NCBI RefSeq assembly: GCF_963506605.1
Contig: NC_083277.1
Coordinates: forward strand, 17,980,001-18,044,000
Direction of reading: 5' to 3'
Source of the DNA: Zootoca vivipara
Lineage: Eukaryota
DNA length: 64,000 nt
The notes under the pieces: generated by a model
The model's input: only the letters and a program-made list of their open reading frames with translations
What the model was told of the DNA's origin: nothing
Databases searched by the model: none
Position numbers and translations under genes: made by a program
Shown: positions 1 through 64,000 of the stretch, piece by piece
Position numbering within the stretch: position 1 is the stretch's first letter
Layout: every line of letters starts with the position of its first letter

Positions 1-954
1 ATGGTAGTATTAGTATTATTATCTGACCAGGAAAAAAGCAGACAAGCCTGCTCCTGTGTCTTTCGCAACAGTTTGATGAAAAACTCAGCAGTAATGTCAG
101 CATATCAGCAGCTCAGTGGCCGTTAAATACCCTGGCTTTGTGAAAATGCACAATAAATATAAAAGGTATTTTTAAAACACTGGTTGAAACCCTCCTCCAT
201 TGGATTGAATGGAGACGAGAAGGTTATGCATACAGAGCAAGGGCTGTGGGTTAGAACACTTCATCGGTGATATTGTGAGACTAGTTTCAGACATTGGCAC
301 TATTCTCAAAAGTGATACACCTTTGCTATTGTGGAAATTCCGTATGCATCTTAGAAGATAGGAAGCTGCTTTATACCCAGTCTGACTACTGGTCCATTAA
401 GCTCACCATTGCCCACACTGGCTGACAGCAGGGCTTCAGACAGAGCAGTCTCTCCCAGCCCTACTGGAAGACGCCTAGGATTGACTCTGGAGATGCTCCA
501 CCACTGAGCTGCAGCCCTGGCCCAGCACAATTAGGGAAATTCTGAATGGAGATCTAGGAACTTGCTGGAAACTACCATCAGCACCGCTCCATTGATATCC
601 AAATATGTTTAAGTTACAAGTGCTACAAGGCTGTGTTAGCATGGTTGTGTCTGACATTGGTGGGGATTTTTGGGGGGGAGGGGATCAGATGAAGACCTTG
701 TGCCTTTTAAAATGTTGTTGTTGATGTTAATGTTAATGTTGATGTTGATGCTGATGCTGATGCTGATGTTGTTGTTGTTTGAAATGTCCACATAACAAAC
801 ATTTAACCTGGGGACCCTCCAGAATTCTGGTGTTTTGTTTTGTTTTGCTTTGTGGGTGGCTTCCGCAACATGCCATTGATGCGCTCATTGCGCATTTGTG
901 GCGGTGGGTTCATTGTTCTGTCATGCTCCCCTAATGCTATTGCAATATCGCGTC

Positions 955-1163
955 TGAAGGAGCATCTCCACTCCCATCGTTCAGCCTGAGGTCCAGCTCT
1001 GAGGGCCTTCTGGCGGTTCCCTCACTGCAAGAAGCAAGGTTACAGGGAACCAGGCAGAGGGCCTTTTCGGTGGTGGCACCCGCCCTGTGGAACGCCCTCC
1101 CATCAGATGTCAAAGAAATAAACAACTATCTGACGTTTAGAAGACATCTGAAGGCAGCCTGGT
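955..1163 (+). mobile_element. L2 LINE 3' fragment
   Basis: RAFSVVAPALWNALPSDVKEINNYLTFRRHLKAA; same family at 41360, 50510, 56660, 63390. Confidence 0.8.
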
Positions 1164-1340
1164 TTAGGACGGGCCTGAAGAGTATTGAAAATGAGATAAT
1201 GTCTAACTTCCCCATCATGAGCACCCAAACCATCATTAATACAAAGCAAAAAATAAAAAATAAAAACCTGGCATTTCTGTGAGTTCTTCTTAAATCTTGT
1301 CCTTTTGTCTTCAGCTCCAGCCCAGCCCAAGGAAGAGGCA

Positions 1341-2270
1341 ATGGGTCATGAAAATGTAACATCCTGGACAGAGTTTCATCTTGTGGGGCTTCTGCATCTA
1401 AGGACCCCCACCTTATTTTTTAGCATCCTTCTGTTTATGGCTTTCGTTGCTCTGGTGGGAAACTGTCTCCTGCTGCTCCTAATCCAAATGGACTCCTCGC
1501 TTCATACGCCAATGTACTTTTTCCTTAGTCAACTGTCCTTCATGGATATGGGCCAGGTCCTCATTGTAGTCCCTAAAATGTCTGTGAACTTTTTAACGCA
1601 GAGGAGCACTATTTCGCTCAGCGGTTGTGTTGCCCAGATCTTCCTCACTCTGACCATGGGGAGCTCAGAGAGCCTCGTCCTGGCCGTCATGTCTTACGAC
1701 AGGTACGTGGCCATCTGCAGGCCCTTGCAGTACCCAATCCTCATGCGAAGAACCACCTGCCTCGTCTTGACAGTTGGGATCTGGACTACGGCATTGCTGA
1801 CCATCATGGTCATTGCGATTTACGTCCACTCTCTGCCGTACTGTGGCTCGAACATGATCGACCATTTCGTGTGCGAGTTCCCAGCTTTGCTGAAGTTGTC
1901 CTGTGCCGACACCTCTGCCTTTGAGATCGTGGTATACCTTGACAATGTGGTCCTACTCCTCTTCCCCATCTCAGTCATTGTTTCCTCTTACGTCGCCATT
2001 TTGGTGCAAGTCTTGAGGATGCGCTCAACTGAGGGAAGGCACAAGGCCTTGGGGACTTGCCTGTCCCACTTCTGTGTCGTGGGCATCTTCATTGGGGCAT
2101 CTATGCTGACCTATACCGCCCCTATGGACTCTTACTCAGCACAAAGGGCCATGATCTACTCGGTGTGCATTACTGTTGTCCCCCCAATGCTCAACCCTTT
2201 TATCTACAGCTTGCGCAACAGGGATGTCCTAGCAGCTCTGCGAAAGCTCTTTGTGAAATGCACGCCGTAG
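1341..2270 (+). CDS. Olfactory receptor, class II (OR2-family-like), intact; 'type A' (OR-1)
   Basis: OR motifs LHTPMYFFL, MSYDRYVAICRPLQY, HFVCE, KALGTCLSH, PMLNPFIYSLRN; N-glycosylation site NVT; ATG at 1341 lies just after a pyrimidine-tract/AG acceptor (1313-1314). Confidence 0.95.
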   Translation: MGHENVTSWTEFHLVGLLHLRTPTLFFSILLFMAFVALVGNCLLLLLIQMDSSLHTPMYFFLSQLSFMDMGQVLIVVPKMSVNFLTQRSTISLSGCVAQIFLTLTMGSSESLVLAVMSYDRYVAICRPLQYPILMRRTTCLVLTVGIWTTALLTIMVIAIYVHSLPYCGSNMIDHFVCEFPALLKLSCADTSAFEIVVYLDNVVLLLFPISVIVSSYVAILVQVLRMRSTEGRHKALGTCLSHFCVVGIFIGASMLTYTAPMDSYSAQRAMIYSVCITVVPPMLNPFIYSLRNRDVLAALRKLFVKCTP

Positions 2271-2559
2271 TAACGGCGCCTAGAGAAGCAACAAAATTTC
2301 ACACTCGTTCAGTTTTCAAAATAAATATTCATGGTTTTAAGGTAGAACCACGACACCATGTCAAACGCATTTGCAACAGTGAGTGGGGAAGAAATACATA
2401 TCCATACTGATTTGGTACATTAGCTTACAAAATTATAGGAATCGCTCCGTTTCCATGGCAAATCTTCTTTACCTTGTTACCTCTGACTCAAAGGTGGACC
2501 TTCAGATCTTGTCAGATGAGACTGCAGCTTCCATCATCCCTGCCACTTGGACACTGGGG

Positions 2560-2775
2560 AGCCAGTGGGTATAATGGTTCAAGTGTTGGACTTTGAGGGT
2601 TCGAATCCCCACTCAGCCATGAAGCTCACTAGGTGACCTATGGTCAGTCACTCTCTCTCAGCTTAACCTACTTCATAGTGTTACTGTGAGGATAAAATTA
2701 GTGGAGGGAGAGAACCATGTCCACTACCTTGAACTCCCTGGACAAAAGTTGGGATATAAATGCAATAAATAAATG
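2560..2775 (+). mobile_element. tRNA-derived (CORE/MIR- or Squam3-like) SINE, old
   Basis: A-box/B-box head (GGTTCGAATCCC), CORE-like GGTGACC..GTCACTCTCTCTCAGC, AATAAAT tail. Confidence 0.65.
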
Positions 2776-3407
2776 GAACAAATAAAATGAATGTATGTGG
2801 GCAGAAAGACAGCAAAATATGGAAGATGGAAACATAGAAAGAGAAGGGCTGAAGCAATAAGGTAACTCACAGGGTCTAATTCAGGTTGATTAAGGGTGTT
2901 GATCATTCTAATAGAATAATGCACCAGTTCTAGGGATCAATACAGCTATTTCACTGCAGGTAAAGTCCGTTTCTACAGTAGCTAGTCCTTCAGAAACACA
3001 AGAGTGAAATTGAACACTTTTTAAATCTAGAGCATCCTCTGACTCTCTGCAATGCACATCACGCTTATCACTCAGAGCAAAAACCAAAGCACACACAGAG
3101 ATCTGGGGCATGTGCAAAGTTCCAATTGCACTGAGCTAGTTAATAACAAGGTGCTTATGATCTTTATCCACACATTTTGCTCACCATTTTATCTTCTGTA
3201 ACCATTTTGGCAGATTTTATCCACAAAGCCATTTTATCCTCTGCATGCTGTTTTGGCATTTTGTAAGACTAAACAGATTTCTACTTTGTCCAAACAGGGA
3301 CTCAGCAATCATGTGCTAATTCCCCCTAGAAATTAAGGAACAATGCAACAACCCCATGGCATAGCATGACTCGGGGCACATAATCTTGAAATATCATGCC
3401 TACTTGG

Positions 3408-3805
3408 GATGTGGGTAGCACCACTTGGGATGTACCACTGAGCCTCTTGGGCTTGCTGATCGGAAGGTTGGTGGTTCGAATCCCCACAATGGGGTTAGGG
3501 TTAGGGTGAGCTCCCATTGCTCTGTCCCAGCTTCTGCCAACCTAGCAGTTTGAAAGCATACCAGTGTAAGTAGATAAATTGGTATTGCTATGGTGGGAAG
3601 GTAAACGGCATTTCCATGCGCTCTGGTTTCCATTACGGTGTTCCGTTGCACCAGAAGTGGTTTAGTCATGCTGGCCACATGACCTGGAAAGCTGTTTGTG
3701 GACAAATGCCAGCTTCCTCGGCCTGAAAGCGAGATAAGTTCCACAACCCCGTAGTCACTTTTGACTGAACTTAACCATCCAGGGGTCCTTTACCTTACCT
3801 TTTAC
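3408..3805 (+). mobile_element. Sauria SINE
   Basis: GGTTCGAATCCCC B box, GAGCTCCC..CTAGCAGTT..AGTAGATAAAT body, GGGGTCCTTTACCTT tail. Confidence 0.9.
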
Positions 3806-4386
3806 ATTTACTTGTTGATCCAGATTTATACACATGTAGGTTAATGTCACATTAACACGCCTAAACTGTGCAGTGCTTGTCATTTCAATTTCAATGCCCC
3901 CATGCCACCAAATGCATGGGTTTTTTGAGATCTGTGGTACAATCCACATCACATACACACAGAGAGTGATTGAGGACTGTTGGAGAGGATAAGTGCATAT
4001 CAGAACTATGTGGGTGGAACCAACTGAGTGAATTTCCTGCGTACTATGAATGCAGTCAGCTCCACTCAAAGGGCCAAGGTCACCATGCCAAAGGCACACA
4101 TCCCAGTAGTGGACCCATTGACGAAAGAAGAGCCTGCTGGATCAGGCCAATGGCCCATCTAGTCCAACATCCTGTTCTCACAGTGGCTGAAGATGCCAGA
4201 AACTCCAGACCCTCCAAGTGTCCTATTTTCCAGGGACAGTCCCGGATTTACAGAAGCCATCCCTGTTTCTGATTTGATCCCTGGAATGTCCCGCTTTTCC
4301 TCCCCAATTGCTGATGCTCGGGGGCACTGAATGTCACATTGCAAGTCAAAATATTCAGGCAGGCCTAAAAAATAGTTTGGCTATTA

Positions 4387-4573
4387 CAGTGGTATCTCGG
4401 TTTAAGTACACAATTAGTTCCGAAAGTCTGTACTTAACCTGAAGTGTACTTAACCTGAAGCGAACTTTCCCATTGAAAGTAATGGAAAGTGGATTAATCC
4501 ATTCCAGACAGTCCGCGGAGTACTTAAACTGAAAGTACTCAAACCGAAGCGTACTTAAACCAAGGTATGACTG
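4387..4573 (+). mobile_element. Tc1/mariner (Tigger/pogo-like) MITE
   Basis: TIRs CAGTGGTATCTCGGTTTAAGTAC / GTACTTAAACCAAGGTATGACTG, TA at both ends; same family at 11362 and 40211. Confidence 0.85.
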
Positions 4574-4972
4574 TACTGGGAAAACTAGCTTTAACTATAT
4601 GGACCTTTGTCAGCAAGCTGATGTCTCTGCTTTTTAAGATGCTGTCTAGGTTTGCCATTGCTTTTCTCCCAAGAAACAGAAGTCTTTTAATTTTGTGACT
4701 GCTGTCACCATCTGCAGTGATCATGGAACCCAAGAAAGTAAAATCTCTCACTGCCTCCATTTCTTCCCCTTCTGTTTGCCAGGAGGTGATGGGACCAGTG
4801 GCCATGATCTTGGTTTTTTTGATGTTGAGCTTCAGACCATATTTTGCGCTCTCCTCTTTCACCCTCATTAAAAGGTTCTTTAATTCCTCCTCACTTTCTG
4901 CCATCAAAGTTGTGTCATCAGCATATCTGAGGTTGTTGATATTTCTTCTGGCAATCTTAATTCCGTCTTGGG
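4574..4972 (-). mobile_element. BovB internal fragment
   Basis: GIKIARRNINNLRYADDTTLMAESEEEL near-identical to the 46.6 kb copy. Confidence 0.9.
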
Positions 4973-5500
4973 AATTCTCTATTTTCATTGGAGAAATGTT
5001 GGAGGGTATGGAGTTATCCAGCCCCTGAGTCGCCTGAAGGCAATCCTGTATAGGGAAGTTTTAAAAGAATGTTTAATGTTTTATTATGTTTTTATATATT
5101 TTGGAAGCAGCCCAGAGTGGCTGGGGCAACCCAATCAGATGTGTGGGGTATAAATAGTAAAATTATCAATATGGAATGGGACGTTCTTATTTTCATTGGC
5201 AAAATGTTGGAGGGTATGTATAATATACTCAGCACTGAGGCCTTGGTTGGCAGCTAAATAATTGTGAGCCAGATTCTTAATAACTGATAATAAATGAACC
5301 CCATTCACCCTCTACATATTAGGGAGGTGTCTGCAGCCCATATTGAAGCAGCCTGTATTGGAGAAATTCTGACAACCTTAGAACTGATGCTACCCTGATG
5401 CTAAGTATTCTTGAGTTATGCTCAACCCAAATTGTTGGACCAGTTAAAAAGGTTTGGTGTCAGATTGAAAGCCCAATTCAATACATATTTATGCCTCTCA

Positions 5501-5640
5501 NNNNNNNNNNNNNNNNNNNNNNNNNNNNNNNNNNNNNNNNNNNNNNNNNNNNNNNNNNNNNNNNNNNNNNNNNNNNNNNNNNNNNNNNNNNNNNNNNNNN
5601 NNNNNNNNNNNNNNNNNNNNNNNNNNNNNNNNNNNNNNNN
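5501..5640. other. Assembly gap (N run)
   Basis: 140 N. Confidence 1.
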
Positions 5641-5722
5641 CCAAGTTATCCCTTTTTTAAAGGGATTTTCCCTTATGCTGAATAGGCTTCCTCGTGAGAA
5701 AAGGGAAAACTTGGCAGCTATG
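5641..5722 (+). mobile_element. 90-bp hAT MITE (left end hidden by gap)
   Basis: Near-identical to 58479-58568; ends AACTTGGCAGCTATG. Confidence 0.75.
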
Positions 5723-5733
5723 CCCAGATCCTT

Positions 5734-5939
5734 NNNNNNNNNNNNNNNNNNNNNNNNNNNNNNNNNNNNNNNNNNNNNNNNNNNNNNNNNNNNNNNNNNN
5801 NNNNNNNNNNNNNNNNNNNNNNNNNNNNNNNNNNNNNNNNNNNNNNNNNNNNNNNNNNNNNNNNNNNNNNNNNNNNNNNNNNNNNNNNNNNNNNNNNNNN
5901 NNNNNNNNNNNNNNNNNNNNNNNNNNNNNNNNNNNNNNN
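5734..5939. other. Assembly gap (N run)
   Basis: 206 N. Confidence 1.
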
Positions 5940-6160
5940 CCACCTTTCAATCCCTTTCAAGAGTCTCAAAATGGCTAACAGTCTCCTTTACCTTCCTCCT
6001 CCACAACAAACACTCTGTGAGGTGAGTGAGGCTGAGAGACTTCAAAGAAGTGTGACTAGCCCAAGGTCACTCAGCAGCTGCATGTGGAGGAGCGGGGAAG
6101 CAAACCCAGTTCACCAGATTACGAGTCCACCTCTCTTAACCACTACACCACCCTGGCTCT
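5940..6160 (-). mobile_element. tRNA-derived SINE (Squam3-like)
   Basis: Minus strand GAGAGCCAG..GGTGTAGTGGTTAAGAG head; same family at 16159 and 23180. Confidence 0.8.
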
Positions 6161-6619
6161 CATCAGTTCCAATAAAGTAAATTATGATGGAAAGGCAAAC
6201 TCCCAGCTACATTCAAATATCCCCACAGGAGCGTATTTTCTCTACCCTCTTGAGAAATTCCCTCTAGTCCAGAGAGCTTCTGTGTTGGGATGTGGGCTAC
6301 AGGTGAGAGAGTCAGCCACTCCTTCAGACCGCTCTTGCTCTCCCTTGGAAAGGTTGACAAGTATTTGGACAGGTAGGAGGAGACCTAGAAAGGGACAGTT
6401 ACAGAGACATAAGGTATAAAGGGAATCAAGCAGAAGAACGTCAACCTCATCAAAGAACAGGGAGAATGAGAACTGAATGGAGGCTTGTACTTCTCCCCAG
6501 AATCTTCTGCTCCCTCATTCATGTTATTTAGTGGACATTAGCTTGGAGGAACCCATGTCTGCAGAAGCAGCATATGGTGCTATCTTTAGATTCCCATTAT
6601 CTAATGGGGCAGGCAATAT

Positions 6620-7460
6620 ACTGTTTGAAACCTGATTTGTAGCTTCCACTTCTGGAAGTATTACTTAATATGTTGGGGAGCCAAAATTCCCAAATATGCA
6701 GGAGTGTGATAGTTTCTCCTTGGAGCTTTTAAATACTGATCGTGAAAATGCTGGTTATAATATAGATCCAAAGAAGGCACATTTTTTTCTTACTGCTAGA
6801 CCCTGTGGGACTAAGTAAAGATTTTGCAGAGATAAAGTAGGAGATGTAGATTTTAAAATGTTCCTTTACAAGAAGAGAGACCATTCTTTATAGTTCACAA
6901 GGTCTAGATTGTTTTTCCAGCTGACCTCATATCAAGCAATTTAGGGTTCGTGATTCTGAATATTTTAAGATGTGAAAAGCAATCAAGAAAATTAAATATT
7001 GATTGTGATTTTTCTCTCTCTTTTTCTTTTGGAGTTATAGAAATATTTATGGTTTTCAAAATGTAAGAAAAAAAATGTCATTATCTCAGAGTAACAACTC
7101 TGTTCTAAAGAATGTACGTACTGTGAATCATTTTTTGCCTGCAACAAGAAAAAGGCTGGAACACTTTAAACTGAATTATTGTCAATAGTTTATGGTGGAG
7201 GACATGAGCAAGATTGAATTAAATCAATGGTTGGAGCACTGAAGGTTTACAGCAGAACATCTAAAGACCAACAGCTTCTTAAAAATCACATCGGTTTTCT
7301 ACTTGCTGGCAGAAAGACATGCGTTAGACACAGGTATGTGATTCTTAATATTAATATAGGTTGCATTTTCAACACAAATTGATTCATTTTGGCATTTATG
7401 ATGATGACAAGATCAATTTTCATATACAAAATCCTTTGCAAGTGAATCTGGGACAGGCAA
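6620..7460 (+). promoter_or_regulatory. Candidate promoter plus non-coding 5'UTR exon of OR-2 (donor GT at 7334)
   Basis: AT-rich non-repeat block homologous to 13800-14590 and more weakly to 37400-38010; ends in ACACAG|GTATGT; 2.6 kb upstream of OR-2 acceptor. Confidence 0.55.
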
Positions 7461-7483
7461 ACACAATCCAAAGGGGGAAAACA

Positions 7484-7526
<43 letters not shown>

Positions 7527-9129
7527 ACCAGCACACCTGAAATTGTGAACCTAATTCTGGTGCTGAGAGAGCAAATTGGTTTGGGTTGTTGTTTGAGGTG
7601 AAGGATCTTTCTTGCTTCAGTATCAATTATATGGTTGCATCCCTATGTTTAAAAACACAAAATTCAAGGTGAGAAAAAGATCCCATAATCAGAAATGCAT
7701 ATCAACAGAGAACAGAAATCTACACGAACACAGAATTCTATGGCATATTCTACACTGACTTTGGGCAGAATATATAGTTCCCTTTGTGTGCTTATCAGAG
7801 CCTTTGAAGTAATGTGAATGTTACTTTAAAAAAAAAGTTTACCATTTCTCCAATGAACTCAGGGCACTATGGGTGATACCCAGAGATTTTTTCTTTTCAG
7901 CCGGAACTCGCCGGAAATCAGTTCCAGCACCTCTCAGGTAGGTGCCATTGTCATTTATAAGAGAACAAGGGAGGTGTTTGTTGTGAGTTCCAGCACCTCT
8001 TTTTCTAGAAAAATAGCACCACTGATACCCACTTTAGTGTCCGGTGTAATATTGTCACTGTACCACTTCTTTACAGTGAGATTAAACGAGCCCCCCATTC
8101 CCCCCCCCCACAATCTCTCAGTCCTTGTTACACTGAGAGGTAGCAAGTGGTCTTTTGTTTGTTGCCATTTGGTAACCCTGCTATCTTCCAGAAGAATTTG
8201 CACAACCTATAGTTCAATCTGGCAACTCATGCCATTGGCATCTATGCAAATTTGCCACTTCAAACTTTGGCACCATTGCAAATTGCTAACCGAAAGCATT
8301 CGTTAGCTGGGGAGTTACCTTTGAGTTTTGAGACACAAAGACACTCGGGGAGCCTTTCTCTTACTCACTTCTTTTCTGTGTCTCCCCTCTGGCCATGTTG
8401 TCAAGTGAAGACGAGCAACTTACTTTTAGGAAGAGCTAAAGGGAAGGGGGGAAGATGCAGTGCACAAATGATTGGGAAAATACAGCTATCAGGCTAAGGA
8501 AGTCTTTCAAGCTAAAAAATAAATAAATGGCAGGATCTGGTCTTGGTCATCATTCCTCCTGATCCATGACCCACCAAATACAATGGCTGTATTTTGTGAT
8601 TTGGGAATGGTGAATAAGTCAGACCATCAAAGCCCAAATGACCAATTTTATCCAGCTCCTAGCTGCTAATAAGTGCTGTGAAGAACTCTACAAGAAGCCC
8701 ATCACAAAGCCAAATGGCTACTTCTGGGTGGTTACAAGGCTGTTGAAACTACCCAGTCCTCACAGCTGTGTCACAATACTGGATTTCCTCACTCTCTCCC
8801 TTTTAATTATTGTTAATATGACATGTTTTTATGTTGGCTAAGCCATTGTGTGAGGTCACAATATGGTAAGATAAAACTGATAAACTATCCCCCCATTGAC
8901 TTTTTATACTCATTTTTTGTGCTTGTATTTATTCAGCATAAGAAGTAGAGATTTGAGAACGATGTGTTTGTTTATTGTTTTGCATCCTTTTTTATTCTAT
9001 ATATTTATCTATCTCTTTTCCTCTTTTCTCATTAAGATGTTCTGTATAGTTCGTTCATACTGTACTGTTCCATTGTTCTGCCTGTGCTATAAAATTTTAG
9101 CAACAAAAATTATAGAAACAAAAACTGAT

Positions 9130-9640
9130 AAGTACTGTGTCCAGTTCTGGGCACCACAGTTCAAGAAGGATACTAACAAGCTGGAACGTGTCCAGAGGAG
9201 GGCAACCAAAATGGTCAAAGGCCTGGAAACAATGCCTTATAAGGAACGACTTAGGGAACTGGGTATGTTTAGCCTGGAGAAGAGAAGGTTAAGGGGTGAT
9301 ATGATAGCCATGTTCAAATATATAAAAGGATGCCATATAGAGGAGGGTGAAAGGTTGTTTTCTGCTGCTCCAGAGAAGCGGACACGGAGCAATGGATTCA
9401 AGCTACAAGAAAGAAGATTCCACCTAAACATTAGGAAGAACTTCCTGACAGTAAGAGCTGTTCGACAGTGGAATTTGCTGCCAAGAAGTGTGGTGGAGTC
9501 TCCTTCTTTGGAGGTCTTTAAGCAGAGGCTTGACAGACATATGTCAAGCATGCTTTGATGGTGTTTCCTGCTTGGCAGGGGGTTGGACTGGATGGCCCTT
9601 GTGGTCTCTTCCAACTCTATGATTCTATGATTCTATAACC
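9130..9640 (+). mobile_element. CR1 LINE 3' fragment
   Basis: [38 protein letters not shown]; (ATTCTATG)n tail. Confidence 0.92.
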
Positions 9641-9953
9641 AATAAAATAAAATAAATTAGCATATAACATTATGGTGGGAAACTCTTTGAAAGGGGCAGC
9701 CTGGGCTGGATCTATGTCCTCTCTTCCCAGGTTTCCTCCATTTCTCCAACAGGATGGTTTTAGCTGCATAGCTTACCTACAAAAACCACTTGTAACTGAA
9801 GATGGCATGTTTTATTTTTAAATGTTGTCATTCCACAGTTATAATATTAAGGGTGCTTTACCTAATTTTTTTCACAGGAAAGTGTGAATTCCATTCCCCA
9901 CATGTTCTCTCCTTGTATCTTACTCAGCTGAAATCCGGACAAATGAAGAAGGA

Positions 9954-10865
9954 ATGGAGGATGAGAATAAAACATCGTGGACGGAGTTTGTTCTTGTTGG
10001 ACTTCAGCATCAGAAGTCGCCCACCCTTTTCCTTGGCGCCATCCTCTTCATGTCCCTTATCGCCCTCCTTGGAAACAGCCTCCTCCTGTTCTTAATTAGA
10101 GTGAGCTCTGGCCTTCGGACCCCAATGTACTTTTTCCTCAGCCAACTGGCCTTCATGGACCTCTGCCAAGTTCTCTCCATTGTTCCCAAAATGGCCGTGG
10201 ATTTCGCAACCCACAGCTACACCATTTCACTCTATGGATGTGTCGTCCAGATTTTTGTCACGCTGGTCATGGGAGGAGCAGAGTGCCTCATCTTGGCAAC
10301 CATGTCATATGACAGGTACGTGGCTATCTGCAGGCCGCTGCAATATCCGGTCCTCATGAGGAGCAAAATCTGCAACATCATGTCAGTCGCTTCCTGGTTC
10401 TGGTCTTCTGTGCAAGCCCTGAACTGTTCCCTCTATGTGCTGCCTCTTCCCTACTGCAAGTCCAATGTGATTAGACACATCGGTTGTGATTATACAGCAC
10501 TTTTAAAGCTTTCTTGCTCTGACAATTCTGCATTTGAAAAATCAATATACCTCGGAACATTCCTAGTATTCCTCATCCCCATCACAATCATCCTAGCTTC
10601 CTACACAGCCATCCTCCTTCAGGTCCTGAGGTCCCGCTCCTCCGGAAGTAGCCACAAGGCCCTGGGGACCTGCTTGTCCCACTTGTGTGTGGTGGGGGTC
10701 TTCTATGGTGCGGCCATTTTAACATACATGACACCCGTATCTTCCTATTCAGCAGAAAAGGCTATGATCAACTCAGTGTTCATGACCATTGTCCCAGCCA
10801 TGCTGAACCCATTCATATACAGCCTGAGGAACCGGGATGTTCTAGCAGCTCTGAGGAGACTTTAG
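9954..10865 (+). CDS. Olfactory receptor, class II; 'type B' (OR-2), C-terminus shortened by an early TAG
   Basis: LRTPMYFFL, MSYDRYVAICRPLQY, KALGTCLSHL, PAMLNPFIYSLRN; acceptor AG at 9926-9927; 303 aa. Confidence 0.93.
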   Translation: MEDENKTSWTEFVLVGLQHQKSPTLFLGAILFMSLIALLGNSLLLFLIRVSSGLRTPMYFFLSQLAFMDLCQVLSIVPKMAVDFATHSYTISLYGCVVQIFVTLVMGGAECLILATMSYDRYVAICRPLQYPVLMRSKICNIMSVASWFWSSVQALNCSLYVLPLPYCKSNVIRHIGCDYTALLKLSCSDNSAFEKSIYLGTFLVFLIPITIILASYTAILLQVLRSRSSGSSHKALGTCLSHLCVVGVFYGAAILTYMTPVSSYSAEKAMINSVFMTIVPAMLNPFIYSLRNRDVLAALRRL

Positions 10866-11361
10866 GGAAAATGCATATTGTGTAAATAGTTGGACAAGGA
10901 AAAAAATATCCATGACTTTTAGGAGCTTACAGACAATGCTGCTGCTGCTACTACTGTGATTTGCTTTCTGTGAGGAATCTTAGTGCTATTTTACAAAACA
11001 ATAAAAACATTCATATACCCATTTCATATGTACAAACCGCTAAATAATTGCACAAGTAAAAATATTTTTTTAAAAACCCATTACATACATAAAAACAATT
11101 TCAGATTCAACACAGATGGCAAGTGGGATGACTTGGAAGATTTGCTGGAAGAAAATAACGACAAAAGCAAGTTTGTCCAAACATATTTTAATCTTTTCAT
11201 TGGAAAGAAAAACTATCCAATTGCTTTCATGGGGAACACGCTGAGGCAGCCTGCCTTTCCTCCCCACCCAATTCCCTGCCCCCTGTGTATGCCCGATTGC
11301 TCCGGACAGCCCAACCCAGAGCTGCTTCTGCTTGACTCTGCCAAAGTCCAGATCTCCCTTA

Positions 11362-11698
11362 CAGTCATACCTTGGTTTAAGTACGCCTCGGTTTGAGTAT
11401 TTTCAGTTTAAGTACTCCGCGGACCCGTCTGGAACGGATCAATCTACTTTCCAGTACTTTCAATGGGAAAGTTCACTTCAGGTTAAATACACTTCAGGTT
11501 AAGTACGGACTTCCGGAACCAATTACACTCATACTTCGGGTTAAGTACACTTCAGGTTAAGTACTTCGGGGACCCGTCTGGGACGGATTAATCCACTTTC
11601 CATTACTTTCAATGGGAAAGTTCGCTTCAGGTTAAGTACGCTTCAGGTTAAGTACAGACTTCCGGAGCCAATTGTGTTTGTAAACCGAGGTACCACTG
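11362..11698 (-). mobile_element. Tc1/mariner (Tigger-like) MITE with internal tandem duplication
   Basis: TA-flanked, TIRs as at 4387, repeated TTCAGGTTAAGTAC units. Confidence 0.85.
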
Positions 11699-12178
11699 TA
11701 TTTGGTTTCAGCTTTGGCTGGGCCCAGTGCTCAGACCTAATGTACATTATTCCATCAAATGTCTGAGTCACGATCCAGAGAAAGGCTTCTTAAACAAAGA
11801 GCAGCATTGCTGCAAGACAGGCGCGGTTGGTGGTAAGAGGTAGTTCTGCAATCCTGGCCTCCCAGTAGCAGCATCCCTGCTATTTATGGGAGGAAGTGAT
11901 GGGGTGGTGAATGGCAGCGCTGAGAGCAGGGCAGTTTGAGTGAAGTGGAAGAGCCCAAGCTGTCACAATCTTCCCACCACCCTGTCCCACCCTACTAGAC
12001 ATCCTGGTACATAGCAGTGACGCTGCTGCCGAGAGGCTGAGCTTGCAGTGTCTCCCCTCACTGCTGGCTATTCCTGCTCCAAGCACTTGTCCCTGTTTGA
12101 ACTCACACAAGAGAATTTGAGCTTTGCATAGCTCTGCTCAGTCATGGCCTGGCATTCAGAGTCCAAACTCTAAATATA

Positions 12179-24653: not shown

Positions 24654-25260
24654 CTCCCAAGAAGCAGGTGTCTTTTAATTTCACGACTGCTGTCACCATC
24701 TGCAGTGATCAAGGAGCCCAGGAAAGTAAAATCTCTCACTGCAATGACAAACCTAGACAACATCTTAAAAAGCAGAGACCTCACCTTGCCAACAAAGGTC
24801 CGTATAGTTAAAGCTATGGTTTTCCCAGTAGTGATGTATGGAAGTGGGAGCTGGACCATAAAGAAGGCTGATCACCAAAGAATTGATGCTTTTGAATTAT
24901 GGTGCTGGAGGAGATTCTTGAGTGTCCCATGGACTGCAAAAAAATCAAACCTATCCATTCTGAAGGAAATCAGCCCTGTGTGCTCACTAGAAGGACAGAT
25001 CCTGAAGCTGAGGCTCCAATACTTTGGCCACCTCATGAGAAGAGAAGACTCCCTGGAAAAGACCCTGATGTTGGGAAAGATGGAGGGCACTAGGAGAAGG
25101 GGACGACTGAGGACGAGATGTCTGGACAGTGTTCTTGAAGCTACGAACATGAGTTTGACCAAACTGCGGGAGGCAGTGGAAGACAGGAGTGCCTGGCGTG
25201 CTCTGGTCCATGGGGTCACGAAGAGTCGGACACGACTAAACAACTAAACAACAACAACAA
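24654..25260 (+). mobile_element. BovB 3' fragment with 5' inversion (24654-24742)
   Basis: Sense part from 24741; TSD AATCCATGCTC (24646-24656, 25259-25269). Confidence 0.9.
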
Positions 25261-25644
25261 TCCATGCTCTCGCAAGGATGTGAAGAAATAAAGACATCTC
25301 TGTGGATCAGCTAACACGACCACTCTGCATGTGGCCGGGCTGTTGTAGCTCATTGAACAGGTGCAGTTTGGGCAGGTCAAAGGTCTCCAATTCTGCTGCG
25401 GCACATTTTTAGTGTGGCAAGATGTCAGGAAGCATGTCTGCAAGAACCTTTCCAAAGTTGGAAAGCCGAATAGCCTGGGCTGTGCTTGTTTTGACGAGTG
25501 TTGACTTTTTCCGCCTTAAGCTGAACTTCCCTAGTGTTGGGAAATGCTTATAAAATCTGTACTATCAAGAGCCATCGCTCAATAGTGAAGCAAAAACAAA
25601 ACCACTTACCTTCATGTGCCCATTTCTGGATATATAGAAGAGAC

Positions 25645-26021
25645 AGGAGCTCACCCCGTCGTGTGGATTTGAACCGCCAACCTTCTGATCGGCAAGCCCA
25701 AGAGGCTCAGCGGTTTAGACCACAGCACCATTGCTTTATCCCAGCTTCTGCCAACCTAGCAGTTCGAAAGCACACCAGTGCAAGTAGATAAATAGGAGCC
25801 GCCGCTGTGGCGGGAAGGTAAACGCGTTTCCGTGCGCTCTGGCACTCGTCACGGTGTTCAATTGCGCCAGAAGCGGTTTAGTCATGCTGGCCACGTGACC
25901 TGGAAAGCTGACTGTGGACAAATGCCAGCTCCCTCGGCCTGAAAGCGAGATGAGCGCTGCACCCCATAGCCACCTATGACTGGAGTTAACCGTCCAGGGG
26001 TCCTTTACCTTTTACCTTACC
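25645..26021 (+). mobile_element. Sauria SINE with inverted 5' head
   Basis: 25646-25730 antisense head, remainder sense; TSD ATATAGAARAGAC. Confidence 0.85.
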
Positions 26022-27159
26022 ATATAGAAAAGACTTTGGATGGAGGAGGCAACGACAGCTCTAAATAAAATCTATGAAAAAGCTATAATAATTAATAGAA
26101 ATACCTTGTAACATCAGGTATCCTGGTTTACTGAAATGAGGTTGCCCTTCAAAATAGCAGCATCTCAGTGCTGGAAGCCCTAAGTTGTGTCATCTTAGTT
26201 AGTTAGTTTGTTTTTTACCCATGATGATTTCAGCCTCTTTCTCAGGGGCTAGGGCTGGAAAGTTCTTCAGAACGCACCAGTTTTAGTTCTCCTGGCAGCA
26301 TGGTGAAAATCACCTGAGGAAGAACTAAAGAGCAACATTTGGCATTCCTCAGGCACTTCAAAGTTTAAAATATCTGGTAAGGTATTCTTGGTGACTTTTG
26401 ACTTTAGGGAAATTGGTCCTAAGTCCTTAATTAAGAAGTTGTTGATGGAAACATTGCTCTAAGGAATTCTGTAAGATACGTGATTGCAGTTCTACCTATT
26501 GATGTTTATGCAGAATCCTCTACATTTACCTTTTCATTTCCAGATCATGAAGCTGAAGTGGTATTTGTGCATTTGCTGTGTTACCCAGGGGTACCCTTCA
26601 TTTCCAGCCGTCCTCAAACTGACCTGTCCTTTTGAACCTATTGATTTGGTTGCCTCACCTCAAGAAGGATATTGTAGAGCTGGAAAAGTTTCAGAAAGGG
26701 CAACCGAAGTGATCAAGGGGCTGGAGCAACTCCCTGGTGAGGAAAAGTTGCTGAATTTGATACTTTTTAGTTTAGAGAAAAGGCAAATCAGAGATGACGT
26801 GATGGAAATTTATAAAATTATTAGGCATGGATTTAAAGATATACACATATTTTTTACATTCGTCCTGACTCCACACAAAAGATTCCATTCCTCTAAAGAG
26901 TGTGTGTTGGGTCTATCCAGATTTGTTGGACTTCATCACCCATCATCCCTGATCTAGCTGGCTGAAGCTGATGGGAGTCGGAGTCTAACAACATCTGGAA
27001 GGCTACAGGTTCCCCACATCACATCTGGAAAATAGTTAACGCTCTTACCAAGCCGCTCATATTCCAAAAACCGTGCAAATTGCCAAACGAATTTTTGGGG
27101 AGAATTCTAGGGACAGAACTACCCAAACTGTATAGAAATTTATTAATGTAGGCGACTAC

Positions 27160-27520
27160 AGTGGCACTGTGGGTTAAACCACAGAGTCTAGGGCTTGCTG
27201 ATCAGAAGGTTGGCAGTTCGAATCCCTGCAACGGGGTGAGCTCCCATTGCTCGGTCCCAGCTCCTGCCCACCTAGCAGTTCGAAAGCACATCAAAGTACA
27301 AGTAGATAAATAGGGACCGCTCTGACGGGAAGGTAAACGGCGTTTCCATGCGCTGCTCTGGTTCGCCAGAAGCAGCTTTGTCATGCTGGCCACATGACCC
27401 AGAAGCTGTCTGCGGACAAACGCCGGCTCCCTCGGCCTATATAGCGAGATGAGCGCCGCAACTCCAGAGTCGGACACGACTGGACCTGATGGTCAGGGGC
27501 CCCTTTACCTTTACCTTTAC
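27160..27520 (+). mobile_element. Sauria SINE
   Basis: Full body, CCTTTACCTTTAC tail. Confidence 0.9.
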
Positions 27521-27970
27521 AGTGGCAAGAATGTTATTTGCCCCAAAATGGAAAGAAGAAGAAGTCCCAGCGAAAGAAGAATGGATACAAAAACTTATGG
27601 AATACGCAGAAATGGTGAAATTTGCCAGAAAAATAAGAAATCAAAATAACAAACTTTTTATAAAAGAACGGAAATGGTTTATTGAATGTTTACAAACAAG
27701 CTGTAGACAGATAAGAACATTGGCAGGACTAACCTGCAGTTTTATACATTTAATGTAATAACCTGCAGTTTTATACATTTAAAGTAGATGAGTAAATGAT
27801 TACCGGTAAGTTAATTTGGAATATGCAGAAAATATTTTATAAAAAAAATTAAGGAACCGCAGAAAGAGGGAGAAGGAAGTCAAGTTTTGAAATGTTTAAA
27901 TGATTGTAAAATTATTGAAATGTATAAAATTGAAAATCATAAATAATTTTTTATTTAAAAAAAAAACAAA
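27521..27970 (+). mobile_element. L1/Tx1-like LINE 3' fragment
   Basis: ARMLFAPKWKEEEVPAKEEWIQKLMEYAEM; A-rich tail. Confidence 0.7.
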
Positions 27971-28892
27971 TATGCAAATTGTATTTTGAGGTTCTTGCCT
28001 TAACTTGCCTGCAGGAAAGCTGGTGTATATTCCCACGTACAGTGCTCGATTAAATTTAGTCTTCATTTATCTTAGATAAATCTAAGAACAAGATCTTCAC
28101 ATGGCCCTTAGTGTCCAGTTCATAGAACATAACACAATACCCATATTTAAGATTACCCCTGCTCCACAACCCTCCAAGGTTGGCTGTCTGCTTCTGGAAA
28201 CTGCAAGAGGGGAGTGTGCTTTTCTGCTCTTCTGCTTGGGTCCTCCTCGGGGGATTTCCATAGGTATCAGGTTGGCCACTGTGAGAACAAGACATTAGGC
28301 TATATGGGCCATTGGCTGATCCAACAAGGTCTTCTTATGGTCTTTGTTGTGGTTTTATGCTCTCTATTTACTGCTGAATCAGAGCAAGCATCCATTGGGT
28401 TTTATCCGCATTGATTTTTGCTCTGATGCAGCACTAAAGGGTGAGTTTCTGGAGGGAAGTGCCAGGGTAAAGGAGAAACCGCTTTGACCCATGCCTAGAA
28501 AGAATGGTGTTTCCATGAAATATGGTCTCAGCTTCCTAAACGCTTTTCAGGCAGTGTGTGAAAAGTTCCACTGTAGATAGGACAATGACACGACACAGAA
28601 AATATCTGGACTACTGCCATTAAAACTTGAAAGGGCAATGATAATACTACGACTTTCTTTCTAGATAACTGGGGTGTGGGGGTTGCACCAGGAACAATCA
28701 TCATGGAAATATATACCCATAAATGCTAGTAAAGTTTTAGCCCCTGTATTTACAGCAGATCATCTATGATTGCTGTGTTTTTAATTGAGTTTACTGATGG
28801 AAAACATGGGTGCATAGCTAACAATTATTATTGTTTCGCAATTTCCGAAACTCCAAATATCAACATGATCCAGAAGGGCTCTTCCAACGTTT

Positions 28893-29831
28893 TCACGGAA
28901 GTGCCTTCAGTTTCCTGAACAGTTTCCCTAAGGCTGCTAGTACATCCCGGTTTCTCAGGCTGTATATAAAAGGATTCACAGTGGAGGTGACAATTGTGCA
29001 CAATGCAGCAAAAATCTGGTTCATCTCTGCTGAGTAGGAGGAGGCTGGCCTTAGGTGCCGCAAGATGGCCGACCCATAGAAGATGGCTACTACACACAAG
29101 TGTGACGAACAGGTGCCCAGTGCTTTGTGGCTTCTTTCTGCTGAACGCTTAGCCCTCAGAATCTGCAGGAGGATGGACACGTAGGAGGCCACAATGATGG
29201 AGAAGGGGAACAGAAGCAATAGATGGCTACCAATTAATAACGACACTGTTTCAAAGAGGGATGTATCTGAACAGGACAACTTTATCAGGACGTGGAACTC
29301 ACAGAAAAAATGGTTTATCACATTTGATCCACAGTATGAAAGAGTTAGTAAATAAATTGCTTTCATCAATGCATAATGGAAAGATGAAATCCATACACTG
29401 GCTGACATGACTAAGCATAACTTTCTTCTCATGAGAGCTGGATATTGCAGAGGGCGGCAAATGGCCACATACCTGTCATATGACATGACAGCCAACAGGA
29501 GGCACTCTGCTCCTCCTATGTTCAGAATGAGGAAAACCTGGGCCACACACCCAACCAGAGAAATCGTTTTGGACTCTGTTGCAAAATCCATTGCTGCTCT
29601 GGGAACAATGACGAGGACTTGGCACATATCCATGAAGGACAACTGGCTGAGGAAAAAATACATTGGAGTCTGAAGACTTGAGTCCACCTGGATCACAACC
29701 AGGAGGAGACTATTTCCTAGCAAAGCAACCATGGACATCAATAGGAAGACAGCAAAAGAAATAGCTGGTAGCTTTGTTTGGCTTAGAAAGCCCAGGAGAA
29801 CAAGCTCTGTCCGATTATGTTGCATTTCCAT
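28893..29831 (-). CDS. Olfactory receptor, class II; more divergent 'type C' (OR-4), intact
   Basis: MEMQHNRTEL start, LQTPMYFFL, MSYDRYVAICRPLQY, HFFCE, KALGTCSSHL, NPFIYSLRN; acceptor AG on minus strand at 29867-29866. Confidence 0.93.
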   Translation of the reverse strand: MEMQHNRTELVLLGFLSQTKLPAISFAVFLLMSMVALLGNSLLLVVIQVDSSLQTPMYFFLSQLSFMDMCQVLVIVPRAAMDFATESKTISLVGCVAQVFLILNIGGAECLLLAVMSYDRYVAICRPLQYPALMRRKLCLVMSASVWISSFHYALMKAIYLLTLSYCGSNVINHFFCEFHVLIKLSCSDTSLFETVSLLIGSHLLLLFPFSIIVASYVSILLQILRAKRSAERSHKALGTCSSHLCVVAIFYGSAILRHLRPASSYSAEMNQIFAALCTIVTSTVNPFIYSLRNRDVLAALGKLFRKLKALP

Positions 29832-31233
29832 GTCCCATTTCTCGTTTCGTCTGACTTCCTGAGATCTGAAAATGCAAGGAGACATTTGGGAGGGAAACAA
29901 AGCCACAAAATGCTAGACGTTTCTACACATTCTTTTCTTTTCTTGAATGGCTAATTCACTGAGCATCAACAAATGGACAGCTTCCCCACCCCCCACCCCA
30001 AAAAAAGCCCTACTGATTTATTTATTTTAAAGCATAATTGAATGAAATTTACGTAGAAAATATATTTGCTAATTGCAGTCACCTTTATATAAAATATATA
30101 TACTCAGAGAAGGCCCATTTAAGGTCCATTGATTTCAAAGGATTGTAGCCAATAAGGTTGTCCTGTTTGTGCAAGAAGTTCCACCTGTGCAATAGGATTT
30201 CTTCTCTGTCTCCCCTCATTGTGTTCTGTTCTGGGTCCCCCACCCTACCTTCAGGGATAGATTTGGGAGGTCAAGCAGAGGGGAAGCCTTGTGCTGGCAA
30301 AAGTCTGGAATAAGAATGCCATTTCAAGGAGATATTACCCAAGTCAGATTCCATTGAACCAATATACAAACTGAGTTACCATTCAAGATGCAAACGTCTC
30401 CAGATTTTGGGCTATTTCTCTTCAGCCAACCAAGGTGCACACAAAAATGTGTATATTATGGGAACCTGACCCACTCGCCACAATTATTGGCAGGTGCTGT
30501 TGCTCCTTTGCCTTGCAACTGGTACCCCCTGCTCGCTTGTCAGAAGCAGCCAATGAGCAAGCAGGCAGTGACAGCTTCTTTTCTCCTCCTCCTCGCCTCT
30601 GTTGTAGTTTGGGTGGTCATCCCTTCTGGGGTGGCAGAGCAAGAGGAAGGTGAGCAAGCAGTTTGCAGACATGAACAGCAGGCGTCAATAGCCCCCTCTC
30701 CTGGGATGAGGGGCCTTGGCCCAGGCCAGTCAACCCTCAACACCAGCCTTGCCTTGACCAAAACCATCAGGAAGCCGCTTGCTTGTTCCACATTTCACAG
30801 TCAGCTCAGTTTTATCTCCTTGTACGAAACTCAAAGGAAAAGCTCGTTCACGATTTATATGGATAGATAAAGGAAGAATAATTCTGCTTGAATAACTGGG
30901 GACATGCTATAGTTAAACAAAAGTCTGAGCTGGAACATGCACAGCTGGTGAAAAGATGGGAAATGAATAGAAATTAGGAAAAAGTATGTTATTGTGAGCA
31001 GCAAAGGAAGGAGAGAAAAGAAATAACTGGAAGGGGGTGGGAACCCATCATTTGAATTTGTTTTAAATTTGAATTAATTTGTTGTTTTTATAAAAAAAAA
31101 TCAATTGGCAAATTTAAAAAAAGGAAAAGCTCATTCATACATTCTTCTTTTGTGGAGGATATAAAGCTAGGCTTGCTATCCTAACACTTAACTTTAAACT
31201 TACTTCTGGGTAGACATGGTAGTAACTAGCTAT

Positions 31234-31236
<3 letters not shown>

Positions 31237-31290
<54 letters not shown>
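31237..31290. repeat. (GA)n microsatellite
   Basis: Direct reading. Confidence 0.98.
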
Positions 31291-31292
<2 letters not shown>

Positions 31293-31437
31293 AAGACTTA
31301 AGAACTTCTGCAAACAGTAGTCTTATATTCTCTTTGCATCACCTACCTTCTTCTCTGGCACAAGGTGAATGGCAGAAGGGAAACATTATCTTTAATTGCC
31401 TAATAAATGTGAATGTTCGCAAAAGAAAGGTATAAAC

Positions 31438-31685
31438 CAGGGGTCAGCAAACTTTTTCAGCAGGGGGCCAGTCCACTGTCCCTTAGACCTTGTGGGGGGC
31501 CAGACTATATTTTGAAGGGAAAAAAAATGAACAAATTCCTATGCCCCACAAATAATCCAGAGATGCATTTTAAATAAAAGGACACATTCTACTCATGTAA
31601 AAACATGCTGATTCCCTGGACCGTCCGCGGACTGGATTTAGAGGGCGATTGGGCTGCATCCGGCCCCCAGGCCTTAGTTTGGGGA
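31438..31685 (+). mobile_element. hAT (Charlie-like) MITE
   Basis: CAGGGGTCAGCAAAC 5' end; family also at 44758, 63757 and partial at 19330, 31890. Confidence 0.8.
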
Positions 31686-32397
31686 TAAACACAGCATTTG
31701 AGCTGTAATCCCATGCACATTTACCTGGAAGTAAGATAGAGGATTAATTTGATTTTGTTTGCATTGAAAACTACTTAATTCGGACTTTCTGAAACAATAT
31801 GCAAACCAAAGTACACCTATCAGTCAAAATTCACATCTCTCTGAATTTTGCAGAGCTTCCCCCCCTCACCTGAACCATATTTCAAATGGCACATTCTACT
31901 CATGTAAAAACACGCTGATTCCCAGACCGTCCGTGGGCCAGATTTAGAAGGCGATTGGGCTGGATCTGGCCCCTGGGCCTTAGTTCGCCTACCCATGGTC
32001 TAAAGGATCTTTTTTGCTGCTGTGTTCTGGAGTATTGGGTCAAATATTTACCGGTATCACTGTGAATCCTGAGTATTGCACTGAGATGACCCAGTATCAC
32101 CGCAGCTCCTCAAAAAGTGGTCTCTGATCTTTGCATTGATGTAACTTCAAAATGATCTACAGCTCTGCTCTGGTAAGATGGTTGAACTCTTTTATTCATT
32201 GCTTTGCTGCGAGGGGCAGTTAAAGCTGGTTTTAAAAGTGAAACGCTGCCTGCATCACCCAAGGGAAGACTGTCCCAAGACTTTAATTAATGTGGATTAC
32301 AGTAAAGCAAAATGTACTTGAATAATTTTTCATTGGCAGGTGCCTTGCAACTTAGTGCTCCTCTGCTTTTGAATATGGATATCACTTGGCGCGGGTG

Positions 32398-32924
32398 CAG
32401 GGGCGTCTTAGCCATAGAGGCTACTGGAGCAAGGCGCCACGGTGCCAAGTTCTGGAGATGCGTTGGAGGGCGCCTCCGCCATGCCACGCCACGCTGTGCC
32501 TGGAGCCTCCTCCCTGCCAGAGGAGCAGCACTCAAGCCCCGCCGGCAGTGCCGCCCTCGCCCGCCTCTTCTTGGGCTGCGGGCACCATTGCGGGGAAGCC
32601 GGCCGCAAGCCTCCCATTGGCGCTGCAGCCAGGGCTGCCTGGACGGCAGCGCTGCACAGCCGCTTTGGCCGAGGAGGCGGAGGCAGAGGCGGACCACAGC
32701 TGGCAGCATCACCGCCCATCAGGCTGCCCCCTCCGGTGGCCTGCCGTGCCTGGCCCTGCCCAGCGGAGTGCGAGTCCGGCGTCGCCGTTGCTGGTCCTGC
32801 TCACAGCGGGCGAAAAGCAGAAGCAGGGGGGAGTGGCGCCTTGGAGGTTTTCCGGGTGGGAAAGGGGGCGGGGCGCCGGAGTAATCTCTGAACCACGGCG
32901 CTGGATAGGCTTAAGACGGCCCTG
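32398..32924. mobile_element. GC-rich hAT (Tip100-like) element inserted in the head of a Sauria SINE
   Basis: CAGGGGCGTCTTA..TAAGACGGCCCTG TIRs; TSD CGCGGGTG/TGCGGGTG. Confidence 0.85.
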
Positions 32925-33303
32925 TGCGGGTGGCACTGTGGTCTAAACCACTGAGCCTCTTGGGCTTGCTGGTCAGAAGGTTGGCGGTTCGAATCCGCAT
33001 GACAGAGTGAGCTCCCGTTGCTCTGTCCCAGCTCCTGCTAACCTAGCAGTTCCAAAGCATGCTAGTGCAAGTAGATAAATAGGTACCACTGTGGCGGGAA
33101 GGTAAATGGCATTTCCGTGCGCTCTGGCTTCCGTCACTGTGTCCCGTTGCAGCAGAAGCGGTTTAGTCATGCTGGCCACGTGACCCAGAAAGCCGTCTGT
33201 GGACAAATGCTGGCTCCCTTGGCCTGAAAGCGAGATGGGCACCCGAACCCCATAGTTGCCTTTGACTGGACTTAACCGTCCAGGGGTCCTTTACCTTTTA
33301 CCT
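32925..33303 (+). mobile_element. Sauria SINE
   Basis: Body and CCTTTACC tail. Confidence 0.9.
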
Positions 33304-34112
33304 AAAGGACACAGGACTCAGGCCTATGAGGCAAAATTGTGTAAATGTGTAGAATACTTCCAGGCATATTAAAATGTTGGAGGCTGAGTTTTCCCTGGAA
33401 CCTGATGGTAGGAAAACAATCCAAAGTCTATTTGCTACTAAATTCCAATTGAGTTTCCGGGATCTCCATTGCAAAATTCAGCTTTCGTCAATAACAGCTT
33501 TGTATTCTTCTGCATCCAGGGCATTGCTATTACTAAGAGAAACATTTCTGAGGTCTTAATTACAAATCTCTCTCTCTAGGCAGAAATGGATAAATAATAC
33601 TCAGGATACTTTACGTCCAATTAGTAAGACTTACACACCTGTGAAAGAATACGGCCCAAACTCAATTCAGTAAACTGAAATCTAATTGCATCACTTGTTT
33701 AGTTTGTTCCGACTTTAATTCTCTGGGGTGTGAACTTAAGTAATCTCCAAGGCTGTAAGTTGAATAAGTAAATAAAAAGTTAACCCTTAATTGCTGAACC
33801 TTTCAATAATTATATATCCATGATACGTTTTAGACATAACGTAGAAATTTGTAATTAAGTGTAGAAGTTTTGAATTTACTCGGTCCTCCCCACAATAGCA
33901 AATGAGTTTTATGTATGAATACAGGAAACTGCCATAAAGTATATCCCAAACAAGGAGCTCTCCCCCAACACTTGCCCCATTTCTATATTATTATAATAAT
34001 TTAATATCTGTACCCTGCCCATCTGACTGGGTTGCCCCAGCCACTCTGGGAGGCATTTCTGAACTTCTATCATTGACATATGCAGTTTGTTTTTTCTTTC
34101 TTTCTCACCACC

Positions 34113-34640
34113 TAGAATCACAGAATTGTGGAGCTGGAAAGTACCCCTAGGGTCATCAAGTCCAACCCCTGCAATGCAGAAGTCACAGTTAAGACTTCCT
34201 GACAGATGGCCATCCAACCTCTGCTTAAAAACCTCTAATGAAGGAGACTCCACTACCTTCCAATGTAGTCCATTCCACTGTTAAACAGCTCTTACTGTCA
34301 GAAAGTTCTCCTTTCTTGTAATTCTCCTTTCTTGTAACTTGAATCCATTGGTTTGGGTCCTACCCTCTGGAGCAGCAGAAAACAAGCTTGCTCCATCTTC
34401 CATGTGACAGGTATCGGAAGGTGGCTATCATATCACCTCTCAGTCTCTCTGCTCCAGGCTACACATACCCAACTCCCTCAACCATTCATCATAAGGCTTG
34501 GTTTTCCAGGCCCTTTGATCATCTCGGTCGGCCTCCTCTGAACACTTTCCACATTGTTGAAATCCTTCTTAAATTGTGGTGGCCAGAAAAGGACATAGGA
34601 CTCCAGGTGTGGCCTGACCAAGGCAGAATAGAGTGGGACT
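34113..34640 (-). mobile_element. CR1 LINE 3' fragment, degraded
   Basis: [17 protein letters not shown]; ATTCTGTGATTCTA tail. Confidence 0.85.
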
Positions 34641-35295
34641 TTTTACTTCCCTCGATACTTCTTTTCCCCCAGACATCTTTATTGAAAAGTACATAATAAA
34701 ATAAAATAAATAAAAGTAAAGTAAAGTAAATAAAAGAGAGAGAAAGAAAAATGAGAAACAGCACCCATGTAGAAGGGGAAATAAAGAGGGGGAGAACCCC
34801 AAAATGTATATTTTACAAAGTTGTTATTGTACTTCACCAGATCTTAACCTATTACAGTATTTTAAGAATGGATTCCAAATATCATTGAATTTGTCCATGG
34901 CAAATCTGCGTTTATATGCAAGTTGTTCATACGTTGCGAGTTTGTATAAGTCTTCAATCCAATCGAGGAACGGAGCCGGATTTTTATTTTTCCAAATCAT
35001 CAGTATCAGTCTTTGTGCCGTGGTAAGGGCACGGAGAGTCCACTCATATTGTCCTTTTGTAAGGTTCCATGTCCTGGGCGTATAATTTCCAAAGGATATT
35101 TTGCTCTGTAAATGTAAGGTTGTTCTGTACGTTCTATTGATAGTTTCAGTTACCTTCTGCCAAAAATGTTTCAATATACGACAAGGAAAAAACATATGTT
35201 TTAGAGAAGCATTATCCCTATTGTATCTCCAACAGTTAGATACCTTAGATAGCCCTTTTTAAAACAAACGTAATGGGGTCCAGTATATTGGCCTA

Positions 35296-35630
35296 GACAA
35301 GAGTCTAGGGCTTGCTGATCAGAAGGTCGGCGGTTCGAATCCCTGCAATGGAGTGAGCTCCCGTTGCTCGGTCCCAGCTCCTGCCCACCTAGCAGTTTGA
35401 AAGCACATCAAAGCGCAAGTAGATAAATAGGGACCGCTCCGGCGGGAAGGTAAACGGCGTTTCCGTGCGCTGCTCTGGTTCGCCAGAAGCAGCTTTGTCA
35501 TGCTGGCCACATGACCCGGAAGCTGTCTGCGGACAAACGCTGGCTCCCTCGGCCTATAGAGCGAGATGAGCGCCGCAACCCCAGAGTCGGACACAACTAG
35601 ACCTGATGGTCAGGGGCCCCTTTACCTTTA
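35296..35630 (+). mobile_element. Sauria SINE (5'-truncated) nested in L1
   Basis: Near-identical to 27160 copy. Confidence 0.9.
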
Positions 35631-36138
35631 TATTCTAAATATTATTATTTTTTCTTTGAGCCTCAATTTAAGGTCCAGAAATGCCCTTGTTATAGCACTT
35701 AAAACAGTTTCCTACTGTGTGGTAGAAATTGAGATCTCTAATTCTTTATTCCATTTCTCCCTCAGTACCTGTATATCAAATTGATTTGCTAGTAACAAAG
35801 ACTTAAATATGTTGCTGGCCGGGTTTCTTGTTGTGTAAGAATTGATCAACTGCTTCAATATCTCAGGAGTCTCTGAGGCTGTAAATTTATATTTTTTGAC
35901 ATGTGGTGTCATATCGTTCAAAATGATGTTATTGTTTCAATAGCATCTTGAGTATTAATGAATGTAGACCCACGTGCTGCCCATCTTTCTAAAGATGCTA
36001 CATAGGAATATTTCAAAGTAGCCCAATTTGGACAGTTGTTTTCAGTTATGGGTCTCCAGAATTGTGTACCTGACAGTAAATATGCTTGGTGATACAATTC
36101 TAAGTCTGGGATCCCAAATCCTCCTTCCTTTATCAGTA

Positions 36139-36391
36139 CAGTGGTACCTTGGTTTAAGAACAGCTTAGTTTATGAACAACTTGGATTAAGAATGCTGCAA
36201 ACCTGGAAGTAGGTGTTTTGGTTTGTGAACTTTGCCTTGGAAGCAGAACATGTTCCGCTTCCCTGTTGAGTGTGTTCCATTTGTAAATTGAGTCCCCCGC
36301 TGCTATGGGAAAGCACGCCTTGGTTTAAGAATGCTTTGGTTTAAGAACGGACTTCCTGAACAGATTAAGTTTGTAAACCAAGGCACCACTG
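36139..36391. mobile_element. Tigger-like MITE nested in L1
   Basis: TIRs CAGTGGTACCTTGGTTTA / TAAACCAAGGCACCACTG, TA flanks. Confidence 0.85.
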
Positions 36392-37399
36392 TATTTGCAT
36401 TTTTTGCATAGGCAAAGGCATTTTCTAAACAAAGATTTAATTTTGTGAAAGTATTTGCTCGGTATGTGAAGTGGAATTCCTCTTAAGATATAAACTACTC
36501 TAGGACTTAACGGTCAGGGGTCCCTTTAGCTTTATGCAAATATGAAATTGGTATTGTTTAAACGGTTAAACCAACAAGTTATTTCCTATTAACATCAACT
36601 CCAATTTGGACCAGTTTATAGTCTATCCAGAGATACTGCCAAAAACATCTATATTTTGCATTAACATTGGAACAGTACTGTGAGGTTTTGTGATAAACAG
36701 AAGAATATCATCTGCAAACATTACCAATTTGTAGTCAAGTGAGTTATGAATTACACCAAAGATTTCCTTATGTTGTCTAATAGAGTGGAGTCTCAGAAAC
36801 ATTTCTTTATTCTGTTTGTACATGGCATAACTAACACCATCTTGCTTCTGTACAAATTGCTTGCTGAATTAATCCTGTGTGCTTTTCAAAGAATGCCGGC
36901 AAAGGAATTTAGTGTGAAGTCTCAGGCCTCCTCTATGTTTTTGTATCAACAATAGTACACGCCAGGGTTTTCAAACAGATATTTAAAAGCAAAGGCGAAA
37001 GTGGGCACTATACTTATGATGATGGAACCTAGAATTACAATAGCATTTTTTGCTCCTGCACCACACTGTTTACTTGTCTTAAGCTGAGACCCGTAGATCC
37101 TTTTCAGATGTACAGCTGTCAAGCCAGGTGTCCCCCATCCTATATTTGTGCATCAGATTATTTGTGCCTACCGGTAAGTGCAGAACCATACATTTGTCAC
37201 TGTTGAAATTCATTTTGTTAGTTTTGGTCCAGTTCTCTAGCCTGTTAAGGTCATCTTGAATTCTGTCTTCTGCAGCATTAGCTACACCTCACCACCAGGT
37301 GATATGGAGAGGAATGGACAGAAATATCAAAAGGGGAAATCACAGAAAAATTAAGTAAAACTTTGTTCAAGCATTCATGGGAGGCAAATTTCCGCTTTT

Positions 37400-38010
37400 C
37401 TAACTGAACCTTAATTAAGGCCTAGGGACAATTTTCCTAAAGGTGAAGAGGCCTGTCAAATTCTCCTTGGAGGCTTTAGACAGAAGGGTACCTGGGTGAC
37501 AAAAGCTCCGCTCCTGATTGGGATGTAACAAAATGAAAACACACCTTTTACTTTCTTCCACAACAAAGAGTGAACCAGGGGGGTCCATGTAAAGTTTTCA
37601 CAGTTAAGGCTGTAGATGTGTGCTAGAAAACAGTGTGTTTAAAGAGAGTCAAAGTTTCGGCAGCCTGAATTGCTTCTGCAAGGGCACTTTATGCAAGACT
37701 GTTGGTTTTGCAATTTAAAGTATTTTAATCTCTAAAAAGAAATCAAGAAAACTGTGATTTCTCCCAGCCCAGGCTGTGCATATTGGCAATACAAGTTTTG
37801 AGCAAGATGTAATTCAATGAGTAGAATCATCAAAGCATTAAATCAGTAAAATCATCAAAGCTAACAACTTAGGTATGTACTTTTATCTATTGTAGAAGTT
37901 ATTTATGATTTAGTATTCTGCACTACTGACTGATGATAACCTTGTTTGTTTGTTTGTTTTTGTTTGTTTGTTTTGTAAATTGCAAGTGAATCACAGCAGA
38001 CAAATGCAAT
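37400..38010 (+). promoter_or_regulatory. Candidate promoter plus 5'UTR exon of OR-5 (donor GT at 37873)
   Basis: Shares CCTTAATT..AGGG..CAATTTTCCTAAA, AATCAAGAAAA..TGTGATTT, AG|GTATGT and TTGCAAGTGAATC in the same order as the other two modules. Confidence 0.45.
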
Positions 38011-38810
38011 GGATACATTTGCTGAATTTAAAGCTATGACAAACTTAGTTGGTCTCTAAGGTGCTACTGGAAGGAATTTTTTAATTTTGTTATGGTTAAT
38101 CTTGTTCCCAGTCATGTCCTTCTTGCTTGATACTTTAAATGTAGGTGAGGGGAGTATATTCCTTCAAACTGGTTGGAGGATCTCAAATCTCAATGCAGCA
38201 CCAATTACATTTACATATTGCAGTGGTGTCTTTTATTTCATGTAACTAATATTTTCCCATTTCTAAGGTCCTGGTCCTATATATAGATTGTCAGTAAGAA
38301 AGCACATGAGTCAATACAGTGCAAGCTTTATAAAGACCCTGCAGCTGGTTAGTATAGCTAATTTGCAAAATAACCCCCGTGCTGTTTGTTTCCATTTCAT
38401 AAAGGACAGCAGATATTTCCCCTCCACTGCTTAAGCAAGCTAGAAACAGCATGAGCCTCAAACCAGAGAACTGCCTTTAGCATGGAAGGAAGTGGAGTGT
38501 TTGTGCAATAATGATAGCGCTATGAGAACTGGTTGGCTTTGGAGATCAGGAGCTTCTCCCAGCCCAGATCAGCTCGGGAAAGGCTGGGTCTCCCTCTGGG
38601 TGCTGGGAATACAGCAATCACATAAACTCCAAGTTCCTTGTTCCTCTCTGTCTTCTCCCATCAGGTCAATAAACTCCACGAAGGGCTCCTCTGAGATACC
38701 ATCCCAAATAGAATCAAATACTGATCGGAGTAATAGTGTAGAGACATCACCAAAGAGATGTGCTAAACATGTGTCTATCTGTGCCAATTCTGCAGTCAAG
38801 CTTTTAGGTA

Positions 38811-38947
38811 CAGGCTTGCTCAAACTCGGCCCTCCAGATGTTTTTTGGCCTACAACTCCCATGATCCCTAGCTAGCAGGACCAGTGGTCAGGGATGATGG
38901 GAATTGTAGTCTCAAAACATCTGGAGGGCAGAGTTTGAGGAAGCTTG
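38811..38947. mobile_element. hAT MITE (~136 bp, URR1-like)
   Basis: Same family as 52148-52283; internal inverted repeat CCCTCCAGATGTTTT/AAAACATCTGGAGGG. Confidence 0.8.
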
Positions 38948-39222
38948 TTTTAGTACATATTTCTGCTCCCAACTCCATATTCCCCTTCCCCATTATATGG
39001 CAGATCAGATACAGGGAAGCCAATATCCACCAGTGGATCCCTGTTGCTGGCATGATGTGCGAACATTGCATGGGGCATCATTAGTTTTAAAATGTTGGGT
39101 TTTGTTTTGTTTTGTTTCCCCACTGCTAAAATGCTGATGATCTGTAATATGGCACTGCACTGCATGACTTCCGCAACTTCGCTCTTTTTTTCTTAGATAA
39201 AATCCTGGCAAAAATAAGAACA

Positions 39223-40158
39223 ATGGGAGAGGAGAATACAACATCGTGGACGGAGTTTGTTCTCGTTGGGCTTCGGCATCAAAAATCACCCAACATTTTC
39301 CTCGGTCTGGTTCTCTTCATGTTTGTCATCGCCCTGCTTGGAAACAGCCTCCTGCTTTTCCTGATCAGGACGGACTCTGGTCTCCAGACCCCAATGTACT
39401 TCTTCCTCAGCCAGTTGTCTGTCATGGACCTCTGCCAGGTTCTCTCCATCGTTCCCAAAATGACCGTGAATTTCGTAACCCAGAGGTACACCATTTCACT
39501 CTACGGATGCGTCGTCCAGATTTTTGTCACACTGGCTGTGGGGGGATCAGAATGCCTCATCCTGGCTACCATGTCATATGACAGGTACGTGGCTATCTGC
39601 AGACCTTTGCAATACCAGGTTCTTATGAGGAGGAAAGTCTGTTACATCTTGTCAGCTTTCGTCTGGTTCTGGCCTTCTGTCCAGGCAATGACAAGTTCCC
39701 TGTATGTACTGCCTCTTCCCTACTGCAAGTCAAATGTAATTTACCATAACCTCTGTGAATATCCAGCCCTTATAAAGTTGTCCTGCTCAGACAATTCCAA
39801 ATATGAAATAGTAACCTTCCTTGGTACCTTCCTGATACTCCTGCTCCCTCTCTCAGTCATCCTCGCTTCCTACATTGCCATCCTCCTGCAAATCTTGAGG
39901 GCACGCTCCTCCGGAAGTGGCCACAAAGCCTTGGGGACATGCCTGTCCCATCTCTGTGTGGTGGGACTCTTCTATGGAGCGGCCATTTTAACATATATGA
40001 CCCCAGTATCCTCCTATTCAGCACAAAAGGCAATGATCAACTCGATATTTATTACCATCGTGCCTGCCATGATGAACCCTTTCATATACAGCCTAAGGAA
40101 TCGGGATGTCTTGTCAGCACTGAGGAAAATATTTGCAAAATCCACATTACATAAATAG
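39223..40158 (+). CDS. Olfactory receptor, class II; 'type B' paralogue of OR-2 (OR-5), intact
   Basis: MGEENTTSWTEF, LQTPMYFFL, MSYDRYVAICRPLQY, KALGTCLSHL, PAMMNPFIYSLRN; acceptor AG at 39195-39196. Confidence 0.95.
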   Translation: MGEENTTSWTEFVLVGLRHQKSPNIFLGLVLFMFVIALLGNSLLLFLIRTDSGLQTPMYFFLSQLSVMDLCQVLSIVPKMTVNFVTQRYTISLYGCVVQIFVTLAVGGSECLILATMSYDRYVAICRPLQYQVLMRRKVCYILSAFVWFWPSVQAMTSSLYVLPLPYCKSNVIYHNLCEYPALIKLSCSDNSKYEIVTFLGTFLILLLPLSVILASYIAILLQILRARSSGSGHKALGTCLSHLCVVGLFYGAAILTYMTPVSSYSAQKAMINSIFITIVPAMMNPFIYSLRNRDVLSALRKIFAKSTLHK

Positions 40159-40210
40159 CCTCCTGTGAAGGCAATTGAAGAGGGGGGAAATGGCGAGAAG
40201 GTATATCATA

Positions 40211-40562
40211 CAGTGATACCTCGGTTTAAGTACACAATTGGTTCCAGAAGTCTGTACTTAACCTGAAGCGTACTTAACCTGAAGCAAACTTTCCCATGGA
40301 AAGTAATGGAAAGTGGATTAATCTGTTCCAGACAGGTCCGCAGAGTACTCAGCCTAAGCGTACTTAACCCAAGGTATGGCTGTAATTGGTTTTGGAAGTC
40401 CGTACTTAACCTGAAGCGAACTTAACCTGAAGCAAACTTAACCTGAAGCAAACTTTCCCATTGAAAGTAATGGAAAGTGGATTGATCCGTTCCAGACAGG
40501 TCCACGGAGTACTTAAACTGAAAGTACTCAAACCGAAGCGTACTTAAACCGAGGTAGGACTG
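40211..40562 (+). mobile_element. Tigger-like MITE, 52 bp after OR-5 stop
   Basis: Same family as 4387/11362; TA flanks. Confidence 0.85.
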
Positions 40563-41359
40563 TATTTGGAATCCAGTGATAAATGCCCGACGCCTGTCCC
40601 TCTCTCTGTCAAGCCATGGCAAGAGCACATGGGACCTCAGGCATCTGCACAGGGTCTGTGTCCCTTTGGAGAACAGAAGAACTGGTGGAGGCCGCCGTGC
40701 TTTAAGAAATAGGGTTTATTTGCCTATTTACACCCTCAGTCTGCATGGAGGGAGTCCAGATCTTACAGCATGGCCATCCTTCTCCCTTGCCAAGATGGAT
40801 CTCAGCCTTTCTTCCTCTTTCTTCTTCCCCAAAACCCCTTGCCTTCTCCCAGAGCAGTAACCCTGGCAACCGTCCAAATCTCCAGTCTATGGTCACACCT
40901 GGTGCAAGAAGTTCCATGGTCTTGTTAAGGATAAGGACCACAATGGCTCTCTTAGGGAACTCAGCCACCCCAGTTCTGTAACAATATTGACTTATTTTAC
41001 CAGGGCTGCCATAAGGATTGCAGCGATAAAAGATGAGAAGTGCTTTAATCATTCTAAAGTGCTATATAAAAGCTGATGCTGAGGTCTTTGCTAATTTCCC
41101 TCTAGAACCCTGTGCACCAGCTCTCATGCAGCTCCAGAAGGTTCCTCAACCCTCCAGAGGATATTTTCGACTGGTTGTTAGGGGACAGCAGAGCGAAAGA
41201 GAAATCAGCAAGAGTCCTCTTCTGTTTCCCACTGTTTGGAGCCTCCTGTGAAAACCTCTTCCTACCTAGTCCATCACCCAATTCACTAAACCACACTGCC
41301 CACCACTAGCAGATGTGAAACTTGATGGACAGAATATCCTTGTGACCATGGGTGTTTTC

Positions 41360-41668
41360 TCACCCCCATCGTTCTTCCCGGACACTGAGGTCCAGCGCCG
41401 AGGGCCTTCTGGAGGTTCCCTCGTTGCGAGAAGCCAAGTTGCAGGGAACCAGGCAGAGGGCCTTCTTGGTGGTGGCGCCCGCCCTGTGGAATGCCCTCCC
41501 ATCAGATGTCAATGAAAAAAACAGCTACCAGATTTTTAGAAGACATCTGAAGGCAGCCCTGTTTAGGGAGGCTTTTAATGTTTAATAGATTATTTTATTT
41601 CATTTTTCTGTTGGAAGCCGCCCAGAGTGGCTGGGGAAACCCAGCCAGATGGGCAGGGTATTAATAAA

Positions 41669-41710
<42 letters not shown>
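41360..41710 (+). mobile_element. L2 LINE 3' fragment with (TTA)n tail
   Basis: RTLRSSAEGLL..RAFLVVAPALWNALP..FRRHLKAALF. Confidence 0.85.
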
Positions 41711-41712
<2 letters not shown>

Positions 41713-43173
41713 TCACATTACTCACACTTTGAATAAGGGGCAGAACAACCTCTCTTTTAAAGAAAAAGGTTCACTTTTGGAGGTGGAATTTTGCTTTTGG
41801 TTCTTAGGTTAAAGGGGAGAGAGGGGACTTTATTAGCAGATTTGGACACAACCAAGGGAAGAAGACTGGTTTGAAGTTGGCCTTGCCAGGTTCCTGTTAC
41901 CTACTAAAATCAAGTGGGCAGGATTGGAAAAGAGATCATTACATATCAGGATAGGTATATCCTTTAGGAATCATGTTGAATAGTATCTAACAGAAGATAC
42001 ATATTGAATTATTTTGTTTTTTGTTTTTGTTTTATCTTTTTCTTTCTTTTTCTTTGCTTGTCCTTTTTGTTTTCTTTTTCTTTCTATTTATAGATGTTGA
42101 GATGTATGATTCTAACTTTTATCTTATTTGATTTATAGAGCAGTTATCAATGTATGTATTTGTTAACTATGTATTTATTTGCATGTTTAGAAAACATAAA
42201 AAATAAAGGGATACAATGCATTACCAATGCAACAAGGAATTATTTGAAATAAAAATGCTGAATAAATATGTAGGAATTGCATTTCATTTTCATTGAAGGG
42301 AAGAAGATTTGCATGAAGTTCCTAAGTATGTTTGTTTAAGATATAAGTGGCCTTCCATATATTTTTGTCACAATGACCCTAAACCTCTTACTTTCCAATC
42401 TGTTTGTTGAAGCTGAAAGAAAAAGTATATTGTTTTAACAATTGCATCTTTCTCTGCATTTTTGAGAATGCTTATTTATTATTTCCATTTATAAGCTGCC
42501 TCTCATTCTGTAGGATCCTAAGGCACTAAATGTAGTGTACACCATAAAGGAATAAACAATTAATTAAATCATCATTTAATTCACATGGACTAATAAAAGT
42601 ATTGATAGCAACTTAGTGCAGCAGCAGGAAAAAAAGAATAGATGGACACAGTGCTTTTTTTTCTTTAAAAAAATGTTTAGGGGTACTCTCATTTTCCTGC
42701 TCATATTAAAATACTGCCCCTCAATGAGGCCAAACTTAAATTCACAAAATGTTTAAGGGTATGTGTACCCCTGCGTACCCCCGGAAAAACTATTCTATTT
42801 AGTCTTATTATAAAGTTATTGTAAGTTTAAGTTAAGTCTGCTGCAATTGGATTTTTTATTGGGCAGTGCCGATCCTGAATGTATTGGATTTCTGACCATT
42901 ATGCTCATTTGGCCTCAGTAGCAGTAAAGCTCTTCTGGATGAAATATAATTGCCTCTGGTCTATTTTTGGGGAAGCCTGCAATGTGTTTAAGTTTTTACT
43001 CTGCTAACTACAGTATACGTCAGAGTTCTGCTCTGGATCAATAAGAGTAGAATTTCAATGACAATCTAATGCCATGCCAACCCTGCTTGCCTCACTGCAG
43101 TCAACAAAATGTTGTGGCCTGTTTCCGCCCACATCTGTGTCCTATGTGTTATTTGTTCTCTACCTGACCTTGA

Positions 43174-44359
43174 ATAGAAGGGGAAGAAATGGAGGCAGTG
43201 AGAGATTTTACTTTCTTGGGCTCCTTGAGGAGGACCCAAGCAGAAGAGCAGAAAAGCACTCTCCCCTCTTGCAGTTTCCAGAAGCAGACAGCCAACCTTG
43301 GAGGGTTGTCGAGCAGGGGTAATCTTAAATACTGTATGGGTATTGTGTTGTGTGCTATGAACTGGACACTAAGGGCCATGTGAAGATCTTGTTCTTAGAT
43401 TTATCTAAGATAAATGAAGTCTAAATTTAATCGAGCACTGTACGTGGGAATATACACCAGCTTTCCTGCAGACAAGTTAAGGCAAGAACCTCAAAATGCA
43501 ATTTGCATATTTGTTTTTAAAATAAAAAATTATTTATGATTTTCAATTTTATACATTTCAATAATTTTACAATCATTTAAACATTTCGAAACTTGACTTC
43601 CTTCTCCCTCTTTCTGTGGTTCCTTAAATTTATTTTTTATATTTTCTGCATATTCCAAATTAACTTACTCTGCATATTCCAAATGAACTCATTGCTCAAC
43701 ATAAAAAAAAAACCCATTACCTCCTGGCAAATAGAAGGGGAAGAAATGGAGGCAGTGAGAGATTTTACTTTCTTGGGCTCCTTGATCACTGCAGATGGTG
43801 ACAGCAGTCACGAAATTAAAAGACGCCTGCTTCTTGGGAGAAAAGCAATGACAAACCTAGACAGCATCTTAAATAGCAGAGACATCACCTTGCCGACAAA
43901 GGTCCGTATAGTTAAAGCTATGGTTTTCCCAGTAGTGATGTATGGAAGTGAGAGCTGGACCATAAAGAAGGCTGATCGCCGAAGAATTGATGCTTTTGAA
44001 TTTTGGTGCTGGAGGAGACTCTTGAGAGTCCCATGGACTGCAAGAAGATCAAACCTATCCATTCTTAAGGAAATCAGCCCTGAGTGCTCCCTGGAAGGAC
44101 AGATCGTGAAGCTGAGGCTCCAATACTTTGGCCACCTCATGAGAAGAGAAGAATCGTTGGAAAAGACCCTGATGTTGGGAAAGATTGAGGGCACTAGGAG
44201 AAGGGGACGTCAGAGGACAAGATGGTTGGACAGTGTTCTCGAAGCCACCAACATGAGTCTGACCAAACGGCGGGAGGCAGTGGAAGACAGGAGTGCCTGG
44301 TGTGCTATGGTCCATGGGGTCATGAAGAGTCAGACACGACTAAACGACAAAACAACAAC
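43174..44359 (+). mobile_element. Chimeric BovB insertion carrying a copy of 27806-28248
   Basis: TSD ACCTGACCTTGA (43162-43173, 44360-44371); BovB 43174-43228 and ~43695-44359. Confidence 0.9.
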
Positions 44360-44757
44360 ACCTGACCTTGAGGAGGGAGTAACCTCAATGCGCCCACCAT
44401 ACAAACACCATTGACCAGCTGGCTACCAGGCCAACTACTATGGGCATAGCCAGGATTTATGTTGGGGAGGCAAGACAGAGCTACCTGCAATTGCGATTGG
44501 TCAGTTCATGGAAGCCACACCTATCGTTTCCTCGGGTTCTCAGCTGCGGCGCTAGAATTGCGCAGCAACCTCATCCAAGTGACTTCAGCGAGCATTTCAA
44601 TTTCAAATATTCTGATTGTTTCTACTTTTAGCTAAGTATTATTATTTTTTATTTACGCGCATGGCAATTACTACAACCTCCCATACTTGCCAAAACAAAC
44701 AGCGAACAGCACAGGGAAACCTTAGGTTGCGGGGTTGGCAGAAGGAAAAGTCTAGAG

Positions 44758-45080
44758 CAGGGGTCCCCAAACTAAGGCCCGGGGGCCGGATACGGCCCAA
44801 TCGCCTTCTAAATCCGACCCGTGGACGGTCTGGGAATCAACATGTTTCTCATGAGTAGAATGTGTTTTTTTTATTTAAAATGCATCTCTGGGTTATTTGT
44901 GGGGCCTGCCTGGTGTTTTTACATGAGTAGAATGTGTCCTTTTGTTTAAAATGCATCTCTGGGTTATCTGTGGGGCATAGGAATTCGTTCATATTTTTTT
45001 TTCAAAATATAGTCCGGCCCCCCACAAGGTCTGAGGGACAGTGGACTGGCCACCCTGCTGAAAAAGTTTGCTGACCCCTG
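44758..45080 (-). mobile_element. hAT (Charlie-like) MITE
   Basis: TIRs CAGGGGTC..AAACT; TSD GTCTAGAG/GTCTATAG. Confidence 0.9.
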
Positions 45081-45130
45081 GTCTATAGCAAAAGCTCATC
45101 CAAAGGAAAAAGCATTTCGTCGTCATTTGT

Positions 45131-45144
45131 CCACTAGAGGGCTC
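45131..45144 (+). promoter_or_regulatory. CTCF-like motif
   Basis: CCACTAGAGGGCTC matches CTCF core CCASYAGRKGGC. Confidence 0.45.
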
Positions 45145-45407
45145 CGGGTTTTGCTAGGTCGGAGATAGGATGATGATAATACCAGTAATAATCAAGAAAG
45201 ATTTTGGGTTGGGGGGAGGGCAGAGAAATAAAAAGAGTACTTATTCAGTTTATTTTCAAAGGAACTCTTCCATTGTCTTCTTGTTCCACCCAGCAAATGC
45301 CTCTGCAAATTGAATTTTTTCCCCCTGCACTTGACAGAACTCTAACAGAATTAAAATAAAAAAATTCCTTCAGTAGCACCTTAAAGACCAACTAAGTTTT
45401 TATTTTG

Positions 45408-45445
45408 GTATGAGCTTTCATGTGCATGCACACTTCTTCAGATAC
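45408..45445 (-). ncRNA. Minimal type I hammerhead ribozyme motif in Penelope terminal repeat
   Basis: GTAT-CTGAAGA-AGTGTGCATGCACAT-GAAA-GCTC-ATAC: core CUGANGA/GAAA, stem II hairpin, palindromic AGCT stem III, GTAT/ATAC stem I. Confidence 0.7.
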
Positions 45446-46574
45446 AGTGAAATGGAAGTTTCCAGGCACTTATGTAGAGAAGGGGTGGGGAGGGGTGGGG
45501 ATGGGGAGGGGGGATCACTCAGAAGGGTGGTGGAAATGGGTGATTGACTGACTGATAGCTGTTGATGACCGCAAACGACTGCAAATGGTTTTGCATGAAA
45601 AAGCAAGGGTTGAGATGGCTGAAGATCGCTTATCATGTATAATGAGATAAGAACCCGATATCTCTGTTCAAACCAGGTCCCTCCATGGTTTTGAGCTTGG
45701 TGATAAGTTGCAATTCAGCAACTTCTCTTTCCAGTCTATTTCTGAAATTCTTTTGTAGTAAGACAGCTACTTTGAGATCTTGTATAGAATGTCCTGGGAG
45801 ATTGAAGTGTTCTCCTACTGGTTTTTCTGTCTTCTGGTTCCTGATGTCAGATTTATGTCCATTTATCCTTTGGCGTAGGGTTTGGCCTGTTTGTCCAATA
45901 TAGAGAGCTGAAGGGCACTGTTGGCATTTGATGGCATACACAATGTTAGAGGATGAGCAATTAAATAGTCCTGAGATGGTATGTTGGATGTTGTTGGGGC
46001 CAGTAATGGTGTTGTCTGGGTGTATGTGGCAGCAAAGTTGGCATCTGGGTTTATTGCAGGCTCTGGTACCAGTGTCCATGTTAAGTCTGGTGGTTGTATT
46101 ATTGTGGGTGAGGAGTTGTTTAAGATTGGGTGGCTGTCTGTAGGCAATGAAAGGTCTTCCTCCCAGAGCTTGAGAAAGGGAGCGGTCATTGTCCAGGAGA
46201 GGCTGTAGATCTCTGATGATGCGTTGTACTGTTTTAGCTTGGGAGCTGTATGTGATGACTAGTGGTGTTCTGTTATTTTCTTTTTTGGGTCTGTCTTGCA
46301 GCAGGTTCTCTCTAGGTATCTGTCTGGCTCTGTTGATCTGTTGTTTAACTTCATCAGGTGGATATTTTAGTTCTAAAAAGGTTTGCTGTAGATCTCTTAG
46401 GTGAGATTCTCTGTCTGTAGAGTTGGAACAGATGCGGTTGTAACGTAAGGCCTGGCTGTATACGATGGATTGTTTGGTATGTTTGGGATGGTAGCTAGAA
46501 GCATGTAGATATGTTTGTCGGTCAGTTGGTTTTCTGTATAAGGTGGTGTCTATACGTCCATCCTGTATTTTTAT

Positions 46575-47968
46575 TGTTGTTTAGTCGTTTAGTCGTGTCC
46601 GACTCTTCGTGACCCCATGGACCATAGCACGCCAGGCACTCCTGTCTTGCACTGCCTCCCGCAGTTTGGTCAAACTCATGTTCGTAGCTTCGAGAACACT
46701 ATCCAACCATCTTGTCCTCTGTCGTCCCCTTCTCCTAGTGCCCTCAATCTTTCCCAACATCAGGGTCTTTTCCAAGGATTCTTCTCTTCTCATGAGGTGG
46801 CCAAAGTATTGGAGCCTCAGCTTCACGATCCGTCCTTCCAGGGAGCACTCAGGGCTGATTTCCTTAAGAATGGATAGGTTTGATCTTCTTGCAGTCCATG
46901 GGACTCTCAAGAGTCTCCTCCAGCACCATAATTCAAAAGCATCAATTCTTCGGCGATCAGCCTTCTTTATGGTCCAACTCTCACTTCCATACATCACTAC
47001 TGGGAAAACCATAGCTTTAACTATACGGACCTTTGTCGGCAAGGTGATGTCTCTGCTTTTTAAGATGCTGTCTAGGTTTGTCATTGCTTTTCTCCCAAGA
47101 AGCAGGCGTCTTTTAATTTCGTGACTGCTGTCACCATCTGCAGTGATCAAGGAGCCCAAGAAAGTAAAATCTCTCACTGCCTCCATTTCTTCCCCTTCTA
47201 TTTGCCAGGAGGTGATGGGACCAGTGGCCATGATCTTGGTTTTTTTGATGTTGAGCTTCAGACCATATTTTGCGCTCTCCTCTTTCACCCTCATTAAAAG
47301 GTTCTTTAATTCCTCCTCGCTTTCTGCCATCAAGGTTGTGTCATCTGCATATCTGAGGTTGTTGATATTTCTTCCAGCAATCTTAATTCCGGCTTGGGAT
47401 TCATCTAGTCCAGCCTTTCGCATGATGAATTCTGCATATAAGTTAAATAAGCAGGGAGACAATATACAACCTTGTCGTACTCCTTTCCCAATTTTGAACC
47501 AATCAGTTGTTCCATATCCAGTTCTAACTGTAGCTTCTTGTCCCACATAGAGATTTCTCAGGAGACAGATGAGGTGATCAGGCACTCCCATTTCTTTAAG
47601 AACTTGCCATAGTTTGCTGTGGTCGACACAGTCAAAGGCTTTTGCATAGTCAATGAAGCAGAAGTAGACGTTTTTCTGGAACTCTCTAGCTTTCTCCATA
47701 ATCCAGCGCATGTTTGCTATTTGGTCTCTGGTTCCTCTGCCCTTTCGAAATCCAGCTTGCACTTCTGGGAGTTCTCGGTCCACATACTGCCTAAGCCTGC
47801 CTTGTAGAATTTTAAGCATAACCTTGCTAGCGTGTGAAATGAGCGCAATTGTGCGGTAGTTGGAGCATTCTTTGGCACTGCCCTTCTTTGGAATTGGGAT
47901 GTAGACTGATCTTCTCCAATCCTCTGGCCATTGCTGAGTTTTCCAAACTTGCTGGCATATTGGGTGTA
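46575..47968 (-). mobile_element. BovB (RTE-clade LINE), 5'-truncated, open RT frame, nested in Penelope
   Basis: WPEDWRRSVYIPIPKKG, FIDYAKAFD, GVRQGCILSP, LRYADD; (CAA)n tail; 10-bp TSD GTATTTTTAT at 46565-46574 and 47969-47978. Confidence 0.95.
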
Positions 47969-48951
47969 GTATTTTTATAGTAGTGTCCAAAAAATGTATT
48001 TCTTGCATAGATTGGTTCATTGTTAGGTTGATGGTGGGGTGAAAGTCATTGAATGTCTGGTGGAAGGTTTCCAGGGTCTGTTGTCCATGTGTCCAGATAA
48101 TAAAAATATCGTCAATGTATCGCAGGTACAGGAGAGGTTTGAGTGGGTAGGAGTTAAGGAAACGTTGTTCTAAATCTGCCATGAAGATGTTGGCATACTG
48201 TGGGGCCATGCGGGTGCCCATGGCTGTGCCGCTGATCTGGAGGAACAGGTCATCACCAAATTTGAAGTGGTTGTGGGTAAGGACAAAGTGGCAGAGTTTG
48301 GTAGCAAAGTCCGCTGTGGTTTTATCTGAAATGGTGTTCCTTATGGCTTGTAAACCATCATTGTGTGGGATGTTGGTATATAGAGATTCCACATCCATAG
48401 TGGCTAGTATAGTATTGTTAGGAAGATTGTTCAAATATCTAACAGAATTGACAGTGAAATCCCGTGCGAACATTCCCGGGGAGTGAGTTTCATTGAACTC
48501 AATGATACTTACTTCCGAGTAGACATGCACAGCTCAATATGAAGCTTAAAATCTGCAAATGCAAATCTTCCCACACACTTACCAGACTCACACACGCAGC
48601 CTGATCAAGCACCACGTGGCACTCAAAAGCTCGCACGGAGTATCTTCAAGAGCAAATTGCCTTTAAAAGAATAAATGATTTTAGAACACCTCCCTCCTCT
48701 CGGGAGTTCTGCACTGAATCTGAAGAACAGGGCGCTGCACCGCAACCCCGATGCACAGCGAGGTCGATGCGTGTGTGCGAGCGCCTTGCCGCTTTGACAG
48801 AAGGAAGGCGGCTGGCGCTTCTCTGCCTCTGCAAAAGATCGGCATAAAACGCAAAGGAAATACCTGGAAACTAAATGCGGATGGAGGCACGTATACCCGT
48901 GAATTAGCATACTGCTAATTAGGATTCAGCTAGGAAGCTACAAGCGTCAGT

Positions 48952-60655: not shown

Positions 60656-60856
60656 GAAACTGAACATCGGACCCTTGTAAATCAGCCCCGAGAAATGGAG
60701 GAACCCATGTGGCCATGCTGATTTATCAGCCGGATGCTGGGTAAGTCTCAACTGCCCTCGAGAATTGTGATGTGGACCATGGAAATCGAGGCAGGCAATT
60801 GTAGCATGAATCAGTCGCTGGAGTGATTCAGCAGCAGCTGTCCTGTTTGCCTTCAG

Positions 60857-60969
60857 GTGACCGTTCTTGAAGCCAGCAACCGCGTGGGGGGACGAGTGGA
60901 GACGTATCGAAATGAGCAAGAAGGCTGGTATGCAGATCTGGGGCCCATGCGTTTGCCTCAGGCACACAG
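60857..60969 (+). CDS. LAAO: L-amino acid oxidase coding exon 3 (113 nt)
   Basis: cttcag acceptor, AG|GTGAGA donor; [38 protein letters not shown] (GG motif, GPMRLP); absent from the ORF track, translated by hand. Confidence 0.95.
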
Positions 60970-61579
60970 GTGAGACGGGAGGTTATTACCACACGCCTTT
61001 CACTTGATCTGCTGAGCACGCATAAATCCCGCCTTGCTCATCCGTGACTGGTCTTTCCATGGCCATGTGTCCCAGTGTGCACTTGGCTGTGTGGGAGACA
61101 AAAGAGCTGTTGGCCTGTTGCCACGAGGAAGGAAGTGTATGCTGAGTTGAAGACAATGTATGACTTTCTTGGATGTGGCCCACTAGTTGGATAAAATCTT
61201 CGCTGCGAGGCCTAAGGCAGTTTGTTTTATGTGAAAGGGACAAAGCTGATGGGAGGAGGAGGAGGAGGAGGAGCACTCATTATTCCTCCCTTCCCCAGGG
61301 TGGCAAACGTAGCTCACCTCCCTTTTGCCCCACAATGCACCTGTGAAGAAGATAAAAGTTGAGAGATAGTGACTATTTGTAAGCGCTGGGCAATGGGAAG
61401 CTGCCCAGAGTGGTTGGGGCAACCCAGTCGAATGGGTGTGGTATAATAATAATAATAATAACAACAACAACAACTACTACTACTACAACTAGGTGTTTGG
61501 GAAGTGCTGTCCACAGGGCTTACCAAACCTTTTGAGCTATCTCTCCCCACCCCCAGTCTGTTTATATATTCATTAAATA

Positions 61580-61728
61580 CAGTGCTTTTTTTCTGGGGGG
61601 GGATGCAGGGGGACGCATAGCCCTAAACATTTTGTGAATCTAAGTTTGGCCTCATTGAGGGGCAGTACTTCAATATGAGTAGGAAAATGAGAGTACCCCT
61701 AAATATTTTTTTGGGGGGGGGAGCACTG
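61580..61728. mobile_element. hAT MITE
   Basis: CAGTGCT..AGCACTG ends; TSD ATTAAATA/ATTATATA; opposite-orientation relative at ~42650-42790. Confidence 0.75.
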
Positions 61729-61857
61729 ATTATATATATTTTAGGTGGCAGGTGGATGATTAATATTCTGCAGCCTTTGAAATGTGCTTGTGTGCTCCTG
61801 TTTTGACCAATTATACGTGCTTTTATCTTGTGAACTGCCCTGAGATGAAGAGCAGTA

Positions 61858-62195
61858 CAGTCGTACCTTGGGTCTCGACTGCCTTGGCTCCTGAACAAAT
61901 CGGCTCCTGAACAATCGAAACCCATAGCTGCCAAGTTTTCCCTTTTCTTGCGAGGAAGCCTATTCAGCATAAGGGAAAATCCCTTTAAAAAAGGGATAAC
62001 TTGGCAGCTATGTCGAAACCTGGAAGTGAGTGTTCCTTTTTCGAATGGTTTCCGGAAGCTGGACCTCTGGTGCAGCTTCCAACTGGCTGCAGGAGCTTCC
62101 TGCAGCCAATAAGAAGCCGCGCTTTGGTTTCCGAACGTTTTGGAAGTCAAACGGACTTTTGGAACGGATTCCATTCGACTTCTGTGGTACGACTG
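61858..62195. mobile_element. Tigger-like MITE containing nested 90-bp hAT MITE
   Basis: CAGTCGTACC / GGTACGACTG ends with TA flanks. Confidence 0.8.
61923..62012 (-). mobile_element. 90-bp hAT MITE
   Basis: Reverse complement of 58479 copy; perfect TSD TCGAAACC. Confidence 0.93.
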
Positions 62196-62411
62196 TATAT
62201 AAACCTAGTAAATAATAATAACATAATAATAATCTCTGCTTCTGACTGTGGAAGCACAGCATATCCATCATTGCCAGTAGCAATTGCTAGCCTTGTCCTC
62301 CATGGGTTGATCTAACCCTCTTTTAAAGGCATCCAAGCTGGTGGGCAACGCTGCCTCTTGGAAGAGCAAATTCCAGTTTTGACTATGCACTGTTCCCTTC
62401 TCATGCCCTAG

Positions 62412-62613
62412 GATTGTCCGCGAATATGTCAGAAAGTTTGACCTGAGTCTGACGGAATACTTTCCAGAGGATGAGAACGCCTGGTATTTGATTGACAACA
62501 TCAGGAAGCGAGTTGGGGAGGTCAAGAGGAACCCCAGCCTCTTGAATTACACTGTGGATCCCTCAGAAGAAGGCAGAACCGCTAGTCAGCTGTATGAGGA
62601 GTCCCTCCATCGG
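62412..62613 (+). CDS. LAAO: L-amino acid oxidase coding exon 4 (202 nt); gene continues beyond window
   Basis: cctag acceptor, phase-compatible with exon 3; [67 protein letters not shown]; CGG|GTTGGC donor. Confidence 0.93.
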
Positions 62614-62776
62614 GTTGGCATACTTTTTGTGCTTCTTTTAATTGGGAAAACCTTCTGTGTCCTGTTCCAAATATTAAGACCGTAGAAGTGGAGAGAACCA
62701 AAAGCCCGTCTAGCCAACACACCCTCCTAAAATATATTGTAGAGTTGGGAAAGATTTAAATAAGGGTAACAAAAAT

Positions 62777-63126
62777 GACGCAGGTGGCGCTGTGGGTTAA
62801 ACCACAGAGCCTAGGGCTTGCTGATCAGAAGGTCAACGGTTCGAATCCCTGCGATGGGGTGAGCTCCCATTGCTTGGTCCCAGCTCCTGCCCACCTAGCT
62901 GTTCGAGAGCACCTCAAAGTGCAAGTAGATAAATAGGTACCGCTACAGCGGGAAGGTAAACGGTGTTTCCGTGTGCTGCTCTGGTTCGCCAGAAGCGGCT
63001 TTGTCATGCTGGCCACATGACCTGGAAGCTGTACGCCGGCTCCCTCTGCCAATAACATGAGATGAGCGTTGCAACCCCAGAATTGGTCATGACTGGACCT
63101 AATGTTCAGGGGTCCCTTTACCTTTA
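62777..63126 (+). mobile_element. Sauria SINE (LAAO intron 4)
   Basis: Full body and tail. Confidence 0.9.
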
Positions 63127-63389
63127 ACTAAAATGACCAAGCGACTGGAGCAACTTCTCTATGAGGGAAGGTTATTCATATGAACTCCTTGAGGCTTGCT
63201 TCTGAATAGATTGGGGGATTTTTTATTTTTACAAAGTGGAGGCATGAGGATTATGCATAGTATACAGAAAGTGGATGGGGGGTTTTCTCCCTTTTTCATA
63301 ACACTAGAACTTTGGGATATCCAGTTAAGCTGAAGGTTAGAGGATTTGGGATAGACAAAGAAAGTACTTTTTCAGGCAGCACAGCACAT

Positions 63390-63390
63390 T

Positions 63391-63429
<39 letters not shown>

Positions 63430-63756
63430 ATTTATTACTTATACCCCGTCCATCTAGCCAGGCCTCCCCAGACACTCTGGGTGGCTCCCAGCAGAATATT
63501 AAAAACATAATAAAATATCAGATATTAAAAACTTCCCTGAATGTGGCCGCCTTCAGATGTCTTCTAAAAGTCAGATAGTTGTTTATTTCCTTGACATCTG
63601 ATGGGAGGGCATTCCACAGGGCGGGTGCCACTACCAAGAAGCCCCTCTGCCTGGTTCCCTGTAACTTCACTTCTTGCAGTGAGGCCCTCGGAGCTGGGCT
63701 GAACGATGGGGGGTGGAGAAGCTCCTTCAGGTATACCGGGCTGAGGCCGTTTAGGG
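63390..63756 (-). mobile_element. L2 LINE 3' fragment with (CTA)n tail
   Basis: ALNGLSPVYLKE..VAPALWNALPSDVKEINNYLTFRRHLK. Confidence 0.85.
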
Positions 63757-64000
63757 CAGGGGTCAGCAAACTTTTTCAGCAGGGGGCCGGTCCACTGTCC
63801 CTCAGACCTTGACAAAAATATATATGAATGAATTCCTATGCCCCACAAATAACCCAGATATGCATTTTAAATAATAGGACACATTATGTTCATGTAAAAA
63901 CACCAGGCAGGCTCCCCAAATAACCCAGAGATGTATTTTAAATAAAATAACACATTCTACTCATGTAAAAACATGCTGATTTCCAGACCGTCTGCGGGCC
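63757..64000 (+). mobile_element. hAT (Charlie-like) MITE inserted in L2, cut by window end
   Basis: CAGGGGTCAGCAAAC start as at 31438. Confidence 0.8.

What the first reader, a model, noticed from the sequence alone, without database searches (positions are those of the whole stretch)
43162..44371. BovB retrotransposition event that captured ~440 bp of DNA from 15 kb away, in the sense of the OR-4 3' region
Seen: one 12-bp TSD (ACCTGACCTTGA) encloses BovB 55 nt + near-identical inverted copy of 27806-28248 (at 43227-43668) + a 22-nt stutter + BovB 3' end that repeats the same 55 nt. The captured piece spans an L1-tail/unique boundary so derives from this locus (or a close paralogue), lies 0.65-1.1 kb downstream of the OR-4 stop, and is co-oriented with both OR-4 and BovB. 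The junction CCTTGAGGAGG (43223-43233) also equals the target-site sequence at 44366-44376. Inference: multiple template switches during TPRT onto either a germline OR-4 3'UTR transcript or spatially proximal DNA; a LINE-driven route to local inverted repeats that could seed OR-cluster rearrangement.
Basis: partly seen in the sequence, partly recalled or inferred. Interest (0 to 1): 0.7.

Follow-up and report, generated by a model that had tools for sequence, protein, structure and literature searches.

The report
Jumping gene copied DNA 15 kb away
A BovB-type jumping gene in a reptile's smell-receptor cluster carries, inside its own insertion scar, a flipped 443-base copy of DNA lying 15 kb away; it was likely stitched in as the cut chromosome end hopped between nearby DNA templates, a long-range case of a known repair by-product.

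Summary
Real and correctly mapped. One 12-bp TSD encloses 55 nt of BovB, an inverted 94%-identical copy of 27806-28248, a 22-nt stutter and the BovB 3' body. The segment has only two full-length places in the genome, and both versions occur in another sample. The junction 11-mer equals the target site (62 of 400,000 random joints). Best reading: in one integration the upstream target end was extended in turn on the new cDNA, the target's other end and chromatin 15 kb away. The OR-4 RNA idea stays possible, since the source yields a few RNA reads, but there is no poly(A), and the opposite orientation would equally be 'sense' to an L1 remnant. The spacer is not inverted and better repeats lie nearby, so the rearrangement claim is weak. 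Templated LINE 5' extras are known; the 15-kb reach is unusual (1 of 34 TSD-bearing copies in 1.66 Mb). More striking by-catch: 29 BovB copies carry their own 5' end inverted, always stopping at nt 190-208. Three look-ups found neither in the scan's earlier notes.

The parts
43162..43173 (+). Left copy of the 12-bp target-site duplication
   Evidence: Exact match to 44360-44371; only two copies in the window
43174..43228 (+). 55-nt same-sense BovB piece, starting 37 nt inside the 5' end of this insertion's own BovB body; ends in CCTTGA like the TSD
   Evidence: Identical to 43731-43785
43223..43233 (+). Junction 11-mer equal to the target site (6 nt TSD end + 5 nt right flank); its last 7 nt also equal the start of the captured segment
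   Evidence: Also at 44366-44376 only; 62 of 400,000 random joints
43227..43668 (+). Captured segment: inverted copy of 27806-28248 (end of an old SINE-like piece, unique DNA, about 160 nt of antisense L1-type 3' tail)
   Evidence: 94.4% identity; two full-length places in G000; copy-type contig in run X3
43669..43693 (+). 22-nt stutter re-copying the end of the captured segment, plus 3 nt
   Evidence: 20 of 22 identical to 43645-43666
43694..43712 (+). 5'-most BovB fragment; its A10 run is BovB-derived, not a poly(A) tail; followed by a deletion of about 20 nt
   Evidence: Matches the reference copy 20 nt upstream of the body start
43713..44359 (+). 5'-truncated BovB-type (RTE) LINE body with (CAA)n tail
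   Evidence: 97.4% to the copy at 47219-46574, whose ORF has RVT_1; 7 private changes in 637 nt against 63 other copies
44360..44376 (+). Right TSD copy and the first 5 nt of right flank (GGAGG)
   Evidence: X1 contig 44333-44469 without differences
27806..28248 (-). Source segment, left intact; the repeats that it cuts continue on both sides here and not at the copy
28893..29885 (-). Olfactory receptor ORF ('OR-4'), 330 aa; the source lies 0.65-1.1 kb past its stop
   Evidence: 7tm_4, E 1e-43
27040..27968 (+). Old truncated L1-type remnant (label recalled from its translation; no Pfam hit) interrupted by a SINE at 27161-27516; its tail lies in the captured segment
   Evidence: left end approximate

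Best explanation
A single BovB insertion, bounded by one 12-bp duplication, holds a patchwork 5' junction that likely formed when the upstream cut end of the chromosome was extended in turn on several nearby DNA templates before joining the new cDNA. Shown: the order of pieces, their sources and the short overlaps at the joints. Inferred order: (1) TPRT makes about 670 nt of cDNA; (2) the upstream 3' end primes 37 nt inside the cDNA end and copies 55 nt until it again ends in CCTTGA; (3) it re-pairs with the other half of the target site through those 6 nt and gains GGAGG from the right flank; (4) the resulting GAGGAGG pairs with the same 7-mer at 28242-28248, 15 kb away in cis, and 443 nt are copied; (5) it slips back for 22 nt; (6) it joins the cDNA end, skipping about 20 nt. 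The overlaps read the same if the chain ran the other way from the cDNA end, so the direction is inferred. The polymerase (BovB RT or a host enzyme) is not identified.
For: Junction 11-mer equals the target site, which must be DNA. The 55-nt piece comes from beside this insertion's own truncation point. Sibling BovB junctions in 1.66 Mb show the same habits on a small scale: own 5' end repeated in 3 copies, target flank re-copied with apparent run-on into the right flank in 1 clear and 1 doubtful copy. The source is in cis and unique, as expected for a spatial neighbour and not for a free mRNA. No poly(A); the weak TATAAA near the captured end is absent from the copy and from all 12 other L1 tails printed, so it arose later at the source. 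Both parts have aged alike: 5 copy-derived changes in 274 nt against 7 private changes in 637 nt of BovB. Zebrafish LINE 5' extras are reported to be templated from flanking and LINE DNA (PMC4760211, passages), and L1 templated insertions from nearby genomic DNA are reported.
Against: 443 nt is far above the usual size of polymerase-theta templated insertions (<25 bp, PMC12426944 passages) and the source is 15 kb off, not within 15 bp. The source is present in an RNA run while the target flank is not, which fits an RNA template too. BovB here often primes the upstream end on RNA (29 inverted copies), so RNA-templated extension is common for this element. GAGGAGG occurs at 34 places in the window, so the overlap does not explain the choice of source. 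No listed contig bridges the left junctions.
Confidence: 0.6

Rival explanations
1. One reading: BovB reverse transcriptase left its own RNA during first-strand synthesis, copied a nascent, chromatin-tethered OR-4-sense transcript over 27806-28248, then the target site and BovB RNA again.
For: Same sense as OR-4 and BovB; same-sense chimeras are the expected product of RT template switching (PMC13174262 discussion part 1; PMC11702581 section 7). RNA run X22 covers the segment at depth about 1-5 with source-type letters, and 3 reads run on into the source flank.
Against: No poly(A) or RNA end at the entry point; the only AATAAA is about 145 nt inside. Strand and tissue of the RNA are unknown: both first-mate orientations occur. 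One switch still needs target DNA. A mature mRNA would have no reason to come from 15 kb away.
Confidence: 0.2
2. Two steps: an ordinary BovB insertion first, then a later break at its 5' junction repaired by templated synthesis.
For: LINE-free local copies exist in the region: an 89-nt inverted copy 476 bp away, a 99-103-nt inverted copy 873 bp away and a 326-nt direct copy 3.5 kb away.
Against: Needs a second break exactly at the junction with the TSD left whole; both parts have aged alike; at integration the free ends and the single-stranded TSD exist anyway.
Confidence: 0.1
3. Twin priming on a second RNA: the upstream end primed, through 7 nt, on a plus-strand RNA of the source (L1-remnant sense, antisense to OR-4).
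For: Upstream-end priming on RNA is frequent for BovB here (29 inverted 5' ends, 24 with a TSD of 10-13 bp). Some X22 pairs have either orientation.
Against: The L1 remnant is old and truncated, with no promoter in view; the 55-nt piece and the stutter still need DNA templates.
Confidence: 0.07
4. Assembly error, or the segment is a dispersed repeat with a closer source elsewhere.
For: No listed contig bridges the left junctions; X1 and X5 contigs join copy-type letters to 40 unlike letters.
Against: Source and copy differ at 14 positions and 3 gaps; X3 holds both versions at similar depth (43 and 51); only two full-length places in the genome; the TSD is perfect.
Confidence: 0.03

Closest known systems
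L1 'templated insertions' in human tumours (bioRxiv 10.1101/2024.08.27.596794, section 4 read)
   Same: [quoted passage not shown]
   Different: There 22 cases, typically under 250 bp and within 15 bp of the site, somatic, L1. Here 443 bp from 15 kb, germ line, RTE clade, with six traceable pieces. The supplement with the size and distance spread could not be seen.
[quoted passage not shown]
   Same: Extra templated pieces at the reciprocal (upstream) DNA end before ligation.
   Different: Induced L1 in cultured cells; distances are in supplementary figures that I did not see.
5' extra nucleotides of zebrafish LINEs, 'annealing' pathway (PMC4245944 parts 2-3 of 5; PMC4760211 passages)
   Same: Extras templated from flanking genomic and LINE DNA at 5' junctions.
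   Different: Templates adjoin the junction; no remote donor in the parts read.
Polymerase-theta templated insertions (PMC12426944, passages)
   Same: Iterative patchwork of short pieces primed by minimal pairing.
   Different: Generally under 25 bp and from the break flanks; the 443-nt tract needs a more processive step.
Templated sequence insertion polymorphisms, class 1 and 2 (PMC5110952, passages)
   Same: A copy of a distant segment with the donor left intact.
   Different: Class 1 has a poly(A) tail behind a signal, class 2 has no TSD; this insert has a TSD, no poly(A) and a LINE body.
LINE-1 chimeras with RNAs (PMC13174262, abstract and discussion part 1 of 2)
   Same: A non-LINE piece 5' of a LINE inside one TSD.
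   Different: Those are small RNAs, Alu or spliced first exons from elsewhere; here an unspliced local segment with no RNA hallmark.

Membership tests
BovB / RTE-clade LINE insertion by TPRT | TSD of 7-15 bp, often starting with A | tested here: met
   12 bp, starts with A; range from PMC6007223 passages
BovB / RTE-clade LINE insertion by TPRT | (CAA)n tail and 5' truncation | tested here: met
BovB / RTE-clade LINE insertion by TPRT | Family encodes a reverse transcriptase | tested here: met
   RVT_1, E 2.7e-55, in the 97%-identical longer copy; none in the short body itself
BovB / RTE-clade LINE insertion by TPRT | Match to a named repeat-library consensus | not testable with these tools
LINE templated insertion (genomic template) | Non-LINE genomic segment duplicated inside one TSD, donor intact | tested here: met
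LINE templated insertion (genomic template) | Typical size under 250 bp and donor within 15 bp | tested here: not met
   443 bp, 14,979 bp away; stated as typical, not as a definition. The 5-nt and 55-nt pieces do fit
LINE templated insertion (genomic template) | Template was DNA, not RNA | tested here: inconclusive
   No intron in the segment to tell; target-site piece is DNA; source is weakly present in RNA
LINE-mRNA chimera by RT template switch | Same sense as the LINE | tested here: met
   Holds if the RNA is OR-4 sense
LINE-mRNA chimera by RT template switch | RNA hallmark: poly(A), splice junction or RNA end at the joint | tested here: not met
   None; the A10 run is BovB-derived
Class 1 TSIP or 3' transduction | Poly(A) 10-30 nt behind a signal | tested here: not met
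   No A or T tail at either end of the segment
Class 2 TSIP | No TSD | tested here: not met
   12-bp TSD
Polymerase-theta end joining | Dependence on polymerase theta | not testable with these tools
   Needs a knockout assay

The most novel reading that the evidence does not exclude
BovB's own protein holds the upstream cut end and uses it as a second primer: by default at a fixed site at nt 190-208 of its RNA (29 of 29 inverted copies seen, plus one solo 5' piece with a 13-bp TSD), and at times on its cDNA end or on neighbouring open chromatin or nascent RNA, as here. RTE LINEs would then have a built-in second-end priming site at the 5' UTR and act as copy-paste agents for DNA tens of kb from the landing site.
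Probability: 0.35. Interest if true: 0.75.

Novelty: new variant of a known kind. Interest (0 to 1): 0.45.

Why it matters
How the 5' end of a LINE is joined to the chromosome is still open. This insertion is an unusually legible germ-line record of that step: six pieces, five with a traceable template, one of them 15 kb away. It shows that an end made by an RTE-clade LINE can reach and copy distant cis DNA and still leave a clean TSD. As a single neutral event its weight is modest and it has not rearranged the receptor cluster. The by-catch matters more: a fixed second priming site near the BovB start codon would make second-end handling directly testable with purified protein or a reporter.

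Tried and rejected
Dispersed repeat or closer paralogue: rejected (the tool warns that common words are skipped and only top candidates scored). L1 3' transduction and poly(A) capture: rejected, no tail at either end. Error-prone copying of the captured piece: 4 of 5 copy-derived changes are transversions, but so are 5 of 7 in the BovB body, so no signal. Inversion of the 15-kb spacer: flanks are unrecombined. Empty site in the relative (X11): one contig ends at 43165, no joint listed, depth low; inconclusive. The first lay was swamped by BovB contigs. No RNA holder was listed in the run index; not used as evidence. Only 1 of 3 raw RNA runs was laid, about 6% of it. The 195-nt extras first looked like captured host DNA and proved to be BovB's own 5' end. 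Two long 'extras' among the 34 (129 and 793 nt) rest on 10-bp matches that 8 of 260 control flanks also reach, and were treated as chance. No Rfam match in the BovB 5' end. Literature: 7 searches ran; none listed a long-range BovB capture or fixed-endpoint 5' UTR inversions, but most subscription papers are not in the library.

Full report
OBSERVATION. The 12-mer ACCTGACCTTGA occurs only at 43162 and 44360; the 55 nt at 43174-43228 equal 43731-43785; the 11-mer CCTTGAGGAGG occurs only at 43223 and 44366. 43227-43668 aligns to 28248-27806 at 94.4% with 14 mismatches and 3 gaps. The stutter at 43669-43690 matches 43645-43666 at 20 of 22. I add that BovB sequence resumes at 43694, that the A10 run there belongs to BovB, and that about 20 nt are skipped before 43713. 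The neighbouring ORF at 28893-29885 is an olfactory receptor. The names BovB, L1 and SINE are recalled; what was tested is RVT_1 in the longer sister copy, the (CAA)n tail and the TSD length typical of RTE elements (PMC6007223, passages).

SOURCE AND DIRECTION. In the window's genome (1.44 Gb) the segment has two full-length places among 40 listed hits; the other 38 cover only the 135-160-nt repeat tail. With the tail left out, 2 of 19 hits are full length and 17 cover 35-62 nt. At 27806 and 28248 the cut repeats continue at the source and stop at the copy, so 27.8-28.2 kb is the donor.

IS IT REAL AND HOW OLD. Run X3 holds a contig identical to the copy over 43280-43384 (depth 43) and one with the source's letters and 5-nt gap (depth 51). 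X1 has a contig over 44333-44469 without differences, with 27 BovB letters, just under the tool's 31-letter bridging rule; X1 may be the assembly's own sample. X1 and X5 show copy-type letters on contigs that run on for 40 unlike letters, which I read as collapsed source and copy; a source allele close to the copy is the other reading. No listed contig bridges the left junctions. A related organism (X11) shares the source letter at 5 sites and the copy's state at the 5-nt gap and at 43472, so both loci have mutated since the event: 5 copy-derived changes in 274 nt against 7 private changes in 637 nt of BovB. These are compatible with one event. Whether X11 has the empty site could not be seen.

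MECHANISM. The telling joint is 43223-43233. The 55-nt BovB piece ends in the same 6 nt as the TSD, the next 5 nt are the target's right flank, and the last 7 nt are also the start of the donor. Random joints give such an 11-mer in 62 of 400,000 trials. The simplest account is one growing strand that starts at the upstream target end and changes template five times: cDNA near its end, the other half of the target site, the donor, the donor again, the cDNA end. The overlaps are symmetrical, so synthesis from the cDNA side cannot be excluded. GAGGAGG is at 34 places in the window: overlap permits the jump, and closeness or open chromatin must have chosen the donor (inference).

DNA OR RNA. Against the OR-4 transcript: no poly(A); the only AATAAA between the OR-4 stop and 27700 is at 27955, about 145 nt inside the captured end; the TATAAA at 27841 is missing from the copy and from the 12 other L1 tails printed; and either orientation would have been 'sense' to something, since the L1 remnant faces the other way. 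For it: RNA run X22 (6% read, tissue unknown) covers 43242-43465 at depth about 1-5 with source-type letters, 3 reads continue into the source flank, and the target flank 43050-43161 has none; both first-mate orientations occur. Transcription of the donor fits a nascent RNA template and fits DNA opened by transcription. I give DNA templating 0.6, first-strand switch to OR-4-sense RNA 0.2, two steps 0.1, priming on plus-strand RNA 0.07, artefact 0.03.

HOW COMMON. In 1.664 Mb around the window, 81 BovB matches gave 65 with a 3' end, and 34 of these passed the TSD thresholds (control: 8 of 260 shifted flanks scored 10 or more, 2 of 260 scored 11 or more). 16 of the 34 have 8 or more extra letters: own 5' end repeated (3), BovB inverted (2), BovB's far 5' end (4), target flank re-copied (2, one doubtful), two probable chance calls, two short unexplained or query-limited cases, and this one. 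Only this one has a remote non-BovB donor. A self-comparison gave 111 low-copy pairs; I inspected 19 short ones chosen by hand, and no other lay inside a BovB TSD. So patchwork junctions are routine for this element and the long reach is rare, with a wide margin on 1 of 34.

REARRANGEMENT CLAIM. A crossover between the two copies would swap their inner flanks; the sequence shows the unswapped state. The window also has a 646-bp, 97.4% inverted BovB pair 2.2 kb apart and many SINE and receptor pairs. The new repeat adds little.

BY-CATCH. The 195-nt extras are the element's own 5' end: the same sequence starts long copies with an open ORF. It is found inverted in front of short 3' pieces in 20 of 30 loci and, with a query of nt 1-93 that cannot favour an endpoint, in 9 of 19. 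All 29 inverted pieces stop at nt 190-208, and 24 have a TSD of 10-13 bp directly beside that end. One solo piece has a 13-bp TSD. This looks like twin priming at a fixed site far from the 3' piece, unlike the L1 pattern in which the inverted part adjoins the rest with short gaps. It shows that the upstream end at BovB sites is an active primer. Searches listed no description; Rfam has no match.

COMPARISON AND VERDICT. Templated pieces at LINE 5' junctions are known from L1 in tumours (22 cases, typically under 250 bp and within 15 bp), induced L1 and zebrafish LINEs; patchwork templating is the mark of polymerase-theta joining, though usually under 25 bp. [quoted passage not shown] Supplements of the two preprints, with the size and distance spread, were not seen and could hold longer-range cases. 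The scan's earlier notes held nothing on this; one unchecked note on Penelope elements in the same genome also argues that either cut end can start an insertion. Verdict: real, a long-range variant of a known kind, interest 0.45 with the by-catch counted.

Noticed in passing
L181-L229 (G000, many contigs); also G000:C2:18473063 and C2:18492828: BovB copies built as TSD + inverted first ~200 nt of the element + a 3' piece of variable length + TSD. 20 of 30 loci with a 195-nt query and 9 of 19 with a query of nt 1-93 only (one of the 19 is the query's own locus); all 29 inverted pieces stop at nt 190-208, around the ORF start; 24 have a TSD of 10-13 bp. Both sets are top-scoring hits, not a census. 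Not listed in literature searches.
   Followed up: partly
L210 (and L225): BovB nt 1-203 alone, without a 3' piece; L210 has a 13-bp TSD that overlaps BovB nt 199-203, as if priming began there.
   Followed up: partly
G000:C2:17844455, 17745214, 18559361; L205, L228, L229: Forward bipartite BovB copies (5' end joined to a 3' piece), the known Bov-A-like layout (PMC5786205 passages).
   Followed up: partly
window 24654-25254: BovB with an 84-nt 5' inversion inside an 11-bp TSD, an ordinary twin-priming pattern.
   Followed up: yes
window 46574-48473: A BovB sits, with a 10-bp TSD, inside another RT element (Penelope-like, label recalled), in frame as one 630-aa ORF; 470 bp of the host element are 100% identical to G000:C2:17953409-17953878, which shows the empty site.
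   Followed up: partly
G000:C2:17376577/17377141, 17591922/17592897, 18657909/18661770: Short local copies without a LINE body: 89 nt inverted at 476 bp, about 100 nt inverted at 873 bp, 326 nt direct (99.7%) at 3.5 kb; possible templated repair scars.
   Followed up: partly
window 27161-27946 and G000:C2:18631772-18632524: The same SINE + L1-tail arrangement recurs at a second locus at 80.5% identity: an old composite or a shared target site.
   Followed up: no
window 28141-28147 region of the source (copy 43330-43334): The 5-nt gap is a deletion at the source, seen in X3 but not in the X22 reads, so it appears polymorphic in the species.
   Followed up: partly
G000:C2:17082811/17087541, 17089220/17092420, 17846636/17851702: Pairs of 295-451-nt direct repeats 3-5 kb apart, LTR-like; seen only.
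   Followed up: no

What the first reader, a model, noticed from the sequence alone, without database searches (positions are those of the whole stretch)
45633..48530. In-frame double reverse transcriptase: Penelope RT fused to BovB RT, one stop codon away from a GIY-YIG nuclease
Seen: the 649-codon ORF joins Penelope RT core (DVESLY, GTAMG, YIDD) directly to BovB RT (DYAKAFD, QGCILSP, YADD) at TTIKI|LHPIC. Insert plus TSD is 1404 nt, a multiple of 3, so after the single BovB TAA (46583-46581) the frame continues stop-free (hand-translated TTIKIQDGRIDTTLYRKPTD...) into the Penelope thumb and GIY-YIG domain to 45633: ~965 codons with one internal stop. First in-frame ATG (48473) comes from flanking DNA, ~480 bp from and divergent to the CpG-rich tRNA locus, a plausible promoter. 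Inference: raw material for a chimeric RT-RT-endonuclease element. Honest prior: both frames match by chance 1 in 9 for co-oriented young elements, and the Penelope RT lacks its N-terminus.
Basis: partly seen in the sequence, partly recalled or inferred. Interest (0 to 1): 0.7.

Follow-up and report, generated by a model that had tools for sequence, protein, structure and literature searches.

The report
One-off nested jumping genes, frames aligned
In a lizard genome, one broken young jumping gene (BovB) landed inside another broken one (Penelope-type), joining their reading frames; the join occurs once in the genome and is likely a chance accident with no function.

Summary
In detail: the minus-strand frame 48533-45633 has one internal stop, at 46583, and the BovB insert plus its 10-nt target-site duplication (TSD) spans 1404 nt.

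Both junctions occur once in the 1.44-Gb assembly, against 812 Penelope and 3,433 BovB copies with the same words. Both families are young and nearly identical to this copy, so intact frames carry no sign of selection. The site fits BovB's published target signature. The Penelope part lacks 435 of 901 residues. The BovB part lacks its endonuclease, linker and RT0 region.

Two partly read RNA runs show zero and about 3-fold depth on the unique 5' flank. My rough estimate gives a 1-52% chance per genome of one such double in-frame nesting. The scan noted a similar one-off transposase-RT fusion in another genome.

Verdict: an ordinary nested insertion, likely functionless.

The parts
48438..48449 (-). 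5' copy of the 12-nt TSD of the outer Penelope (Neptune-type) insertion
   Evidence: exact repeat with 45341-45352
45341..45352 (-). 3' copy of the 12-nt TSD of the outer Penelope insertion
   Evidence: the junction lies in one contig of each of DNA runs X2 and X6, with 24 letters on the Penelope side (table 8)
47979..48437 (-). 5'-truncated Penelope RT palm (residues about 460-612 of the 925-codon stop-to-stop frame of natural copy L069)
   Evidence: identical to most sampled copies
47969..47978 (-). 5' copy of the 10-nt BovB TSD; its last base also matches BovB (1-nt microhomology)
46575..47968 (-). 5'-truncated BovB (RTE-clade LINE): last 462 of 1036 codons, own stop at 46583-46581, 6-nt trinucleotide tail
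   Evidence: 98.6-99.9% identical to 29 other copies
46565..46574 (-). 3' copy of the 10-nt BovB TSD
45633..46564 (-). Rest of the Penelope ORF: RT thumb, linker with a CX4CxxC cysteine motif, GIY-YIG endonuclease, stop at 45635-45633
45353..45632 (-). Penelope 3' UTR / pseudo-LTR; ends about 40 nt short of where the next unit's ATG would lie. A hammerhead-like core is visible by eye near 45400-45450 (recalled motif; no Rfam hammerhead hit)
48450..48533 (-). Flank-derived start of the open frame, with in-frame ATG at 48473 and out-of-frame ATGs at 48526 (5 codons) and 48493 (20 codons, overlapping the main ATG)
48952..49061 (+). Intron-containing tRNA gene (anticodon CAA, Leu, read from the sequence), divergent from the ORF; a bystander
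   Evidence: Rfam RF00005, 50.3 bits; missed by ARAGORN in bacterial mode

Best explanation
Two independent recent insertions are nested here, a 5'-truncated BovB LINE inside a 5'-truncated Neptune-type Penelope copy, and their frames likely line up by chance, leaving a likely functionless single-copy fossil. Step 1 (shown by the 12-nt TSD): a Penelope cDNA of about 1.7 kb, already missing 435 codons, inserted near a tRNA gene in an olfactory-receptor cluster. Step 2 (shown by the 10-nt TSD, the tail and the empty site in other copies; the mechanism is inferred): BovB endonuclease nicked a typical BovB target inside it, and target-primed reverse transcription stopped after 1.39 kb. Step 3 (inferred): each junction had a 1-in-3 chance of keeping frame. 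BovB has no 3' UTR, so only its stop and a short tail separate the two frames. Step 4 (inferred): too little time has passed for stops or frameshifts to arise.
For: Single copy: the 5' junction has 1 match at 0 and at 3 mismatches and the 3' junction 1 match at 2 mismatches. Only this locus covers both sides among 40 scored of 1,486 DNA candidates and 150 scored of 10,752 protein candidates; the one other long hit was a plain Penelope fragment. All 29 other Penelope loci fetched have the empty site. Both families are abundant and young: 812 and 3,433 exact-word copies, 40 of 40 scored Penelope hits 100% identical over 675 nt, 150 of 150 scored BovB hits listed at 100% amino-acid identity. The target has a T run about 11 nt upstream and T then A at the TSD start, the Tn-TA signature of PMC13295347. 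Nesting recurs: 1 of 30 sampled BovB loci sits antisense in an older Penelope copy. None of the 120 listed database proteins (of 485 hits) matches both halves. RNA depth on the unique flank is 0 in X23 and about 3 or less in X24.
Against: No disabling change has occurred, and the two BovB differences private among 30 copies are both silent. These alleles are not private genome-wide, though: about 10-17% of DNA depth at those sites lacks the majority base. The chance estimate is not high on narrow counts: 1-9% per genome, against 8-52% on wide counts. X24 has a few reads on the flank between the tRNA and the ORF, mostly in the orientation expected for minus-strand RNA if the library is stranded, which is unknown. 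Only about 6% of each RNA run was read, tissues are unknown, and junction-spanning reads were not visible in the cut tables. The outer insertion is in at least two DNA samples, so it is not private to the assembled animal.
Confidence: 0.93

Rival explanations
1. The locus is transcribed from the CpG-rich tRNA neighbourhood and makes the 630-residue protein, whose BovB half would be an endonuclease-less RT with residual primer-extension activity and an inert Penelope palm in front.
For: The BovB half holds the whole Pfam RVT_1 core and aligns to L1 ORF2p 489-831. Tower deletions do not abolish L1 RT activity in vitro (PMC10830420, passages). CpG observed/expected near 0.8 upstream. A few X24 reads on the flank.
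Against: tRNA genes use internal Pol III promoters (established knowledge). Two out-of-frame ATGs precede the start and one overlaps it. X23 has no flank reads. The X24 flank depth equals about 312 letters in the bin 48384-48517, close to the 320 expected if four reads stop at the TSD, which hints at an empty allele (weak). RT0 and the part matching L1 residues up to 488 are missing. Hundreds of fuller BovB ORFs make it redundant.
Confidence: 0.04
2. It is the founder or a daughter of a hybrid element that is copied in trans by Penelope or BovB machinery.
For: The Penelope 3' end is intact and both families keep full-length ORFs in this genome. A CR1-in-Harbinger hybrid that multiplied is described in turtle (bioRxiv 10.1101/2021.11.26.470093, passage).
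Against: No second copy in the assembly. The BovB 3' end is internal. The copy ends about 40 nt before the next unit's ATG, whereas the one PLE studied in vitro needs the first 172 nt of its ORF on the template (PMC11167929, passages; a Poseidon element, so by analogy only).
Confidence: 0.02
3. Assembly artefact joining two repeats.
For: Both parts are high-copy repeats, and I could not see the inner junctions in independent DNA runs (tables cut).
Against: Two nested exact TSDs, a proper tail and a typical BovB target site are not what misjoins produce. The outer 3' junction is in contigs of two DNA runs.
Confidence: 0.01

Closest known systems
Nested retrotransposon insertions; squamate BovB insertions with the Tn-TA signature (PMC13295347, abstract and results section read)
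   Same: 5'-truncated BovB, trinucleotide tail, TSD starting with A after T, T run about one helical turn upstream.
   Different: The target happens to be another RT ORF, co-oriented and in frame at both ends.
Neptune/Nematis-type endonuclease-bearing Penelope-like elements (PMC8557442, passages read)
   Same: RT followed by a CX2-5CxxC linker and C-terminal GIY-YIG; the family shows tandem and inverted copies.
   Different: This copy lacks its first 435 residues and is split by BovB between palm and thumb.
REP-21_CPB of turtle, a CR1 fragment inside a PIF/Harbinger transposon (bioRxiv 10.1101/2021.11.26.470093, passage read)
   Same: A hybrid made by one element landing in another.
   Different: That hybrid multiplied to thousands of copies; this one is single-copy.
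Ruminant p97Bcnt, a host gene that recruited the RTE-1/BovB endonuclease (seen only as reference titles and one introductory passage in PMC4613681)
   Same: BovB coding sequence fused in frame to other sequence.
   Different: p97Bcnt is an expressed host gene with the endonuclease domain; here the RT is joined to another transposon and expression is not shown.

Membership tests
BovB (RTE-clade LINE) insertion | RT closely matching BovB | tested here: met
   460 of 468 residues identical to a full-length copy in the same genome; 90-95% to lacertid database entries over the matched half
BovB (RTE-clade LINE) insertion | Trinucleotide tail and TSD of about 10-13 nt with Tn-TA signature | tested here: met
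Autonomous BovB | N-terminal APE endonuclease and RT0 region | tested here: not met
   insert starts at codon 575 of 1036; the endonuclease is at 99-331 of the full copy
Neptune/Nematis-type PLE | C-terminal GIY-YIG preceded by a CX2-5CxxC linker | tested here: met
   Pfam GIY-YIG 25.1 bits, cutoff 22.6; cysteine motif in the translation. Neptune versus Nematis was not resolved by a tree.
Neptune/Nematis-type PLE | Hammerhead ribozyme in the pseudo-LTR | tested here: inconclusive
   no Rfam hammerhead hit at E<=5; a core-like motif is seen by eye only
Autonomous PLE | Complete ORF with the N-terminal conserved motifs and RT fingers | tested here: not met
   435 of 901 residues absent; RVT_1 positions 1-60 absent
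Mobile hybrid element (REP-21_CPB type) | Several dispersed copies sharing the junction, each with its own TSD | tested here: not met
   1 copy of each junction
Domesticated transposon gene | Transcribed and translated | tested here: inconclusive
   flank depth 0 and about 3 in two partly read RNA runs; junction reads not visible
Domesticated transposon gene | Orthologues under purifying selection | not testable with these tools
   no related genomes are held; too few changes for dN/dS

The most novel reading that the evidence does not exclude
A newborn RT-RT fusion gene: the CpG-rich tRNA neighbourhood drives a transcript that yields a 630-residue Penelope-palm/BovB-RT protein, and rare read-through adds a GIY-YIG nuclease to an RTE-clade RT. 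That would be a snapshot of the endonuclease-swapping step proposed for retroelement evolution.
Probability: 0.04. Interest if true: 0.6.

Novelty: new member of a known kind. Interest (0 to 1): 0.12.

Why it matters
As it stands it matters little. It shows that when two young retrotransposon families are active together, and one of them (BovB) has no 3' UTR, long multi-domain open frames arise for free and should not be read as genes. If it were expressed or spreading, it would be a living example of an RT acquiring a foreign endonuclease, a step inferred for PLE and LINE history (PMC8557442 discusses endonuclease acquisition and exchange; passages read).

Tried and rejected
ARAGORN found no tRNA (bacterial mode); Rfam did. 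A DNA search with the BovB part returned nothing because common words are skipped, so it is uninformative; the protein search worked. The second-best junction hit on C7 (65% over 127 of 147 residues) proved to be a Penelope fragment without BovB, and three near-junction DNA hits showed no Penelope match. The sigma-70 scan is irrelevant to a vertebrate and was not used. No Rfam hammerhead hit. PDB gave no significant match for the full Penelope protein, so its domain limits rest on Pfam and motif positions. No structure prediction was run, because folding two known RT pieces would not decide function. Whether the inner BovB insertion is present in other animals could not be read. Paper searches for a Penelope-BovB or double-RT chimera listed none; one search returned 0 papers. 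These cover only the held library, and I read no supplements. The tRNA-promoter search gave listings only, none used.

Full report
Observation. The minus-strand frame from 48533 to 45633 has one internal stop, TAA at 46583, and ends at 45635-45633. It reads as a 650-codon ORF and a 315-codon continuation. Pfam finds RVT_1 in two stretches of the first and GIY-YIG in the second. The 10-nt BovB TSD copies lie 1404 nt apart and the first in-frame ATG is at 48473. An intron-containing tRNA lies at 48952-49061 on the other strand. The host is likely a lacertid lizard, since the best database matches are Zootoca and Podarcis entries at 90-95%. The window also holds olfactory-receptor-like ORFs (recognised from recall).

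A 12-nt exact repeat flanks the whole Penelope copy (48449-48438 and 45352-45341), so its N-terminus was lost at insertion. Against natural full-length copies from the same genome, the Penelope part starts at residue 460 of a 925-codon frame whose first Met is residue 25, so 435 of 901 residues are missing, including RVT_1 positions 1-60. BovB then splits the palm from the thumb. The BovB part is the last 462 of 1036 codons. It aligns to human L1 ORF2p from residue 489, whereas the full copy aligns from residue 65. It therefore lacks the endonuclease, the tower-equivalent linker and the RT0 region; placing RT0 just before this point is from recall. In fairness, L1 tower deletions keep RT activity in vitro, and R0 is described as important for template jumping (PMC10830420, passages), so residual polymerase activity of the BovB half is not excluded. 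The cysteine linker before GIY-YIG places the outer element in the Neptune/Nematis type (PMC8557442, passages); I built no tree.

Copy number. The 5' junction has one match in the 1.44-Gb assembly at 0 and at 3 mismatches, and the 3' junction one at 2 mismatches. A DNA query across the 3' junction (40 scored of 1,486 candidates) and a protein query across the 5' junction (150 scored of 10,752) found both sides only here; the runner-up was a plain Penelope fragment. By contrast, 812 Penelope copies carry the word ending at the TSD and 3,433 BovB copies carry the word at the insert's start. All 29 other Penelope loci fetched have the empty site. In the protein database, 119 of the 120 listed hits (485 in all) match only the BovB half, 1 only Penelope, and none both; that search covered proteins of 346-1103 residues only.

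Age and selection. All 40 scored Penelope hits are 100% identical over 675 nt, and this copy differs from the sampled majority at one site, in the 3' UTR. The BovB part is 98.6-99.9% identical to 29 others and differs from their majority at 5 sites, within the range of 2-14 for the others. These samples are the top hits and so lean towards close copies. Two differences are private in the sample and both are silent. That runs against my reading only weakly, because about 10-17% of DNA depth at these sites also lacks the majority base. An open frame is thus the default for these families (many 925- and 1036-codon frames) and dN/dS has no power. With a recalled squamate rate of 1-3 per 10^9 sites per year, the insertions are likely under a million years old.

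Mechanism and chance. The target has a T run ending about 11 nt upstream and T then A at the TSD start, the Tn-TA signature reported for reptilian BovB (PMC13295347, abstract and results). Of 34 other BovB loci examined, 13 gave a TSD (9-13 nt, 11 starting with A), 5 gave none, 14 ran beyond the fetched DNA and 2 were not parsed; 4 of the 13 have a length divisible by 3. BovB's stop is followed directly by its tail, which is why only 6 nt separate it from the TSD here. One of 30 sampled BovB loci is also nested in a Penelope copy, antisense and in an older one. A rough model (copy counts, target size, an assumed 0.2-1 for insertion order, 0.5 for orientation, an assumed 0.6 for truncation, 1/9 for frames) gives 0.3-22 nested events and a 1-9% (exact-word counts) or 8-52% (wider counts) chance of at least one double in-frame case per genome. 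For this one pair of families it is somewhat lucky. Across many family pairs and windows it is expected.

Expression and polymorphism. Four of 24 listed runs were laid on 44900-48900; about 6% of each RNA run was read and tissues are unknown. X23 has zero depth on 48518-48900. X24 has about 3, 1 and 0 in those three bins, with 4 of 4 reads differing from the assembly at 48490. Its depth in the bin holding the TSD fits reads that stop at the TSD (312 letters against 320), a weak hint of an empty allele. Depth on the Penelope 5' piece, pooled over all copies, is under 6. Junction-spanning reads could not be seen because the tables were cut. The outer 3' junction is in one contig each of X2 and X6, with 24 letters on the Penelope side, below the tool's 31-letter bridging rule. 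Two out-of-frame ATGs precede the start, one overlapping it, and a tRNA gene is a Pol III unit (established knowledge), so the promoter idea has no support beyond CpG content.

Could it spread? The BovB 3' end is internal. The Penelope end stops about 40 nt before the next unit's ATG, while the anole Poseidon element needs the first 172 nt of its ORF on the template (PMC11167929, passages; analogy only). Hybrids that multiplied do exist (turtle REP-21_CPB, bioRxiv 10.1101/2021.11.26.470093, passage), and BovB coding DNA has been recruited into a host gene (p97Bcnt; reference titles in PMC4613681). This locus shows neither sign. Searches listed no paper on a Penelope-BovB double-RT frame; I saw those results as listings, apart from the passages named above.

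Verdict. Observation confirmed; interpretation partly supported; best explained as a chance in-frame nested insertion without function (0.93). Interest 0.12.

Noticed in passing
L075:2641-6203 (G000:C2, about 32.085 Mb; also L055): A second BovB nested in a Penelope copy: 2.47 kb, antisense, in the 3' end of an older copy (87-95% to the young family), with a 12-nt TSD.
   Followed up: partly
window 1257-2270, 9888-10865, 20681-21715, 28893-29912, 39148-40158: Five long ORFs that look like intact olfactory receptor genes (recognised from recall, not scanned).
   Followed up: no
window 48952-49061: Intron-containing tRNA-Leu(CAA) in a CpG-enriched stretch (observed/expected about 0.8) inside the receptor cluster.
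   Followed up: partly
window 5405-6180, 16076-16561, 61623-62204: Similar translated stretches recur at these places (5698-6180 with 16076-16561; 5405-6025 with 61623-62204 on the other strand), suggesting local duplications; the first contains N runs.
   Followed up: no
L067-L074: Young Penelope copies end at two preferred points about 40 nt apart (reference positions about 3090-3097 and 3127-3136) and often sit as tandem or inverted pairs.
   Followed up: no
window 4574-4981, 15087-15435, 23886-24156, 24654-25259, 43173-44360: Further short BovB fragments at 94-100% identity to the young family; Penelope remnants at 18728-19311 and 38041-38088.
   Followed up: no
window 48490: All 4 RNA reads of run X24 differ from the assembly here (T to C on the plus strand) while DNA runs X2 and X6 do not; an allele or RNA editing, undecided.
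   Followed up: no
P0018, P0026, P0042, P0114: BovB-like RTs at about 80% identity are filed under bacterial names in public databases, likely host-DNA contamination.
   Followed up: no
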